Assembly: GCA_009781755.1 (NCBI GenBank) | Contig: WQVD01000003.1 | Coordinates: forward strand, 53,348 to 117,347 | DNA: 64,000 nt | Direction: 5' to 3' | From: Defluviitaleaceae bacterium | GTDB lineage: Bacteria; Bacillota; Clostridia; Lachnospirales; WQUN01 | Shown here: piece after piece, positions 1 to 64,000 of the stretch | Layout of the letters: every line of letters starts with the position of its first letter | How positions within the stretch are numbered: the stretch's first letter is position 1 | Program-made: the position numbers and the translations under genes | The notes under the pieces: generated by a model | Database searches by the model: none | Seen by the model: the letters and a program-made list of their open reading frames with translations, nothing else | What the model was told of the DNA's origin: nothing

Positions 1-131
1 AGGATAGGCACGGCAATAAACATCGAGAACAAGATGCCGTAGGGCAGCAACAAAAACAGTGCGTGCATCCCATCGCCCATCGTGTTTACGCGGTCGCGCA
101 TGCTCTTGCGGGCGGTTTTACGTGCGGTCAT
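1..131 (-). CDS. ABC transporter permease, N-terminal fragment (gene runs off the window start)
   Basis: The ATG at 131-129 overlaps the TAA of the upstream gene (TAATG). The translation MTARKTARKSMRDRVNTMGDGMHALFLLLPYGILFSMFIAVPI is a basic tail followed by a first TM helix. That is typical of sugar-type permeases placed after binding-protein genes. Confidence 0.5.
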   Translation of the reverse strand, partial: MTARKTARKSMRDRVNTMGDGMHALFLLLPYGILFSMFIAVPI

Positions 132-3031
132 TAGCGATTCCCTCCCGCGTTTTCAATTTGTTCCAGCACCCAATCCAACTCGCGCACGACGTAGGGGCGT
201 AGCCAATTGCCATCGGCATCAATGAAGCCAAACTCCACCAACTTGCGGTGGAACTCACGGTTAATATCAATGACGCGCAGGTCAATGGCGACCCGCGGCG
301 GTGTGCCCTCAAAGACCATCGTGTTCCAAATATCGGACAACCTGCGCTCCAGCATGTATTGCCCGGGGCTGCGTGGTACGTCGCGCAACCACTGCATGGA
401 GTCGAGGATGACACGCAAGTGCTGATATTCAATGGGGGTTTGTTCCAATGCTTCAATGTTAGAGGACAGCCACAAGATGCGGAAGTTGGAAAATAATTGG
501 AACGCGAAGTTGCGTTGCGTTTCTGCGCTTAGGAACCATTGCAAAAACAGCCAGCCTTCGTCTGCCATGTCGGTATTGTCGAACATGATTGATCCCGTGC
601 CGTTGGCGATAAACCAACGTTGGATGCAGCCATATTCGTCCTCGATACCAGGGAAGGGAGCCAGATTCCATTGCCCCAGCAACTCCGGCGCGGTGTAGAG
701 GAGCAGCATGTACGTGGCCGCATCGATGATACCCACGGGCGTTTGACCAAAGCGGAACGAGTTAAAGAAAGACGGCACTTGCTCTGCCAACGCAAAGGTC
801 GTGAACAAGTCGCCCAAGAAGGTGAGTGCCTGTACGGCTTCGGGCTGGTCGATGGTAGTGGACAAGCCGTCCTCGGCGAAGAGTGACCCGCCGAACTGGT
901 AAATCAGCGGTGTGGTTTGGAAGAACCATTTATATCCCACGCCCGATGCGATGGGTTTGAAAAAGCTCATGTCAAAGCGTTGCAATACCGATTGCGCCTG
1001 CGCTACGTCGTGCCAAGTATCGGGTGCAGTCAAACCCAGCGGGGTCAAAATATCCGTGCGGTATACCGTAGCGGCAAAACCGACCGTCTCCGGCACGGCG
1101 AATACACTGTCATTAAAGATGTAGGGAATCAACGTGCCCGGTACATGGTTGCCCATGACTTCCCAAAAATTATCAAAGCTGCTCAAGTCGTACAACGCAC
1201 CGCGTGCACCCATTTCAAATGGCATAAACGCGGGTACGCCCAATGCCACGTCAGGGTTGGTACCCGCCGCGCGTGACAAAATCAAGCGCCCCACATCGGG
1301 CATGACGCTTAAATTTACTTGGATGCCCGTGTACGGCGTAAAAGTCGTGTCCACCATTTGTTGCAAGATATCCACGTGCAAGAACGAGTAGTTGACCCAT
1401 ACGTTCAGCGCGTTTTCGTCGTGTTGGATAGTGAATTTGTCTGATGCGAAAGTCGCCCACAAGTGCTGCATACCGGCGGAGAGGCTTTGCGTCATGCTTG
1501 CAGATTCACGCGGGAGGTCGGTTGCGCGGCCAATGTAGATGTTGTTGATGGTCAAACCGGAATCAATCAACGCATCCATAGCGATGCCCGTCATTTGCAA
1601 AATGGAGGCGTATGCGCCGTTGATCCGAGCCATATAAAGTGGTAGGCGGTCGGGGTTTTTTTGTAACAATTGCACATGGCTCAGCGCGGTAATTAAATTG
1701 TTGGCCGCGCCAGAATTTTGCCCGCGTGGGCTGTGGTTGCCCAGCTCGGTGATGAGGTCGCGCAGGATTACGTCGTAGGCGTCCAAATAACTTTCCAACG
1801 CGGGGATGTAGCGGGTGAGCCACCACGTGCGGTTGCGGTCAATTTCGCGTCCGGTGATGCGGCGTACTTCTAAGGCCAAATAATTGACGTGATCCACCAG
1901 CAGGCGCAACTGGTTCAGTTGATCCGAAATTGGGGCCAACTCGGTGCGGATGGACATGGTGTGCACGCCGGCTTCCAAAAAGAACATGAGCGGCTCGCCG
2001 TAGGCATCGGTCAGTGTTTGGTTGCGCCAGCGGTTGCCTGTGTGCGGCACCAGCGGGAACGACGCAGCTTCGTAAAAGGGGATTTCTCCGTTGATGCGCA
2101 CGGTGATGAAGGTGAAGAAGTCCTCCTGCGCGGTCTGTACATTGAGGGTAATGGCATGGTAGCCGGTTTCGTGCACTTCAAATTCGAAGAAGATTTCGTC
2201 GCCGGCGCGGCTCATGTCTGCCACGTTGATGACGCGATCTACGGGATGGAAAGGTTCTAATCCTGCATTTCGGCGGCCTTGCAATTGCACGAATGCGGAA
2301 TTGGTATGCGTGTTGTCGATGGCGTTAACCGTGATGAGGCTGTCCACCAGCGATGCTTGCGGTCGTACAAAATGTGGCAACATATTTTCGGAATACACGC
2401 CCAAGCCGTTGATATAAAGCGCGCGGGAGGTTTCGTTGGTAATGGTGATTTCGTTTGCGCCTGCTTGCAAATGGAACAGGAGCGGCGTGTCAGTGATGAA
2501 GCCCGCGTCAAACAATTCAATACGGGTAATCCCTTCTACGCGTAAACGCGCGGGGTTGATTTCGTCGCCGAAGCGGTTGAGTGGGAAGTCCTTGGTCTCG
2601 TCCTCCCAAAAGACGGGCAGGGTAATGGTGTGCGCTTCTTCAAATTGAACTTCCCCGTTGACCCGGACGGAAATGGTGAGGTTATTAAATGCATCGGGTG
2701 GCAATTCGTATTCCAACGCTAAGAAGTACAAACCCTCGGCGGGCACGGTCACGTGGTATGTAATGTAACCACGTTCACTGATGTTTGCCGACAGTGATAT
2801 CGTTTCGTTAAATTGCGGCGTGATGCCGCGCAGGCGGTGATGGGTCGATAAAAAATCCACATACTGATTACGTGGATTTTCAAAACTGCTACGCAGTAGG
2901 GTAGCGGCGGCGTTGGCTTCCTCACGCGTGGGTGAGTCAAAATCAATGCGGTTGGGAACGAATACAATGTATAACCCAATCGCAGTGATCAAGATGGCAA
3001 TGAGGCCTTGGATCAGCAGTTTGACGGACAT
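131..3031 (-). CDS. membrane-anchored ~966-aa extracellular protein with a C-terminal ABC solute-binding (family-1-like) domain
   Basis: From ORF 131..3100. The preferred ATG is at 3031 (MSVKLLIQGLIAILITAIGLYIV, a single TM helix) with GGAGGC about 7 nt upstream. The C-terminal half looks like a sugar-binding protein. The stop overlaps the permease start. Confidence 0.8.
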   Translation of the reverse strand: MSVKLLIQGLIAILITAIGLYIVFVPNRIDFDSPTREEANAAATLLRSSFENPRNQYVDFLSTHHRLRGITPQFNETISLSANISERGYITYHVTVPAEGLYFLALEYELPPDAFNNLTISVRVNGEVQFEEAHTITLPVFWEDETKDFPLNRFGDEINPARLRVEGITRIELFDAGFITDTPLLFHLQAGANEITITNETSRALYINGLGVYSENMLPHFVRPQASLVDSLITVNAIDNTHTNSAFVQLQGRRNAGLEPFHPVDRVINVADMSRAGDEIFFEFEVHETGYHAITLNVQTAQEDFFTFITVRINGEIPFYEAASFPLVPHTGNRWRNQTLTDAYGEPLMFFLEAGVHTMSIRTELAPISDQLNQLRLLVDHVNYLALEVRRITGREIDRNRTWWLTRYIPALESYLDAYDVILRDLITELGNHSPRGQNSGAANNLITALSHVQLLQKNPDRLPLYMARINGAYASILQMTGIAMDALIDSGLTINNIYIGRATDLPRESASMTQSLSAGMQHLWATFASDKFTIQHDENALNVWVNYSFLHVDILQQMVDTTFTPYTGIQVNLSVMPDVGRLILSRAAGTNPDVALGVPAFMPFEMGARGALYDLSSFDNFWEVMGNHVPGTLIPYIFNDSVFAVPETVGFAATVYRTDILTPLGLTAPDTWHDVAQAQSVLQRFDMSFFKPIASGVGYKWFFQTTPLIYQFGGSLFAEDGLSTTIDQPEAVQALTFLGDLFTTFALAEQVPSFFNSFRFGQTPVGIIDAATYMLLLYTAPELLGQWNLAPFPGIEDEYGCIQRWFIANGTGSIMFDNTDMADEGWLFLQWFLSAETQRNFAFQLFSNFRILWLSSNIEALEQTPIEYQHLRVILDSMQWLRDVPRSPGQYMLERRLSDIWNTMVFEGTPPRVAIDLRVIDINREFHRKLVEFGFIDADGNWLRPYVVRELDWVLEQIENAGGNR

Positions 3032-3136
3032 ATAAACGCCTCCGACTTGTATGGGGATATGAATATGTAAAAAGCCACGGGGAATAGGGATTGACCCCAT
3101 TCCCCATGGCTTTGTGTTCTATTAAAGCGATGTGAT

Positions 3137-4786
3137 TTATTCGGGGATGGTCAAACGTGGGTAGAAGCGGGCAATTGCGTCGTACAACGTGACGAATGCT
3201 TGCGCATAACGCTCGTTGATGACTCTGTCCCATTCGGGCATGAGTGACAATACGAGGTCTGCCCATTCGGGCTCGTGCTCTGCTGCGCCTGCTACGCCTG
3301 CGGTGTGGCGGTTCCACCACTCGCGGGCGATTGCGCCGTCATCATCGGTCCATGGGAATACGGTTTGCACGACCTCCCAAATGTAACCTTCATTCCATAG
3401 GTGCATAACTTCTTGCCATCCAGGCATCAGGTTTGCATCATTGAAGCGCTGGCGGGCGGGTACACGTGCCCAGTGATACATGTGCGTTTCGAAGGTTTCG
3501 CCGGTGGCGAAGCTGAAGGAGGGGTTCAATGCACGTTGGGGTGCGCCTGCAGAGTCGTGGAATACTTGATCGGCACGAGCTTCCCAAGACGTGTTGCTTA
3601 CCAGCCAGAAGGTGGCGAACTCCCAAGCGATTTGCTTGTTGAGCCATTCTTCGGGGGTGAGTACACCATCGGGGCCTGCAAAGTTGCGCATGGCGATGGG
3701 GTCAATGGAGATGCCTACATGGTTGGGCAGGCCGATTGCTGCGTTGGACGGACGGGGGAAGATATCCCAGTCGCTGGAATTAACTTCGTTGACACCACCA
3801 GGCAGGGCTGCGCCGCTGATCATGTATGCATTTTGGTTGTTGGTGAGTACCGTACCGCTACGGAAGAAGCCCCATGAGCTTGAACCGTTGGCGCTGAAGA
3901 ACTCATCGGAGAGCAATCCTTGGTTGCGTTGTTGCCACATGGAGTGGGGCACGAAACGGGCTGCATCGCGTACAAATTGGCGGTTGGCTTCGGTGTCGAT
4001 GTTCATGAACGGATCGTTGGGGCCGCGGTTAAACAATTGATAATGAATGTCGCGAGTCGATGAGTTCATGACGTTCCACGGGATACTTACGCCGCCCAAA
4101 AATACCTCGTGCTGGGAGTTGGCGGCAAATGTCATGTATTGTTGCCATGTCCAGTTGATAGGGGGGATGTCAATGTTATGTTCGTTGGCCAATGCGCGGT
4201 TGACCCAAATGCCGTTGGGTACCATCCATTGCGGCAAGCCAAACAGGCGGCCGTCATAGGACATCAAGTCAACAATGGCGGGGTTAAACAGCTGCATGCG
4301 CGGGTCGTCTTCAAATACAGACAAGTCCGCTACGAAACCGCGTTGGATTTCGTCCACCAAGTTGGTTACGTGGAAGATGTCGATTGTTACACCCATGGTG
4401 TCGGCTACCATCGAGCGGTGCTCAATCCACGGGGTGTCGTCGCGGTTGGGTGAGCCGGAATGCGCCCACAAGTTAATTTCGACATTGGGGAAGATTTGGT
4501 TGAATTCGCGTGCTACGGCGTGGATGGCCGCTACGTTCATGGCACCGGCAAAGTCGTCCGGCCCCAAGTTCATTTGGCCGATGTTGGGCCACCAAGCATC
4601 GTTACCTGCGATCAACATTACGTTGACAGAACCTTCGGTATCCGTGGGGATGCCTACAAAGGTTTGTGGGTCAACGGCGGGGCCGCGGTTGCCCCCGTTG
4701 TCGTCGTTTCTGCCGCAAGCTGCAAAAGTTAGCATGCCTGCTGCAATGGCGATCAACAAAATGACTTTGATGAATTTTTTCATCAC
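3137..4786 (-). CDS. ABC transporter substrate-binding lipoprotein (sugar/oligosaccharide type)
   Basis: 549-aa ORF with a signal peptide and lipobox (LTFAAC-G). An AGGAGGAG SD lies at about 4792-4800. The start is GTG 4786 or ATG 4783. Confidence 0.85.
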   Translation of the reverse strand: MMKKFIKVILLIAIAAGMLTFAACGRNDDNGGNRGPAVDPQTFVGIPTDTEGSVNVMLIAGNDAWWPNIGQMNLGPDDFAGAMNVAAIHAVAREFNQIFPNVEINLWAHSGSPNRDDTPWIEHRSMVADTMGVTIDIFHVTNLVDEIQRGFVADLSVFEDDPRMQLFNPAIVDLMSYDGRLFGLPQWMVPNGIWVNRALANEHNIDIPPINWTWQQYMTFAANSQHEVFLGGVSIPWNVMNSSTRDIHYQLFNRGPNDPFMNIDTEANRQFVRDAARFVPHSMWQQRNQGLLSDEFFSANGSSSWGFFRSGTVLTNNQNAYMISGAALPGGVNEVNSSDWDIFPRPSNAAIGLPNHVGISIDPIAMRNFAGPDGVLTPEEWLNKQIAWEFATFWLVSNTSWEARADQVFHDSAGAPQRALNPSFSFATGETFETHMYHWARVPARQRFNDANLMPGWQEVMHLWNEGYIWEVVQTVFPWTDDDGAIAREWWNRHTAGVAGAAEHEPEWADLVLSLMPEWDRVINERYAQAFVTLYDAIARFYPRLTIPE

Positions 4787-4931
4787 GGATATCTCCTCCT
4801 AATTGTGGCCGATGGCCATGGTGGGAGGCAAAATGCACAAAATATTCTGCTCCCTGAATCGCATTATAGATGAATGTGCCATGCGTTGCAATGCATTTGT
4901 AACATTACTTGTGATTTTACACGTTTGAATG

Positions 4932-4979
4932 GATAAAATAAATAATGGCACGTGATGTTACACAATGCGTGCCGTTATT
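4932..4979 (-). terminator. intrinsic terminator after the glycoside hydrolase gene
   Basis: On the minus strand: AATAACGGCACG, a 14-nt loop, CGTGCCATTATT, then TATTTTAT. Confidence 0.6.
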
Positions 4980-5010
4980 CTTGAGGTTTGTTTGTGAAAA
5001 TTATCTAAGT

Positions 5011-8000
5011 TTAGAATGCGCGGAACGCCGCAACACGCGGCCACTGCGTGTATACCTCGTCGGTACATGTCACAATCAGGCGAATAAAGCGGCCTGTCGT
5101 TAATTGGTTGTTGCCAGGTGTGATGTGGTTATATAACGGCGCCAGCAATCTGTCCGTTACCGGGGGATTGGCCACGGATGCAAAATAATTCCAAGTTTCG
5201 CCGTCGTAGGAGAGCCAAATGGCAAAGTGCTGCATGGCGTCGGAAGGGTTGTCGGCCAAGTGTGACCGCCCCCATTCGATTTCTATGCGGGATATATTGT
5301 GGACTTCGCCCAGGTCAATCATGAGCCAGTGGTACAAATCATCCGCGCCGCCATAAGCCTGCCAGAATGAGCTGTGTTGGTACGTGCCTTCGACAAAAGA
5401 CAAATCGCCGTCCACCGCACGTTCGGGCAGGGCCAGCACATTGTGCGGGTTTACGGAAGAACCCCACGTAGGCTGCCTAAACGCCAAGTCGCCGGGCACA
5501 AATCCATCGGAAACGGAAAACGCCGCCGTCAATGTGGTGTCGCTCGTGATATTCGTAAAATCTCCATCCCAGCCGATGAAGTCGGAAAACGCATCGCGAA
5601 AGGGGGTGGGGGGTGCGGTGGCGTTGTTTCCGTAAGTGATGGTTTGCGTATCAATCACCGCGCCGTCGCTGTTGCGGAACACGACCGTAAACGTCTGTGC
5701 GAACACCGCCGTGGCGGTGATGTCAGCGTTGATATGCATGAAGTTGGAAACGTCCCAGCCTGTAAATACGTAACCCGTGCGGGGCGCAACTTCGGGTGGC
5801 ATGGCAAATTCGCCGTAGGCCACGGTGTCGGTGCGGATGACTTGGTTGTTCCAATCGCGGAAAGTGACGTTAAATAGTTGTGCTTCACCCGCCGTGCGCG
5901 GGAAAGTGGCAGAAATAATTGCGCCGCCGTGGGGGTTTAAGGTGCTGGTTGCGCCCTCGACCGTGAAGAAGTCACGCGGGATGAGCCCCGGCAAGTAGTT
6001 AACGCCCGCCGTGGGCTGCAAACGGATGACGGCGGTGTACGCCACGCCCTCGGCAAAAATGCCGTCGGTGGGGGTGGGGTACCATGAGATGGTTGCATTT
6101 TGCAACCAACTGGTGGTGAACTCGGTGACTGCCGTTTCTCCGGCGACGGGAGCGGGTAGGTTGTCAATTGCTGCCGCGCTTGCAGGCAGGAAGATATCCC
6201 AAGTATCTGCCGCGTCTATGACGGGCACCAGCGGTGGCAAGACATACCCCGCGGGGTTGCCGTGCTCGCGGAATAACATACCCAGCGGCCACAATTGCCC
6301 CGTGGATGCATCGTAAGTCGTGCGCATGCCGCGGTATTGCGTGCCCACGCCATTGACCACCGGCGATCCATGGTTAAACGGACGAAAGGTAAACCATGCA
6401 AAGCGTTCAATCCACGGCGTCTCGGTCATGAATTCCATCAACTCAACGAAACCGTTGTACAGCACATTGTCCGTCAAACTGCGGCCGTATACCGCATGAT
6501 TGGGCCACAAATTATCCGACGGCGCGCGCGAGCCCAACTCCGTAATCCAAATCGGATGATCCGGCCATAGGGTATGCGTGCTCATCATATTGCTGCGGAA
6601 ATTGGCAAATGTGGGCCAAGTGGCATAATCGTGGTAGGCAATAATGTCTACATAGTCGATGATGCCCAAACGATCGTCCACGAGTGCCATGGGGCCGTTG
6701 GGGTGGCGGCTGTATCTGCCGTCCAACATGCTGTGCATGTACGGGCTGTTCGGCCACGCCGTTACAGGCGAAAGCAAGCGAATGTCATTGCGGAAAGGCA
6801 CAAAGGAATCCATCCAACGGTCAATGACGATATCCACGGAAATGCTTGCTTCTTCGACCAAGTCGGGCTCGTTAAAGCCCATGAAAGTGGTGAAGCCACG
6901 ATCGACGGCAGCTTGGATATTGTTTTGGATGCCGGCAGAGGACAAATTACCCCATTGCATGGGTACAAACTCAAGATGCTCTGCTCCGGCCATGGGTTGC
7001 TGCCCCCAATTATAAAACCAAGCCTGCCCCATGGGTGGCACGCGCAAAACCGCAGAACGCGCCAAGCCCTTCTTGGTCACATAAAAATTCATTTCGCTTG
7101 AAGCCGCCACCAAATTGCCAAACATCGCATCCACGCGCAGGGTGTGACGGGCTACTTCCACTTCATAAAAATAATGACGCAGGATTTCATCATCCGCTTG
7201 AGGGATATAAAACAGAAACTCATTATTCAAATAAACCCGATACCTCGTGATATCACGCAGGAAGCTGTTGGCATTGGTAAACGCCAATTGAAAACGTCCG
7301 GCGGCGTTGAGTCGGTCACGCATGGGGGACATGATGGCAAATGCTTCCCACTCGGCACGGTTGCGCGTATCCGTTATTGTTCCGTTCATCATCATTTCAA
7401 AATCCACCGGTGCAATGTTCCAGTGCGTAGGGGGCATGGGATTGTGCGGTGCAGGATTTTGGTTGCGCACAAGCGGGTTGGCAATGGGCAAATGGTCGGC
7501 ATTACTAAGCCCCAACGGGTCGCCATGCGCCAAGGATGTACCCGTGGCGCGGTTGGTGATAATTCGATATACGCCATGTGTAACCGCGCCCAGCTCGTAA
7601 TAACGCTGGCTCTCCAACGTATACACCAACTGCCAATGCTGGTAAGCATTGCCGCCATCACGCGGGGCAAGCAAGACAGTATCACCATCAACCGTAAGCA
7701 CCGCCTGATTGACTATTGATTGAATATAAAACCACTCCGTCTCACCCGGCGCAGCAATAAGTCGGAAGATTTGATCGTGGCTATCAACCTCCACACGGGC
7801 AGTGGTCGCAACGCCATCATCCAACGCAGTAACAACTTGTGTTTCATTGCCCCCCCCATACCAAGCCGCACGTTGCCATATCCGATAAAAAGTAACCCCC
7901 TCGCTAAAAGTCAACGCTTCCACCGTAGGCGAAGGATTGTATGCAAGCACAGGAGGCACTTGTGCGGGAGGTTGCGTAGGCGTTGCTTCATATACATAAG

Positions 8001-8133
8001 GCGTAGCATACGTGGTTTCCCCATCGTCGGGATAGTCAGTTTCGCCATCATTATTGCGCCGCGAAGAACAACCCGCAAAAACAGCGAAAAAAAATAAAGC
8101 CATAACCAATCCGAAAATCAATTTCCTCATCAA
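5011..8133 (-). CDS. secreted multidomain glycoside hydrolase lipoprotein (ricin-type lectin, PF11790-like GH catalytic core, two Listeria-Bacteroides repeats, F5/8 type C discoidin)
   Basis: 1040-aa ORF with lipobox FAVFAGC-S and a QxW-like YQHWQL motif. The GH core shows WFYNWGQQP...MGFNEPDL...IWITELG. Two repeats have the form F.V.F....G..I.TQ.V.YG..A..P....GY.F.GW. The C-terminus reads AVDGD...WLMIDLG...ISRIEIEW. The start is TTG 8133 or ATG 8130, after AAGGAG. Confidence 0.85.
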   Translation of the reverse strand: MMRKLIFGLVMALFFFAVFAGCSSRRNNDGETDYPDDGETTYATPYVYEATPTQPPAQVPPVLAYNPSPTVEALTFSEGVTFYRIWQRAAWYGGGNETQVVTALDDGVATTARVEVDSHDQIFRLIAAPGETEWFYIQSIVNQAVLTVDGDTVLLAPRDGGNAYQHWQLVYTLESQRYYELGAVTHGVYRIITNRATGTSLAHGDPLGLSNADHLPIANPLVRNQNPAPHNPMPPTHWNIAPVDFEMMMNGTITDTRNRAEWEAFAIMSPMRDRLNAAGRFQLAFTNANSFLRDITRYRVYLNNEFLFYIPQADDEILRHYFYEVEVARHTLRVDAMFGNLVAASSEMNFYVTKKGLARSAVLRVPPMGQAWFYNWGQQPMAGAEHLEFVPMQWGNLSSAGIQNNIQAAVDRGFTTFMGFNEPDLVEEASISVDIVIDRWMDSFVPFRNDIRLLSPVTAWPNSPYMHSMLDGRYSRHPNGPMALVDDRLGIIDYVDIIAYHDYATWPTFANFRSNMMSTHTLWPDHPIWITELGSRAPSDNLWPNHAVYGRSLTDNVLYNGFVELMEFMTETPWIERFAWFTFRPFNHGSPVVNGVGTQYRGMRTTYDASTGQLWPLGMLFREHGNPAGYVLPPLVPVIDAADTWDIFLPASAAAIDNLPAPVAGETAVTEFTTSWLQNATISWYPTPTDGIFAEGVAYTAVIRLQPTAGVNYLPGLIPRDFFTVEGATSTLNPHGGAIISATFPRTAGEAQLFNVTFRDWNNQVIRTDTVAYGEFAMPPEVAPRTGYVFTGWDVSNFMHINADITATAVFAQTFTVVFRNSDGAVIDTQTITYGNNATAPPTPFRDAFSDFIGWDGDFTNITSDTTLTAAFSVSDGFVPGDLAFRQPTWGSSVNPHNVLALPERAVDGDLSFVEGTYQHSSFWQAYGGADDLYHWLMIDLGEVHNISRIEIEWGRSHLADNPSDAMQHFAIWLSYDGETWNYFASVANPPVTDRLLAPLYNHITPGNNQLTTGRFIRLIVTCTDEVYTQWPRVAAFRAF

Positions 8134-8171
8134 TGGTGCGCTCCTTTATAAACATTGTATAACCCCTAACC

Positions 8172-8201
8172 CAAGAAACCGCGCAAGTGCGCGGTTTCTT
8201 G
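8172..8201. terminator. GC-rich hairpin between operons (possible terminator)
   Basis: CAAGAAACCGCGC-AAGT-GCGCGGTTTCTTG. The T-tract is weak and present only on the plus strand. Confidence 0.4.
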
Positions 8202-8223
8202 ATGCTTTTAAATCCATGCAACA

Positions 8224-8306
8224 GCCATGATTGCGTTGCGGCAGCACGAAAGGGGTAAAGGGGATTATTCCCCTTGCGGGTCCGGGCAGCGCCCGGGGTC
8301 TTAATC
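8224..8306 (-). repeat. REP/MITE-like element family 1, copy A
   Basis: On the plus strand it reads GCCATGATTG...GGGGTAAAGGGGATTATTCCCCTTGCGGGTCCGGGCAGCGCCCGGGGTCTTAATC. It lies 26 nt downstream of the oxidoreductase stop. The strand is given as co-oriented with that gene. Confidence 0.75.
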
Positions 8307-8331
8307 TTTTATCATTTATCTTCCCTCGCGC

Positions 8332-9426
8332 CTATTTCCAACGCTTCTTCAACTCAGCCTCAAACAACCCCTCATCCAACGGCAACTCAACCGTCTTGCC
8401 CAACCAACTCGAAAGATGTATCGCATTCGAAATCGTCAACCCATGAATCCCTTCTTCGCCACGGGCAACGAGTTCACCCTCGCCGTTAATCTTGGCGACG
8501 AACGCGTTTAACACGCCTACATGGTCGGGGTATTCGCCGGGGCATTCTACTTCGTATGTCTCGGCCTTCGGAGATGCGAACATTTCTTTGTTGGTGGCGT
8601 TAAATTCGCGTTCGCCCATGGCCAGCTTGGTGTGGATGAGTTTGCCCTTTTCGCATACCAAGCGACCCTTGTCGCCCAATACCTCGAAGCGATTATTGCC
8701 CGGGCAATCTGCCGTGGAGGTGATGAATACACCCGTCGCGCCGTTTTCGTATTCGGCGTAGGCGGTTACGTCGTCTTCGACTTCAATGTTGTGCCACTTG
8801 CCTTCGTGTACGAAAGAGGTGATGCGCTTGGGCATGCCGACAATCCACTGCCACAAGTCAAGGTTGTGGGGGCACTGGTTGATGAGTACGCCGCCGCCTT
8901 CACCCTTCCATGTGGCGCGCCAACCGCCGCTATCGTAATAAGCTTGGGGGCGGTACCAATCGGTGATGAGCCACGAGAAACGCTTGATTTCACCCAATTC
9001 ACCGCCTTGTACCATGTCGTGCATCTTGCGGTAGATGGGGTTGGTGCGCTGGTTGTACATGATGGCGAACACTACGTCGGATTGCGCGGCCTTCTCGTTC
9101 ATGGCGCGGACGGCCTTGGTATATACGCCGGCGGGTTTCTCGATGAGTATGTGGTGGTTGGCTTCCATTGCCTGTATGGCAAGGGTGGGGTGGTCGTAGT
9201 GGGGGGTGGCGACGACGATGGCATCGCAAGTTTTGCTCGCAAGCAGCGCTTCTGCGGTGGCAAAGGTCTTGACGTTGGGATGGTTCTCTTGCACCCAAGC
9301 AAGTTTGTCGGGGTTGGTGTCGCAGATGGCGGTGATTTCTGCGCCGGGAACACGTCTGTTCCATATGTGGTTGCCAATTACGTTGCGCCCATGCACGCCG
9401 AAGCCGATAATGCCGATTTTAACCAT
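8332..9426 (-). CDS. Gfo/Idh/MocA family oxidoreductase
   Basis: The N-terminal Rossmann motif is MVKIGIIGFGVHG. Length is 364 aa. An SD (GGGAGTG) sits inside the 3' end of the upstream gene. Confidence 0.9.
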   Translation of the reverse strand: MVKIGIIGFGVHGRNVIGNHIWNRRVPGAEITAICDTNPDKLAWVQENHPNVKTFATAEALLASKTCDAIVVATPHYDHPTLAIQAMEANHHILIEKPAGVYTKAVRAMNEKAAQSDVVFAIMYNQRTNPIYRKMHDMVQGGELGEIKRFSWLITDWYRPQAYYDSGGWRATWKGEGGGVLINQCPHNLDLWQWIVGMPKRITSFVHEGKWHNIEVEDDVTAYAEYENGATGVFITSTADCPGNNRFEVLGDKGRLVCEKGKLIHTKLAMGEREFNATNKEMFASPKAETYEVECPGEYPDHVGVLNAFVAKINGEGELVARGEEGIHGLTISNAIHLSSWLGKTVELPLDEGLFEAELKKRWK

Positions 9427-9427
9427 G

Positions 9428-10180
9428 TTAAATCACTCCCTTCAAATTGTTAAAGCTGGTTTGTAACGCTACGAACGGATCTACGCCGTTGCAATCGTCT
9501 TGTTCGACCATGGCGTAATCTACACCGCCGTTGCAGCAAGCCTCAAAGATAGGCGGCCAATTGAGGTTGCCCTCCATGACTTCGGCCATGCGGCGGCTGC
9601 CCTTGGCCCAAGACATATCTTTGAAGTGCACCACAGGAATACGCCCGGCCAGTTTGTTGAACCACGCGGCAGGGTCGCCACCGGCAGCTTGCACCCAATA
9701 AGTATCTAAAATAAATCCCAAATCCGGGAATTCGTCGATAAGGTATTCAATCATGCGCTTCGTTCCGTATTTCTCCCATTCAAAATCATGGTTGTGGTAC
9801 ATGAACAACATGCCGGCTTCTTTCAAAGCGTTGGATGCGGGGGTGTAGTCGGCAATGAACTTGCGCACGCCTGCTTCATCACGACTATACTCGCCGGGCA
9901 TGGCACCGATGCCTACGTATTTGGCACCCATGGTGCGGTGGTCGGCGATGACGGCGTCAATTTGATCACGTACTTTGATGGGGTTAGTGTGCGTGATGAC
10001 GATTTCCAAGCCATTGGACGCGCATATATCAGCCACATCCTTGATGGCGATATCGCCGCCAATGCCCGAAATTTGTACGCATTTGTACCCAATGTCCGCA
10101 ATTTTTTTCATCGATGCCGCGAAGTCCGCCGTCGTTTGCGTAAAGTCGCGGATGGTAAAGAGTTGCGCTCCGATTTTCAT
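9428..10180 (-). CDS. sugar phosphate isomerase/epimerase (xylose isomerase-like TIM barrel)
   Basis: The ATG at 10180 (MKIGAQLFTIRDF) is preceded by GGGAGG. The sequence is typical of this family and the gene is adjacent to a Gfo/Idh/MocA partner. Confidence 0.85.
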   Translation of the reverse strand: MKIGAQLFTIRDFTQTTADFAASMKKIADIGYKCVQISGIGGDIAIKDVADICASNGLEIVITHTNPIKVRDQIDAVIADHRTMGAKYVGIGAMPGEYSRDEAGVRKFIADYTPASNALKEAGMLFMYHNHDFEWEKYGTKRMIEYLIDEFPDLGFILDTYWVQAAGGDPAAWFNKLAGRIPVVHFKDMSWAKGSRRMAEVMEGNLNWPPIFEACCNGGVDYAMVEQDDCNGVDPFVALQTSFNNLKGVI

Positions 10181-10325
10181 TGATAACCTCCCAATTCCAT
10201 TTATTTGCACTATAGCACTGCGCTTTATTTAAGGCAAGCTTGTGATTTATGTACGTAGCGGTTGCTATATTAATGAAGCGATGGTATAAAACAACAAAAT
10301 TATAACGCAACATAGGAGGCAATTC

Positions 10326-11222
10326 ATGCAAAACTTACAACGCCCCACAGGCATCATAAACGCAGTACTCGATACCGACACCTACAACGAAATCGACGAC
10401 CAATACGCATTGGCGTACTTCCTGCGGTCGCCGGAGCGAATTAATCCGTTGGCCATTTACGCCGCACCCTTCGCCAATGTGCGCGCCACCACCCCCGCCG
10501 AAGGCATGGAAAAATCCTACGAAGAAATCCACCGCGTTTTGCATCACTGCGCACGCGAAGGCTTCCCCGCGTATCGCGGCTCCACCACCTACCTACCGGA
10601 TGAATACACCCCCGTAGAATCCGAAGCCGCCCGCGACCTTGTGGAACGTGCACTAGCGCACACGCCCGACAATCCCTTATATGTACTTAGCATTGGATGC
10701 ATCACCAATGTGGCATCCGCACTCCTGATGGTGCCCGCCATCCGCCGCAACATCGTAGTTGTATGGCTGGGCGGGCAAGTCCACCACTGGCCCAACTTGA
10801 AATGGACGGAGTTTAACATGGTGCAAGATATAGCCGCCGCACGGGTGGTATACAACAGCGGTTGTGCACTGGTGCAACTACCCTGTATGGGCGTAGTTTC
10901 GCACTTGATGACCACCGAGCCCGAACTGCGCACCCATATCAAAGGCAAATCATCACTGGGCGATTACCTCTACGATATCACTTGTGACAAAGCCGTGCGC
11001 GAAGATGGCGGCAACGCCGCATGGAGCCGCGTGATTTGGGATATATCCGTAGTAGCGTGGCTGCTGGGCGACGACTTCGTCAAGGATGTAACCGTACCCG
11101 CGCCCATCCCCGCCTACGAAGGCGGCTATCTGCACGACCCGCACCGCCACCCCATGAAGGTAGCATACTATGTAAACCGCGATGCGGTGTTTTTGGATTT
11201 GTTTGGGAAGTTGGCGCGGTGA
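10326..11222 (+). CDS. nucleoside hydrolase (IUNH family)
   Basis: The N-terminal aspartate cluster DTDTYNEIDD matches the DxDxxxDD motif. A GGAGG SD is present. Length is 298 aa. Confidence 0.85.
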   Translation: MQNLQRPTGIINAVLDTDTYNEIDDQYALAYFLRSPERINPLAIYAAPFANVRATTPAEGMEKSYEEIHRVLHHCAREGFPAYRGSTTYLPDEYTPVESEAARDLVERALAHTPDNPLYVLSIGCITNVASALLMVPAIRRNIVVVWLGGQVHHWPNLKWTEFNMVQDIAAARVVYNSGCALVQLPCMGVVSHLMTTEPELRTHIKGKSSLGDYLYDITCDKAVREDGGNAAWSRVIWDISVVAWLLGDDFVKDVTVPAPIPAYEGGYLHDPHRHPMKVAYYVNRDAVFLDLFGKLAR

Positions 11223-11266
11223 AAATGATGCTTGTAACACATATTATTTGATTATAGGAGGATATT

Positions 11267-11818
11267 ATGAACAGTAAAAAATTTTGGGAAATAATCGGTG
11301 AAGCAAGGATGCAAGCTAGCGGTTGGGAGGAAATGATGGAGCCTCTTGTTAGCATGCTGGAGCAACTAGAAGAGGCAGAGATTTTTCATTGGCAACTTAT
11401 ATTTGAAGAGTACCAGCATTTATCCCGCAAAAATAAGCTTTGGGCAGCTGCTTATGTAATAAACGGCGGTTGTTCAGACGATGGCTTTGATTATTTCCGT
11501 GCTTGGCTGACAGCGCAAGGAAAAGAGATTTGCATTAAATCACTTTATGATCCGGAATCATTGGCAACTTTGGACATGGTTGAATATGCTGAATTTGAAG
11601 ATATTATGAGCGCTGCGTCTACCGCTTATTTCAAAAAACTTGGCATATCGCCGGATTATGACCGCTATTATAATGAGCATAGTAAATATTCATTGACCGA
11701 TGCGCAAAGAGATGAAATTGCAATTGAAATAAAATATGCGTCCGACATAGATACTGATTGGAAGGAAAATAATTTGAAGGAATGGTTGCCTAAACTTTGT
11801 GAAAAATATGCCTGGTAA
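11267..11818 (+). CDS. DUF4240 domain protein
   Basis: MNSKKFWEIIGEAR...CSDDGFDYFRAWLTAQGKE resembles DUF4240. A GGAGG SD is present. The gene is AT-richer than its neighbours. Confidence 0.7.
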   Translation: MNSKKFWEIIGEARMQASGWEEMMEPLVSMLEQLEEAEIFHWQLIFEEYQHLSRKNKLWAAAYVINGGCSDDGFDYFRAWLTAQGKEICIKSLYDPESLATLDMVEYAEFEDIMSAASTAYFKKLGISPDYDRYYNEHSKYSLTDAQRDEIAIEIKYASDIDTDWKENNLKEWLPKLCEKYAW

Positions 11819-11885
11819 TAACCTGCAGCACAAATGTTCGAACATGTCAAGTAAGGCATGACAATTGGCATCCTGTAAAATTACC

Positions 11886-12228
11886 GCACAACAAATGAAA
11901 GGCACTCTGTGTCGAATCAGCCGGCTAGAAGATGAAGACTTCGGTTTTTGTCCATTCCGCCGCGCCACTGCACTCATCAGTCCCCTGCATTTGTTGTGAT
12001 GTAATACTTGCAGCACCCGCAGTACCCGCCAATCCCGGGAAGCGAACACTCCACAGTGCACGGTGGTACGTTCATGTCGACAACTTCCTTCGGGCGCGGC
12101 ACAAAACCTCATGAGGTAAACTAAAACAAAGGTTATGTAAAACCCACATGCAACAAACCGGCAATACAACGGAAGCAAACGTTTCTGACTTGTATGGGCT
12201 GTGTTTAATGTGTGTGGGTTTTATTTTA
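11886..12228 (+). ncRNA. candidate structured ncRNA, paralogue 1 (unknown family)
   Basis: A -10 box TAAAAT lies at 11876-11881. 11887-11897 is perfectly complementary to 11988-11998. A UUCG hairpin lies at 11935-11948. The terminator pairs 12139-12148 with 12213-12222 and is followed by ATTTTATT. Conserved blocks are shared with 22828..23175 (-). No ORF is conserved between the copies. Confidence 0.6.
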
Positions 12229-12370
12229 TTCAATAAAAATAGTTAACAATTGGAAACCTTTACGAGCTTACCCAAAAATAACTGTATAATTTATATAGCA
12301 TTAAAGCAAAATGACTTTCAAGGGATGTAATGACGCAAACAATAAAATAATGCGTAGGGAGAGAAGCAAA

Positions 12371-15300
12371 ATGAAAAGTAAGATGAGCAAATTATTGGCA
12401 CTAGCTTTGGTAGCCGTACTGGCATTCAATGTATTATTAATCAACACGCATGCCATGTATGACTCGAATGGAGCGGATTATACCGCAAGCGAGCAAAGCA
12501 TAATGGAAGCTTACGATTCATACAGCGAAAGCGATATAAGCGAAATTGACTACCCGTACAGTGAAAGCGATATAACCGAAATTGACGACCCGTATAGCGA
12601 AAGAGACATAAACGAAATAGACGACCCATACAGCGAAGACAATGTAGTTGAAGTAGAAAACACTAACGAGCATGAAGCTTCATTAAACGATGAACCGGAA
12701 GAAATTGCCGACGCCGACGAAGAAGATGTTTTAACAAATATTTTCACGTTTGTTTTCCCGGAAGATGCATATGGCTATGATGTTCATTTTGTTGAAGGCA
12801 ATGACGGAGCATTTTGCTTGTTATATGGCGTAATTGCCATCGATATGCATGGCAACGAAATGAATGTGTTCGTGATAGATGACGGCGGCTTTGACATTCA
12901 TGCCCAATTTCCGGATAACGTCTTTATCGTTGTGTACGGTGCGGAATGCCTTGTTACCGGTGTTGTACAAACTGTAAGCAGGGTGATTGTTGTAACAATG
13001 GCTGTTACGGCATTAAACGACTTTGTATCGTTTTTCGGTACGGCGACTTGGAGTTTTAATAATAATATGTTGTATATCCACGAAGGCACGATTACTACCC
13101 ACTGGAGCATATGGTGCGATTCGATGCCTTGGTATGATATAAGGCATGATATATATGAAGTAGTAATAGACGGTCCTGTTGTTATCATAGATGCAGGCAA
13201 CGGTTTGTTTGCGAACTTGCCCAACGTCACATCATTTGTGGGTATGGAAAATATCGATGTTTCCGGTGCGGGGCATTTAATGGACTTTTTTGCCGGCGCA
13301 AGTAGCTTGGTGTTATTGGATGTACCAAGTTGGGGTTGGGATTTTAGCAATGTGTTCCGTGTGGATCGCATGTTTTACGGCGTAAGCAGTTTGGAATTTC
13401 TTGACTTATCCGATTGGGATACGAGCTACATGGATAGCATGGGTGGGATGTTTGAAAATGCAAGCAGCCTGCACACCCTGATAGCCCCCCGCTTGATTAT
13501 CGAACATCGAATATATGGTACTACGCCAACGTTTCCATGGATGTTTTATAATGCTAACAGCTTGGTTAATTTGGACGTTTCTGAATGGCAAGTAAGCGGC
13601 GGTTCATTTGATGGGTTTATATCTGTGTTTGAAAATGCAAGCAGCCTGACCGCGCTGGATTTATCCAGTTGGGTAACCACTGATATACGGATGCCCATAC
13701 AAGCATTCGCCAATATGACTGAACTACGTTCTTTGAACCTATCGACTTGGGACATGCGCAACATAGAGGATTTTTATGTAGATAGTTGGATTAGTGATAT
13801 GTTTTACAATTTACCGAATCTTCGTGAATTTATATTGGGGCAGTATTTTTCTTTTCCTGAATATATAGAGTTTGAGTGGGGATCCGGACCCTCGCCAAGC
13901 AATCACAATTTTGCCACCGTACCGCTTAATAACGAGACCTACACTGGTTATTGGACGTACATTGACCCCGCAACCAATCAACAAAGCGCACGCCAATTTA
14001 CCTATCAACAACTCATCGATTATCAAAACGCAACCAATCAAGTAAACCATTGGGTATGGCAAACGCATATGCCGCCTGCGCCCATTGTTATCGATGTAGA
14101 AGAAGACCGCGAAACCACGGTATCAAACCCACCGAGCGGCGGCTACACCATTTATGGCGATGACCCCAACGATATCGGCAACATTTATGTCACCTTTCCG
14201 CCGGGCACCCCTCCGGGTAATATCGAAGTAAATCTGCCAACAGACGACAACGGCGAAACGCTTCCCGGTTGGAGTTATATCATACCGCCAGTGGCAGATG
14301 GCGAAGATGTGGTTGTAATCATCACCCCGCCGGAAAATGAAACGCCATGGGAAGGCCCCGTAATCATCGATATCGAAGAAGACCGAGAAACCACGGTGTC
14401 AAACCCGCCCGATGGCGGTTACACCATCGAAGGCGATGGCTCCAACGATACCGGTAACATCTATGTAACCTTCCCGCCGGGCACCCCTCCGAGCGATATC
14501 GTTGTCAATCACCCCGATGATTGGACATATGAAATCACGACAGATGAAGACGGCAATGTCGTTGTTATCATCACGCCACCGGCCAACGGCGGCAACCAAC
14601 CCGGTGATGATTTTATCATCATTGACGTAGAAGAGGACCGCGAAACCATCGTAAGCAATCCCCCGGACGGCGGTTATACGATCGAAGGTGATGACCCCAA
14701 CGATACCGGTAACATTTATGTAACCTTCCCGCCGGGTACCCCCCCGGGCGATATCATCGTCAATCATCCCGATGATTGGACGTATGAAATCACGACAGAT
14801 GAAGACGGCAATGTAGTTGTTATCATCACGCCACCGGCAGGCGGCGGCAACAATAACGAGAATAACAATAGCGGAAACAACAATAACGAAAACAATGACA
14901 ACGAAAATAACAACAATGAAAACAACAACAACGGAAACAATAACAGCGGAAGCAACAACAATATAAACAATAGCAATGTAAGCAACAACAACGGAAGCAA
15001 CAATGTAAACAACAATGAAAACAACAATAATAGCGAAAGCACCGATGACCCTATTTACGAGGCGCCAACCGATAACACCAACGTGATTGGTAATGACAAT
15101 GTAGAAAACGATGATTATGTCAGTCCTCCGCAACAGGGTAGCGACAGCTCCAATGTTCCCCCGTTGCCCAGCATACCGGGTAACCAAATTATACAAGATG
15201 GCAACCGGTGGATTGAGCTTGACGAAATGGGTATTCCATTTGGTGAATGGCGTTGGGATGACGAAGCAGATATGTGGATATTCACGGCATTTGCTCCACC

Positions 15301-15442
15301 GTCTTTAAGCGCGGCAGTGGGAACCATGCCGCAAACCGGCGTTACACACAGCAATATGTTTTATGTAATGGGGTTATTAATTTCCATCATCGCAGCAGGT
15401 GGTTTGTATGTTTTGCAACGCAAACTGAAGCAAAAAGCATAA
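12371..15442 (+). CDS. BspA-type leucine-rich-repeat cell-surface protein with a sortase-like C-terminal sorting signal
   Basis: The ATG at 12371 follows AGGGAGAG. There is a signal peptide (MKSKMSKLLALALVAVLAFNVLL). Acidic 13-aa tandem repeats (DPYSESDI.EID) follow. The LRR/DUF285-like units read MF...SSL..LDLS.WDTS. There are three 85-92-aa modules and an Asn-rich tract. The C-terminus is MPQTG plus a hydrophobic helix plus RKLKQKA. Confidence 0.85.
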   Translation: MKSKMSKLLALALVAVLAFNVLLINTHAMYDSNGADYTASEQSIMEAYDSYSESDISEIDYPYSESDITEIDDPYSERDINEIDDPYSEDNVVEVENTNEHEASLNDEPEEIADADEEDVLTNIFTFVFPEDAYGYDVHFVEGNDGAFCLLYGVIAIDMHGNEMNVFVIDDGGFDIHAQFPDNVFIVVYGAECLVTGVVQTVSRVIVVTMAVTALNDFVSFFGTATWSFNNNMLYIHEGTITTHWSIWCDSMPWYDIRHDIYEVVIDGPVVIIDAGNGLFANLPNVTSFVGMENIDVSGAGHLMDFFAGASSLVLLDVPSWGWDFSNVFRVDRMFYGVSSLEFLDLSDWDTSYMDSMGGMFENASSLHTLIAPRLIIEHRIYGTTPTFPWMFYNANSLVNLDVSEWQVSGGSFDGFISVFENASSLTALDLSSWVTTDIRMPIQAFANMTELRSLNLSTWDMRNIEDFYVDSWISDMFYNLPNLREFILGQYFSFPEYIEFEWGSGPSPSNHNFATVPLNNETYTGYWTYIDPATNQQSARQFTYQQLIDYQNATNQVNHWVWQTHMPPAPIVIDVEEDRETTVSNPPSGGYTIYGDDPNDIGNIYVTFPPGTPPGNIEVNLPTDDNGETLPGWSYIIPPVADGEDVVVIITPPENETPWEGPVIIDIEEDRETTVSNPPDGGYTIEGDGSNDTGNIYVTFPPGTPPSDIVVNHPDDWTYEITTDEDGNVVVIITPPANGGNQPGDDFIIIDVEEDRETIVSNPPDGGYTIEGDDPNDTGNIYVTFPPGTPPGDIIVNHPDDWTYEITTDEDGNVVVIITPPAGGGNNNENNNSGNNNNENNDNENNNNENNNNGNNNSGSNNNINNSNVSNNNGSNNVNNNENNNNSESTDDPIYEAPTDNTNVIGNDNVENDDYVSPPQQGSDSSNVPPLPSIPGNQIIQDGNRWIELDEMGIPFGEWRWDDEADMWIFTAFAPPSLSAAVGTMPQTGVTHSNMFYVMGLLISIIAAGGLYVLQRKLKQKA
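14084..14845 (+). repeat. three tandem ~255-275-bp coding repeats inside the LRR protein
   Basis: Units start at about 14084, 14360 and 14615. Each encodes I(I/V)D(V/I)EEDRET.VSNPP.GGYTI.GD..ND.GNIYVTFPPGTPP..I.VN...VVVIITPP. Units 2 and 3 are nearly identical. Confidence 0.85.
14849..15033 (+). repeat. AAC/AAT-rich low-complexity tract (poly-Asn linker)
   Basis: Encodes NNNENNNSGNNNNENNDNENNNNENNNNGNNNSGSNNNINNSNVSNNNGSNNVNNNENNNN. Confidence 0.85.
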
Positions 15443-15457
15443 AATATAAAACGTCAT

Positions 15458-15494
15458 AAAAAATAGACCCGTTTAAATACACGGGTCTATTTTA
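15458..15494. terminator. bidirectional intrinsic terminator between convergent genes
   Basis: AAATAGACCCG, a 10-nt loop, then CGGGTCTATTT. T-tracts are present on both strands. Confidence 0.75.
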
Positions 15495-16328
15495 ATTCTT
15501 CGGAGGCGTTATCCCGCGCAATTCATGCGTTGCGTAGCAATGGATGGTTTTCTTTTGGTCCATCAACGATATATCGCGCACGATGAAATCGCCCTTTATA
15601 TATGTGATGACATCCACTTTATCTTCTTCCTTTTTGCCGCCCAAAGTAATATTGCCGCGCGGATAGTCCTTTGTCATCGTACAGGGGATGAGCACCCAAA
15701 AATTATGCACATGTCGCATGGCGATTAAATACAAATCCTCATTGATTTGCACCGTCAGGATGTCTTTCGCACCGAAAATCTTGCGCACTATATCTGTTAT
15801 TAAGCTAAGAGCAAAAATAAAAACATATAATCCTCTTAAAATCCGCGCAACGATGGCCAATATGCGGATGAATAGATGCGGGTCATTTGTCGGTAAAAAA
15901 TGCAAATAAATAAACGCAAGAATGCCCAATGCACAAATGATCCACTTAAAATTGATGACGCGCACGATATTGCCTTGTTTGTCTTTGAGCGTAGCTCCGG
16001 CTACGAATGGGGATGCAAGCGAACCCAACAAGCATGAAGCAGTGATGATGGAAATGGCCAGCCAAGGGTACACCGCGGCCGATTGCATCGCCCACGGCAC
16101 CACAATGCCAAACCCCAATACGCATATTAATGTAATCCAAATATCAAAGCTATCGGGAATGCTTACTTGGTGTATCATTTTTAATGGTATGCCATATTTT
16201 TTTGCCTGCGCATAACGCGCCACATTGGCCAAGGTCAAGCTCAATAAAGTCAAGAATAAAATAATGGTGGTTATGTTGGCGGTGATAAAATCCAATTCGT
16301 CAAAAATTAATGCAATTTGCTCGAACAT
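15492..16328 (-). CDS. hypothetical polytopic membrane protein
   Basis: The preferred ATG is at 16328 (MFEQIALIFDELDF). It has 4-5 predicted TM helices and a soluble C-terminal domain. It is AT-rich and abuts the ruvB stop. Confidence 0.6.
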   Translation of the reverse strand: MFEQIALIFDELDFITANITTIILFLTLLSLTLANVARYAQAKKYGIPLKMIHQVSIPDSFDIWITLICVLGFGIVVPWAMQSAAVYPWLAISIITASCLLGSLASPFVAGATLKDKQGNIVRVINFKWIICALGILAFIYLHFLPTNDPHLFIRILAIVARILRGLYVFIFALSLITDIVRKIFGAKDILTVQINEDLYLIAMRHVHNFWVLIPCTMTKDYPRGNITLGGKKEEDKVDVITYIKGDFIVRDISLMDQKKTIHCYATHELRGITPPKN

Positions 16329-16329
16329 G

Positions 16330-17367
16330 TCACACCTCACCTATGGATAATTGATCTGCGTGCATGGACAATGGCGGTACGATGCCCAAATGGCGGTATC
16401 CCAATTGCGTCACCATACGCCCGCGGGGGGTGCGTTGAATGAAGCCCAGTTGCAATAAGTACGGTTCGGCCACGTCTTCCAATGTGCCGGCTTCTTCGTC
16501 AATGGAAGCGGCCAAGGTGTCCAGCCCTACGGGGCCGCCGCTGAACTTTTCGATGATGGCGTGCAGGATTTTCTTGTCTACCGCATCCAACCCCATGGGG
16601 TCGATGTCTAATCGATCGAGGGAATCTTGTGCTACTTCGTGGGTGATTATGCCGTCGTAGCGTACTTGGGCAAAGTCACGCACGCGCTTGAGCAGTCGAT
16701 TAGCAATACGCGGCGTGCCCCGTGCGCGGCGGGCGATTTCGTCTGCGCCGTCAGGCACGATTTCTACATCCAGTACTTCGGCACTGCGGGTGATGATATC
16801 GCGCAGTTGTGCTACGTTGTATGGCTCTAGGTGATGGATCACGCCAAAGCGGTCGCGCAGGGGTGCGGTCAGCAGGCCGATGCGCGTTGTGGCACCAATG
16901 AGCGTAAACTTGGGCAAATCCAAACGAATCGACCGCGCCGCAGGCCCCTTGCCGATGATGATATCCAGTACAAAGTCCTCCATGGCGGAGTACAGGATTT
17001 CTTCGATGGCGCGAGGCAGGCGGTGGATTTCGTCAATAAATAGGAAGTCGCCCTCGTTTAGGTCGTTGAGGATAGCCGCCATATCACCAGCACGCTCGAT
17101 GGCGGGGCCTGCGGTAACACGCAGCTTGGCACCCATGGCACCGGCGATAATGCCCGACAACGTCGTCTTGCCCAAACCCGGCTGGCCAAACAGCAATACA
17201 TGATCCAGTGTCTCGCCCCGGTGCAACGCGGCTTCTACGAACACTTTCATGTTCTCTTTGACTTTGTCTTGGCCGATGTATTGGTCAAAACTCTGCGGGC
17301 GCAGTTTTAATTCAATTTCTTCGTCTTCTTCCCGGTTGAAGCCGGTGGTGTTTAACAAGCCGGTCAT
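16330..17367 (-). CDS. ruvB: Holliday junction branch migration DNA helicase RuvB
   Basis: The ATG at 17367 follows GAGGAG. Walker A is GQPGLGKTT and the rest shows RuvB-typical [12 protein letters not shown] and IDEIHRL. Confidence 0.95.
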
Positions 17368-17389
17368 GCCATACTCCTCTTCCGGTGAG

Positions 17390-17456
17390 TAAATTGCGAA
17401 ACGCACCACCCGCAATTTGCGAGCGGGGTAATTCCGCGAAGCGGAATTTCACTCAA
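17390..17456 (+). repeat. hairpin-repeat family 2, single unit in the ruvA-ruvB spacer
   Basis: TAAATTGCGAAACGCACCACCCGCAATTTGCGAGCGGGGTAATTCCGCGAAGCGGAATTTCACTCAA. It forms two hairpins (17391-17418 and 17430-17448). It is near-identical to 19768..19835. Confidence 0.8.
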
Positions 17457-18073
17457 TTTAATCGCGATAATTTTTTCAATGCCAATTTGATGATCGCCTC
17501 TGCGGTGTGCGAGTCGTCGGCGATTTCCAGCACGGCTTGCATGGTTTCTGCACGGCCGTAACCCAGTGCCAGCAGAGCTTCCATGGCATCTTGCTTGGCA
17601 CCACCCGCCGCCGTATTCAACGCCGCCATTCCTGCCGCGCCGGAGGGGTCAATACCCGCCCATGCGTCTTCGCTTTTCACTTTGTCACGCAATTCCAGGA
17701 TGATGCGCTCGGCGGTTTTTTTGCCCACGCCGGGGGCTTTGCTTAATGCGGCGGCATCCTGTGCCATTACGGTCAAGATAACCTGTTCGGGCGCGAAGGT
17801 ACCCAACACCGCCGTGGCCACTTTGGGCCCGATGCCCGACACGCCAATCAACAACATAAAAAGCCGCACTTCTTCCTTGGTAAGGAATCCGTGCAGCGCT
17901 TGTCCGTTCTCACTTAATTGTAAATAAGTAAACAGTTGCACCTCGTTGCCCGCAGCGGGCAAACGCGCCAATGTCGTGGGCGCGGCTTGTACTTGCAAAC
18001 CCAAACCGCATACATCCACCACTGCGTGTGTATCGCTTACATAGGCCAGCGGCCCCCGTACATAGGCAATCAT
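17453..18073 (-). CDS. ruvA: Holliday junction DNA helicase subunit RuvA
   Basis: The ATG is at 18073 (MIAYVRGPLAYVSDTHAVVDV). HhH motifs are present (GIGPKVA, APGVGKKTAERI). The longer ORF extension up to 18217 has no RuvA-like sequence. Confidence 0.9.
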   Translation of the reverse strand: MIAYVRGPLAYVSDTHAVVDVCGLGLQVQAAPTTLARLPAAGNEVQLFTYLQLSENGQALHGFLTKEEVRLFMLLIGVSGIGPKVATAVLGTFAPEQVILTVMAQDAAALSKAPGVGKKTAERIILELRDKVKSEDAWAGIDPSGAAGMAALNTAAGGAKQDAMEALLALGYGRAETMQAVLEIADDSHTAEAIIKLALKKLSRLN

Positions 18074-18172
18074 GATAATCACGCCTTTATCGTTATCGTT
18101 TTGGCGATTATACCACACGTTAACAACATCCCGCGCCCAAGCATATACATGTACAAAGCGGGAGGGAATGGC

Positions 18173-18916
18173 ATGTCGAAAATCTTGTCTTTTGAAAACG
18201 TATCGCTCACTTACCAAGCCGAAAACGGCGAAGTGAACGCGCTTAACAATATAAATTTCTCGGTCAATGAAGGGGAGTTGGTGTCGGTTATCGGGCCTTC
18301 GGGTTGCGGTAAGACGACGCTGCTTTCTTTGATTGCGGGATTAGAACAGCCAACCGGTGGGCGCGTGTTGAAGCGGGGTACCACGGGATACATGTTGCAA
18401 CGGGATAATTTGCTCAACTGGCGTACCATCCGCGCCAACGTGTTGATTGGGTTGGAAATACGCAAGATGAAAGCACCCGAAAATGAACGCTATGTGGATT
18501 CGTTATTGGCTATGTACGGGCTGGGTGACTTTGCGGACAAAATCCCTGCGCAATTGTCAGGGGGGATGCGCCAGCGTGCCGCGCTGATACGCACTTTGGC
18601 GGTCAAGCCGGATATGTTGCTGTTGGATGAGGCGTTTAGCGCGTTGGATTATCAAACGCGGTTGGTGGTGGCAGACGACGTGCATCGCATCTTGAAGCGC
18701 GAAAAAAAGACGGCGATTATTGTTACGCACGACATTGCCGAGGGTATCAGCATGGCCGACCGCGTAGTGGTGCTGACCAAGCGGCCGGGTACGGTATTGG
18801 AAGTCATCGTGCCGGCATTTGCCAATCCCGATGCAACTCCGTTGGCGCGACGCGAAGACCCCGCCTTCCGCGCATATTTTAACCGCATTTGGAAAGGGCT
18901 GGATGTGAATGTCTGA
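18173..18916 (+). CDS. ABC transporter ATP-binding protein (NitT/TauT-type importer)
   Basis: The ATG at 18173 follows GGAGGG. Walker A is GPSGCGKTT, the signature is LSGGMRQR, and Walker B is LLLDEAFSALD. Confidence 0.9.
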   Translation: MSKILSFENVSLTYQAENGEVNALNNINFSVNEGELVSVIGPSGCGKTTLLSLIAGLEQPTGGRVLKRGTTGYMLQRDNLLNWRTIRANVLIGLEIRKMKAPENERYVDSLLAMYGLGDFADKIPAQLSGGMRQRAALIRTLAVKPDMLLLDEAFSALDYQTRLVVADDVHRILKREKKTAIIVTHDIAEGISMADRVVVLTKRPGTVLEVIVPAFANPDATPLARREDPAFRAYFNRIWKGLDVNV

Positions 18917-19703
18917 GGCACGGTTATTATATTTGAAGCAAATCAAACGCAGGCAGCGATGGATTCGTTTTTTTCAATTTTCGGCGTTAATTTTGACCGT
19001 CGCGTTATGGGAAATATTGGCGCGCGTCGGTTTTATCGATAGTTTTTTGATGAGCCAACCCACGCGGGTGTGGCGCACGATATCCAATTTTCAGCAAAAT
19101 CAATTGTTCACGCACATTGGCGTGACGTTATTGGAAACGGTCATCGGCTTTACCGCCGGGGTTGCGTTGGGGATATTAACGGCATTTATCTTGTGGTGGT
19201 CAGATTTCCTCTCGCGCGTGGCGGAGCCTTATTTGGTGGTGTTTAACGCGCTGCCCAAGATTGCGCTGGGGCCGATAATCATCATTTGGGTAGGCGCAGG
19301 GATGCAAGCCGTCATCGTCATGGCACTGGCGATTTCGCTCATCGTTACCATCATGGAGATGCTGGCGGGCTTTAAAAACGCCGACCCGGAATTAATCAAA
19401 ATGGTCAAGACCTTTGGTGCGGGCCGGTTGCAAACATTTGTAAAGATCGTATTTCCGTCGTCGCTGCCCACATTGTTTAACTGCTTGAAAATCAACATCG
19501 GCCTGACGCTCGTGGGTGTGATTGCCGGGGAATTCTTGGTGTCGCGTGCAGGGTTGGGATACCTAATCGTGTTCGGTGGGCAGGTTTTCCAAATGGATTT
19601 GGTGATGACCAGCGTGATTATCTTGGGGATTGTAGCCGCGTTGTTGTATCGGTTGGTGGCTTTGTTGGAATGGGTCGTGCTGCGGATGTTAACAGTGAAT
19701 TAA
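18909..19703 (+). CDS. ABC transporter permease (NitT/TauT-type)
   Basis: It overlaps the ATPase gene by 8 nt. It has about six TM helices. Length is 264 aa. Confidence 0.9.
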   Translation: MSEARLLYLKQIKRRQRWIRFFQFSALILTVALWEILARVGFIDSFLMSQPTRVWRTISNFQQNQLFTHIGVTLLETVIGFTAGVALGILTAFILWWSDFLSRVAEPYLVVFNALPKIALGPIIIIWVGAGMQAVIVMALAISLIVTIMEMLAGFKNADPELIKMVKTFGAGRLQTFVKIVFPSSLPTLFNCLKINIGLTLVGVIAGEFLVSRAGLGYLIVFGGQVFQMDLVMTSVIILGIVAALLYRLVALLEWVVLRMLTVN

Positions 19704-19835
19704 TTGCGACGCGATCCGCACGTTACAAGTTAATAAATTGCGAAGCGCACCACCCATTACAAGTTAATAAATTGCGAAGCGTACCACCCGCAATTTATTA
19801 ACGGGGCAATTCCGCTTTAGCGGAATTTTACTCAA
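19701..19835 (+). repeat. hairpin-repeat family 2, three tandem ~34-nt units plus the terminal hairpin
   Basis: The units are 19701-19733, 19734-19767 and 19768-19801 (TAAATTGCGAAGCG.ACCACCC...). They are followed by CGGGGCAATTCCGCTTTAGCGGAATTTTACTCAA. Confidence 0.8.
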
Positions 19836-19885
19836 CATCATATCTTTTCATCCTTTATATTTTAAAATCATTTTTGGAGGTTAAT

Positions 19886-20884
19886 ATGAAAAAAATTATG
19901 TTTGCGTGTTTGTTGATGGGTGCGTTGTTGGTAGCAATGGCAGCCTGCGGACGCGGAGAAGAAAGTGACCTTGTGACCGTGCGCGTTAGCGAAGTCATGC
20001 GTTCCGTTTTCTACGCGCCGCAATATGTAGCCATCGAACTCGGCTTCTTCGCCGATGAAGGCTTAAACATCGAATTATTCACATCCGACGGTGCTGACCG
20101 CGTAATGACCGCGCTGTTGACCGGTGCGGCAGACATCGGCTTTTCGGGTCCCGAAGCCACGATTTATGTATTTAATGAAGGCCGCGCCGACTTCGCCGTC
20201 ACCTTCGCCCAAGTCACCAAGCGCGACGGGTCGTTCCTCATCGCCCGCGAGCCCATGCCCGACTTCACGTGGCAGGACCTGCGCGGCGCACATGTGTTAC
20301 CCGGCCGCCGCGGCGGTATGCCCTTCATGGCACTCGAATACGTGACCCGCGCTCACGGCCTGACCCCGGGCGATGATGTGGATTTTGACACGTCCATCGC
20401 GTTCGCGGCCATGGTAGGCTCCTTCATCAGCGGCAACGGCGACTTTGTAACGGCCTTTGAACCTGTCGCATCCACGCTGGTGCTCGAGGGTAGGGGTTAC
20501 GTCGTAGCCTCCGTAGGCGAGGCCAGCGGCGAAATCCCTTACACCGCTTACTACGCCCTTGCAAGCTTCATCGATGCCAACCCCGAAATCATCCAAGGCT
20601 TCACCAATGCCATTGCCCGCGCCCAAGTATGGGTGCAGGAAAATGAACCCGCAGAAATTGCCCGCGTCATCCGCCCGTGGTTCCCCGATGCCGACCCCGT
20701 CATTCTCGAATCCGCCATTGCCCGCTACCTTGAAATCGATGCTTTCTCCGCTACGCCGTTCATGACCGAGGACTCCTTTGACCGTTTGCAACGCGTGATG
20801 GAATCCGCCGGGGAACTCACCCAACGCGCACCGTTTGACCAACTCGTAAACAACACTTTCGCGGAGAATGCTGTGGTGAGATAG
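19886..20884 (+). CDS. ABC transporter substrate-binding lipoprotein (NMT1/THI5/SsuA-like)
   Basis: The ATG at 19886 follows GGAGG. The lipobox is VAMAAC-G. The sequence is NMT1-like. Confidence 0.85.
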   Translation: MKKIMFACLLMGALLVAMAACGRGEESDLVTVRVSEVMRSVFYAPQYVAIELGFFADEGLNIELFTSDGADRVMTALLTGAADIGFSGPEATIYVFNEGRADFAVTFAQVTKRDGSFLIAREPMPDFTWQDLRGAHVLPGRRGGMPFMALEYVTRAHGLTPGDDVDFDTSIAFAAMVGSFISGNGDFVTAFEPVASTLVLEGRGYVVASVGEASGEIPYTAYYALASFIDANPEIIQGFTNAIARAQVWVQENEPAEIARVIRPWFPDADPVILESAIARYLEIDAFSATPFMTEDSFDRLQRVMESAGELTQRAPFDQLVNNTFAENAVVR

Positions 20885-20886
20885 CC

Positions 20887-21124
20887 GCATGCGCATAGGG
20901 CAATGCGATTGCTTGCTGTGCGGATTTTGGCAGTTTGCGATGCGCGCTCGTTAAGCACTTGCGTTAGTCAACTTTTTGAATCCCTGCACTATGGTCAGTG
21001 CAGGGATTTTTGTTGTGTGAGCAGGGAGTGAAAAAGATTGCCGAACGCCAAGTGCTAAACTCCCACGCATCGCAAACTGCCAAAATCCGCAAGGCTGCGC
21101 AATCACATTGCCCTACGCGCATGC
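20887..21124. repeat. ~240-bp long-arm imperfect palindrome enclosing a terminator
   Basis: The left arm is about 20887-20965 and the right arm about 21040-21124. They are reverse complements with only scattered mismatches, for example GCATGCGCATAGGGCAATGCGATTGC...GCGGATTTTGGCAGTTTGCGATGCG. Confidence 0.8.
20979..21012 (+). terminator. intrinsic terminator after the binding-protein gene
   Basis: ATCCCTGCACT-ATGGTC-AGTGCAGGGAT followed by TTTTTG. Confidence 0.8.
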
Positions 21125-21291
21125 TGCCACACGACAGCGGGGCGAAAGATTAGGTGGATTAGTGCGGGTGGGTTGTAGGTAATGCACTGTTTTGACCGAC
21201 TGTGTACGAATAAAGACCACTTATTAAATTGCGCTGGAAGGGGGAATATATATTTTTTATAATGTGATTAGATGGATTGGGAGGTGATGTG

Positions 21292-21732
21292 TTGAAGGTT
21301 GAAATTAATATTGACGCCGGTTTTGGTGAAACAAGGGTGGTGATTACGGCGAATAAAATGACGGAGGAGGTGAACGAGCTTGTTCGCAGGATATCGGAAT
21401 ATGCGCCGTCGGTATTGGTTGGGTTTAAGAATGATCATGCTGTGATGCTTGATTGCGGGAAGGTGATTCGATTTTATGCTGCCAATCAAAAGGTGTACGC
21501 AGTAACGGAAGATACCGAGTACACCCTACGCTTGCGGCTTTATGAACTTGAGCAGCGATTGGATTCCACTGTATTTGTGCGCATATCCAATTCGGAAATT
21601 GTTAATTTGAAAGAAATTAAGGGATTTGATTTGAGTTTTGCGGGCACCATTTGCGTGCAATTTTGCAATGGGTCGGCTTCATATGTATCGCGGCGTTATG
21701 TCGCCAAAATTAAACGAATATTAGGAATGTGA
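21292..21732 (+). CDS. stand-alone LytTR-domain transcriptional regulator (no receiver domain)
   Basis: GGGAGG lies at 21279-21284. The start is TTG 21292, with GTG 21289 and TTG 21277 as alternatives. The C-terminal LytTR-like sequence reads FVRISNSEIVNLKEIKGFD...YVSRRY. Confidence 0.75.
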   Translation: MKVEINIDAGFGETRVVITANKMTEEVNELVRRISEYAPSVLVGFKNDHAVMLDCGKVIRFYAANQKVYAVTEDTEYTLRLRLYELEQRLDSTVFVRISNSEIVNLKEIKGFDLSFAGTICVQFCNGSASYVSRRYVAKIKRILGM

Positions 21733-21742
21733 GGGAATGATT

Positions 21743-22192
21743 ATGAAGAAAAAAGCAATTTTGCGCGGGATGTTGGGTTTTCCTTTGGGTATTGCGTTGT
21801 GCCATGTGATAACCATTGTAATATCAATAGCTATTGGCGATGGATATCACTTGTCGGCAATCCCCGAATTGGTTTATGACTTTAACAACGAATTGAATGC
21901 AGTTATATTCCAAACTGCCTTATATGGCGTACTGGGTGCTTCTTTTTCGTCGGCTTCTGTTATATGGGAAGTGGAAAATTGGAGTATCGTCAAGCAAACG
22001 GGAATATACTTTATGATTACGGCTGCTACGATGCTTCCCGTTGCTTATTTTGGGCATTGGATGGATCGTTCGGTTTTTGGTTTTGTGATTTATTTCGTTG
22101 TTTTCGTGGCAATTTTTATCTTCATGTGGCTGGTTCAATATGCGGTTTGGAAAAATAAAATCAAGAAGATAAATAAGGGCTTTATCCGTTGA
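21743..22192 (+). CDS. DUF3021-like small membrane protein (putative LytTR-regulator partner)
   Basis: The ATG at 21743 lies 7 nt after GAGGGA, and ATG 21737 is also in frame. It has four TM helices. It sits immediately downstream of the LytTR gene. Confidence 0.7.
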   Translation: MKKKAILRGMLGFPLGIALCHVITIVISIAIGDGYHLSAIPELVYDFNNELNAVIFQTALYGVLGASFSSASVIWEVENWSIVKQTGIYFMITAATMLPVAYFGHWMDRSVFGFVIYFVVFVAIFIFMWLVQYAVWKNKIKKINKGFIR

Positions 22193-22242
22193 AATTATTT
22201 TGATAGAATATGTATATAATTATATTTCATGAGGTGATTGGC

Positions 22243-22512
22243 GTGTTAATAAAACCTTCTACCGTGCTACGCAACGAATACAACAGTATTTCTACATTGT
22301 GCAAAGAAAAGCGCGAACCTGTATTTCTTACCAAAAATGGAGAAGGTGATTTGGTGCTTATGAGTATCGAAACTTATAAATACCGCGAAGAAATGCTGGA
22401 CTTGCGCGAAAAATTACTTTTTGCGGAAGCAAATAGGCTATCCGGTGCCAAAACATACACCACTGCGGAAGTAGGCGATAGGCTGCGGGGGTTGATTGAT
22501 GGAAACCTATGA
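22243..22512 (+). CDS. type II antitoxin, Phd/YefM family
   Basis: The GTG at 22243 follows GAGGTGA. The sequence is ...STVLRNEYNSISTLCKEKREPVFLTKNGEGDLVLMSIETY. It overlaps the toxin gene by 14 nt. Confidence 0.8.
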   Translation: MLIKPSTVLRNEYNSISTLCKEKREPVFLTKNGEGDLVLMSIETYKYREEMLDLREKLLFAEANRLSGAKTYTTAEVGDRLRGLIDGNL

Positions 22513-22819
22513 TGTCCGGTTTTTGCAAGAGGCATTGGATGATTTAGAAGAAATTATTTTGTATATCGCGCAAGACAGCCGCGCTGCCGCACTCCGTATG
22601 CATGGCAAAATTATGGAAAAAGCCAACGACTTGTCGGTATTCCCAAAACGCGGGCGGTTAGTCCCTGACAAAAAAATGTCTGAGGCAGGATATCGTATAT
22701 TGGGGATTAAACCTTATTTGGTGTTTTATCGCATAATCGGGCGCGATGTTTTTATTTATCGTGTGTTACATGGAGCTGCGAACTACCCGCTCTTGTATCA
22801 ACAAATGACGCAAGCGTAA
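22499..22819 (+). CDS. type II toxin, RelE/ParE family
   Basis: 106 aa. The sequence reads ...DLEEIILYIAQDS...FPKRGR...YRILGIKPYLVFYRI....VFIYRVLHG. Confidence 0.8.
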   Translation: METYDVRFLQEALDDLEEIILYIAQDSRAAALRMHGKIMEKANDLSVFPKRGRLVPDKKMSEAGYRILGIKPYLVFYRIIGRDVFIYRVLHGAANYPLLYQQMTQA

Positions 22820-22827
22820 AGGAAGGT

Positions 22828-23175
22828 AATTAAATAACCCCACAACACGACAAACAAGCCGATGCATGAAAAAGAGTTAACCTTTTCTTGCATCGCCGGT
22901 TTGCCGTATTGTGGGGTTTTGGTTTGTTGCAATTTGGTGTTGCCTCATGAGGGCTTGTGCCGTACCGTTGGAAGGTTGACGTCGTGGGTTTGCTACCGTG
23001 CACTGTAGCTTGCCCGCCTTCTTTAGGTTTGGCGGTGTTGCGGGGTGTTGCAGATGTTGCATACAACCGAAGCAGGGAACTGATGAGCGCAGAGGCGCGG
23101 TGGAGTGGACACACTTCCGAAGAAGTGCATCTTCTTATCCGGCCATTCGACGCAGAGTGCCTTTCGACTGTTGTG
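22828..23175 (-). ncRNA. candidate structured ncRNA, paralogue 2 (unknown family)
   Basis: An extended -10 TGATATAAT lies on the minus strand at 23189-23181. The UUCG hairpin is at 23127-23112. The long terminator hairpin pairs 22918-22909 with 22845-22836 and is followed by ATTTAATT. Blocks are shared with 11886..12228. Confidence 0.6.
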
Positions 23176-23470
23176 TGGTGATTATATCAGGGTGAATTGA
23201 CCATTTTTAATTTGACATGTGCGCGTTTTTATGATTCGAAGTCATTTGTGCCAAATAACCAAAATATTTCGCCCACGTTTTCTTTCAAGTTGGCCGTCAT
23301 TTTTATACGGTGCCGGTTAATATCCAATTCCGTTGTTGACAAAGAGGTAAGCAAAGCAATCCCGCCCCAAGTCATCCCTCAAGGCTTGCAACTCACCTGA
23401 GGGGTGGTTTGTGTGAACACACACTCGGTTTAATATAAATTGCAATGTGATGGCTTTGTTTTAATTTACC

Positions 23471-23788
23471 TTATGTGTCTATTGCTTGAAGTAGTTTGAT
23501 CAAATCATTATTGGATAATTTGCCAATGGGGGTAGTTTGTATTGTTGATATCGGCAACTCAAGGATTTTGCCAATGTCTATATAGGATTGTTTTGCCAAG
23601 CCTGCTTGTGCCCAGTCGTCAATAGTTATGTAACGGGATCGTATGGCCGCGCTTTTGTTATCATATTGCGATGTAATTTGAAAAACTGCGACTTCATTTT
23701 TACATGCGGACAACACCAAAATAGGGCGACGTTTTCCGTCGCCACCCCATGACACATAGGCAATGTGTAAGTGATATGGATGCATCAT
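23471..23788 (-). CDS. PemK/MazF-like type II toxin
   Basis: 105 aa. The sequence is WGGDGKRRPILVLS...VAVFQITSQ...SYIDIGKILELPISTI....IGKLSNNDLIKLL. The start overlaps the antitoxin stop (ATGA). Confidence 0.65.
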   Translation of the reverse strand: MMHPYHLHIAYVSWGGDGKRRPILVLSACKNEVAVFQITSQYDNKSAAIRSRYITIDDWAQAGLAKQSYIDIGKILELPISTIQTTPIGKLSNNDLIKLLQAIDT

Positions 23789-24090
23789 CCATTCACCACC
23801 CAGTCGTAAATTTCGGGGTGTTCATCTTTGTTTACGGTGGCATATCCGTTTTCATCGGCTTCCAATTTAATTCTTGGGATATTGCGCTTGGCAATCGCTG
23901 CCGTGAGTTGTTCTTCCGGTGCAAGTGATACCACGGGTTGAAAAGGTAAGCGGCGTTCGGCGATGATTTGTCGATAAAACATGTCTATGGCTGTGGTTTG
24001 GTCAATTCCCATACGGTTCAAAAGCATAGTGGCGGTTTCTTTCACTGTTGTGTCAATTTTAACATTTACATTTGATTTGGTTGCCAACAT
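23785..24090 (-). CDS. RelB/DinJ family type II antitoxin
   Basis: The ATG at 24090 follows GAGGTG. The sequence is NVNVKIDTTVKETATMLLNRMGIDQTTAIDMFYRQIIAERRLPF. Confidence 0.7.
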   Translation of the reverse strand: MLATKSNVNVKIDTTVKETATMLLNRMGIDQTTAIDMFYRQIIAERRLPFQPVVSLAPEEQLTAAIAKRNIPRIKLEADENGYATVNKDEHPEIYDWVVNG

Positions 24091-24147
24091 CAAAATCACC
24101 TCGTTAACATTGTACGATATTATAACGCCGATGTACAGATGATGTCG

Positions 24148-25998
24148 TTACGCCACAGTATAATATTGCGCCTGTGCGTGCCACAATTCGTGATACTTGC
24201 CTGTGGTTTCGGCCACCAATGCATCATGACCGCCCCGTTGTATAAGTCGGCCTTCATGGAACACGGCGATGTCGTTACAGAAGCGGCAGGAGGACAAACG
24301 GTGCGAGATGAAGACGGCGGTTTTGGTGCCTGCGATTTCGTTCATTTTGCTGTAGACTTCGGATTCGGCGATGGGGTCCAGGGCGGCGGTGGGTTCGTCC
24401 AAGATGAGGAAGGGCGCGTCTTTGTACAGAGCGCGGGCCAAGGCGATTTTTTGCGCTTCGCCGCCGGATACTTCTACGCCTTCTTCTTCGAAGTTTTTGT
24501 ACAGACAGGTGTTTAAGTGCTTGGGTAGGGTGGCCAAACGGTCGGCGAAGCCGGTTTTGATTAGGCATTCGGCGGCTTTGGCGTGGTCGGGAGTGGCGGA
24601 TGCAGCGACGTTTTCTCCCAATGGGAAGGATAAGAGTTGGAAGTCTTGAAACACGACGGAGAAGATGTCCATGTATTGCGCGTAGTCGTACTTACGGATG
24701 TCGAAGCCGTTCAAGAGGATTTCACCTTCGGTGGGGTCGTATAAGCGGCACAGGAGTTTGATGAAAGTGGTTTTGCCGCTGCCGTTTTGACCCACTACGG
24801 CCAGACGTTGGCCTACGTTAAATTTGAGGGATACGTTGCGCAGGGCGTAGTCGTCGGACGTGGGGTATTTGAAACTGACGTTGCGGAATTCGATTTCGTA
24901 TTTGCCGTCGCTGCGTTTTTCGGTGGTGAGAGTGCCTTGGTACATGTTGTTGGGGGTGTCGAGGAAGTCGAAGATTTTTTGCATGTAGGGGGCGTTGTTT
25001 TTCATGGTGCCTAGGTGGGATACGAGTGCTGCGATGCCGCCGGATAATGCGGTGATCGCGCCGATGTATTGCATGATATTGCCTACGCCGAACGCGCCGC
25101 CCCATGCCTTCAAGCATACAAAGAGGTAAATCGAAATGGTAAAAATATGGAAAATGACGGTGGAGGCGACGTGCAACGCGCCCATCGGCCCGCGTGCCCA
25201 CCGCGCGATTTGCGACGTAGGGCCAAAGGAGTCGTACTTTTCGTCCTGCGCATAGGATTTACACACAATGTCTTGGCGGAACATGCGTATATCCTTGGCG
25301 CGGCGCACATCGTACCCGAAGAACCCGGCGAACCCGAATATGCGGTTACCCATGGTGGCACCATCGGCATGACGCGCCCAGTAGGACGATGCCTTGTTGC
25401 CCACCATCGGAGACAGGACGGTAACGCCTAACAGCACCGCGATCAAACCAACGACGAAGAGCGGATGGTTCAAAACTTCCACGTGACCGGCGCCTTGCGC
25501 CACGGGTTGGGTGAACAGCGATACGGTCAGCGCCACCGCTCCGCCGATGGTGAAGAACGATTTAACCAGCGGTTCTAACCCCCAAATTACTTTGCTGTGC
25601 CCCCAACCGCTCCAGTTGTGGGATTGGCGTATTTGTGAAAGGTTGTCGTGGGTTTTGGCGTCGTCCACATCCACAAAGTCCATGGAAAATAATTTGTCGG
25701 CTTCAATTTTGCGTATCATGTACCAATAATTGGCACTGTGGTAATTTTTCCAACGCGCCAACGCCGCGATGATTAACGCCAACACCGCGGCCGTAATCAA
25801 CGCCGCCAGCACAAGGAAGCGTAAGCGGTCTACATCGCGCGTGCCTGCGATTTCATTTAATATCTGCGCGGACAAGTAGATGCCTATAAAGGGTGCCAAC
25901 GCCGAAACCGCCGCGTGTACCGCAATGGATACCAACAAAAGCGGCTGCCGCGCCCACCAAAGTTTGTACGCGCGTTGGGTGAGTTTTAAATAATTCAT
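24148..25998 (-). CDS. ABC exporter, fused permease/ATPase (multidrug/peptide type), subunit 2
   Basis: 616 aa. It has a six-TM domain followed by Walker A GQNGSGKTT, signature VSGGEAQK and Walker B LILDEPTAALD. The start overlaps the upstream stop (ATGA). Confidence 0.9.
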   Translation of the reverse strand: MNYLKLTQRAYKLWWARQPLLLVSIAVHAAVSALAPFIGIYLSAQILNEIAGTRDVDRLRFLVLAALITAAVLALIIAALARWKNYHSANYWYMIRKIEADKLFSMDFVDVDDAKTHDNLSQIRQSHNWSGWGHSKVIWGLEPLVKSFFTIGGAVALTVSLFTQPVAQGAGHVEVLNHPLFVVGLIAVLLGVTVLSPMVGNKASSYWARHADGATMGNRIFGFAGFFGYDVRRAKDIRMFRQDIVCKSYAQDEKYDSFGPTSQIARWARGPMGALHVASTVIFHIFTISIYLFVCLKAWGGAFGVGNIMQYIGAITALSGGIAALVSHLGTMKNNAPYMQKIFDFLDTPNNMYQGTLTTEKRSDGKYEIEFRNVSFKYPTSDDYALRNVSLKFNVGQRLAVVGQNGSGKTTFIKLLCRLYDPTEGEILLNGFDIRKYDYAQYMDIFSVVFQDFQLLSFPLGENVAASATPDHAKAAECLIKTGFADRLATLPKHLNTCLYKNFEEEGVEVSGGEAQKIALARALYKDAPFLILDEPTAALDPIAESEVYSKMNEIAGTKTAVFISHRLSSCRFCNDIAVFHEGRLIQRGGHDALVAETTGKYHELWHAQAQYYTVA

Positions 25999-27851
25999 GA
26001 CGCGCTCCCTTCTGCATGAGCAACGAGATCGTCGCGGTAGTAGTGGCTTTGGATTTCAAAGAGTTCGGCGTATTTTTGTCCGTTGCGTATCAATTGGTCG
26101 TGTGTGCCTTCTTCGGTTATGCTGCCGCCGTCTATGAGGATGATGCGGTCACAAAAACGCGTACTGGCCAACCGGTGCGAAATATACACCGACGTGCGCC
26201 CGTCGGAAAATTCGTTGTATTTGCTGTACATATCTGCCTCGGCGATGGGGTCGAGCGCGGCGGTGGGTTCGTCCAAGATTAGCAATGGAGCTTGCTTGTA
26301 CAGTGCGCGTGCCAGCATGAGGCGTTGCGTTTCCCCGCCGGATAATTCTACGCCTTCGTTAAATACCGTTTTGGTCACATATGTGTCAAAACCCTGCGGA
26401 TAGGATTCGATTTTTTCCAGCAGTCCGGCATCATTGGCGCATGCACGTAACCGCGCTTCATCGGGCGCACAGATGGATTGTGTAATATTCTCCGTAATCG
26501 TCGTGGGTAAAATCGAAAAATCTTGGAACACAGACGAAAAATGCTTGTAATAATCGCGCCGATTGTATTGGCGGATGTCTTGGCCGTTGAGCAGCACATG
26601 CCCCGCCGTGGGGTCGTACAAACCGCAGATGAGCTTGACCAGCGTGGTTTTGCCCGCGCCGTTGAGGCCTACGATGGCCAATTTCTCGCCGGGTTGGAGG
26701 GTCAAGTTGATGCCCGTGAGGGTATCTTTTTCCGCACCGGGGTATCGAAAAGAGACGTTGTCCAGCTTGATTTCGTACCGTGCGTTGGTTTCGGGTATCA
26801 GCGGCAAGCCATCTTCAAATTTGAACGGCTCATCCCACTCAATGAACTCACGCATGTTGGAAAGATCCAGACTTTGCCGGTGCAGCGTTTCAACATTGGA
26901 CAAGATGCCACCCACCCAGCCCGAAAATCCGCCCACCGCCGCAAAGAAAAGCAAAAACGCCGCGGCAGAAAGCCCATCGTTTAGCACCAAATAAATCAGA
27001 TACGCATACGCTATCCCGTTGCGTGCCAATGTTAACACCGCGTCAATGATATCGCCCCAAATATACACACGCTCGCGTCGCGCGATGAAGGATTGGTACA
27101 AGCGCATCCAACTGTCGTGTACATCGGTGAGCCATTGCCGCATACCGAAGATGCGCACGTCCTTGGCCAGCGTGTACTTATTGGATTCGCGCGTGATGTA
27201 GTTCATGCGGCGGGAGTATTCGGCTTCTACATCGCGGTGTCGGTAGCCCCAACCATTGAAATGACGGCTAAATAAGAAGCCTACCACGCCCGTCACCAGC
27301 ACAATCGCCACAATCCACCATTGCAATGACGCCAATAACACCAAATAAATCACAAAGCCTGCGCTATTGGTCATCAAGTCGGTCAACGTATCCCAAATCG
27401 CTTCTGCGGCGGATGAATTGGAATTGACCGTCACCGATGCGGTATCTTGCCGTTTTTGTACGTCCTGATCTTCCACCAACGGAAAGGACATTTGACAAAT
27501 TTTGTCGTGTATGCGGCTTACAATGACCGACCGCACCGCCACCCGCCCGAAAAGCGTATTTCTGCCGATGTACGTGTTCAACGCACCCACCAGCAGCATG
27601 CCACCGGTAAACAGCAGGATAACCGTCACCAAACGCTCCAGCGGTGCCACGGCTTCCACTTCCGCAATTATTGCCGGCGCGATGAACAGGCCTAACAGGC
27701 TGCTAACAACGGCCAACATTGCAAGCAATACACACAAAACCAATACGCTGCGGTTTCTGCCCCATGCGGTGCGTATCATGTAAGCTGTGTTTTGGAACAA
27801 ATTGTAACGCGGTTTTTTGCTGATGGATTTGTACGGGCTGGCAGGCCACAT
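25995..27851 (-). CDS. ABC exporter, fused permease/ATPase, subunit 1
   Basis: The preferred ATG is at 27851 (MWPASPYKSISKKPRYNLF), downstream of the 27893-27922 terminator. Walker A is GLNGAGKTT, signature LSGGETQR, Walker B LILDEPTAALD. Confidence 0.85.
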   Translation of the reverse strand: MWPASPYKSISKKPRYNLFQNTAYMIRTAWGRNRSVLVLCVLLAMLAVVSSLLGLFIAPAIIAEVEAVAPLERLVTVILLFTGGMLLVGALNTYIGRNTLFGRVAVRSVIVSRIHDKICQMSFPLVEDQDVQKRQDTASVTVNSNSSAAEAIWDTLTDLMTNSAGFVIYLVLLASLQWWIVAIVLVTGVVGFLFSRHFNGWGYRHRDVEAEYSRRMNYITRESNKYTLAKDVRIFGMRQWLTDVHDSWMRLYQSFIARRERVYIWGDIIDAVLTLARNGIAYAYLIYLVLNDGLSAAAFLLFFAAVGGFSGWVGGILSNVETLHRQSLDLSNMREFIEWDEPFKFEDGLPLIPETNARYEIKLDNVSFRYPGAEKDTLTGINLTLQPGEKLAIVGLNGAGKTTLVKLICGLYDPTAGHVLLNGQDIRQYNRRDYYKHFSSVFQDFSILPTTITENITQSICAPDEARLRACANDAGLLEKIESYPQGFDTYVTKTVFNEGVELSGGETQRLMLARALYKQAPLLILDEPTAALDPIAEADMYSKYNEFSDGRTSVYISHRLASTRFCDRIILIDGGSITEEGTHDQLIRNGQKYAELFEIQSHYYRDDLVAHAEGSAS

Positions 27852-27892
27852 TTGAATTCCGCCTTTCCGGTGGATTTGTTGCGATGATAGCA

Positions 27893-27922
27893 TAAAAAAA
27901 TCCCCGATATTTTTTCGGGGAT
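27893..27922 (-). terminator. intrinsic terminator after the histidine kinase gene
   Basis: On the minus strand: ATCCCCGA-AAAAATA-TCGGGGAT followed by TTTTTTT. Confidence 0.8.
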
Positions 27923-27963
27923 GAATGGTTGGATTTTGGGGGTGAAGTGTTATTTGGGTGACA

Positions 27964-28623
27964 TTACTGCGGCAGCAATATTTCCGTTGTGAATACGCCA
28001 TCCTCGCTGGCACGGCGGATGTAGCCGCTGTACCGTGCTACGATGTGATCGATGCGTGCCAAACCGAAGCCGTGGCCGTCGCCTTTGCTGCTGGCATAGC
28101 GTCCGTTTTGTATCTTGCCTGCGGAAGTGGCGTTGGTGACGGAAATGTAGAGTTGCGTATTTTTCATTTCCATGAAGATGCGGATGATGCGCTCACTTGG
28201 GGGGAGGGAGGTGCTGGCTTCTACGGCGTTGTCCAATAAGTTGCCCAAGATGATGCACAGGTCGATTTGCGAAGTGGTGAGTTCGACGGCTACATTTACG
28301 TCGGCAATGATGGTGATTTCCTTGGCGGCGGCTAACGATATTTTGCTGTTGAGTATGGCATCGGCCATTTTGTTGCCCGTTTTGAGGGTGTTTTCCACCG
28401 CGATGAGATCGGCGTCCAGTGCGTCGATGTAACGGGTGATGGCCTCGCGGTCGTCGTTTTGTGCGAGGGCTTTGAGCGTGGCCAAGTGGTTGCGGTAATC
28501 GTGCCGCCAACCGCGCATCTGGTTGTACATATTTTCTACTTCTATGGCATGGATGGCTAGCACGCGTTGTTGATATGCGGCGATGCGGCGGTCAATCCAC
28601 TTGGCAAGCAACCGCGCTATCAT
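27964..28623 (-). CDS. AgrC/HPK10-type GHKL histidine kinase core without any transmembrane sensor domain
   Basis: 219 aa. The H-box is GWRHDYRNHL, the N-box ILGNLLDNAVEA and the G-box GDGHGFGLARI. There is no hydrophobic segment. The start overlaps the regulator stop (ATGA). Confidence 0.8.
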   Translation of the reverse strand: MIARLLAKWIDRRIAAYQQRVLAIHAIEVENMYNQMRGWRHDYRNHLATLKALAQNDDREAITRYIDALDADLIAVENTLKTGNKMADAILNSKISLAAAKEITIIADVNVAVELTTSQIDLCIILGNLLDNAVEASTSLPPSERIIRIFMEMKNTQLYISVTNATSAGKIQNGRYASSKGDGHGFGLARIDHIVARYSGYIRRASEDGVFTTEILLPQ

Positions 28624-29327
28624 AAACGTTGGATGATGGCGCGGTTGAGCGTGTCATACGCGCCGCGCGGCAAGGGGATGACCGCACCGCATCGCAAATG
28701 CACGTCAGTACGTGTAGTCTTGGCCACGCCGTTCAAGTTGATGATAAATGACCGCCCCACACGGAAAAAGCGCGGGTCGTCCGCGAGTTGTTTTTCCAAT
28801 TCGCCCAGCGTGGTTTTGACGGTAAATTTGTTGTCGGCGTGGATGGTTACGTGGTTGTGCCGCACTTCCATGTAACGGATCGCGTACAGCGGCAAACGCG
28901 TAGAAGTGCCTCCGTGTTGTACGAATATCACGCGCTCCGCCAATGCCAGCTTCTCCCGCGCGCGGTCAAGCACGGCGAATAACTTCTCTGCTGTAGCGGG
29001 CTTGATGAGGTAGTGCAAGGCCTCCACTTCATATCCATCGGCAATATATTCTGTATAGCCGGTGACAAAGATGATTTGTGCTTCTTTGTTAGTGGATCGA
29101 ATTTTACGCGCCAGCGTCACGCCGTCCATCGCACCCATTTGTACGTCCAATAAAAAAATATCCGCGGTTTTGCATGTAGCATGCTCCACGGAAAATAAAT
29201 ATTGTTCTGCGTTTTCATATTGCGTGAAAGAAACATCTATCGCATTTTCGCGCGCCCAACGTTGCGTCAACGATAGTAAATGTTGGCGCGGCGCGGCTTC
29301 GTCATCGCAAATGATAATGTTTATCAT
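28620..29327 (-). CDS. LytR/AlgR family response regulator (REC plus LytTR)
   Basis: The N-terminus MINIIICDDE has receiver-domain acidic residues. The C-terminal LytTR region reads MEVRHNHVTIHADNKFTVKTTLGELEKQL...FFRVGRSFIINL. Confidence 0.9.
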   Translation of the reverse strand: MINIIICDDEAAPRQHLLSLTQRWARENAIDVSFTQYENAEQYLFSVEHATCKTADIFLLDVQMGAMDGVTLARKIRSTNKEAQIIFVTGYTEYIADGYEVEALHYLIKPATAEKLFAVLDRAREKLALAERVIFVQHGGTSTRLPLYAIRYMEVRHNHVTIHADNKFTVKTTLGELEKQLADDPRFFRVGRSFIINLNGVAKTTRTDVHLRCGAVIPLPRGAYDTLNRAIIQRL

Positions 29328-29366
29328 GCAATCTCATCCCTAGTTTAATTGCTCATTTCATTGTTA

Positions 29367-30035
29367 TTATACATGTTGTACGATCAAAGGCATAACAATC
29401 CAATACAATCCATGCGCCAAACTTACCGATACCAATGTGCAGTTTTTAATATAAAATCTGGCAGATGAGTATAGCAACCCTATCAAAACGCAAAAAATCA
29501 TGTTGCCGATTAAAGCCCAATGGTATGCCCCCATCAGTTCAATGCGGAAATGCATTAATCCAAATAAGAGCGAAGATAATAATATTGTGATTAATTTGTT
29601 TTGAGTATCTTTGTACAATTTGTCAAATATAAAACCTCTGAAAAACCATTCTTCGCCAAAGCCAATAATAAATAACGCATATATAATGTTTTGTCCGGAT
29701 GGGCCATAATTGCGCAAAGATTCAAGATATGTCATGTTTAAATAAAGCGAATAAAAAATATTTAAAAACGATGCCAATAATATTGTGCATAAACACAAAG
29801 CAATGCCTACATAAAATTGCGAAAGCAACGGCTTATTCTGTGTCAAAGCGATTGTGAAAGGTGTTTTTTGTTTGTAATAGTATATGACCGGGATTCCTAA
29901 CAACCAATATAATGGGATTAAAGATGACAATCCTTCAGAGACATGCGACAAAATATAAATCATCACAGTAAAAAATGTTACTGTTAAACAAGATGTTATT
30001 TTTATACGGTGGTTATCCTTCACCACCGGCTTCAT
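29367..30035 (-). CDS. CPBP family intramembrane glutamic endopeptidase (CAAX/Abi-like)
   Basis: The motifs are GFGEEWFFRGF, LFGLMHF and SLAHGLYW. It is polytopic and AT-rich. The start is uncertain (GTG 30053, ATG 30035 or ATG 29963) and the 5' end overlaps the smc 3' end. Confidence 0.75.
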   Translation of the reverse strand: MKPVVKDNHRIKITSCLTVTFFTVMIYILSHVSEGLSSLIPLYWLLGIPVIYYYKQKTPFTIALTQNKPLLSQFYVGIALCLCTILLASFLNIFYSLYLNMTYLESLRNYGPSGQNIIYALFIIGFGEEWFFRGFIFDKLYKDTQNKLITILLSSLLFGLMHFRIELMGAYHWALIGNMIFCVLIGLLYSSARFYIKNCTLVSVSLAHGLYWIVMPLIVQHV

Positions 30036-33000
30036 CCTCCGTAAAACGCACACTTACCAGCTTGCTAACGCCCTGCTCCTGCATGGTCACGCCATACAAT
30101 TGATCCGCAGCCTCCATCGTGCCTTTGCGGTGGGTAATGATGATGAATTGGGTGCCGTCGGTATATTGTTTGAGGAATTGGGCGAATCGGGCTACGTTGG
30201 CATCGTCCAGTGCGGACTCGATTTCGTCTAGGACGCAGAAGGGCGATGGCTTCATGCGCAAGATGGCGAAGAGTAAGGCGATGGCGGTGAGTGCGCGTTC
30301 GCCGCCGGACAGGAGCATGAGGGTTTGAAGGGATTTACCCGGAGGTTGGGCGGTGATTTCGATGCCGGCTTCAAGGACGCTTTCTGCATCGGTCAGGCGC
30401 AGGGATGCGGTGCCGCCGCCAAACATTTCGCGGAATACCTCGTTGAAATGCTTGGCGATTTCGGTGAAGTGGGTGAGGAATTGTTGCTCCATTTGCTCGG
30501 TAAGGGTGGCGATGAGTTCCTTGAGGGCTTCTTCGGCTTGGAGGATATCGTCATGTTGTGTGGTGAGGAAGTCGTGGCGGGTTTTCATGGCTTTGTATGC
30601 TTCGATAGCGCCGATGTTAACGTCGGACAGTTGGGCGAGTTCGGCACGGAGTTGCTGGCCTTCGCGGCGTAGGGCGGTTTCGTTGATATCCTCGCGCTTA
30701 TGTGCCAGGGCTTGGGAATGGGTGAGTTCGTATTCGTCCCACATTTCGTTGTGCAGGCGTTGCATGTTGGTGGCGAGATGTTCCTTGCGCATTTCTAAGC
30801 GCGTTAATTCTTTTTCAATGTGCGAGGCTTCGTCGGTTTGGTTGCGCTCGTCGGCCTCGACTTTGGCGATGGCTTCGTCGAGTTGCGCTTTGGTGGTTTC
30901 GGCCTGCGTGAGTGCTTCGCGAGTGGTGTTTTGTTGGGATTGGAGGGTTTCCAACTCAGCGGAAAGGGTGGCGAGGTTGGCCTCGACTTCACGCATGGAT
31001 TGTTGCGCTTTGTCGATTTCGGTGAAGAGAATACGTTTTTCTTCCTCTAGAATCGTTTTCTCGCGCTCGATGCGGGTGATGTTGTTTGTGGCGGCGGTTT
31101 GGAGCTCCGTTTGACGGCCGATTTCTACGCGCAATTCGGTTACGATGTCTGATTCTTCGTGGTGGGCCATGCGCTTTTCGACGAGTTCGCGTTGGTAGGC
31201 CTCTAGGCGGGCTTGCGCGGCGATTACGGCGTTTTCTTGCTCGGCTTGTGCGGCTTTGGCTTGGCGGATGTTTTGGTTGGTTTCGATGAGTTGCGCCATG
31301 ATGGCGTCGTTCTGCGTGGCGAGGGTTTCGAGGGATTTGCGTAGGGTTTCCAATCCGTGGGCGACAAGCTCGTTGCGCTCTTTCGCGGTTTGCGCCTCTA
31401 AGTGCAGTGTTTGTGCGCGAGAGCGTGCGCGGTGTAGGGCTTCGTCTGTGGCGGCGCATTTTTCGCTTTGGGATTTGTATTTTTCGGATAAGGATTTGTA
31501 AGATTTTTCCAACTTGACGATTTGCTCGGCAAGTTCGCTTAGCTGACGTGGGCGGCCGATTAGCCCGCCTGCGCCGCGCCCCATGCTGCCGCCGGTCATG
31601 GCGCCGCCGGGCGATAAGCGTTCGCCCTCCAACGTCACCAATTTATACGAGTAATGAAATTTTCGGTGGATGGCCGACGCGTTGTCGAGGTTGTCCACGA
31701 TGACGATATCGCCTAGTAGTTGTGCAAAAACGTTGTCGTATGCCGCGTCGTGGTTCACCAAATCGGCGGCGTTGCCAAGGTAGCCGGGTTCGCGGGCTAA
31801 TCGGGCGGTGTCCATGATTTTGCCCGTGACGGCTGTTAACGGCAGGAAAGTGGCGCGGCCTTCGTTGGTGCGCTTTAAATGCTCGATGGCGCGTTTTGCG
31901 TCGTCCTCGGTGCGGGTTATGATGTTTTGTGCGGCATTGCCCAGCGCAATTTCGATGGCCACTTCGTAGCCGTCGGGCACGCCCACCAATTCGCCCACCG
32001 CGCCGCAGATGCCGCTAAAATTGCGGTCGGTTTCTGCCAAGCGCAAAATGGACTTGACGCTGCGGTGATAACCTTCGTATTGGTTGTGCAAGTCCTCGAT
32101 GGCGCGGTGCTTGCTGCGTGCAGTGCCCAAAGCCTCCTGCGCGGTGTGGTAGTCCGTTTCGATGCCGGTCATGTCGCGGTTGAGCGTGTCCAGCGCATTG
32201 GTGAAGGCTGCGACTTGCTCGTTGGCTCTGGCGGCTTCTTGCGATTTGGCTGCGTGTAGTGCTTCCAATTCGCGCAATACGGCTTCTTGCGCTTCTTGCT
32301 TTTCATCGGTTTGTTCAATGTCTTCGTCGAGTTTTTCTTTGTCCTCTTCCAAGCGGATGTAACGGTTTTCCATATCCAGGACGATGGCTTTGTGCTCGGC
32401 CACGGCGTTGCCTTGCGCCAGAATGTCGGCGTTCAATGCGGCTAGTTCTTGCGCATTTTCTTCTTCTTCGGCTTCGTACACGGCGTTGCGGTCGGCATGT
32501 TCGGAGAGTTGCACTGTTAGCGTTTCCAGCGATTGACGCGCGGTTTCGCGGTTGACTTCTTCTTGTATACGTTCATTTTCACGCTCGGTTAATTGTAAGT
32601 CACGGCGATCAATTTCTCCGCGCAGGCGAATTTGTTCGTTGGTCAGTTGGTGGCAATTTGCCACCAACTGATTTTTCTCGCCGATTTTGCGCTCGATTGA
32701 TGCGGTGGTTTCCAGCATGGTTTCGTTGGCGCGGCGATAGCTTATATCGGCTTCGGCGACTTGGGCTTTCAACTTCTCTTCGGCTTCTCGCGCCAGGGTC
32801 AGACGCTCGCGTCCGTCGGCGGATTGCAACAGCGCGTTAACCAAAGTTTCTTCTGTTTTGGCAAGGTCGGCCTCGTTGCGCTGGACTTCGTTCAAAAACA
32901 AATTGATATGTACGTCTTTGTATTGGTCGCGCAATGCCAAATACCTGCGGGCGGCTTCAGATTGCTCGGCCAGCGGTTCGAGTTGCTCGTCCAATTCGGC

Positions 33001-33588
33001 GATGATGTCGTATACGCGTTCGCGATTTTGCGCTTCACGGTTAAGGCGAAGCAACGTTTCGTGCCGCCGCGCTTTAAATTTACTAATGCCCGCCGCCTCT
33101 TCAAATATATGGCGGCGATCTTCGGATTTGGCAGAAAGAATTTCATCCACGCGGCCTTGCCCGATGATGGAATAACCATCGCGCCCGATGCCCGTATCCA
33201 TAAACAATTGTTGGATATCTTTCAAGCGGCAGGGGGTGCCGTTGATGGCGAATTCACTTTCGCCCGAGCGGTACACGCGGCGCGTTACCACGACTTCGGG
33301 TGTGCCGGGGTCGGGCAGGGCGTTATCCGTGTTATCGATACGCATGACAATTTCCGCAAACCCCTGGGGCTTGCGGTGTGCCGTACCTGCAAAAATAATA
33401 TCTTCCATTTTGGTGCCGCGCAGTTGCTTGGCGGATTGTTCGCCCAGTACCCAACGCAACGCGTCTGCAATATTGGACTTGCCGCTGCCGTTAGGGCCAA
33501 CGACGGCATTAAGCCCCGCACCAAAATTAAGCTGCGTGCGTTCAGAAAAGGATTTGAAACCAAGAAGCTCAAGTCGTTTAAGATACAA
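30013..33588 (-). CDS. smc: chromosome segregation protein SMC
   Basis: About 1190 aa. The N-terminus is LKRLELLGFKSF with Walker A GPNGSGKSN. It has long coiled coils and a hinge. The signature is LSGGERALTA and Walker B FCVLDEIESALD. The start is TTG 33588 or TTG 33603. Confidence 0.95.
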   Translation of the reverse strand: MYLKRLELLGFKSFSERTQLNFGAGLNAVVGPNGSGKSNIADALRWVLGEQSAKQLRGTKMEDIIFAGTAHRKPQGFAEIVMRIDNTDNALPDPGTPEVVVTRRVYRSGESEFAINGTPCRLKDIQQLFMDTGIGRDGYSIIGQGRVDEILSAKSEDRRHIFEEAAGISKFKARRHETLLRLNREAQNRERVYDIIAELDEQLEPLAEQSEAARRYLALRDQYKDVHINLFLNEVQRNEADLAKTEETLVNALLQSADGRERLTLAREAEEKLKAQVAEADISYRRANETMLETTASIERKIGEKNQLVANCHQLTNEQIRLRGEIDRRDLQLTERENERIQEEVNRETARQSLETLTVQLSEHADRNAVYEAEEEENAQELAALNADILAQGNAVAEHKAIVLDMENRYIRLEEDKEKLDEDIEQTDEKQEAQEAVLRELEALHAAKSQEAARANEQVAAFTNALDTLNRDMTGIETDYHTAQEALGTARSKHRAIEDLHNQYEGYHRSVKSILRLAETDRNFSGICGAVGELVGVPDGYEVAIEIALGNAAQNIITRTEDDAKRAIEHLKRTNEGRATFLPLTAVTGKIMDTARLAREPGYLGNAADLVNHDAAYDNVFAQLLGDIVIVDNLDNASAIHRKFHYSYKLVTLEGERLSPGGAMTGGSMGRGAGGLIGRPRQLSELAEQIVKLEKSYKSLSEKYKSQSEKCAATDEALHRARSRAQTLHLEAQTAKERNELVAHGLETLRKSLETLATQNDAIMAQLIETNQNIRQAKAAQAEQENAVIAAQARLEAYQRELVEKRMAHHEESDIVTELRVEIGRQTELQTAATNNITRIEREKTILEEEKRILFTEIDKAQQSMREVEANLATLSAELETLQSQQNTTREALTQAETTKAQLDEAIAKVEADERNQTDEASHIEKELTRLEMRKEHLATNMQRLHNEMWDEYELTHSQALAHKREDINETALRREGQQLRAELAQLSDVNIGAIEAYKAMKTRHDFLTTQHDDILQAEEALKELIATLTEQMEQQFLTHFTEIAKHFNEVFREMFGGGTASLRLTDAESVLEAGIEITAQPPGKSLQTLMLLSGGERALTAIALLFAILRMKPSPFCVLDEIESALDDANVARFAQFLKQYTDGTQFIIITHRKGTMEAADQLYGVTMQEQGVSKLVSVRFTEDEAGGEG

Positions 33589-33646
33589 ATCAAAACGCCC
33601 CAAAAAGCGAAAAAATCGCTCAAAGTATGTACTCCGCGGAGGATTA

Positions 33647-33655
33647 TGCTATAAT
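33647..33655 (+). promoter_or_regulatory. extended -10 promoter element upstream of the P-loop/darA/holB/ricT operon
   Basis: TGCTATAAT. No good -35 is visible. Confidence 0.4.
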
Positions 33656-33696
33656 GCTCAACAATAGGCAAGTATTTTTCCTTGTGGAGGTACAAA

Positions 33697-34110
33697 ATGA
33701 TTAAATTTATGGCAGGCCAAAAAGGCCAGGGCAAAACCCGCAAAATCATAGAAATGGCAAACGAAGCCATCAAATCCGCCGATGGACACTTGGTTTTCAT
33801 CGACGATGACCGTCGCCACACACGCGATATCGACCGAGACATCCGCTTTGTAGAGTCCGGTAAGCATATACTTTCCAATTACCGCGAATTCATCGGTTTC
33901 GTCCGCGGCATCTTATCGCAAAATTCAGACATTGAGCATATATATGTAGATGGCCTGTGTAACATAATCAAAACGCTGGATAACGAAGCGTTGTTAAAAC
34001 TCACCAAAAAACTGGAGATGATTTCCACGATCGACCATGTTGAATTTACTATTAGCGTCAACATGGAGCCCGAAGATTTGCCCGAAGAAATCCGCACGAT
34101 GTTGTTATAG
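33697..34110 (+). CDS. small hypothetical protein with a Walker-A-like GQKGQGKT motif
   Basis: The ATG at 33697 lies 7 nt after GGAGG. Length is 137 aa. It occupies the slot upstream of darA, where tmk is often found, but it is too short and too dissimilar to be Tmk. Confidence 0.6.
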   Translation: MIKFMAGQKGQGKTRKIIEMANEAIKSADGHLVFIDDDRRHTRDIDRDIRFVESGKHILSNYREFIGFVRGILSQNSDIEHIYVDGLCNIIKTLDNEALLKLTKKLEMISTIDHVEFTISVNMEPEDLPEEIRTMLL

Positions 34111-34124
34111 AAAGGACGATTTCT

Positions 34125-34463
34125 ATGAAACTAGACAAATTGGTAATGGCCATCATCCAAGACGAAGATGCGTTTCATTTGATGGATTTGCTCAACGCGA
34201 AGGGTTTTAGCGTCACCAAGCTGGCGTCTACGGGCGGCTTCCTGCGTGCGGGCAACACTACTTTCATCTGCGGCGTATCTGAAGAGCGCCTGCCCGAATT
34301 CATCGACATCATCGAAAAGAAATGCAAATCCCGCCGCCAAATCACCTCGGTGAATGCCATGAACGTCAACGCCAACGAAAGCTTCGCCCCGTATCCGGTG
34401 GAAGTCACCGTGGGCGGCGCCAATATCTTCATCCTCAATATCGAAGAATTCAGAAAAGTATAA
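34125..34463 (+). CDS. darA: PII-like cyclic-di-AMP receptor (DarA/PstA, DUF970)
   Basis: 112 aa. The sequence is MKLDKLVMAIIQDEDA...KLASTGGFLRAGNTTF. It has conserved synteny with holB and yaaT. Confidence 0.8.
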   Translation: MKLDKLVMAIIQDEDAFHLMDLLNAKGFSVTKLASTGGFLRAGNTTFICGVSEERLPEFIDIIEKKCKSRRQITSVNAMNVNANESFAPYPVEVTVGGANIFILNIEEFRKV

Positions 34464-34469
34464 TTTGTG

Positions 34470-35246
34470 ATGCGCGTCGCGACCGGCCGCGTGGGCCATG
34501 CCTATTTAATGGAAGGCCGCACGGGGCTATTGGAAGCCGCCAATGCATTCGCCAAAGCGTTAAATTGCTTGAACGGCGGCGAAGTGGCATGCGACACATG
34601 TATATCGTGCCGCGTGCTGGATTCGGGCAATCACCCCGATACCTTCTATGTAACGGCGACCAAAACCATTGCCATTGGTGTTGAAGACGTGCGCCATCAA
34701 GTCGTGGCGGAAATGGCAACGCGCCCATTCCGTTACAAATATAAAGTATTCATCATCGACAAAGCCGAAACCATGACCCCTGCGGCGCAGAATGCGCTCC
34801 TCAAAACCATCGAGGAACCCGCGCCGTATGGGGTTTTTTTGTTACTGACCAAAGAATTGGAACTAATGTTAGAAACAGTACTTTCACGCTGCGTGATCAT
34901 AAAAGTGAATGAAAACGGCCAACCCGGCGCATTACAACGTGAAACCGATGAAGCGCACATGGCACTGGCGCAAGAGGTAATCGAGAACGCACACAAACTT
35001 GACATCTTGGGTGCGCTGATGTTATACAAAAAATTTGAACCGCTCAAAGAGTCCAAGGAGTCGGCAGTGGCATTATTGGACATGCTATATGAACGCTACG
35101 GCACCCTCGTGCGGCAAACACAAGCGGAATATGCCTTTCGCGCCACACGTGCCATCACCCAAACGAAGGATTTACTTTCCCAAAACGGGAATTATCAATT
35201 AGCAATCGAAATCATGCTGTTAAAGATAGGAGCACACATACAATGA
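34470..35246 (+). CDS. holB: DNA polymerase III subunit delta prime (short N-terminus)
   Basis: It contains HAYLMEG, the Zn module CLNGGEVACDTCISCR, and NALLKTIEEP. The start is ATG 34470 or GTG 34467, just after an in-frame TAA. Confidence 0.8.
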   Translation: MRVATGRVGHAYLMEGRTGLLEAANAFAKALNCLNGGEVACDTCISCRVLDSGNHPDTFYVTATKTIAIGVEDVRHQVVAEMATRPFRYKYKVFIIDKAETMTPAAQNALLKTIEEPAPYGVFLLLTKELELMLETVLSRCVIIKVNENGQPGALQRETDEAHMALAQEVIENAHKLDILGALMLYKKFEPLKESKESAVALLDMLYERYGTLVRQTQAEYAFRATRAITQTKDLLSQNGNYQLAIEIMLLKIGAHIQ

Positions 35247-36157
35247 TTATCATCGGTGTACGATTTAAAGACGTTGGGCGTATTTATTACTTTGATCCGG
35301 GCGATTTTGACCCACCGCAGGGGTCGGCGGTTATCGTAGAAACGGTGCGCGGCGCAGAATTTGGCTACGTGTCATTAACGCGGCGCGAGGAAGATGTGAG
35401 TAACCTACAGCAACCCATTCGCAAGGTGCTGCGCTTGGCCACCCCCGACGACGAAGTGCAAGAAGTCGCCAACCGCCAAAAAGAAGCCGAAGCACGCGAT
35501 ACCTGCCAAGAAAAAATAAAGGCGCATGGTTTGGATATGCACCTGGTAGATGTAGAGCTCACTTTTGACTTAAGCAAAATCATCTTCTATTTCACGGCCG
35601 ATGGGCGCGTTGACTTCCGCGAATTGGTCAAAGACTTGGCAGCGACCTTTCGCACGCGTATTGAGCTACGGCAAATTGGCGTGCGTGACGAAGCCAAAAT
35701 CATCAATGGTGTAGGCATCTGCGGGCGCAACATTTGTTGCGCGGCGTTCTTGGATGAGTTTCAACCCGTAAGCGTCAAGACCGCCAAAGATCAAGGTTTG
35801 GGGCTTAACCCCACTAAAATATCCGGTGTATGCGGCAAGCTCATGTGTTGCCTCAAATACGAAGAAGAAACCTACACGCACTTAAATAAAAACCTGCCCA
35901 ATGTAGGCGAGCGTGTAACTACACCGGATGGAGAGGGCGATGTAGTGTCCGTTCAAGTCCTGCGCCAAACCGTAAAAGTCGCCGTCAAGAAAAAAACCGG
36001 TGACGGCATCGAAATGAACTTTTACCCGGTGGCGGATATAGAATCGACGCGCAAACGCGGGCAGGAGCCAAAGCAAGGGAGCGACCCGGCGCACGGCCAC
36101 TGCGGCAAAGGATGCGGTTGCGGCGGATGTGGTAAAAAAAATAATAAACAAAAATAA
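35243..36157 (+). CDS. ricT: PSP1-domain protein (YaaT/RicT family)
   Basis: The PSP1-type sequence is MIIIGVRFKDVGRIYYFDPG...CGRNICCAAFL...CGKLMCCLKYE. It has a Cys/Gly-rich tail. It overlaps holB by 4 nt. Confidence 0.85.
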   Translation: MIIIGVRFKDVGRIYYFDPGDFDPPQGSAVIVETVRGAEFGYVSLTRREEDVSNLQQPIRKVLRLATPDDEVQEVANRQKEAEARDTCQEKIKAHGLDMHLVDVELTFDLSKIIFYFTADGRVDFRELVKDLAATFRTRIELRQIGVRDEAKIINGVGICGRNICCAAFLDEFQPVSVKTAKDQGLGLNPTKISGVCGKLMCCLKYEEETYTHLNKNLPNVGERVTTPDGEGDVVSVQVLRQTVKVAVKKKTGDGIEMNFYPVADIESTRKRGQEPKQGSDPAHGHCGKGCGCGGCGKKNNKQK

Positions 36158-36171
36158 TTTTTACATTGTGC

Positions 36172-36205
36172 AAAAAGGCCGGGGTATGATGCCCCGGCCT
36201 TTTTT
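36172..36205. terminator. bidirectional intrinsic terminator
   Basis: AAAAAGGCCGGGG, a loop, then CCCCGGCCTTTTTT. Confidence 0.8.
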
Positions 36206-36665
36206 ATATCACTTTTGCCATAAACAAACACGGATTGCCTGCATCCCACAACAGCGGGAATGTTTCCAACGGTTTGAACCCCATGGCCTCATAAAAAAAG
36301 CGTGTGCGCTTGTAATACGGGTCGGGATTGGTTTCGTCCAGGGTCTTGACGGTCAGGAACATCATGCTCCGTTGACGGCAATATTCTTCGCATGCTTCAA
36401 TTAATAAGCGCCCAAGCCCCTTGCGGTGGTAGTTTTCCAATAGCCCCATTACATATATTTCTGCTGTATAAGCGTTGTGCGGTTTAATCGATACAAACCC
36501 CACGGGCTCGTCTTCGTCATACACTAAGTAAAACGGTTTGTCCTGCACACCGGTAATGTAGTCGGCAGTGGACTCCGGAATGCCGAACCAATTGGGTAAT
36601 GCGGTCAAAACTGATTGACAAATTTGGGCTTTTTCGTGTGAAGCAGTAATTTCGCGGACGGTCAT
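36204..36665 (-). CDS. GNAT family N-acetyltransferase
   Basis: 153 aa with the acetyl-CoA motif YHRKGLGRLLIEACEEY. Confidence 0.85.
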   Translation of the reverse strand: MTVREITASHEKAQICQSVLTALPNWFGIPESTADYITGVQDKPFYLVYDEDEPVGFVSIKPHNAYTAEIYVMGLLENYHRKGLGRLLIEACEEYCRQRSMMFLTVKTLDETNPDPYYKRTRFFYEAMGFKPLETFPLLWDAGNPCLFMAKVI

Positions 36666-36720
36666 GCAGTGACTCCTTTGTTTTTATTGTAATTATACCA
36701 TACCGCATTGCGATGAATTC

Positions 36721-36760
36721 AAAAAAGCCAGTTGGTGGCAACATTGCCACCAACTGGCTT
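36721..36760 (-). terminator. intrinsic terminator after the aminopeptidase gene
   Basis: GCCAGTTGGTGGCA, a loop, then TGCCACCAACTGGC, followed by TTTTTT on the minus strand. Confidence 0.75.
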
Positions 36761-36786
36761 TCTTATAAATTGTTGTTGACTGTTAT

Positions 36787-38187
36787 TTATACATAAAACG
36801 CGGCGCATGCACGGTGTGTCATGTACACGTCTATTTTTGACACCAATTCATACGGCGCGTGCATGGCCAGCACGGGTACGCCGATGTCCACAATGTCAAC
36901 ATCCAAAAACGCTAGGAACTTGGCTACGGTACCGCCGCCGCCGGCATCAATCTTGCCCAGTTCGCCTACTTGCCAGCGGACGTTGGCGCCATCCAGCAGG
37001 GTGCGGATGAAGGACATATACGCGGCAGAAGCATCTACCGTGCCGCCCTTGCCGCCGGAACCTACATATTTGGCAACGCTAACGCCGTGATTGATGAGGC
37101 TGGAGTTGCGTTTTTCGAATACGCTGGTGAAGTTGGGGTCGTAGGCGGCGTTTACATCTGCGGAGAGTGCCTTGGTGGCGCGCAGAACACGGCGGGGTTT
37201 GGCACCTTTGAGTTCGCACAAGTCTTCTACGAAATAGAGTAAAAAGTTGGAATCGAGGCCGGTGTTGCCTGCGCTGCCCACTTCTTCTTTGTCGGCCAGG
37301 ATGGTGACGGTGGTGTGGTGGGGCGTGGCGGCGGCGAATTCTGCCATGACAGAAGCATACGCGCATACGCGGTCATCGTGGCCGTAGGAGCCGATGAGCG
37401 AACGATCCAAGCCGATGTCACGCGCTTTGTAAGCGGGTACGGCTTTGAGGTCGGCGGTGTGGAAGTCGGCCTCGGTGATGCCGTACTTTTCGTGCAATAT
37501 TTTAAGGACGGTGAATTTGGCTTTGTCGCCCAATTTGTCATCGTTGGTGGGTAATGTACCGGTGATGAGGTTCAAATCCTCGCCCGCGAAGGCCGTGGAA
37601 AGTTTCTTTTCGCCTTGTTCGCGTCCCAAGTGGGGGAGGAGGTCGGTGATCATGAATTGCGGGTCGTTGTCGTCCTCGCCGATTGTGACGCGCACCATGG
37701 ATCCGTCGGCCTTGTACACCACGCCATGCAGCGCGAGGGGAACCGTCGGCCACTGGTACTTGCGCACGCCGCCGTAGTAGTGCGTCTTGAGATACACGAT
37801 GCCCGTGTCTTCGTACAGGGGGTTGGGCTTGAGGTCGAGCCGGGGCGAATCAACGTGGCTGGCGATGACGCGCAGGCCGTCCTCGAGGGGGCCGTTACCG
37901 ATGGTGGCCAGCATGAGTGCCGCGCCGCGGTTTTGCACAAAGACTTTATCGCCCGCTTGGTATGCGTTGCCGGGGACAAATTCGGCGTAGCCGCGCGCTT
38001 TGGCCATGGCGATGACGGTTTCTACGCAGTCGCCTTCGGTTTTGGATGCGTCCAGGAATTTTTTGTACCCTTCGGCAAAATCCTGCGCGGCTTGTAATTC
38101 CGCTTCGGTCATTTTTAATGCGGCGTGCTCGTTTTTGAACACGAGTTGCTCTTGTAATAATTCGTTAGCGGATTTTTCTTTTTCCAT
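36787..38187 (-). CDS. M18 family aminopeptidase
   Basis: It contains ASHVDSPRLDLKP and HGHDDR-type metal ligands. The ATG at 38187 lies 9 nt after AAGGAG. The ATG at 38196 directly abuts the SD. Confidence 0.85.
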   Translation of the reverse strand: MEKEKSANELLQEQLVFKNEHAALKMTEAELQAAQDFAEGYKKFLDASKTEGDCVETVIAMAKARGYAEFVPGNAYQAGDKVFVQNRGAALMLATIGNGPLEDGLRVIASHVDSPRLDLKPNPLYEDTGIVYLKTHYYGGVRKYQWPTVPLALHGVVYKADGSMVRVTIGEDDNDPQFMITDLLPHLGREQGEKKLSTAFAGEDLNLITGTLPTNDDKLGDKAKFTVLKILHEKYGITEADFHTADLKAVPAYKARDIGLDRSLIGSYGHDDRVCAYASVMAEFAAATPHHTTVTILADKEEVGSAGNTGLDSNFLLYFVEDLCELKGAKPRRVLRATKALSADVNAAYDPNFTSVFEKRNSSLINHGVSVAKYVGSGGKGGTVDASAAYMSFIRTLLDGANVRWQVGELGKIDAGGGGTVAKFLAFLDVDIVDIGVPVLAMHAPYELVSKIDVYMTHRACAAFYV

Positions 38188-38243
38188 GTTAATCATCTCC
38201 TTTTTTGTATGTTAGCTTTGAATTGTATTACGTTGTTAACAGT

Positions 38244-38510
38244 CTACTTTGAAATAGTTTCCGGTGCAATCATTTCACTTGCTTTGCCCTTGCGAGCAAA
38301 GCAATCGTTAATAATTATCCATAAAACAGGTATGCTGATAAGAACGGCTCTCCCTGAAATGGGATTGGCAATTTGTCTTGTTACAATATCACTTATTGTT
38401 ATTTGTGTATTAGGCCAAATTAACATTGCGATATTCGCAAAAACAAGTAATAAAATAGCGTATAGTACGAAGGGTAGAATCCTATGTCGTGTGTATTTAA
38501 AATTAAACAT
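38244..38510 (-). CDS. possible 88-aa two-TM membrane protein (weak call)
   Basis: It starts MFNFKYTRHRILPFVLYAILLLVFANIAML. It lies in an AT-rich 350-bp islet and has no clear SD. A competing plus-strand ORF (38209..38553) is equally hydrophobic. Confidence 0.3.
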   Translation of the reverse strand: MFNFKYTRHRILPFVLYAILLLVFANIAMLIWPNTQITISDIVTRQIANPISGRAVLISIPVLWIIINDCFARKGKASEMIAPETISK

Positions 38511-38576
38511 TCTTGCTTCGTTATCCACAATTATCCCCCGTTTATTGTTATAATTGAAAAAAATAGGAGGTGCAGT

Positions 38577-39686
38577 ATGAAAACTTATCCAAATCTTTTC
38601 GCAGAAATCGGTATTAACAAGGAAGCAATTAACGAGAAAATTCGGCAAACGTTCGAAACGATGTTCTTTGATCCGGTGGAGCGTATTTATTTTGAATTCG
38701 GCGACAATATGGGGTACATGCTGGACACGGGCAACAACGATGCGCGTTCCGAAGGTATGAGCTACGGTATGATGATGGCTGCGCAAATGAACCGGAAGGA
38801 TATTTTTGACCGTTTGTGGTTGTTTAGCAAGACGTACATGTACCAGTCGAGTGGGCCGTTCGAGGGTTACTTTGCGTGGAGTGTCAAAACCGACGGCACG
38901 AAAAATTCGCAAGGCCCTGCACCCGATGGAGAGGAATATTTCGCACTGGCGTTATTTTTTGCATCGGCGCGGTGGGGGGATGGCGCGGCACCCTTTGACT
39001 ACGCCGTGCAAGCCCGCGATATCTTGCGCCATTGCGTGCATCAGCACGAAATCGTCGAAGGCGGCGAGCCCATGTGGGAGCCGTCCAATTATTTAATCAA
39101 ATTCGTACCGTCCACGCCTTTCTCAGACCCGTCTTATCATCTGCCGCATTTCTACGAAATATTCGCTGACCGTGCAGACGAAGCCGACCGCGATTTTTGG
39201 AAAAAAGCCGTCCAAGCCAGCCGTGACTACATCGCTCTGTCCTGCCACCCCATAACCGGCATGGCATCCGAATACGCAGAATACGACGGCACCCCGCGTG
39301 AAATGTTTGGCAAAAAACAGCAATTCTATTCCGACGCATACCGCGTAGCCATGAACATCGGGTTGGATGCGGCATGGTACGGCAAGACGGCTGCTTTAAC
39401 TGCTGCCGTAGACCGCTTGCAAAGCTGGTTTTCGGTAAATACAAATCTAGGTGATTACGATTCTTACATGCTGGATGGCACGCCGGTAGACCTGCCCGCC
39501 ATGCACCCCACAGCCATCATCGCTACCAACGCGGCGGGCTCGCTGGCTGCTGAGGGGGAGTACCGCTTGAAATGGGTCGCAGATTTTTGGAAGACGCCAC
39601 TGCGGCGGGGGCATCGTAGGTATTATGATAATTGTTTGTATTTATTTTGCTTGTTGATGCTGGCGGGGGAGTATCGGGTGTATTGA
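38577..39686 (+). CDS. glycoside hydrolase family 8 (reducing-end xylose-releasing exo-oligoxylanase-like)
   Basis: The ATG at 38577 follows GGAGG. The sequence DARSEGMSYGMMMAAQ...GPAPDGEEYFA...SDAYR is typical of GH8. Confidence 0.85.
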   Translation: MKTYPNLFAEIGINKEAINEKIRQTFETMFFDPVERIYFEFGDNMGYMLDTGNNDARSEGMSYGMMMAAQMNRKDIFDRLWLFSKTYMYQSSGPFEGYFAWSVKTDGTKNSQGPAPDGEEYFALALFFASARWGDGAAPFDYAVQARDILRHCVHQHEIVEGGEPMWEPSNYLIKFVPSTPFSDPSYHLPHFYEIFADRADEADRDFWKKAVQASRDYIALSCHPITGMASEYAEYDGTPREMFGKKQQFYSDAYRVAMNIGLDAAWYGKTAALTAAVDRLQSWFSVNTNLGDYDSYMLDGTPVDLPAMHPTAIIATNAAGSLAAEGEYRLKWVADFWKTPLRRGHRRYYDNCLYLFCLLMLAGEYRVY

Positions 39687-39695
39687 TGGGAACTT

Positions 39696-39857
39696 AAAGA
39701 TCAAAACCCCGGGCGCTGCCCGGACCCGCGAGGGAACGCGTCCCCTCGACCCCGCTGAGCTTCGCGAGGCTCTGCGTTTGGCTAGTGCCGGTTATTTTAA
39801 TGTTACACAACGCTTGGCTGTTCAATCTTTCAGTTGGTCGCAATTTGCGACCAACTG
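39696..39857 (+). repeat. REP/MITE-like element family 1, copy B (full length with terminal hairpin)
   Basis: AAAACCCCGGGCGCTGCCCGGACCCGCGAGGGAACGCGTCCCCTCGACCCCGC...CTTCGCGAGG...CAGTTGGTCGCAATTTGCGACCAACTG. It starts 10 nt after the GH8 stop. Confidence 0.8.
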
Positions 39858-39868
39858 ATTTTTTCCTA

Positions 39869-39958
39869 GCCATGATTGAGAGGGGGCAACGCCCACAGCG
39901 CGGGGTCAAGGGGGAACGCTTCTCCCTTGCGGGTCTGGGCGGCGCCCAGGGTCTGAAA
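39869..39958 (-). repeat. REP/MITE-like element family 1, copy C
   Basis: On the plus strand: GCCATGATTG...GGGGTCAAGGGGGAACGCTTCTCCCTTGCGGGTCTGGGCGGCGCCCAGGGTCTGAAATT. It abuts the cotH-like stop and is inverted relative to copy B around the shared hairpin. Confidence 0.8.
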
Positions 39959-39965
39959 TTACCAC

Positions 39966-42089
39966 TTACCGATGGAATGCTAAAATTATTTCTGACGTTT
40001 GATTCACCACAATATAATCCCCAATGTAATGCACGCCATTTATTATCCACACAGTTTCGGAATCAACATTCGCTGATGTAGCAGTTATTTTTATCTCCGT
40101 CCCGGCGAAATAATTACCCACAACCGTCGTGTCGGCAGGTACCGGCCGCAAATGCATCATGGCCGAACCGGCTCCGTATACAGATAACGTCACGGCAAAC
40201 CGCTCATCGCGCGTGAAGCCCATGTGCCGCTCAATGGAAGCAAACATGATGGCCGGGCGCATGGCGGCGAAGCGACGGATGGCGTAGCGACTTTCGGCGA
40301 TGCTTTCGGGGCTGGGCCACCAAATGCCTTGGGGGTGGAACAGGCCTGCGTTTATGGCATGGTTGAGTTCGGGGTCGATTTGCGCGGATAAGTCGCTTAG
40401 TACGCGGTTGACGTTGCCGGGGGCAAATGCACCCTCCATGACATCGACGAAGGCGTTGGCCAGCATGGCGCGGGTATCTTCACGGTCGATGAAGGCGTGC
40501 AAGAAGGCCGAGCTTTGCCCGGAATTCCAGCGGTCGCCTGTACCGGTTAGGATGTCGTGGATGGTGTCGTGGTGTACGACTTGATCATAATTGTCCCAAA
40601 TAGCCCAAGAGGCTTCAACATCGTGTACGAACACGCGCCACCGTCCGTCGCGCAGGAAGGGGTGCAGGTCAGGATCGTCGCGCTCTTCGTCGGTGGGGAA
40701 GTACCGCCACCATTCAAAATTGTTATTGGGCCAGTCGATATTGTTAATGAAGATTTGCATGGCGTAATATCGGATGAGCTCCGGTACGTCCACGCGTAGA
40801 GAGAACTCGGCGAATCGTTCGTCGCCGCCATCGCCGGTGAAGCCTTGTACCGCTAATTGATGCACTTCAATCATATCGTTAACGGCGCGCGGTTCTCCGT
40901 TCCACCAGCTTGTGGTGCGGGCTTCGCCGCCGTCAATGAGTTCAAAATTTTGCGTTACGCCGCCGAATATACGACGTAAATGATTTTCGCGGCGCGGGGT
41001 CTTGAGCCACGCCACGCCATAGTATTCGCCGTTAAGGAACACGACGGCAGGGCGGTGTGTTTGCGTTACGGTATGCCCGGCTTGGCGGAATAATACTTGC
41101 CCCAGTTCATCGCGGATGAAACCCGCCAAACGATCGGAGCCGCCGTTGCGCAGCCGCAAACGGCGATAACGGTCGATTAAATATCCGTTGACACAAAATT
41201 CATCATCAAAAAACGCGAACGCGAAATTATTGCGGTCGTCGTAAACGTACCGCGCGATGAGTTCCAACGACTTCTGCGGTTCGGTCGCGCGGGAGAATCC
41301 GCCCCGCACGCGGATGCCGATGTGCTGCGACATGTGTAAATTGCCCGCGGAGTCAAACATTTCAACGTGGGCGGCGCGTTCGGAATCTGCTCCGCGTCGG
41401 TTAAAATTGGCGGGGCGGCCAGGGTTTTCACCCAAGGCATCGTAGCCATGTACGGGCCAGCGACCGTGATGTAAGAAAAATTCATTGCGCCAAATTTCGC
41501 GGTCGATGCCCGGGACCATGATGCCTTCGTAGTGGTCAAACAGCCCGTGTGGGTTGCTCGTGATGGCGAAAATGAGCACATTGTCGCAAAAACGCTCATG
41601 CACGTCGGTGCCCATGACGAAATTGCGGGTCACAATTTCCGATGCTACATCTTCGCGTATCGCCACCGCACGGATGGTGAAAAGTGTCACTTGCGACATG
41701 ACTTGCTCAATATAAAACGCCGCCGCATTTAAAGGAATGGCGGGGGCGGGGGCTTCGACCAACAGCGGACGTTCGTACCGTGTGGATTCCACATTCGGAT
41801 ACGACCCATCCAGTGTAAAAAATATTTCTGCACCTTCCGGCGCGGTTAATTCAAGCAAAAACGCGGCATCAAAAAATCCCGCCTCGTGCGAGAACGTTAC
41901 ATACAATTCCCCATCAAAGGGAAGCGGCAACGGGGGAGGGGGGATATGTTGCGGAGACGCAACCAAGTGCGGTGGGGTCGTATCATATTGCTCCCGATCC
42001 CCCGGGCGTTCCGTAAATGAAAAATACGCAAAGCCGCCAATGACGATGGCGGCAATGATCAACGCATAAATTTTTTGCTTGTTACTCAT
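39966..42089 (-). CDS. CotH kinase family protein with an N-terminal membrane anchor
   Basis: 707 aa. The TM helix is IYALIIAAIVIGGFAYFSF. A chitobiase-C-like segment reads FFTLDGSYPNVESTRYERPL. The CotH-like core reads GIRVRGGFSR...KSLEL. The start overlaps the upstream stop (ATGA). Confidence 0.8.
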   Translation of the reverse strand: MSNKQKIYALIIAAIVIGGFAYFSFTERPGDREQYDTTPPHLVASPQHIPPPPLPLPFDGELYVTFSHEAGFFDAAFLLELTAPEGAEIFFTLDGSYPNVESTRYERPLLVEAPAPAIPLNAAAFYIEQVMSQVTLFTIRAVAIREDVASEIVTRNFVMGTDVHERFCDNVLIFAITSNPHGLFDHYEGIMVPGIDREIWRNEFFLHHGRWPVHGYDALGENPGRPANFNRRGADSERAAHVEMFDSAGNLHMSQHIGIRVRGGFSRATEPQKSLELIARYVYDDRNNFAFAFFDDEFCVNGYLIDRYRRLRLRNGGSDRLAGFIRDELGQVLFRQAGHTVTQTHRPAVVFLNGEYYGVAWLKTPRRENHLRRIFGGVTQNFELIDGGEARTTSWWNGEPRAVNDMIEVHQLAVQGFTGDGGDERFAEFSLRVDVPELIRYYAMQIFINNIDWPNNNFEWWRYFPTDEERDDPDLHPFLRDGRWRVFVHDVEASWAIWDNYDQVVHHDTIHDILTGTGDRWNSGQSSAFLHAFIDREDTRAMLANAFVDVMEGAFAPGNVNRVLSDLSAQIDPELNHAINAGLFHPQGIWWPSPESIAESRYAIRRFAAMRPAIMFASIERHMGFTRDERFAVTLSVYGAGSAMMHLRPVPADTTVVGNYFAGTEIKITATSANVDSETVWIINGVHYIGDYIVVNQTSEIILAFHR

Positions 42090-42775
42090 ACGGTATCGTC
42101 GGGGGTGCGACCCAGTGCTTCATACAATTTGCGGCGGGTTTTTTTATCATCGGACAAAATCATCCCCGCATATTTGGCCACATCGTGTGCCACGGCACGC
42201 GGTACGCAAATGACCCCATCACCGTCCGCCACAATCACATCTCCCGGGAAGACCGACACACCGCCAATGGCCACAGGTACGTCCTTTTGATCAAATTGAA
42301 TTTTGCACTGCACCATGGATTGCGCCACAAAGCTGCTCCACACGGGCACTTTTTGCAGAATCACTTCATCCGTGTCGCGGATGCCGGAGCCGTTGGTCAC
42401 AAAGCCGCGCACGCCGCGTTGTACGGCACGCAGGGTATTTTCCGACCCCATCAAACCCACATTCACGCCGCTCACATCAATGGCCATGAAGTCGCCATCC
42501 TCGATTTCGTCCATCCATGGGTAGGTGCAGACTTTCCAATAATACCAGCCCTGCCATTCGGTGTATTCGTCGCCGCGCTTTTCGGGGTAGGGGCCTACGA
42601 AGGGCAGGTAACGCGCTGTCCGCGCAACGCCCACCGCGCGGGTACGAAACAACGGGCGTACTTCGGGCGACATCGAACCAAAGTTGTGGTAGCCAATCCA
42701 GTCCATTCCGTCGCGCACGTCGGCCACGCGGAAGTCCTTGTACAGGTCGAGCAGGATTTTGTTTTCGTCACGCAT
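42086..42775 (-). CDS. RraA family protein (RraA / HMG-aldolase-like)
   Basis: 229 aa with ADVRDGMDWIG...GDVIVADGDGVICVPRAVA. Confidence 0.8.
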   Translation of the reverse strand: MRDENKILLDLYKDFRVADVRDGMDWIGYHNFGSMSPEVRPLFRTRAVGVARTARYLPFVGPYPEKRGDEYTEWQGWYYWKVCTYPWMDEIEDGDFMAIDVSGVNVGLMGSENTLRAVQRGVRGFVTNGSGIRDTDEVILQKVPVWSSFVAQSMVQCKIQFDQKDVPVAIGGVSVFPGDVIVADGDGVICVPRAVAHDVAKYAGMILSDDKKTRRKLYEALGRTPDDTV

Positions 42776-42793
42776 GGTAAACCCTCCTTAAAA

Positions 42794-43300
42794 TTATAAA
42801 ATTAATTTGTAAATGTACGAACGATGCACAATATTCGTACCACTTTTCGTAAATGAACTTTCGCTCGCAATGGTAAATCCGCATTTTTCAACTACGCGGT
42901 TTGATGCTTTGTTTTCTTGCGCGACGGGTGCAGTAATGGATTTTATGCCCAACTCGCGGGCAAAATCGATTAATGCGTTTACCATTTCACCTGCGTATCC
43001 ATTACCCCAATATTCTTTTTTGACGTTATATCCAATTGAATATTCATGCGCGGTAGTGTTTTCAAAACCCAAGCTGCAAGTGCCGATAATTTCATCAAAA
43101 CCCGCGCGCATGGCCACAAAGTAATAAACAGGACAATCCGGGTCGTCTTCAAGTATTTCTTTGATTTCATCGCCGCTTTGGTAATGCGGGTCCGGCATGT
43201 ATTTTCCACCCTCAAGGTCTCCCCACATGGCCGCAACCGCGTCCAAATCATTTTGCCGAGTGGTTCTTATAAATAATCTTTGCGTGTTAAAACTGCGCAT
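42794..43300 (-). CDS. GNAT family N-acetyltransferase (RimJ/RimL-like)
   Basis: The ATG at 43300 lies 1 nt after the upstream TAG. The sequence is TQRLFIRT...WGNGYAGEMVNALIDFA. Confidence 0.8.
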   Translation of the reverse strand: MRSFNTQRLFIRTTRQNDLDAVAAMWGDLEGGKYMPDPHYQSGDEIKEILEDDPDCPVYYFVAMRAGFDEIIGTCSLGFENTTAHEYSIGYNVKKEYWGNGYAGEMVNALIDFARELGIKSITAPVAQENKASNRVVEKCGFTIASESSFTKSGTNIVHRSYIYKLIL

Positions 43301-43301
43301 G

Positions 43302-44282
43302 CTAGCACCCGGCCGCCGCTGCATTCGTACTCGTTATAATCGCCGCGCTCATGGCCACCATCATGGCGGTTTGCTGGGCGATGAGCATGTTGGTGATGGC
43401 AGTAGAAGCCGTCGCTTGTGCCAAGGTGTGGCGGCTGATGAGTGCCACGGCATACATATTAATTTCCGCCGATGTAACGGAAAACGCGCCGAAGCCTTTT
43501 TGTGCACGCAGGTATTCCACGGTGGTTTTGATTTCGTCGGCCAATGCGTCGGGGTTGATGGTGAGGGTGGACAGGATGCCCAACGACGGCAGCACCAGCG
43601 AGCGGTCGAGTTTGATTTTGTGCGCGCGCAGGATGCGGTTAAGGTGAATGAGGTTAGAAATGCAGTGTTCGGTGCGGTCGCTCAGCACCATGATTTGCGC
43701 CAGGTGCAGCAAGCACGAGCGGCTGGTCATGAAGGGGAATTCGGCTTTTAAGCGTGTGTACATATCGCGCACTTTGTCGCCGGCGGTTTGCGCGTCTAGA
43801 CTTGCAAGTGCCAGCATGGCCGCGTAGATGTAATCATCTGCGCCGATGAGGAAACGGTTATTGGCGCGCATGGCCAAGAAGATTTCCCGCGTTTGTGTGA
43901 CTATGTGCGGGAAGTTTGTGCTTTGGGCTTGCGAGGCGATTTCGTAGGCGGCGGCGACTAAGTAATCCGACGAGCGGAATTTCTCGTGCTTCATTAATTG
44001 GTACACGGTTTGTGTGTCGGCCAGCCGCGCGGCGGGTTCGGGTGTCATGGACGCCATCGCCGATATAAGTACCGCCAAATTGCCGCGGAATGTGGAAAAC
44101 ACGCCCGTGCTGTCCTTGAGTTTTTTGTGCGCCGCAACCACGGCTGCGCCGTCCAATTCATTGCCTTCCAGTGCAAAAACAAGTGCCGTTAACCGTTTGA
44201 TCATCGGCTCCTGCCACGGAAAGGACTTTCTGATGCGCGTTGTGTTGTCCAGGAAAAGCTGTGTCATTTGTTCTCGGTTCAT
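43302..44282 (-). CDS. helical protein of unknown function (possibly DUF4003-like)
   Basis: The ATG at 44282 lies 6 nt after GAGGTG and overlaps the rpe stop (ATGA). Length is 326 aa. The DUF assignment is from memory only. Confidence 0.6.
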   Translation of the reverse strand: MNREQMTQLFLDNTTRIRKSFPWQEPMIKRLTALVFALEGNELDGAAVVAAHKKLKDSTGVFSTFRGNLAVLISAMASMTPEPAARLADTQTVYQLMKHEKFRSSDYLVAAAYEIASQAQSTNFPHIVTQTREIFLAMRANNRFLIGADDYIYAAMLALASLDAQTAGDKVRDMYTRLKAEFPFMTSRSCLLHLAQIMVLSDRTEHCISNLIHLNRILRAHKIKLDRSLVLPSLGILSTLTINPDALADEIKTTVEYLRAQKGFGAFSVTSAEINMYAVALISRHTLAQATASTAITNMLIAQQTAMMVAMSAAIITSTNAAAAGC

Positions 44283-44953
44283 ACCAAGCACCTCAATTTT
44301 TTTATAATCTCCGCATACGCGGGGCGGTTCGGCTGCGGGTAGAAAAGCGATTTGGTGCCCAGCACAAAGGCGTTGACACCCATCGCGTGTAATTCAACAA
44401 TTTTGTCAGGATCCATTGCGCCGTCCACGCACAAGGTGAAGCCATGTTGCGCTGCCATCGTACCCAGCACGCGCAGTTTTTCCAACGTAAACGGCAAAAA
44501 CGATTGCCCTGCGAAGCCCGGATTGACGGTCATGGCCAGTACATGGCCGCATAGGGGCAGCAATTCCTTGATGCTTTCGATAGAAGTGCCGGGGTTAATG
44601 GCTAGGCCGGGGATTGCGCCCACCTCGCGGATTTTGGCCAAGGTACGTGCGGCGTGCGGGTCGGCCTCCGCATGGATAGAAATTGTATCCGCACCCAACG
44701 CCCGAAAATAATCAATGTAGGCGGCGGGGTTGGTAATCATCAAATGCACATCCAGCGGTAGGTGCGTATGTTGTTTGAGCGTGCGCATAATTTCCGCACC
44801 GCAGGCGAAATTGGGTACAAAAGTGCCGTCCATGACATCGACATGGATTGCATCCACGCCCGCCGCCGTCAAGTCAGTAATTTCCTGCGCTAAAATGCCG
44901 TGGTCGGCGCACAAAATGCTGGGGAAAAGTTTTATTTCAGTGGAATGATTCAT
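44279..44953 (-). CDS. rpe: ribulose-phosphate 3-epimerase family protein
   Basis: The ATG is at 44953. The sequence is FPSILCAD...IHVDVMDGTFVPN...LDVHLM...MTVNPGFAGQ. Confidence 0.85.
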   Translation of the reverse strand: MNHSTEIKLFPSILCADHGILAQEITDLTAAGVDAIHVDVMDGTFVPNFACGAEIMRTLKQHTHLPLDVHLMITNPAAYIDYFRALGADTISIHAEADPHAARTLAKIREVGAIPGLAINPGTSIESIKELLPLCGHVLAMTVNPGFAGQSFLPFTLEKLRVLGTMAAQHGFTLCVDGAMDPDKIVELHAMGVNAFVLGTKSLFYPQPNRPAYAEIIKKLRCLV

Positions 44954-45143
44954 AGTAAAATGGCCGCCTTCCAATGATTTGTACCCATCATAATCCTTTT
45001 GCACGAACACGCCCAGCATTAACACGATATGTGTATTTTGCGTGTGCGTTTTATCATGTGTGAGTATTTTGTTTGCGGTTAAAATGAAGGGTGATATAGT
45101 GCGCACAGGGCGTTGCCCACATAGATTTGGGAGGAGCAATCAC

Positions 45144-45995
45144 ATGAATTTTCCGCGTACCACTGTCGCAGGGGTATCATTGCCCCGCATGATCATGGGC
45201 ACCAATTGGCTGGCTGGATGGAGTCATCGCAGCCCATCGGCCGACAAGCACATCAAGACCCTGCATGCCCAGCCGGAGTCCATTCTGCCCGTGCTGTCTG
45301 CTTACATGGAGAACGGCATCGACGCCATCATGGGCCCTTTCGGTACCATCGCGCCCATCGACACTGCCATCAAGCAGGCCGAGGATAAATTCGGCAAGAA
45401 AATCACGCTCATCGACACGCCCATCATCGATGTGTCCGACAACCCCGCCGCCCGCGCGTCTGCCGCTGCCCGCATTAAACAATCGGCGGCCACGGGTGCT
45501 ACTTTTTGCCTCATTCACCATTCCAGCGTTGAGGAACTCGTAGACAAAAACGCGCGCGTCATCAAGCGCATCGACGATTACACCCAAATGATACGCGAAA
45601 ACGGCATGATTCCCGGCCTATCCGCCCACATGCCTGAGCTCATCACATACTCCGATGCCAACGGCTACGATGTAGAAACCTATATCCAAATCTACAACTG
45701 CCTAGGCTTCCTCATGCAAATTGAAATCGAGACCATTGCATCCATCATTCACGCGGCTAAGAAACCCGTCATGACCATCAAACCCATGGCTGCCGGGCGT
45801 TGTACGCCATATGTCGGGCTCAATTTCGCGTGGGCAACGCTGCGCGATTGCGATATGGTGACCGCAGGTGCGCATTTGGCGGATGAGGTGTACGAGAACA
45901 TTGAAATCAGCCGCGCGTTTTTTGATAGACGCTTCCCCGAATTGGAGAAGCGTGCTAGCCCGAATATGAATCAATCGGCTTTTGGCGGAGCGTAA
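45144..45995 (+). CDS. conserved hypothetical protein (unknown function)
   Basis: The ATG at 45144 follows GGGAGGAG. Length is 283 aa. It is divergent from the rpe operon. I recognise no motif. Confidence 0.65.
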   Translation: MNFPRTTVAGVSLPRMIMGTNWLAGWSHRSPSADKHIKTLHAQPESILPVLSAYMENGIDAIMGPFGTIAPIDTAIKQAEDKFGKKITLIDTPIIDVSDNPAARASAAARIKQSAATGATFCLIHHSSVEELVDKNARVIKRIDDYTQMIRENGMIPGLSAHMPELITYSDANGYDVETYIQIYNCLGFLMQIEIETIASIIHAAKKPVMTIKPMAAGRCTPYVGLNFAWATLRDCDMVTAGAHLADEVYENIEISRAFFDRRFPELEKRASPNMNQSAFGGA

Positions 45996-45999
45996 GGTC

Positions 46000-46156
46000 A
46001 AAAGATTTAAGACCCTGGGCCGCCGCCCAGACCTGCAAGGGTGCCGGCTAAAGCCTTATTTGGCGACTCGCCCCTTGACCCCTATGTGCTTCGCGTGGGT
46101 CGCCGATGAGCTGGTGTGGATTTCAGTTGGTTACTGGCTGTGACAAACTGAAATTT
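46000..46156 (+). repeat. REP/MITE-like element family 1, copy D (variant with an expanded first hairpin)
   Basis: AAGACCCTGGGCCGCCGCCCAGACCTGCAAGGGTGCCGGCTAAAGCCTTATTTGGCGACTCGCCCCTTGACCCC...CTTCGCGTGG...TTTCAGTTGGTTACTGGCTGTGACAAACTGAAA. It starts 5 nt after the upstream stop. Confidence 0.75.
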
Positions 46157-46188
46157 ATCAAGATTGGTGAATATACATGTTGTAATTG

Positions 46189-46223
46189 AAATAACCCCTT
46201 GGCGATTACCTTGGGGTTATTTT
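46189..46223 (-). terminator. hairpin after the small membrane protein gene
   Basis: AATAACCCC...GGGGTTATT with a modest T-rich tail on the minus strand. Confidence 0.45.
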
Positions 46224-46239
46224 CATTTGAAGAAAAAGT

Positions 46240-46644
46240 TTATTTGTTTGCGATTAATTTTTTGAATTGTGAGATGTAAAAGGCGGCAAGAGCAAGGCCG
46301 TAGGTGTAGACGGCTATTTCGAAGATTGCGTTGAAGGATAGGTTTTGTAGGTAGCTTGTGTAGAAGCCGAACATGAAGCCGTTGAGCGCGTGGAAGATTA
46401 AGCCACCTGCGACCAACAGGCCGGAAATTGCTGCGAGCGTGTTTTGCTTTTTCACTAGCGCGTACAATAGCAACCATGCAAGTAATGAGAATGCGGTGTT
46501 GGGCAATGCAAAGGACATAAACCACGGTACATAGCCGTACACGACACCCTCTGGCGGAAGTATGCCGACAAAGCGGCTCAAATACGCCGTGTTGGTTATC
46601 GCGTGGAACGCGGTTAAAAAAATGAGCAATTTGCGGCGTTCCAT
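46240..46644 (-). CDS. hypothetical four-TM membrane protein
   Basis: 134 aa. The start overlaps the esterase stop (TAATG). Confidence 0.6.
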   Translation of the reverse strand: MERRKLLIFLTAFHAITNTAYLSRFVGILPPEGVVYGYVPWFMSFALPNTAFSLLAWLLLYALVKKQNTLAAISGLLVAGGLIFHALNGFMFGFYTSYLQNLSFNAIFEIAVYTYGLALAAFYISQFKKLIANK

Positions 46645-48470
46645 TAAAAATCACCACATATACATATTTCAAATGGCGAAGCGGGCAGGTTATGTGCGTT
46701 GTATAGCGTCACGGGTGGGTTGTCTGTCCAGCCGAAGCGGATTTTTTTGATATTTGCGGGGTCGATGGTGACGACCAGCGTTTGCCCTGCGATGACGGCA
46801 TGTTCGTGGTGTGTCGTGCCTTGCGCGGTGACTAGTTCGATTTGCGGGCGGCCATTTTTTGCCCACAAGCCGCGGGCGTGGTTGAAGTGGAGAGTGATGG
46901 CGTTGTCGTCTCGCGTTGCGTGCGAAATGGTGGGGCCTTGTGCGGGTAAATCAAGGCTGTAGGCCATGTTCAGCGCATGACGTGCCAGCCGTTTGCCTAC
47001 AGTTTGTTTGTCTTGTGGGTGCAGGTCGTTGTATTCGCCGCAATCGATTGCGATGGCCATGGCGGTGTTGGGGATTTGTAAGCATTGGCGTTGTTGCTCG
47101 CGCAATTGTGCCCAATTTTCGCCCGTACTCATGGGGTCGATGTAGTTAGCCAATTGCGTGAAAATCACAGGCACATCACCCAAGCAATCACGCAAATGCG
47201 CCACAAACCGCGCGAAAAGTGCCGCATATTCCGCAGGGCGGCCAGTATTGGATTCACCTTGGTAGAAAATCACGCCGTCCACGGAGTACCCGCCTGCGTA
47301 TCCCAACACGGGCGCCAACATATAATTGTACACGCCGCACGGATAGCCATAGAACCATGGCGACGCTGCAATGGGCGGCATTTCTGCGCTTATGCGGCAT
47401 TGCCATTCCCCATCAAGGGCGATGCGATGCGCCGCGCCCGCCGTGTCGGTGTATGTCAGCGCGTACTGCTTACCGGGGATGAAGCGCGGTATTTGCCCGC
47501 TACCTACCACACGCACATGGATTTCGTTTTCGCCTGTACGCAGCAATCCTTCCGGCACGGTTCCTGCGCACGGCGGGTATTGATAATCCACGGAAATAAC
47601 TTCTGCGCCGTTTATCCGCACCTTCACACTGTCCTGCGCGCGCCCCAGCGATAAACGCGATGCCCCAACGGGCGCGGTGGGCAGAACAATTTTCTTGCGA
47701 TACCATATCGCACCATGTGGCAAGTCGGTGTCGTCCAATAACGCGCGGGCATGCCAACCGTCGGCATCATCGCCGCAAGTTACGTCCAGCAATTCATCCG
47801 CTTCATTTAGTTGCGCATACCATTGCGCTTGGGCAGACACGGCTTCGTCCGATAACCGTTCCATATACCCCGGCGCGCGCACCGTTTCCAATTTTTCATA
47901 CAACGCGGGGAAGTCTCGGACGATTTCTTCCGGCAGCCACCCCTCGATAGGCGTACCCCCCGCCGCCACGCAAAGCAACCCCACGGGCACATCATCCCGC
48001 AAGGTATCCAATATTTCCCGTGCAAAAAAATAAGGCACCGCGAACAGGTTATCCAAGAAATCGCCCGTTGCAATGTGCCACGACCCTGCCGCGTCGGCGG
48101 CCGGTTGGTTAAAGTCAAAATTTTTCGCCGCTGTGAATGCACGGATGCGTGTGTCGTCCTTGATGCATGCGTCCAACAGGGGGCGCGTGCGGCGCAAGGG
48201 TGTTTCCATGTTGGATTGCCCGCCGCACAACCATACACGCCCGATATAAACGTCGTGTATCGTATGATTGCCGACAATCAATTCATGCGGCCCGCCATAA
48301 AAATCATTTTCCATTTCACAAACGAATCGCCCGTTGGCATCTGCGGCGATGGTATAATCCTTCCCCGCGAAGCGTACCGTTAGTGGATGCCCCGCATTGG
48401 CCGTGCCCCATATTCGTGCTTTTTTACCGACGACCATTCCATTTGAAAAGATTGATGGCAATGTTACCAT
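46644..48470 (-). CDS. sialate O-acetylesterase-like SGNH hydrolase
   Basis: The ATG at 48470 follows AAGGGGTG. The catalytic block is LCGGQSNME. Length is 608 aa. Confidence 0.8.
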   Translation of the reverse strand: MVTLPSIFSNGMVVGKKARIWGTANAGHPLTVRFAGKDYTIAADANGRFVCEMENDFYGGPHELIVGNHTIHDVYIGRVWLCGGQSNMETPLRRTRPLLDACIKDDTRIRAFTAAKNFDFNQPAADAAGSWHIATGDFLDNLFAVPYFFAREILDTLRDDVPVGLLCVAAGGTPIEGWLPEEIVRDFPALYEKLETVRAPGYMERLSDEAVSAQAQWYAQLNEADELLDVTCGDDADGWHARALLDDTDLPHGAIWYRKKIVLPTAPVGASRLSLGRAQDSVKVRINGAEVISVDYQYPPCAGTVPEGLLRTGENEIHVRVVGSGQIPRFIPGKQYALTYTDTAGAAHRIALDGEWQCRISAEMPPIAASPWFYGYPCGVYNYMLAPVLGYAGGYSVDGVIFYQGESNTGRPAEYAALFARFVAHLRDCLGDVPVIFTQLANYIDPMSTGENWAQLREQQRQCLQIPNTAMAIAIDCGEYNDLHPQDKQTVGKRLARHALNMAYSLDLPAQGPTISHATRDDNAITLHFNHARGLWAKNGRPQIELVTAQGTTHHEHAVIAGQTLVVTIDPANIKKIRFGWTDNPPVTLYNAHNLPASPFEICICGDF

Positions 48471-48515
48471 GAAAAACACCCCTTCGAAGCGAATGGTACG
48501 TACAGTAACAAACAT

Positions 48516-48543
48516 TTGCCATGACGGCAAATTTTATTATAAT
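48516..48543 (+). promoter_or_regulatory. sigma-A-type promoter
   Basis: TTGCCA, 16 nt, TATAAT. It lies 30 nt upstream of the 48573 start. Confidence 0.55.
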
Positions 48544-48572
48544 GAGTGGGTTTATTACAAGGAGGGATTCAC

Positions 48573-49037
48573 ATGTTTGGTGGAAGCTTAGGCATTTGGG
48601 ATATCGCGATTATCGTATCCGTGGTGCTGATAATTATTGTTGCGGTGTTGTATTTCTTAAACCGCTGGGCAGGCAAGCGCATGGCCCAACAAAACGACAT
48701 GGTAGAAAAGCACAAGCAAACCATGACCATCTATGTCATCGATAAGAAAAAGGACAAAATACAAAACGCCAACCTACCCAAAGCCATGGCCGCGCAAATA
48801 CCGCGCATGTCCAAGCTCATGAAAGTGCCCATCGTCAAGGCCAAAATTGGTAAAGACATCATGACCCTGATGTGTGACAACGCCGTATACCCCGCGCTGC
48901 CCGTAAAAAAAACCGTCACCGTAGAAATGGCGGGTATTTATATTGTCAGTATGAAAGGTCAAAAATCCAAAGCTGAAATGGACGCGAAAAAAGGCCGCAA
49001 ATCGGGCGGGTTCCTATCGCGCTTCAGAAGGGGGTAG
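48573..49037 (+). CDS. hypothetical N-terminally anchored protein
   Basis: The ATG at 48573 follows AGGAGGG. The TM helix is IWDIAIIVSVVLIIIVAVLYF. Length is 154 aa. Confidence 0.65.
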   Translation: MFGGSLGIWDIAIIVSVVLIIIVAVLYFLNRWAGKRMAQQNDMVEKHKQTMTIYVIDKKKDKIQNANLPKAMAAQIPRMSKLMKVPIVKAKIGKDIMTLMCDNAVYPALPVKKTVTVEMAGIYIVSMKGQKSKAEMDAKKGRKSGGFLSRFRRG

Positions 49038-49041
49038 CCGC

Positions 49042-50748
49042 GTGGATTACATGAAGGCATACGAAACATGGCTAAATGACCCCTATATAGATGAAACAAC
49101 AAAAAACGAATTGCAAGCCTTGCAAGGCAATGAAGCAGAAATTCAAGACCGTTTCTTTAAGGAGTTGGAATTTGGCACCGGCGGTTTGCGTGGCGTAATC
49201 GGCGCGGGTACCAATCGCTTAAACATCTACACCATACGCAGGGCTACGCAAGGGCTGGCTAATTATATTTTGGCGTCGGATGCGTACCGGCCGGGCATGG
49301 CCGTGGCCATCGCCCATGATTGCCGCCGCATGTCGCCGGAATTCTCAACCGAAGCCGCGCTGGTGTTGAATGCCAACGGCATCAAAACTTATATATTCGA
49401 CAGCTTGCGTCCTACACCGCTGCTCAGTTTCGCGGTGCGCGAATTGGGTTGCATCGCGGGTATCGTCGTAACTGCATCGCACAACCCGCCGGAATATAAC
49501 GGTTATAAAGTCTATTGGAGCGACGGCGGCCAATGCCCCTATCCACGCGATGAAGCCATCATCGACGAAGTCAACAAAATCACCGATTTCGCCATGATTA
49601 AAACTTTGACGTTGGCCGATGCACAGGCACAAGGGCTATATCACATTGCCCCGCCCGCTATTGACGACGCATTCATCGCACATGTCAAATCCTGCTGCCA
49701 AAATCCACAAATCATTCCCCAATCGGATATCAAAATCGTATTCACCCCGCTGCATGGCGCGGGCAATGTAAGCGTACAACGCGCCCTGCGCGAGGTAGGC
49801 TTTAAAAACGTGTGCGTCGTAACTGAGCAGGAAACCCCCGACGGTAATTTCCCCACCGTAAGCTATCCCAACCCGGAGGATAAAAAAGCTTTCGCGCTGG
49901 CATTAAAGCTGGCGACGGAAAAAAATGCAGATATCGTCCTAGCCACCGACCCCGACGCCGACCGCGTGGGTGTAGCCGTCAAGCACAACAGCCAATACAA
50001 CCTGCTATCAGGCAATCAATTGGGCGTTATCCTCACGGAATATTTACTTTCGCAAATACAGCTGAAAGGCACGCTGCCCGCCAATGCTGCCGTTATATCT
50101 ACCATTGTGTCCACCGACATGACCCGAACCATCGCCGCCGCATACGGCGCAACGTACATGGAAGTCCTAACCGGCTTCAAGTTCATCGGCGAAAAGATCA
50201 AGGAATTTGAAGAATCCAACGCGCACAGCTTTATCATTGGCTTCGAAGAAAGCTACGGCTACCTCACCGGCACTTACGCCCGCGACAAAGACGCCATAGC
50301 CGCCAGCCTCCTGGCCTGTGAAGCCGCCGCCCATTACCGCACTCAAGGCAAAACGTTATACGATGTCTTACAAGACCTATATGCTAAATACGGTGAATAC
50401 CGCGAATCCATCGAATCCTATACCATGCAAGGCGTAGCCGGGCTGGCAGACATCACGCGCATCATGGCTACCCTGCGCGACAATCCGCCGCAATCATTGG
50501 GCGGCTCACAAGTAATAGAAGTGCGCGATTATAAAAATAACACCATCCGTGATGTAAAATCGGGCGCGGTGCGCGAAACAAACTTGCCAACATCGGACGT
50601 GCTGTACTACGTGACGGCAGACGGCTCATGGGCATGTGTGCGCCCATCCGGTACCGAGCCGAAGATTAAAGTGTACTTCGGCGTATGCGGCGGCGGCGCG
50701 GCACGGATGACAGCATTGGACACGGATATGCGTGGGTATATGCACTAA
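49042..50748 (+). CDS. phosphoglucomutase/phosphomannomutase (alpha-D-phosphohexomutase)
   Basis: The active-site loop is TASHNPPEYNGYKV. The GTG at 49042 lies 7 nt after GAAGGGGG, with ATG 49051 as an alternative. Confidence 0.9.
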   Translation: MDYMKAYETWLNDPYIDETTKNELQALQGNEAEIQDRFFKELEFGTGGLRGVIGAGTNRLNIYTIRRATQGLANYILASDAYRPGMAVAIAHDCRRMSPEFSTEAALVLNANGIKTYIFDSLRPTPLLSFAVRELGCIAGIVVTASHNPPEYNGYKVYWSDGGQCPYPRDEAIIDEVNKITDFAMIKTLTLADAQAQGLYHIAPPAIDDAFIAHVKSCCQNPQIIPQSDIKIVFTPLHGAGNVSVQRALREVGFKNVCVVTEQETPDGNFPTVSYPNPEDKKAFALALKLATEKNADIVLATDPDADRVGVAVKHNSQYNLLSGNQLGVILTEYLLSQIQLKGTLPANAAVISTIVSTDMTRTIAAAYGATYMEVLTGFKFIGEKIKEFEESNAHSFIIGFEESYGYLTGTYARDKDAIAASLLACEAAAHYRTQGKTLYDVLQDLYAKYGEYRESIESYTMQGVAGLADITRIMATLRDNPPQSLGGSQVIEVRDYKNNTIRDVKSGAVRETNLPTSDVLYYVTADGSWACVRPSGTEPKIKVYFGVCGGGAARMTALDTDMRGYMH

Positions 50749-50753
50749 AAGAT

Positions 50754-50937
50754 TTATTCAACCGTAGATGTACCGCGAAACCGACGTATAACCAAAAATG
50801 GTAAGGCTAACACAATTATGACTACTATATACACCCACCACCATGTATGTGAAGCGGCTGGTCGGGCATAGTATATTTCATTTGAATCAATTGGAAACGT
50901 CTCCGTTGTATCCGGCATATCCGGCTCTGTAACTTTA
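50754..50937 (-). other. out-of-frame continuation of the 50935..52383 gene encoding a C-terminal TM anchor
   Basis: The +1 frame after the C6 tract (G6 at 50938-50943 on the plus strand) reads PKVTEPDMPDTTETFPIDSNEIYYARPAASHTWWWVYIVVIIVLALPFLVIRRFRGTSTVE-stop. Confidence 0.6.
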
Positions 50938-52383
50938 GGGGGGCGTTTCTTCTATTTCCGGCGTGTTTGGTTCTGTAGCTGTTGGGGGTGCTTCTGCGCC
51001 GATATAACCCGGTGGCAAGCCCAGCACTTCGTTAACATCTACCATAATTTGATTGGATGCACCCCCCGCGTCGAAAATTCTAGAATGTTGACGGTGTCGT
51101 GTTTGATAAGCGTAAATGGAATAATAATACACATTGCCAGGTGCCGCGGTTGTGTCTATAAATTCAAATAATAAACGATCGGACGTATCGGTTAACTGTT
51201 GTCTATAAATGAGCCGGCCTCTTTCATTGTTTGTGGTTGAACGGTAAAAGCGGAGTTCAACTTCTGTCCAAAATGATATCCGATTTACACCAAGTACATA
51301 ATTAAGCACAATGCCGCCGCCTTCAGCGGCACCTACTGTATAGCGCCTCGGGTCAGTTTGGGAAAAGTCGCGCCAATCGTTTCTCATCATGGTGAAGTGC
51401 GCATCGCCAATGTAAAGCGACATCGTTTCAACGTACTCTTGGCTTGCGTTGAATACGATGCGGTGGTTAATAAAGCGGCCAATGTCGTCTGGCGGCTCGT
51501 CGTTCAGTGTATCATTGCCGGTGAAGCGATCCCACGGCAACAGGGGGTGGCCGGTTGTGTCTATCGTTAGCTCCATGTAGCCGTTTTCTAGATGGCGCAG
51601 GTTTACCGGATACCACCATGTTTGTTGCCCCCATTCGCGTATGGGGGCCATTGATGCGTCCATGTCTGTAAAGCCGGTTAATGTAAGATTAAAGGCCATC
51701 GGCCACACAACGCTTTCGTCTATCGCCGGGCTGTAGAAATGCGCCACATCTACCCAGTGTCCGCTTATGCGCAGCATGGTTTCGATAAAATCTATGGTAT
51801 GGATGGGGGGCTGTACGGGCGCGACTGCCCCGGTTGTTAATGACCAATCACGCCAATAGCGATAAATACCAAGCAAGCGTTCCAACCCATGCAATTCAAA
51901 AAACATGCCGTCCGGGTCTTGTATGCCTTGCAACACAATGGTGGTTGCGGGCTCGTCATGGCCGTCAATTCCTACAATAAAAGTGCGCATAGGGCAACTG
52001 TCAAAGCCACCAAGCCCTTGGCCATATATAAATCCATCTGAACCAAATAACGCATGCCTGCTTTCAAAATCCAAGCTCAATTCCGTGCTCTTCGGCGTGT
52101 AAGGTGCGCCGCGCACAATCCAAGCATCCCACCGGGCATCGGGCGGGGTGCGTATATCGAATTGTGCTGCGGTGCCGTTAAATATATAAGCCAAGTCTTG
52201 CAACCTAAAAGCCGGCGTAGGGCCATCTTCAAAAAATCCCCATAATTCAAAAGTCTCGCCGTCTACAGTTAATGTAGATGCGTGCGAAAATAAACTTCTA
52301 GTCGCGTGAACACGGATGAACGGGATTGCCGACAATATGATGATCAACAATATAACGACGCAAATCGAAAATTTTTTTCTCAC
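50935..52383 (-). CDS. hypothetical secreted/anchored protein, as annotated ending at TAA right after a C6 tract
   Basis: 482 aa. The N-terminal signal/anchor is MRKKFSICVVILLIIILSAIPF. I recognise no domain. Confidence 0.7.
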   Translation of the reverse strand: MRKKFSICVVILLIIILSAIPFIRVHATRSLFSHASTLTVDGETFELWGFFEDGPTPAFRLQDLAYIFNGTAAQFDIRTPPDARWDAWIVRGAPYTPKSTELSLDFESRHALFGSDGFIYGQGLGGFDSCPMRTFIVGIDGHDEPATTIVLQGIQDPDGMFFELHGLERLLGIYRYWRDWSLTTGAVAPVQPPIHTIDFIETMLRISGHWVDVAHFYSPAIDESVVWPMAFNLTLTGFTDMDASMAPIREWGQQTWWYPVNLRHLENGYMELTIDTTGHPLLPWDRFTGNDTLNDEPPDDIGRFINHRIVFNASQEYVETMSLYIGDAHFTMMRNDWRDFSQTDPRRYTVGAAEGGGIVLNYVLGVNRISFWTEVELRFYRSTTNNERGRLIYRQQLTDTSDRLLFEFIDTTAAPGNVYYYSIYAYQTRHRQHSRIFDAGGASNQIMVDVNEVLGLPPGYIGAEAPPTATEPNTPEIEETPP

Positions 52384-52478
52384 AAAACCACCCCACGGAT
52401 GTTTAAGAAGGTGTTTTCATAAGTTGCAACATCGGCTTGCTAATCCAATATTACGACTTATGTGAACACCTTTTAAAA

Positions 52479-52514
52479 TAAAACCGCGCTCATTAACTAT
52501 TAAGCGCGGTTTTA
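52479..52514. terminator. bidirectional intrinsic terminator
   Basis: AAAACCGCGCT, a 12-nt loop, then AGCGCGGTTTTATTTT. Confidence 0.75.
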
Positions 52515-52558
52515 TTTTGGTTCGCTTTATTAAAGTTTTGTACTTTTATTCAATCAAA

Positions 52559-52653
52559 CATCGGCGAAGCCAAAACGGGGTCGAGGGAACGCGTTCCTTC
52601 GCGGGTTTGGGTGCCGGTTAAAGCTTTATATAGCAACGCCAAGGGTTTTAATC
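52559..52653 (-). repeat. REP/MITE-like element family 1, copy E (variant with expanded hairpin)
   Basis: On the plus strand: CATCGGCGAAGCC...GGGGTCGAGGGAACGCGTTCCTTCGCGGGTTTGGGTGCCGGTTAAAGCTTTATATAGCAACGCCAAGGGTTTTAATC. It lies 25 nt after the aldo/keto reductase stop. Confidence 0.75.
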
Positions 52654-52677
52654 CTTTGACCTTAAATCCTTCGCTCC

Positions 52678-53835
52678 TTACTCCTCCCAGCCCCCCAGCT
52701 TATCATGCGCAATCTTCAATTCCGCTGGAATATCAATATTAATCGGGCACTGCGGCGAGCATAACCCGCAACCGTTACACTTATCCGCCCCAGAGCCGCC
52801 GCGCCGGGCGAACATATATGAGCGGCGTACTTGATCGAAGAATTCGAAGCGATGACCGTCGTTGTAGAGTTTGAAAATGTTGGAAATGCCGACGTTTTGC
52901 GGGCAGGGCATGCAGTAGTTGCAACCGGTGCAAGGGATGGTGACGATGGATTCATAAGCCTCGCGTGCTTTGACGATGAGGGTTTCTTCTTCAGGGGTCA
53001 AGTGGAGCGGGGTCATGTCGGGTTGGGAGAAGAGGGCGATGTTTTCTTTGAGCTGCTCCATGTTGGACATGCCGCTGACGATGGAGGATACGGCGGGGAA
53101 GTTGGCCAGGTAGCGGAACGCCCATTCTGTGGGAGTGCGCTTGGTGGGGGCAGTATTGTATACGGCGGCTACGGGGGTGGGGGCGTAGCATAAGCCACCG
53201 CCGCGTAATGGCTCCATGATGGTGGTGGCGACGCCGCGCTCGCCGGCGATGCGGAGGCCTTCGGCGGTGACTTCGCGGTTGATGTCCAGCATATTGTGCA
53301 TAAGCAGGCACAATGCCCATGGATAAGCGGACACGACTTCTTTGTAATGTTCAAAATTGCCGTGGTAGGAGAAGCCGATGGTGCGGATGAGGCCTTCCTC
53401 GCGGAAGCGTTCAAATTGACCCAGGACATCCCATTCTTGGATTTTGCCCCAGTTGCCGGGGCCGATGCCGTGGATGAGCAGGGTGTCGATGTAGTCGGTG
53501 CGCAATTTTTTGAGCGTGCTTTCTATGTTGCGGCGCACTTGATCGGGCGGGCAGGGAGCCCAGAAGGGATGCTTGGTGGTAATCCAAACTTTTTGGCGCA
53601 TGCCGGGCAAGTCGAGCGCTTCGCCTAGGATGGCCTCGGATTGCTGTGCGTGGTAACCCTGTGCGGTGTCGAAATAGTTGACGCCGTTATCGACGGCGTA
53701 GCGGATTAATTCGAAGGCTTTTTCTAAATTGACGCCCTTGGTCAAGTCGTTGGGGTCGTTGTAGGGTAGGCGCATACAACCCAAGCCCAACAGTGACGCG
53801 TCAAATCCCGTGTTTCCCAATTTTCTGTACAGCAT
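52678..53835 (-). CDS. aldo/keto reductase with a C-terminal 4Fe-4S ferredoxin-type domain
   Basis: It starts MLYRKLGNTGFDASLLGLGCMRLP. It has two Cys clusters, CTGCNYCMPCP and CNGCGLCSPQCP. A GGGAGG SD is present. Confidence 0.85.
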   Translation of the reverse strand: MLYRKLGNTGFDASLLGLGCMRLPYNDPNDLTKGVNLEKAFELIRYAVDNGVNYFDTAQGYHAQQSEAILGEALDLPGMRQKVWITTKHPFWAPCPPDQVRRNIESTLKKLRTDYIDTLLIHGIGPGNWGKIQEWDVLGQFERFREEGLIRTIGFSYHGNFEHYKEVVSAYPWALCLLMHNMLDINREVTAEGLRIAGERGVATTIMEPLRGGGLCYAPTPVAAVYNTAPTKRTPTEWAFRYLANFPAVSSIVSGMSNMEQLKENIALFSQPDMTPLHLTPEEETLIVKAREAYESIVTIPCTGCNYCMPCPQNVGISNIFKLYNDGHRFEFFDQVRRSYMFARRGGSGADKCNGCGLCSPQCPINIDIPAELKIAHDKLGGWEE

Positions 53836-53909
53836 AATATCCTCCCTTTGTTACAAATATTTTACATATATGCGATTTTGATGTGGGTACCTCATTTTGT
53901 CAAGCAATG

Positions 53910-53936
53910 CAAGTGGTTAGTGCCACTAACCACTTG
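53910..53936. promoter_or_regulatory. perfect 13-1-13 inverted repeat, candidate operator in a divergent promoter region
   Basis: CAAGTGGTTAGTG-C-CACTAACCACTTG, between the reductase (-) and VOC (+) genes. Confidence 0.45.
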
Positions 53937-54013
53937 GCGTACATATTCGCACTTGTACTGCCCGTGTGCTTGCGTTATTATGATGAAAATATGGCAACGA
54001 AAGGGCGACTAAC

Positions 54014-54472
54014 ATGGAAAAGAACATGCTGGGCACCGACGTGTGCGTACAAATCGGAATTTTGGTAAACGACATTGACAAGACCGGGCAAGTGTATGCC
54101 GATTTCTTGGGCATGGATAACCCCGGCTGGAGCTGGACGGGCAAGCTGGAGGACGCACAAACGGAATTCCGCGGTGCACCCAGCGAGGCGCGAGCGAAGC
54201 TGGCTTTCTTCCCCGTGGGTGGCAACTTGACCATCGAATTGATCGAACCCGACGCACACCCCTCCACATGGCGCGAGGACTTGGACAAAAACGGTGAAGG
54301 CGTGCATCACATCGCATTCATCGTCAAGGGCATGAAGGACAAAATCATGAAGCTGGAACGTAACGGTATGCCCCTGATCCAAAAAGGCGAATACCCTGGC
54401 GGACGTTACGCATACATTGACTCCAACGGGCCGCTGAAAGTGTTGTTAGAATTGTTGGAGAACGATAACTAA
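54014..54472 (+). CDS. VOC family protein (glyoxalase / methylmalonyl-CoA epimerase-like)
   Basis: 152 aa with GILVNDIDKT...GVHHIAFIV...LELLE. Confidence 0.8.
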   Translation: MEKNMLGTDVCVQIGILVNDIDKTGQVYADFLGMDNPGWSWTGKLEDAQTEFRGAPSEARAKLAFFPVGGNLTIELIEPDAHPSTWREDLDKNGEGVHHIAFIVKGMKDKIMKLERNGMPLIQKGEYPGGRYAYIDSNGPLKVLLELLENDN

Positions 54473-54488
54473 AACCAAGGAGCATTCC

Positions 54489-55880
54489 ATGCCTGCTGCC
54501 AAAACATTGCACGTCTGTACACAATGCGGTTACGAAACGGCGAAATGGCTGGGGCGTTGCCCCGAATGCAACCAATTTAATACCATGGAAGAACGCGCGG
54601 TCAGACTCGCCTCGGCAAAAACGGGGGGTGGGTCGGCCGCGTTTTTGCAATCGCCGGGCAAAAAGGACGGCGCGGCCTTATTATTGCGCGATATCCCCGT
54701 GGATGCATCGGCGACGCAGGCGCGGCGGGGCACAGGCATTGCGGAGTTGGACAGGGTGCTGGGCGGTGGCTTGGTGGCGGGCAGTTTGTTGCTGCTGGGC
54801 GGCGACCCCGGCATCGGCAAGTCCACGCTGCTATTGCAAATTTGCCAGCAAATGGCCAACGACGACTTCCGCATCTTGTACGTGTCGGGCGAAGAAAGTC
54901 CATCGCAAATTAAACTGCGTGCGCAACGGCTGAAAGTGAATCCGTCGGGTTTGTATTTCTTGGCGGAAACGGATGTACAGGCCATTCAAGAGGCCACGGA
55001 GAAAATCAAACCCGCGCTGTTGCTCATCGATTCCATCCAAACCATGCGCTTGGGCGAGTTAACTTCGTTGCCCGGTTCGGTCACGCAAGTGCGCGAATGC
55101 ACAGCGTTTTTCACGCAACTGGCCAAAGCACGGCAAACCGCCGTCCTGCTCGTCGGCCACGTCACCAAAGAGGGCGCAATCGCTGGACCGCGTGTGTTGG
55201 AACATATGGTGGATTGCGTGCTGTATTTTGAAGGGGAGGGGCGCGACAGCTACCGCGTGATACGCGCGGTCAAGAACCGTTTCGGCTCAACGCATGAAAT
55301 TGGCGTGTTTGAAATGGGCGAGGGGGGGCTGGCAGCCATCGCAGACCCATCGGCGTACATGCTGGCGGGGCGGCCCATTGGCGTGCCCGGCTCGGCGGTG
55401 ACGTGTTCGCTGGAGGGGTCGCGGCCGTTGTTGCTGGAAGTGCAGGGATTGGTAAGTACCACGCATTTTGGTACGCCGCGCCGCACGGCCAACGGCATGG
55501 ACCACAACCGAATGGTTATGCTCATGGCCGTATTAGAAAAGCGCGGCAACTACAAATTGGCTACATACGATAGTTATGTTAATATTGCAGGGGGATTGCG
55601 CTTGGATGAACCCAGTGCCGATGCGGCCATTATCGCCGCCGTGGCATCGTGTTATCGAAATAAAGCCATCGACCCCGGTTATTTAATCATCGGCGAAGTG
55701 GGCTTGGCAGGAGAATTGCGCGCCGTGTCCATGCCCGAACGGCGCATCACCGAAGCCGCACGGCAAGGCTTCACCGCATGCGTGTTACCCGCGGCGAATA
55801 AAAAAAATCTAAAAATCCCCGAAGGGATGCGTGTATTCGGCGCATCGCACATCGGGGAATTATTGGGGCTGTTGTTATAA
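54489..55880 (+). CDS. radA: DNA repair protein RadA/Sms
   Basis: The Zn finger is CTQCGYETAKWLGRCPECNQ, Walker A is GDPGIGKST, and the KNRFG motif is present. It has a Lon-like C-terminus. Confidence 0.95.
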   Translation: MPAAKTLHVCTQCGYETAKWLGRCPECNQFNTMEERAVRLASAKTGGGSAAFLQSPGKKDGAALLLRDIPVDASATQARRGTGIAELDRVLGGGLVAGSLLLLGGDPGIGKSTLLLQICQQMANDDFRILYVSGEESPSQIKLRAQRLKVNPSGLYFLAETDVQAIQEATEKIKPALLLIDSIQTMRLGELTSLPGSVTQVRECTAFFTQLAKARQTAVLLVGHVTKEGAIAGPRVLEHMVDCVLYFEGEGRDSYRVIRAVKNRFGSTHEIGVFEMGEGGLAAIADPSAYMLAGRPIGVPGSAVTCSLEGSRPLLLEVQGLVSTTHFGTPRRTANGMDHNRMVMLMAVLEKRGNYKLATYDSYVNIAGGLRLDEPSADAAIIAAVASCYRNKAIDPGYLIIGEVGLAGELRAVSMPERRITEAARQGFTACVLPAANKKNLKIPEGMRVFGASHIGELLGLLL

Positions 55881-56518
55881 TGTTTTGGTTGTTGGACTTT
55901 GTAATTGTAACGGTTATTATCGTTTGTGTGATACGCGGCTTCCAACGCGGGTTGGTGCTTTCTTTATTTGGCGCTTTAACGCTGATTGTGGCGTTGGTAG
56001 GCGCTTTTATTATTTCGGGCATGTTTTCGCATCATGCAGAGGGGCTTATCGAGCCGCCTATTTCCAATTGGGTGGAATCACGCTTTGAACGGAACATAAC
56101 AGACGAAGGGCTCCCCCCACCGCGCGCGGGCGACCCTATATTTGAAGCATTGCGCACGCTGGGCGTCAATGAGAACCTCTCCGAGCGTATCGAGTCGGAC
56201 GTATCCACGCAACTGGAACGTGCGGGTAATACTTTCCAGATGGCGGTAACGGCGGCGCTTGTATCCCTTTTCGCTAGGATGATTACGCTTATTGTGGCCT
56301 TCTTGCTTTTATTTTTTGGGCTGCGGCTTTTGGCGCATTTACTAGATGCCATTGCGCAATTACCGATCTTGAACATCATAAACAAATTAGGTGGTTTGGG
56401 CGGCGGTTTGCTACAAGGGGTGTTGATTGTTTGGCTGGGTGTGACGGTGTTGTTTTTTGTGGGGCTTGTTGATTCCACATCGGCAGAACAATCCTTTTGG
56501 CTGCGCATTTTTTGGTAA
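55880..56518 (+). CDS. cvpA: CvpA family membrane protein
   Basis: It starts MFWLLDFVIVTVIIVCVIRGFQRGLV and has four TM helices. The start overlaps the radA stop (TAATG). Confidence 0.8.
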   Translation: MFWLLDFVIVTVIIVCVIRGFQRGLVLSLFGALTLIVALVGAFIISGMFSHHAEGLIEPPISNWVESRFERNITDEGLPPPRAGDPIFEALRTLGVNENLSERIESDVSTQLERAGNTFQMAVTAALVSLFARMITLIVAFLLLFFGLRLLAHLLDAIAQLPILNIINKLGGLGGGLLQGVLIVWLGVTVLFFVGLVDSTSAEQSFWLRIFW

Positions 56519-56528
56519 AGTCTGTTTA

Positions 56529-56557
56529 TTGCGGCGCTAATGACGCAATGATATAAT
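56529..56557 (+). promoter_or_regulatory. sigma-A-type promoter with extended -10
   Basis: TTGCGG, 17 nt, TATAAT, with TG at -15/-14 (TGATATAAT). Confidence 0.55.
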
Positions 56558-56590
56558 ACAAGCAATACATAAAATAAAGGAGATGATTTA

Positions 56591-57865
56591 ATGGGCTTAA
56601 TTCGGGCAGCGATCAGTTCCGTAGGCAGCACCATGCGCGACCAATGGCTGGATTTCTTTGTGTGTGATGCCATACGTGAAGATACTTTAATGGTGCGCGG
56701 TGTGCGAACCAACAAAAACGGACGGAATAATGGTTCTGACAATGTGATTTCGAATGGTTCGGGCATTATTGTGTCTGCCGGCCAATGTGCGATCATTACA
56801 TCGCAAGGCGCGGTGGTGGAGCTTGTAGCAGAACCGGGCGAGTTTACGTGGGATGCAGATGGCGAGCCGTCGATTTTCCATGGCGGGCTGGGCGCGGGCA
56901 TCATGAATACCTTTAAAACCATTGGCCGCAGAATTGCCCGTGGCGGCGAAACCGGCCGTGACCATCGCGTGTATTATGTGAATATCAAGGAATTACATGG
57001 CAATAAATTCGGTACGGCAACGCCGCTTCCCTTCCGCATTGTTGACCCGGATACGGGCTTTAGGATTTCAACCACGTTGCGCGGATACGGAACCTATTCT
57101 TGGAGAGTCGCCGACCCAATCAAATTTTTCACCAACATAGCGGCGAACATAACGGATGACTTCAAAGTTGAACGTTTGCAAAGTCAAATGCGTTCGGAAT
57201 TCCTTTCCGCGTTGCAGCCGGCGCTGGGTGCGTTGGGGCAAAAAGGCATCTTGCCTGATGAATTAACGCTGCATACACTGGATGTAGCGGCGGGCTTGAA
57301 CGAGCATCTTTCCGGCACGTGGAATGAGTTGCGCGGATTTGAAGTGGTGAGCATCGCGTTCAATTCCATTACCACCCCCGATGAAGTAAACGACCAACTC
57401 AACGAGCTTCAAATGAAAAAATTATACGCCAACAACCCAAATATGGCAGCGGCCAGCATGGTAAAAGCACAAAACCAAGCATTGGTAGGCGCGGCCAACA
57501 ACCAAGGCGGCATGGGTGCTATGGGCGCGTTCATGGGCATGAACATGGTGCAAAACACCGGCGGCGGAGCCAATCCGCTGGGTGCATTGCAGCAACAAGC
57601 CCCACCACCCCAAGCCCCGCAAGCTGCCGGATGGAATTGCACCTGCGGAGCCACAAACGCAGGTAGATTCTGCGGGGAGTGCGGCTCACCGCCGCCGGCA
57701 CCCGCACCCGCTGCGGGTAGCTGGGCATGTGCATGCGGTACGCAAAACCAAGGTCGTTTCTGTGGTGAATGCGGGCAGCCTGCACCGGCTGCAGGTTGGA
57801 AATGCACTTGCGGAGCGCAAAACACAGGCCGTTTTTGCGGCGATTGCGGCGCAAGCCAAGGATAA
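56591..57865 (+). CDS. SPFH/Band-7 (YdjI-like) protein fused to three C-terminal zinc ribbons
   Basis: The N-terminus is MGLIRAAISSVGSTMRDQWLDFF. The C-terminus has three repeats of W.C.CG..N.GRFCGECG. An AAAGGAG SD is present. Confidence 0.8.
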   Translation: MGLIRAAISSVGSTMRDQWLDFFVCDAIREDTLMVRGVRTNKNGRNNGSDNVISNGSGIIVSAGQCAIITSQGAVVELVAEPGEFTWDADGEPSIFHGGLGAGIMNTFKTIGRRIARGGETGRDHRVYYVNIKELHGNKFGTATPLPFRIVDPDTGFRISTTLRGYGTYSWRVADPIKFFTNIAANITDDFKVERLQSQMRSEFLSALQPALGALGQKGILPDELTLHTLDVAAGLNEHLSGTWNELRGFEVVSIAFNSITTPDEVNDQLNELQMKKLYANNPNMAAASMVKAQNQALVGAANNQGGMGAMGAFMGMNMVQNTGGGANPLGALQQQAPPPQAPQAAGWNCTCGATNAGRFCGECGSPPPAPAPAAGSWACACGTQNQGRFCGECGQPAPAAGWKCTCGAQNTGRFCGDCGASQG

Positions 57866-57900
57866 CAATCACATAGAGCATCACGAAAGGTGGATTTAAC

Positions 57901-58233
57901 ATGAGTTTTTTACGAGGCGTTAAGAAAGGTGCTGGATTGGGGCTGGGTGCTGCGTTGGTAAACCGCGCAATGAATCAAGTGGCGCAACCCCAACCTATAC
58001 AGCAGCCACACCCCATGCAACACCAACCTCACATGCAACAGCAAGCCATGCAACCGCAACAACCCCGACAACCCGGGTTCTTGGATCGGTTGGCGGGCTC
58101 TGTGGAAAATATGGCGAACGCCACCACCCAGCATATTAATTCGGCGGCGGTGGGTAGCTGCGATTATTGCGGCACGGGTTTGGGCGTGGGCGACCGTACT
58201 TGCACTTCCTGTTGTGCGCCTGTGGGAGCATAA
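57901..58233 (+). CDS. small Gln/Pro-rich protein with a C-terminal CxxC...CxxC zinc ribbon
   Basis: 110 aa. The SD is GAAAGGTGG. It contains QPQPIQQPHPMQHQPHMQQQAMQPQQPRQP and ends CDYCGTGLGVGDRTCTSCCAP. Confidence 0.6.
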   Translation: MSFLRGVKKGAGLGLGAALVNRAMNQVAQPQPIQQPHPMQHQPHMQQQAMQPQQPRQPGFLDRLAGSVENMANATTQHINSAAVGSCDYCGTGLGVGDRTCTSCCAPVGA

Positions 58234-58251
58234 AAATTTTACACGAATAAC

Positions 58252-58283
58252 AAAAATCCCGATTTAATCGTCGGGATTTTTTT
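58252..58283. terminator. bidirectional intrinsic terminator
   Basis: AAAAATCCCGA, a loop, then TCGGGATTTTTTT. Confidence 0.8.
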
Positions 58284-58312
58284 ATTATCGATGTAAAAGA
58301 TGGGTGGGGTGA

Positions 58313-58810
58313 CTATAACGCGCGCAGGACGGTGGTGTCGCGTTGCACCCATGGGATTTGCGGTAGGTGCAAGCGTTGCTCGTTGGTGGCGATGGCTTCA
58401 GCGGGTGTAACGAGCGCGGGCGCGTAGCCGTATTCTTGCTCGTAACCGGCATCGGGGGTGGGGGCGGTTGCGGCTTGTGGGGCGATGGCACAGATGTAAT
58501 AAAAGGATTCTTGCTCGAAGATTTCGTGCGGGGTGGTGCTTTTGCGTAGGATGAGGGTGCGTCCGTATTCGGCGATGGTATCAATGTTTATCGTGTAACC
58601 GGTTTCTTCTTTCACTTCGCGTTGGAGCGTAGCGTGGTGTGATTCATCGGGTTCGATACCGCCGCCGGGAAATTTATACTCGCCGTATTTGGCACTACGC
58701 ACCATCAATAATTGGTCGCCGATGAAGATGATGGCGCGTGCGCTGTCGCGTTTGCATATTGGCCATGTGGGGTCGTAGTCGCCGTGGTCAAAAATTTTTA
58801 TTGTGCGCAT
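58313..58810 (-). CDS. NUDIX hydrolase
   Basis: The ATG at 58810 follows AAGGAG. The Nudix box is GGGIEPDESHHATLQREVKEETGY. Confidence 0.8.
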   Translation of the reverse strand: MRTIKIFDHGDYDPTWPICKRDSARAIIFIGDQLLMVRSAKYGEYKFPGGGIEPDESHHATLQREVKEETGYTINIDTIAEYGRTLILRKSTTPHEIFEQESFYYICAIAPQAATAPTPDAGYEQEYGYAPALVTPAEAIATNEQRLHLPQIPWVQRDTTVLRAL

Positions 58811-58833
58811 TTTTGCTCCTTTGATGGCTTGTG

Positions 58834-60420
58834 TTACACCGTGTTGATGGTGCCGGTGATGCCGTCCAGCGCGCCGTCGTATAACGTGCGCACCATGCTC
58901 CATTCGGCGTGGGGGTCGTTCACATGAAATAAGTTATGTTCATACGAAGGCACAAATTCCAGCTTGCGGTAGAACGTTGAATCGCCGCAGAGAAACACTG
59001 CACCGTAACCCAAACCACATGCGCGGCGCAAGACTTCCTCCGTCATAGCGCGGGCGATGCCTTGGCGGAAGTAATCCGGGTGCACACTGATGGGCGAAAG
59101 CAGCAGCTCTGTACATGTACAGCCGTCGGGTGTGGTGATATCGGTTTTGTACAGCACGATTTGGCCGATGATTTTGCCGTTGCGTTCGGCGACCAACGAT
59201 AATTCGGGGATGAAGGTGTCTTTGGTGCGCAGGTCGTTTAAATAATCGGGCACGGTGCCGCAGGTTTCTTCTTTGGAATCGAAGGCATCTTTGACCAAGT
59301 TGTATACCTCATCGTAATCGCCGGGTTGTTCTTGGCGGATGGTGGTTGAGACTGCATTGTGCGATGCCGCTACATCCAACGGTGAAATGGCGGACGTGGA
59401 TTCATCCGCCGAAACCGCAATAAGATATATGCCGCTGTTTGCCGGATTGTGCATCCAATGTGTCACCACCTCGCGGACAGTGGCGGACATGGGGCGGTCA
59501 AGGATTTGCGATTTTTGCACCCAATGGAATTCGCCTTCATCGCATGCGGGTAGGGGGATTTCGTGCTTCAAAGTGCCAAAGTAATGATAGTGGCAGCGGA
59601 TTTCGTTGCCGACTTTGCGCATGGCGATGTAGCGGAGGGTTAGTCCGGTGATGTCCTGGCGGGGGATTTTTACTTCTTCCCATACCTCGCGCAGGCAGGT
59701 TTCGGCCAAGTCTATGGCGCGGGGATTTGTGATGTCCGTAGTATCTATGTGCCCGCAAATGCCTGCCCACATGCCCGCACCCAGTTCCTTGTGCAGGCCA
59801 CGCTTCATCATTAAAACATTGTCGCCGTGGGAAAGAAATGCCCCGGCGGTGATGCGGGTGACAATGGGATTTGTTGGTTCAACGGGAGGGGAGGCGGTGT
59901 TGGGTGTGCAGGTGGTGTTCGCCGTGGCGGCAGTATCGATTGTGCGGTTATGGGGGATGATGCTCCGCGCTATCAAAATTTCAATACAGTGCGCCAAGGG
60001 TTTTCGCACCGGCGGGGATAATTCTATCGGTAAATTATCCATATCAAACCAACGTAAATCCGTAGTTTCGTTGGTGGCGGTGATTATATCGCCTGTGAAG
60101 TCCTCGCACAGGAACACCACATCGTTGTTGGCTACTTGGTCGCCGTTGGGGTAGGTGTAGAATAATGCTGCACCGGAGAATACGCCCAACAATTCCAGCT
60201 TGTTGGCGGTGAGTCCGGTTTCTTCAATCAATTCGCGCTTAGCCGCATCTTCGATGACTTCGCCCGGTTCTACCAAGCCGCCGGGATAACTCCAGCAGCC
60301 GTTGTCGCGGCGTTGTATCAATAAAATTTTCCCGTTTTTGTGTACGATGGTGCTTGCACCCACCACCATGAGTCGATCGTGGCCGATGTGCTTGCGCATG
60401 GTTTTTATGTAGTCCGACAT
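58834..60420 (-). CDS. tri-domain fusion protein: NUDIX, NUDIX, GNAT acetyltransferase
   Basis: Nudix box 1 is GGLVEPGEVIEDAAKRELIEETGL. A T/P/N-rich linker follows. The second box is degenerate (GHIDTTD...CLREVWEEV). The C-terminal GNAT region reads QGIARAMTEEVLRRACGLGY. Confidence 0.8.
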   Translation of the reverse strand: MSDYIKTMRKHIGHDRLMVVGASTIVHKNGKILLIQRRDNGCWSYPGGLVEPGEVIEDAAKRELIEETGLTANKLELLGVFSGAALFYTYPNGDQVANNDVVFLCEDFTGDIITATNETTDLRWFDMDNLPIELSPPVRKPLAHCIEILIARSIIPHNRTIDTAATANTTCTPNTASPPVEPTNPIVTRITAGAFLSHGDNVLMMKRGLHKELGAGMWAGICGHIDTTDITNPRAIDLAETCLREVWEEVKIPRQDITGLTLRYIAMRKVGNEIRCHYHYFGTLKHEIPLPACDEGEFHWVQKSQILDRPMSATVREVVTHWMHNPANSGIYLIAVSADESTSAISPLDVAASHNAVSTTIRQEQPGDYDEVYNLVKDAFDSKEETCGTVPDYLNDLRTKDTFIPELSLVAERNGKIIGQIVLYKTDITTPDGCTCTELLLSPISVHPDYFRQGIARAMTEEVLRRACGLGYGAVFLCGDSTFYRKLEFVPSYEHNLFHVNDPHAEWSMVRTLYDGALDGITGTINTV

Positions 60421-61184
60421 AACAAATTATCCTCCAACCATTGAGCTGCGCCGTCGTTGTCGTTGGTGTCGCATACGGCATTGGCGGCGGCTTTAACTGT
60501 ATCCGATGCGTTGCCCATGGCCACGCCCGTGCCCGCGTATTGCAACATGTCCAAGTCGTTCAAGTCATCGCCAAAGGCGACAATTTCGTGCGGTGCGATA
60601 CCCCATGTTGCGGCCAGCGCGGCCATGGCGTTTGATTTCGTTGCCTCGCAGTGCATGATCATTAACACACCATCCGTGGCCATCACGCAATACAAATCGG
60701 TAGGCAATGCCTGCACGATAAAATCAACATCCTCGGTGGTCAAATCGTAGGAATATAATTTTTCTGCATCTAGGTTGTGGGTAGAAAAGTCGGTTAGTTG
60801 CCAATGCGCTATCGCATTGCCCCAAGCGCCGGTTGGCGGCGTGTTGTTGGTGTAATGCGTGCCATCAGCCTCGGAAGTCATCTTTAATCTGCGTGTATGG
60901 CACGCTAGCAAAAATGGCCGCGCGGTCATATAAGGGATGCGCCGAGAATACACAACCGTGTCGTCCGAAGCGTCACAGACGCGGGCAGTCGCACCGTTGA
61001 GGGTGACTTTGCCATCGCATAATCCGTGCGGCACGAGGATGTCGGCACTGCTGCCGCGCCCGGTGGCGTATGCAATGCGGATGCCCGCCGCTCGGCAACG
61101 GCGTAAGGTGTCAATAGTACGCGGCGACACGGTTTTGTCCGTGCGCAGCAGCGTGCCATCCAAGTCGAAAACTACCATTTTCAT
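60405..61184 (-). CDS. Cof-type HAD-IIB family hydrolase
   Basis: The ATG at 61184 lies 6 nt after GGAGTGA. The motifs are VVFDLDGTLL and GDDLNDLDML. It overlaps the next gene by 16 nt. Confidence 0.85.
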   Translation of the reverse strand: MKMVVFDLDGTLLRTDKTVSPRTIDTLRRCRAAGIRIAYATGRGSSADILVPHGLCDGKVTLNGATARVCDASDDTVVYSRRIPYMTARPFLLACHTRRLKMTSEADGTHYTNNTPPTGAWGNAIAHWQLTDFSTHNLDAEKLYSYDLTTEDVDFIVQALPTDLYCVMATDGVLMIMHCEATKSNAMAALAATWGIAPHEIVAFGDDLNDLDMLQYAGTGVAMGNASDTVKAAANAVCDTNDNDGAAQWLEDNLLCRTT

Positions 61185-61211
61185 GCTCAATCACTCCACG
61201 GTATTTTATTG

Positions 61212-61775
61212 TTAATCAGGCAATACAAAACGGCTTCGTCTGCCGTCACTTACAAGGAATCGGCCGTCACCAATGTGGATGACTTGGTCATACTGTTTAA
61301 GCAAGCATGTTCTTGCTTCATATATATCAGTTGGTAATGCGTTGATAACTGCATGCCTCCATATCCATGCTCCTTCGCGCCATTCTTCATCGGTTAAATA
61401 CTGTCGCCATATGACTTCACCAGTGTTCAGATTATAAATGCCGCTACCACCCATAGCTGATAAATAAACTTCGACAAAATTATTGCTGTCTAACAAGCCC
61501 CATATACCGAAATTATCAAAGCGGCCGTAATCAATGATAATTTCGCCGGTGCGGACATCAATTAATGCAGTTCCACCAAGCCAAGTTTGCCGTACTGCTG
61601 CCATGCTGCTATTTACTATAAAAATGGAAACAAACTGCCCGCCGGGGATTAACGTTTCGCCATCGGGTATACTAATGACGGGATTGTAATGTTTACATCT
61701 TAAAAATAACATGCCATTTCGATACTGCGGACGATCAGAAAAAATTAAATCAGTAAGAAATGTTTGTGTGTACAA
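61212..61775 (-). CDS. hypothetical protein with repeated h-h-D/N-h-x-TGE-h-h motifs
   Basis: It is AT-rich. The start is uncertain (TTG 61775, and the first ATG is at codon 22). It contains IDVRTGEIIIDY and IYNLNTGEVIWRQY. Confidence 0.55.
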   Translation of the reverse strand: MYTQTFLTDLIFSDRPQYRNGMLFLRCKHYNPVISIPDGETLIPGGQFVSIFIVNSSMAAVRQTWLGGTALIDVRTGEIIIDYGRFDNFGIWGLLDSNNFVEVYLSAMGGSGIYNLNTGEVIWRQYLTDEEWREGAWIWRHAVINALPTDIYEARTCLLKQYDQVIHIGDGRFLVSDGRRSRFVLPD

Positions 61776-61809
61776 ACAAAATACCCCGTAGCGGTATTGG
61801 TGACCGTAA

Positions 61810-62463
61810 TCAAAAAAAATCAGTCATTGTCGCCATGACAACTTGATCGGTGTGCGGAATGAGCCGAATCGAGCGAAAATAATTCGGTTCAAGCAATATT
61901 TCACCTGTAACAAGAGATACCACCCCTGCGTAGGTTGGTTTACGCCTGCCGGGAGTGTCAGTTGCCTCGGTGAGAAAGAAGGTTGCTATATAATTTGAAG
62001 TGCGGGTATCAGACATTAACCAAGATCGACAAAACGATACAATTGTTTGTCGGGTAAGGGGATTAATAACGGAAGCTCTGTTTCTTCTGTTGCGCACAAT
62101 TGCGCGGTCTTCGCTAAGTAATCTATCTACGTGTAATCCGTGAAAGGGTCTGTGTGAAAGTCGAATTTGCCTTCCCGTTTGTATATTAATTAAATGTGGA
62201 GCGTTATTCCCGGCATCGTTGTCAAAAACCAACGAGGCTGTGTAACCTTGGATATTGTGACGGGTAAGATTATAAAATTCGGTGTGCCATATTGGCCGTA
62301 TGCTCCATAAATAAGCAATTGATAAAACAAAAAGAATAACCGCCATACATATAACTTTGTGCCGCGTTATAAGCATTTTATATTTAAGATGAACGAGGAA
62401 TCGCTCATTGTTTAACTTGCCATCACTATGCGGCGGGACTTTTTTGAATTCGTAATAATTCAT
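61810..62463 (-). CDS. hypothetical N-terminally anchored protein, distant paralogue of 61212..61775
   Basis: The ATG at 62463 follows AAGGGG. The TM helix is VICMAVILFVLSIAYLW. It contains INIQTGRQIRL, INPLTRQTIVSF and VSLVTGEILLEPNY. Confidence 0.6.
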   Translation of the reverse strand: MNYYEFKKVPPHSDGKLNNERFLVHLKYKMLITRHKVICMAVILFVLSIAYLWSIRPIWHTEFYNLTRHNIQGYTASLVFDNDAGNNAPHLINIQTGRQIRLSHRPFHGLHVDRLLSEDRAIVRNRRNRASVINPLTRQTIVSFCRSWLMSDTRTSNYIATFFLTEATDTPGRRKPTYAGVVSLVTGEILLEPNYFRSIRLIPHTDQVVMATMTDFF

Positions 62464-62492
62464 ACGATTACCCCTTTTAAACAAGCGGCGTG

Positions 62493-63359
62493 TTAGACGA
62501 ATTTCAAATTAACCGAATCCCCAATCGGCCGGTAGCCGATTTTTTGATAAATACTATTGGAGGTGGGGTTGGCGAGGTCGGTGTAGAGGACGCATTTTTT
62601 GAAGCCCCTGTCCAAGACGTTTTGGCTTAACTGCGCAACGCAAGATGTGGCATAGCCGCGCCGTGTAAAGTACGGCGGCGTGTATACCAAGCCGATGCCG
62701 CACACGGTCACCATTTCGCGGTGGGCGGCGGCGATGGATACGGGTTGGCCGTCCACTTCCAAGACGTGCACCTTGCGCGAGTTGATGCGGTGTAAATAAG
62801 TAGCGTAATCCTGCGGAATGTTCATGGTGGTTTTGCCGTACACGTCCGCGGCAAACATGCCCTCGGCCCAGAAGGGGAAGAAATGCATGTCGCCCTCGTT
62901 GACCAAGCGCAACGTGCCGAATTGTTTGATGTCCGGGTTAACTTCGGTTAGCTCGAAGCAACGCAACTCCATGGCGGTTTCGTGTTGCAAGCCGTTCTTC
63001 GCGCAATACGCTTGAGCGAATGTGAAGGATAAATTGCGCAGTGCTATCACGCCGGGGAAAGGCACATCGGTCGAATTGTCAATCAAGCACCCAATCGCCG
63101 TTGCGTCAATCTTGTTGTCTTTAGCGTAAAGCGTGATGTTGTGCGGCGGGGTCATGATGGCCACCAATTGCACACCGCCATCGTCCGACACCGTAGCCAT
63201 AAACCAATTAGCAGGGTCGCGCCAACCAAATTTATCCTCACCTTTCACGCCAATAAGTACATTGCCCAGCGGAATAAGATTATTCGCCTCGTCCTCCATC
63301 AACAAGTCATAAACCGCATCATAAAATTCACGCACATCGTGATAACGCTTGTACATCAT
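62493..63359 (-). CDS. GNAT family N-acetyltransferase (two-lobed, ~288 aa)
   Basis: A GGAGG SD lies 8 nt upstream. The C-terminal acetyl-CoA motif region reads RRGYATSCVAQLSQNVLDRG. Confidence 0.8.
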   Translation of the reverse strand: MMYKRYHDVREFYDAVYDLLMEDEANNLIPLGNVLIGVKGEDKFGWRDPANWFMATVSDDGGVQLVAIMTPPHNITLYAKDNKIDATAIGCLIDNSTDVPFPGVIALRNLSFTFAQAYCAKNGLQHETAMELRCFELTEVNPDIKQFGTLRLVNEGDMHFFPFWAEGMFAADVYGKTTMNIPQDYATYLHRINSRKVHVLEVDGQPVSIAAAHREMVTVCGIGLVYTPPYFTRRGYATSCVAQLSQNVLDRGFKKCVLYTDLANPTSNSIYQKIGYRPIGDSVNLKFV

Positions 63360-63406
63360 AAAATCCGCCTCCGCTCAATTTTGATGAAGATGAAACAAAA
63401 TATCCA

Positions 63407-63529
63407 ACCGGTCGCAATTTGCGACCGGTCGAAATCTGCACCGGCCACCCGTCAAGCCACGCGAAGCACAACGCGGGTCGAGGGGAACGCTTCCCCTCGC
63501 GGGTCTGGGCAGCGCCCAGGGGCTTGACC
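63407..63529 (-). repeat. REP/MITE-like element family 1, copy F (closest to consensus)
   Basis: On the plus strand: ACCGGTCGCAATTTGCGACCGGT-CGAAATCTGCACCGGCCACCCGTCAAGCCACGCGAAGCACAACGCGGGTCGAGGGGAACGCTTCCCCTCGCGGGTCTGGGCAGCGCCCAGGGGCTTGACC. It lies about 55 nt after the ppk stop. Confidence 0.8.
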
Positions 63530-63584
63530 TTGTTTTTGTTTGGGTTCTTGTCTATGTTTGGGTTCGCATTTTTGTTTCGCGACC

Positions 63585-64000
63585 CTAAACCTCTTCCAAA
63601 GCCCGCTTATACTGTTCTGAAGTCCGCGCATGATGTTCCAATTGCGACTGCACGGCCCTGCCCCGGCGCGGCAGCTTCACATACGTGCCATCCGGCTGTT
63701 GAATACGCCGCTTGACATTGTCTGACAACGACAATGCCAACTGCGCAGCCAGTTCTTCTTGCAACCCTACATCTTCGATGGGGAACATGACCTCGACGCG
63801 GCGGTCTAAGTTGCGGGGCATCCAGTCTGCGCTGGATAGGAATACGCGGCGGCGTTCGGCTTCGCCGAAAATGTATAAGCGGTTATGTTCCAAGTAGCGG
63901 TCTACTACGCTGGAGACTTCGATGTTGTCGCTTAGACTCGCTACGCCTGCGCGTAGGCAGCACAAGCCGCGTATCATCAAACGAATTTTCACGCCGGCTT
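63585..64000 (-). CDS. ppk1: polyphosphate kinase 1, C-terminal fragment (gene runs off the window end)
   Basis: KIRLMIRGLCCLR...VVDRYLEHNRLYIFG...SSADWMPRNLDRRVEVMFPIED is the conserved PPK1 C-terminal PLD-like domain. Confidence 0.9.
   Translation of the reverse strand, partial: AGVKIRLMIRGLCCLRAGVASLSDNIEVSSVVDRYLEHNRLYIFGEAERRRVFLSSADWMPRNLDRRVEVMFPIEDVGLQEELAAQLALSLSDNVKRRIQQPDGTYVKLPRRGRAVQSQLEHHARTSEQYKRALEEV

What the first reader, a model, noticed from the sequence alone, without database searches (positions are those of the whole stretch)
11841..12228. Paralogous ~345-nt promoter-to-terminator non-coding unit (copy 1): candidate undescribed structured RNA family
Between the DUF4240 gene and the LRR surface-protein gene lies a unit that recurs, inverted and diverged, at 22828..23222. 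The blocks shared by eye are, in order: ACATGTCAA (upstream); a -10 box (TAAAAT here, TGATATAAT in copy 2); CACAACA; GAAAGGCACTCTG(T/C)GTCGAAT; GAAGATG; CCGCGCC(A/T)CTGC(A/G)CTCATCAGT(C/T)CCCTGC; ACAGTGCACGGT; CAAC(C)TTCC; CGGCACAA; the 10-nt palindrome CCTCATGAGG; GCAACAAACC; and finally a long hairpin plus T-tract. A UUCG-capped hairpin is preserved by compensatory changes: AAGAC-UUCG-GUUUU at 11935-11948 versus CACUUC-UUCG-GAAGUG at 23127-23112. 11887-11897 is perfectly complementary to 11988-11998. GCAC..UGUG near the 5' end can pair with the invariant CACAGUGC block. Indels between the copies are not multiples of three. The 60-aa-class ORFs inside the two copies share no protein similarity, so conservation is at the nucleic-acid level. 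I cannot place it in any RNA class I know. I see no tmRNA ends, no RNase P GAGGAAAGUCC, no SRP helix 8, no group II domain V, and no riboswitch core.
Basis: seen in the sequence. Interest (0 to 1): 0.8.

Follow-up and report, generated by a model that had tools for sequence, protein, structure and literature searches.

The report
Undescribed multi-copy structured RNA gene family
The two inverted ~390-bp repeats are paralogous genes for a ~350-nt structured non-coding RNA that matches no catalogued RNA family, recurs in seven other metagenome contigs, and carries conserved self-complementary loops suggesting the RNA pairs with copies of itself.

Summary
Window 11830-12243 (+) and 23232-22818 (-) are two diverged copies (64% identity) of one unit, the only two in the window.

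One metagenome pattern scan recovered seven more copies, all from JGI metagenome Ga0123355 and all in different gene contexts. The carriers appear to be Defluviitaleaceae, probably from termite gut.

A hand-curated alignment of the nine sequences gives 58 base pairs. Of these, 95.8% of cells are paired and 22 pairs changed on both sides, against 3-6 in slid controls.

Each unit has:
- a conserved promoter region
- a 5' irregular long-hairpin domain
- a linker of degenerate 9-nt A/C-rich repeats
- a second long-hairpin domain
- the palindrome CCUCAUGAGG
- a ~40-bp terminator hairpin

No Rfam 15 family matches. There is no conserved ORF, no terminal inverted repeats or target-site duplications, and no constant neighbouring gene. 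I read it as an independently transcribed, trans-acting, undescribed RNA family.

One bulge hexamer switches between the palindromes GACGUC, GUCGAC and GCUAGC, with covariation at adjacent bases. That is the signature used to infer intermolecular kissing contacts in OLE and GOLLD RNAs. Self-association is therefore my preferred mechanism, at about 0.35-0.4 and untested. Function is unknown.

The parts
11829..11864 (+). Copy 1: conserved region upstream of the promoter (GCACAAATG ... CATGTCAA-N5-CATGACAA)
   Evidence: Conserved in the full-length homologues (alignment). CATGTCAA lies at 11843-11850. Its role as a regulator-binding site is inferred.
11876..11881 (+). Copy 1: -10 box TAAAAT. The predicted transcript start is about 11888.
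   Evidence: TATAAT or TAAAAT aligns in all six complete copies. The simple two-hexamer scanner found no full sigma-70 site here, so this is inferred.
11888..11997 (+). Copy 1: domain 1, an irregular long hairpin. P1 is 11888-97 with 11988-97; P3 is 11919-24 with 11960-66; the UUCG-capped P2 is 11931-52. Internal loops are conserved.
   Evidence: Compensatory pairs occur in P1, P1c, P1d, P3 and P2.
11998..12027 (+). Copy 1: single-stranded linker of degenerate 9-nt A/C-rich repeats (UGUAAUACUU GCAGCACCC GCAGUACCC)
   Evidence: There are 2-4 units per homologue, and extra hairpins are inserted here in L013, L021 and L035.
12028..12100 (+). Copy 1: domain 3, a long hairpin (P4a-e). The loop palindrome GUGCAC is at 12056-61 and the 3'-bulge palindrome GUCGAC at 12076-81.
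   Evidence: P4b-e covary. The bulge hexamer is GACGUC in seven homologues and GCUAGC in one.
12105..12117 (+). Copy 1: A-A-CCUCAUGAGG-U. A 10-nt palindrome flanked by a covarying closing pair.
   Evidence: Pair 207-219 is A-U in 5 sequences and G-C in 4. The palindrome itself was part of the search pattern, so its invariance among the seven homologues is ascertained.
12137..12231 (+). Copy 1: ~40-bp imperfect hairpin followed by UUUUAUUUUAUU. Presumed intrinsic terminator.
   Evidence: RNAfold gives -42.8 kcal/mol. A long hairpin plus U-rich tail is present in all nine copies, with compensatory changes inside subgroups. It was not called by the simple terminator scanner.
23197..23251 (-). Copy 2: conserved region upstream of the promoter (GCACAAATG at 23243-51, CATGTCAA at 23212-19, AATGGTCAA at 23197-205)
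23181..23189 (-). Copy 2: extended -10 box TGATATAAT. The predicted start is about 23174.
   Evidence: The promoter scan matches 10 of 12 positions with TG present.
23063..23174 (-). Copy 2: domain 1 (P1 23165-74 with 23063-72; P3 23139-44 with 23094-100; P2 23108-31)
23034..23062 (-). Copy 2: A/C-rich 9-nt repeat linker (UGCAACAUCU GCAACACCCC GCAACACC)
22959..23033 (-). Copy 2: domain 3, with loop palindrome GUGCAC at 22998-23003 and bulge palindrome GACGUC at 22978-83
22942..22954 (-). Copy 2: G-C-CCUCAUGAGG-C. The palindrome with its closing pair.
22826..22918 (-). Copy 2: ~40-bp terminator-like hairpin (22836-22918) plus a U/A-rich tail. It abuts the 3' end of the convergent ParE gene.
   Evidence: RNAfold gives -54.7 kcal/mol. 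There are three compensatory pairs against its closest homologue L027.

Best explanation
The two repeats are paralogous genes of an undescribed family of independently transcribed, structured, non-coding RNAs of about 340-430 nt.

Each gene carries its own promoter: a -10 box plus a conserved upstream CATGNCAA pair that probably binds a dedicated regulator. It ends in an unusually long hairpin terminator.

The RNA folds into:
- a 5' irregular long hairpin with sequence-invariant internal loops
- a flexible single-stranded linker of 2-4 degenerate A/C-rich 9-nt units
- a second long hairpin that displays a 6-nt palindrome in its terminal loop and another in a 3' bulge
- a 10-nt palindrome

It acts in trans as RNA, not as a leader of the adjacent gene.

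The mechanism I consider most likely is that the palindromic loop and bulge pair with the same elements of a second molecule. These symmetric kissing contacts would build a homodimer or larger RNA-only assembly. The C/A-rich linker and the conserved internal loops would stay exposed as the working surface.

What is shown: the repeat, the family, the secondary structure, and the absence of coding or mobile-element signatures.
What is inferred: transcription, trans action, self-association, and any cellular role.

Sub-claim probabilities:
- real structured RNA gene family absent from Rfam: about 0.9
- acts in trans: about 0.75
- self-associates through the palindromes: about 0.35-0.4
For: Family:
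- Seven further copies were retrieved by one pattern scan and confirmed by nhmmer. Core identity is 67-93%.

Structure:
- 58 pairs, with 95.8% of cells paired, against 88.6% in shuffles and 37-45% when slid.
- 22 pairs changed on both sides, against 9.2 +/- 2.1 in shuffles (0 of 500 reach the observed value) and 3-6 when slid.
- Every helix except P4a has at least one compensatory pair.

Strand:
- 18 G-U cells against 6 A-C cells in the helices.
- A -10 box lies upstream and a U-tract downstream in every complete copy.

Not coding:
- ORFs differ in frame and start between copies.
- The one frame open through domain 3 has a UAG in c2 and L027.
- Insertions of variable length interrupt the unit.

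Not cis-regulatory:
- Neighbouring genes are unrelated across loci: DUF4240/DUF285, TA modules, HisRS/HTH, a surface protein, a BCAA permease.
- Three of nine copies converge on the downstream gene.

Not catalogued:
- No Rfam hit.

Self-association:
- The bulge hexamer is GACGUC (7 sequences), GUCGAC (c1) or GCUAGC (L020) at the identical position.
- Pair 179-182 is A-U 7, C-G 1, U-A 1. The adjacent pair 180-181 is C-G 8, U-A 1.
- Bases next to each other cannot pair within one chain. This is the argument used for the intermolecular kissing loops of OLE and GOLLD (PMC12286853).
- In L036 the GUGCAC hairpin is replaced by a longer hairpin whose 7-nt loop again holds a palindrome, GCUAGC.
- The two paralogues in this one genome carry different bulge palindromes.
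Against: - Only nine sequences from two sources. Seven were ascertained with a pattern that required CGGCACAANNCCTCATGAGG, so that block's invariance says nothing.
- The structural alignment was curated by hand towards the structure.
- There are no expression data.
- The simple scanners called no promoter or terminator in copy 1.
- Whole-molecule folding energy does not distinguish sense from antisense.
- The number of 6-nt palindromes per sequence is no higher than in shuffles.
- The palindrome covariation rests on just two variant sequences plus one replaced hairpin.
- Intramolecular partners are not excluded. GCAC (columns 21-24) could pair with the GUGC of the loop. CUCAU of the domain-1 internal loop could pair with the AUGAG of the 10-nt palindrome, with 97.5% of cells paired and no double change possible to observe.
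- No copy was found in about 190 kb from other Defluviitaleaceae MAGs, nor in 185,579 species genomes with one 19-base block.
Confidence: 0.8

Rival explanations
1. A multi-copy family of base-pairing regulatory sRNAs under one dedicated transcription factor, comparable to csRNAs, LhrC or VR-RNA. The unpaired C-rich 9-nt repeats (..ACCC..) or the CCUC/CAU of the palindrome would act as seeds against G-rich or ribosome-binding regions of target mRNAs. The hairpin domains would serve only stability. This is partly compatible with the best explanation.
For: - Own promoter with conserved upstream direct repeats in all complete copies.
- Several paralogues per genome or sample.
- Repeated single-stranded C-rich units.
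- Firmicute sRNAs commonly use C-rich seeds (my own knowledge, not tested here).
Against: - At 340-430 nt, with two elaborately conserved domains and invariant internal loops, it is far larger than seed-type sRNAs need to be.
- The repeat units are degenerate. Exact CAACA is enriched in only three of nine copies.
- No target could be predicted.
- This reading does not explain the palindrome-preserving covariation.
Confidence: 0.25
2. A protein-sequestering or protein-scaffolding RNA. The tandem A/C-rich 9-mers (GYARNAYCC, 2-4 copies, with similar A/C-rich stretches at the 5' end and in the terminator's 5' arm) and the invariant internal loops of domain 1 would be binding sites for an RNA-binding protein. 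That protein would be titrated or assembled on the RNA, as in the CsrB/RsmZ/CrcZ logic.
For: - Variable-copy tandem motif in an unstructured linker.
- Invariant internal-loop sequences in domain 1 (AGAAGA / UCCACUCC, CGAAU) that base pairing does not explain.
Against: - No candidate protein is encoded next to any copy.
- The motif is loose.
- No known bacterial RNA-binding protein with this specificity comes to mind (own knowledge).
Confidence: 0.2
3. A cis-acting leader or attenuator (riboswitch-like) controlling the downstream gene through the long terminator hairpin. The A/C-rich repeats would act as alternative partners for the G/U-rich 3' arm.
For: - Five or six of nine copies have a co-oriented gene within ~150 nt downstream.
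- The A/C-rich repeats resemble the terminator's 5' arm. In c2 and L021 they can pair with its 3' arm over 8-11 bp (read from the sequences).
Against: - Three copies (c2, L021, L034) converge on the downstream gene.
- Downstream genes are functionally unrelated.
- The alternative pairing is not conserved in c1.
- The 5' strand of P1 covaries with its own partner.
Confidence: 0.07
4. A DNA-level element or a small gene: a non-autonomous mobile element (MITE), a recombination site, or a type I toxin mRNA encoding a small hydrophobic peptide.
For: - It is multi-copy and sits in variable contexts next to toxin-antitoxin modules.
- Short hydrophobic reading frames exist over the G/U-rich 3' arm of the terminator.
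Against: - No consistent terminal inverted repeats or target-site duplications.
- G-U pairs outnumber A-C 18 to 6, so selection acts on one RNA strand.
- The hydrophobic frames start at different places, lack a ribosome-binding site, and run past the terminator without a stop.
- No relatives were found among plasmids, phages or viral contigs.
- A phmmer search with the 60-aa frame of copy 1 against 1.84 billion proteins gave only two low-complexity hits.
Confidence: 0.04

Closest known systems
OLE, ROOL and GOLLD RNAs (large ornate bacterial RNAs that form RNA-only homo-oligomers; Kretsch et al. 2025, PMC12286853)
   Same: - Stand-alone, highly structured bacterial non-coding RNAs of unknown or poorly known function.
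[quoted passage not shown]
- Here the bulge hexamer switches among GACGUC, GUCGAC and GCUAGC.
- A poorly conserved, disordered linker sits between structured parts, as in ROOL and GOLLD.
   Different: - No sequence or structure homology. cmscan against Rfam 15 gives no hit.
- It is half the size or less.
- It is multi-copy per genome.
- It is found only in one uncultured Defluviitaleaceae lineage.
- Oligomerisation is not demonstrated here.
Retroviral dimerisation initiation site (HIV-1 DIS) and other palindromic kissing-loop hairpins
   Same: A short stem capped by a loop whose central six bases are self-complementary and flanked by purines. The loop here, A-GUGCAC-G, carries the same hexamer as one natural HIV-1 DIS variant. 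This is recalled from my own knowledge, not tested.
   Different: Unrelated origin and context, with an 8-nt rather than 9-nt loop. Here the stem covaries while the loop is constant, so the loop's role is inferred from only one replaced hairpin (L036).
Multi-copy regulated sRNA families of Firmicutes (csRNAs of streptococci, LhrC of Listeria, VR-RNA of Clostridium perfringens). Named from my own knowledge.
   Same: Several paralogues per genome. Each has its own promoter carrying conserved repeats for a dedicated regulator and its own terminator. Unpaired C-rich motifs are present.
   Different: Those RNAs (except the ~390-nt VR-RNA) are 90-150 nt and lack large conserved domains. No homology was detected, and no targets are known here.
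raiA motif RNA
   Same: A structured, abundant non-coding RNA of Clostridia and other Firmicutes whose function is still unknown (abstract of PMC12968392).
   Different: raiA is in Rfam and does not match. It is single-copy, widespread (>2700 species) and about 200 nt.

Membership tests
Any Rfam 15 family (4227 covariance models, including OLE, ROOL, GOLLD, HEARO, raiA, 6S, tmRNA, RNase P, SRP, T-box, riboswitches, group I/II introns) | Bit score at or above the family's gathering threshold | tested here: not met
   There are 0 hits in the whole window at gathering score. At E<=10 on both copies, and at E<=0.1 on the seven homologous loci, only miRNA/snoRNA-type chance hits on the long hairpin appear, far below threshold.
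Structured non-coding RNA gene (generic) | Conserved secondary structure supported by compensatory substitutions | tested here: met
   22 of 58 pairs changed on both sides, with 95.8% of cells paired. Controls are far lower.
Structured non-coding RNA gene (generic) | Discrete transcript with a defined 5' and 3' end | not testable with these tools
   Only sequence signals are available: a conserved -10 box, and a long hairpin plus U-tract in all nine copies.
Homo-oligomeric ornate RNAs (the OLE/ROOL/GOLLD kind) | Covariation at adjacent or self-complementary positions that only intermolecular pairing can satisfy | tested here: inconclusive
   The bulge hexamer keeps palindromy through three compensatory pair changes. 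These occur in only two variant sequences. One replaced hairpin again has a palindromic loop. The palindrome count per sequence is not above chance.
Homo-oligomeric ornate RNAs (the OLE/ROOL/GOLLD kind) | Multimer observed for the RNA alone (native gel, mass photometry, cryo-EM) | not testable with these tools
Cis-regulatory leader / riboswitch | Constant position upstream of, and co-oriented with, functionally related genes | tested here: not met
   Downstream genes are unrelated, and in three of nine loci they are convergent.
MITE / non-autonomous transposon | Terminal inverted repeats and target-site duplications at the ends of homology | tested here: not met
   Only short AT-rich chance matches, different in each copy.
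Small protein gene / type I toxin | ORF conserved in position and frame, with a start codon and ribosome-binding site | tested here: not met
   ORFs differ between copies. Stops interrupt the only shared frame in c2 and L027. The hydrophobic frames over the terminator have no stop within the transcript. No protein relatives were found.

The most novel reading that the evidence does not exclude
The RNA is a self-assembling, RNA-only particle, a symmetric dimer or larger. Its subunit contacts are the loop palindrome, the bulge palindrome and the 10-nt palindrome.

The bulge hexamer would act as a self-recognition code. It lets paralogues expressed in the same cell sort into separate homomeric assemblies: GUCGAC in copy 1, GACGUC in copy 2, GCUAGC elsewhere. 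This would be a specificity switch not described for natural RNA quaternary structures.
Probability: 0.3. Interest if true: 0.85.

Novelty: new member of a known kind. Interest (0 to 1): 0.62.

Why it matters
New large structured bacterial RNA classes are rare. Historically they have led to new biochemistry: riboswitches, ribozymes, and most recently RNA-only nanocages.

This family has several useful properties:
- It is compact at about 350 nt.
- It has clear domain boundaries.
- It occurs as several paralogues in one genome.
- It shows the adjacent-base palindrome covariation that in OLE and GOLLD marks intermolecular contacts.

That makes it a cheap, directly testable candidate for natural RNA self-assembly. 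It also offers a way to ask whether paralogous RNAs use palindrome identity to keep their assemblies apart.

It additionally gives a first RNA marker and regulatory lead (a conserved promoter element) for the uncultured termite-gut Defluviitaleaceae, whose biology is almost unknown (PMC7024585).

Tried and rejected
Searches that found nothing useful:
- Rfam at gathering and at permissive E-values gave nothing relevant.
- blastn 'distant' against plasmids and phages gave no match.
- Pattern scans:
  - Block A, GAAAGGCACTCTGNGTCGAA: 0 hits in viral contigs and 0 in metagenomes.
  - Block C, CTGCNCTCATCAGTNCCCTGC: 1 viral hit and 9 genome hits, all chance by nhmmer.
  - Blocks D+E and E+F: 0 hits in viral contigs.
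  - Only E+F in metagenomes worked. Of its 25 hits, 18 were chance.

Synteny hunts for more homologues all failed:
- downstream of hisS in other Defluviitaleaceae (that spacer holds what looks by eye like a tRNA gene; find_trnas was not run)
- next to DUF4240 homologues
- within +/-10 kb of ruvAB in four relatives
- the window extension L038

Other negative results:
- phmmer with the 60-aa frame of copy 1 against 1.84 billion proteins, hoping for spuriously called ORFs over homologous RNAs, gave only two low-complexity hits.
- Whole-RNA sense against antisense folding energy did not discriminate the strand.
- Exact CAACA as a repeated binding motif is not consistent across copies.
- Palindrome excess per sequence is absent.

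Pairings considered and rejected or left open:
- A helix between the bulge palindrome and the 5' GYGUCGAAU block. The register differs by 3 nt between c1 and the others, and it competes with the covarying helix P1d (read).
- Long-range CUCAU/AUGAG pairing remains possible but untestable, because AUGAG was fixed by the search pattern.

Not attempted: a covariance model was not built, because no further public collection could be searched with it.

Full report
**1. The observation**

The sequence at 11841-12228 recurs, inverted, at 22828-23222.
- The repeat finder lists the pair (I2).
- A pairwise alignment runs from about 55 nt upstream of a -10 box to the T-tract after a long hairpin.
- Identity is 251 of 391 aligned positions, with indels that are not multiples of three.
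- A profile of the two copies finds no third copy in the window.
- The window is 51% G+C.

**2. Surroundings and source**

- Copy 1 lies between a DUF4240 gene (11267-11818, +) and a 1043-aa DUF285 surface protein gene (12311-15442, +).
- Copy 2 lies downstream of a RelB/MazF-like pair (23471-24099, -). It converges on a Phd/ParE pair (22210-22819, +).
- ruvA and ruvB lie between the two copies.
- The DUF4240 and RuvB proteins are identical to proteins that NCBI names 'MAG: Defluviitaleaceae bacterium'.
- The same locus occurs in an ENA assembly and a Logan assembly with identical RNA sequence.

**3. Is it a known RNA?**

No.
- cmscan of the whole window at gathering score gives 0 hits.
- Permissive scans of both copies give only sub-threshold miRNA/snoRNA matches to the long hairpin.
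- The seven homologous loci give nothing either.

**4. Homologues**

Most scans failed.
- Block-A and block-C patterns found nothing real in viral contigs, in JGI metagenomes, or in one genome per 185,579 species.
- Plasmid and phage blastn found nothing.
- The last metagenome scan, with CGGCACAANNCCTCATGAGG, returned 25 loci. nhmmer confirmed seven of them, all from JGI metagenome Ga0123355.

The seven confirmed homologues:
- Full length: L034, L013, L021, L035.
- Cut by a contig end: L027, L036, L020.

Source of the carriers:
- The HisRS gene next to the L013 copy is 83%, 75% and 71% identical to 'Defluviitaleaceae bacterium' MAG proteins.
- Herve et al. 2020 recovered 67 Defluviitaleaceae MAGs from higher-termite guts. 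Related IMG sets hit here are Labiotermes and Cornitermes gut compartments.
- That Ga0123355 belongs to the same series is my inference from its accession number.

Core identity among the nine sequences is 67-93%.

**5. Anatomy**

a. Promoter. All six complete copies share TATAAT or TAAAAT, preceded by CATGTCAA-N5-6-CATGRCCA-like repeats and by GCACAAAYG.

b. Domain 1. This is an irregular long hairpin starting about 7 nt after the -10 box.
- Helices: P1 (ACAACAAACG / CGUUGGUUGU), P1b, P1c, P1d, P3 (GGCCGG / CCGcGCC), and a variable capped hairpin P2.
- Internal loops are invariant in sequence: CGAAU; AGAAGA opposite UCCACUCC; UCAUC.
- L021 has a 42-nt hairpin inserted in the UCAUC loop.

c. 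Linker. It holds 2-4 degenerate 9-nt units (GYARNAYCC). L013, L021 and L035 carry extra hairpins here.

d. Domain 3. This is a long hairpin, GCC..CC..GGAAG-GGGC-CCAC-[AGUGCACG]-GUGG-GCCC-[AC GACGUC AA]-CUUCC..GG..GGC.

e. Palindrome. ACAA-N1-N2-CCUCAUGAGG-Y.

f. Terminator. An A-rich spacer is followed by a 35-40-bp imperfect hairpin with a U-rich tail, folding at -35 to -57 kcal/mol in all nine copies.

**6. Covariation**

I fixed my structural alignment by sending it through MAFFT with N in place of gaps. The 221 columns were kept.

On the 58 proposed pairs:

| Measure | Observed | Shuffles | Slid by 1-3 columns |
|---|---|---|---|
| Cells paired | 95.8% | 88.6% | 37-45% |
| Pairs changed on both sides | 22 | 9.2 +/- 2.1 (0 of 500 reach 22) | 3-6 |

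Examples of compensatory changes:
- A-U to G-C in P1c (L035)
- C-G to U-A in P1d (copy 1).
- G-C to A-U in P3 (L035, L027)
- 7 of 10 pairs in P2
- 2-3 pairs each in P4c, P4d and P4e
- The pair flanking the 10-nt palindrome, A-U in five sequences and G-C in four, switching inside two subgroups

Inside subgroups the terminator hairpin also shows compensatory changes.

G-U cells outnumber A-C cells 18 to 6. So the strand carrying the -10 box and the U-tract is the selected one. Whole-molecule folding energies do not discriminate the strands.

Caveat: the alignment is hand-made and the sample is small.

**7. What it is not**

- Not coding. ORFs differ in start and frame. The frame that stays open through the constant-length domain 3 has a UAG in copy 2 and L027. 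Hydrophobic frames over the G/U-rich terminator arm have no stop inside the transcript. A protein search with the longest frame of copy 1 found no relatives.
- Not a MITE. There are no consistent terminal inverted repeats or target-site duplications.
- Not a leader. Neighbouring genes are unrelated, and three of nine copies converge on the next gene.
- One pattern is worth noting. Copy 2 and its closest relative L027 both abut a Phd/ParE module. The modules are only 27% and 37% identical and lie in opposite orientation. They look like independent insertions beside the RNA's 3' end.

**8. Mechanism**

Three self-complementary elements are positionally conserved.

The bulge hexamer in domain 3:
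- It is GACGUC in seven sequences, GUCGAC in copy 1 and GCUAGC in L020.
- It always sits two bases after P4d and two before P4c.
- The inner pairs read A-U 7 / C-G 1 / U-A 1. For the two adjacent bases the counts are C-G 8 / U-A 1.
- Adjacent bases cannot pair within one chain.
- Kretsch et al. used exactly this pattern, palindromes switching GGCC to GAUC or AGCU, to support the intermolecular symmetric kissing loops seen by cryo-EM in OLE and GOLLD (PMC12286853).

The terminal loop:
- Its GUGCAC is constant in eight sequences.
- In L036 the hairpin is replaced by a longer one whose 7-nt loop again contains a palindrome, GCUAGC.

Alternatives considered:
- An intramolecular partner for the bulge, the 5' GYGUCGAAU block, would need a 3-nt register shift between copy 1 and the rest. 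It also competes with the covarying P1d, so I reject it.
A 4-bp GCAC/GUGC contact is not excluded.
- CUCAU of domain 1 could pair with the AUGAG of the 10-nt palindrome.
- Palindromes are not more frequent than chance per sequence. The case therefore rests on position and covariation in very few sequences.

My position: the RNA most likely self-associates through these elements, at about 0.35-0.4. The two paralogues in this genome, having different bulge hexamers, would then form separate homomers.

The A/C-rich repeat linker and the invariant internal loops are candidate interaction surfaces for a protein or for G-rich RNA. Base-pairing-regulator and protein-sponge readings remain open and are not exclusive.

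**9. Comparison and novelty**

It works like, and may belong to the kind of, ornate self-assembling bacterial RNAs. It is not a member of any catalogued family.

It also resembles multi-copy, regulator-controlled sRNA families in its gene organisation.

It is narrowly distributed as far as could be seen. No copy was found in about 190 kb from other Defluviitaleaceae MAGs.

**10. Verdict**

This is a real, undescribed structured RNA gene family with two paralogues in this window. Function is unknown, and self-association is the leading, testable hypothesis.

Noticed in passing
window 17385-17437 and 19763-19815 (+): A 53-nt direct repeat at 83% identity. It folds into a hairpin (AAAUUGCG ... 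CGCAAUUU) with a conserved 12-nt loop (AARCGYACCACC). The stem extension differs between copies but stays paired. One copy lies in the ruvA-ruvB spacer upstream of an ABC ATPase/permease pair. The other lies just upstream of the NMT1-like binding-protein gene. It may be a small cis element of that transporter operon. Rfam has no match.
   Followed up: partly
window 8252-8309, 39696-39753, 63483-63531: Three copies, in both orientations and 83-84% identical, of a G+C-rich ~50-58-nt element with internal palindromes (GGGGAnnnnTCCCC, CCGGGCAGCGCCCGG). It looks like a REP-like or terminator-like intergenic repeat.
   Followed up: no
window 20919-20961 / 21049-21091: A 43-nt inverted repeat (88% complementary) with an 87-nt spacer. 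It sits just upstream of a LytTR regulator plus DUF3021 membrane-protein pair (21277-22192).
   Followed up: no
window 22210-22819 and 23471-24099; L027:1209-1785: Copy 2 is sandwiched between two type II toxin-antitoxin modules, Phd/ParE and RelB/MazF-like. Its closest homologue L027 also abuts a Phd/ParE pair, but that pair is only 27% and 37% identical and lies in the opposite orientation. The 3' side of this RNA gene may be a preferred landing site for TA cassettes.
   Followed up: partly
window 14081-15055: The DUF285 surface-protein gene downstream of copy 1 contains 255-276-nt tandem domain repeats and a run of 15-nt repeats encoding an Asn-rich low-complexity tract.
   Followed up: no
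window 24337-24483 vs 26211-26357: A 147-nt direct repeat at 79% identity lies inside two adjacent ABC-transporter genes (24148-25998 and 25995-28013). They are probably a tandem paralogous exporter pair.
   Followed up: no
L014, L017, L019, L022, L030 (JGI Ga01827xx metagenomes): Five of the chance hits to CGGCACAANNCCTCATGAGG give identical nhmmer scores. They probably share one conserved sequence, likely a protein-coding gene, that is unrelated to this RNA.
   Followed up: no
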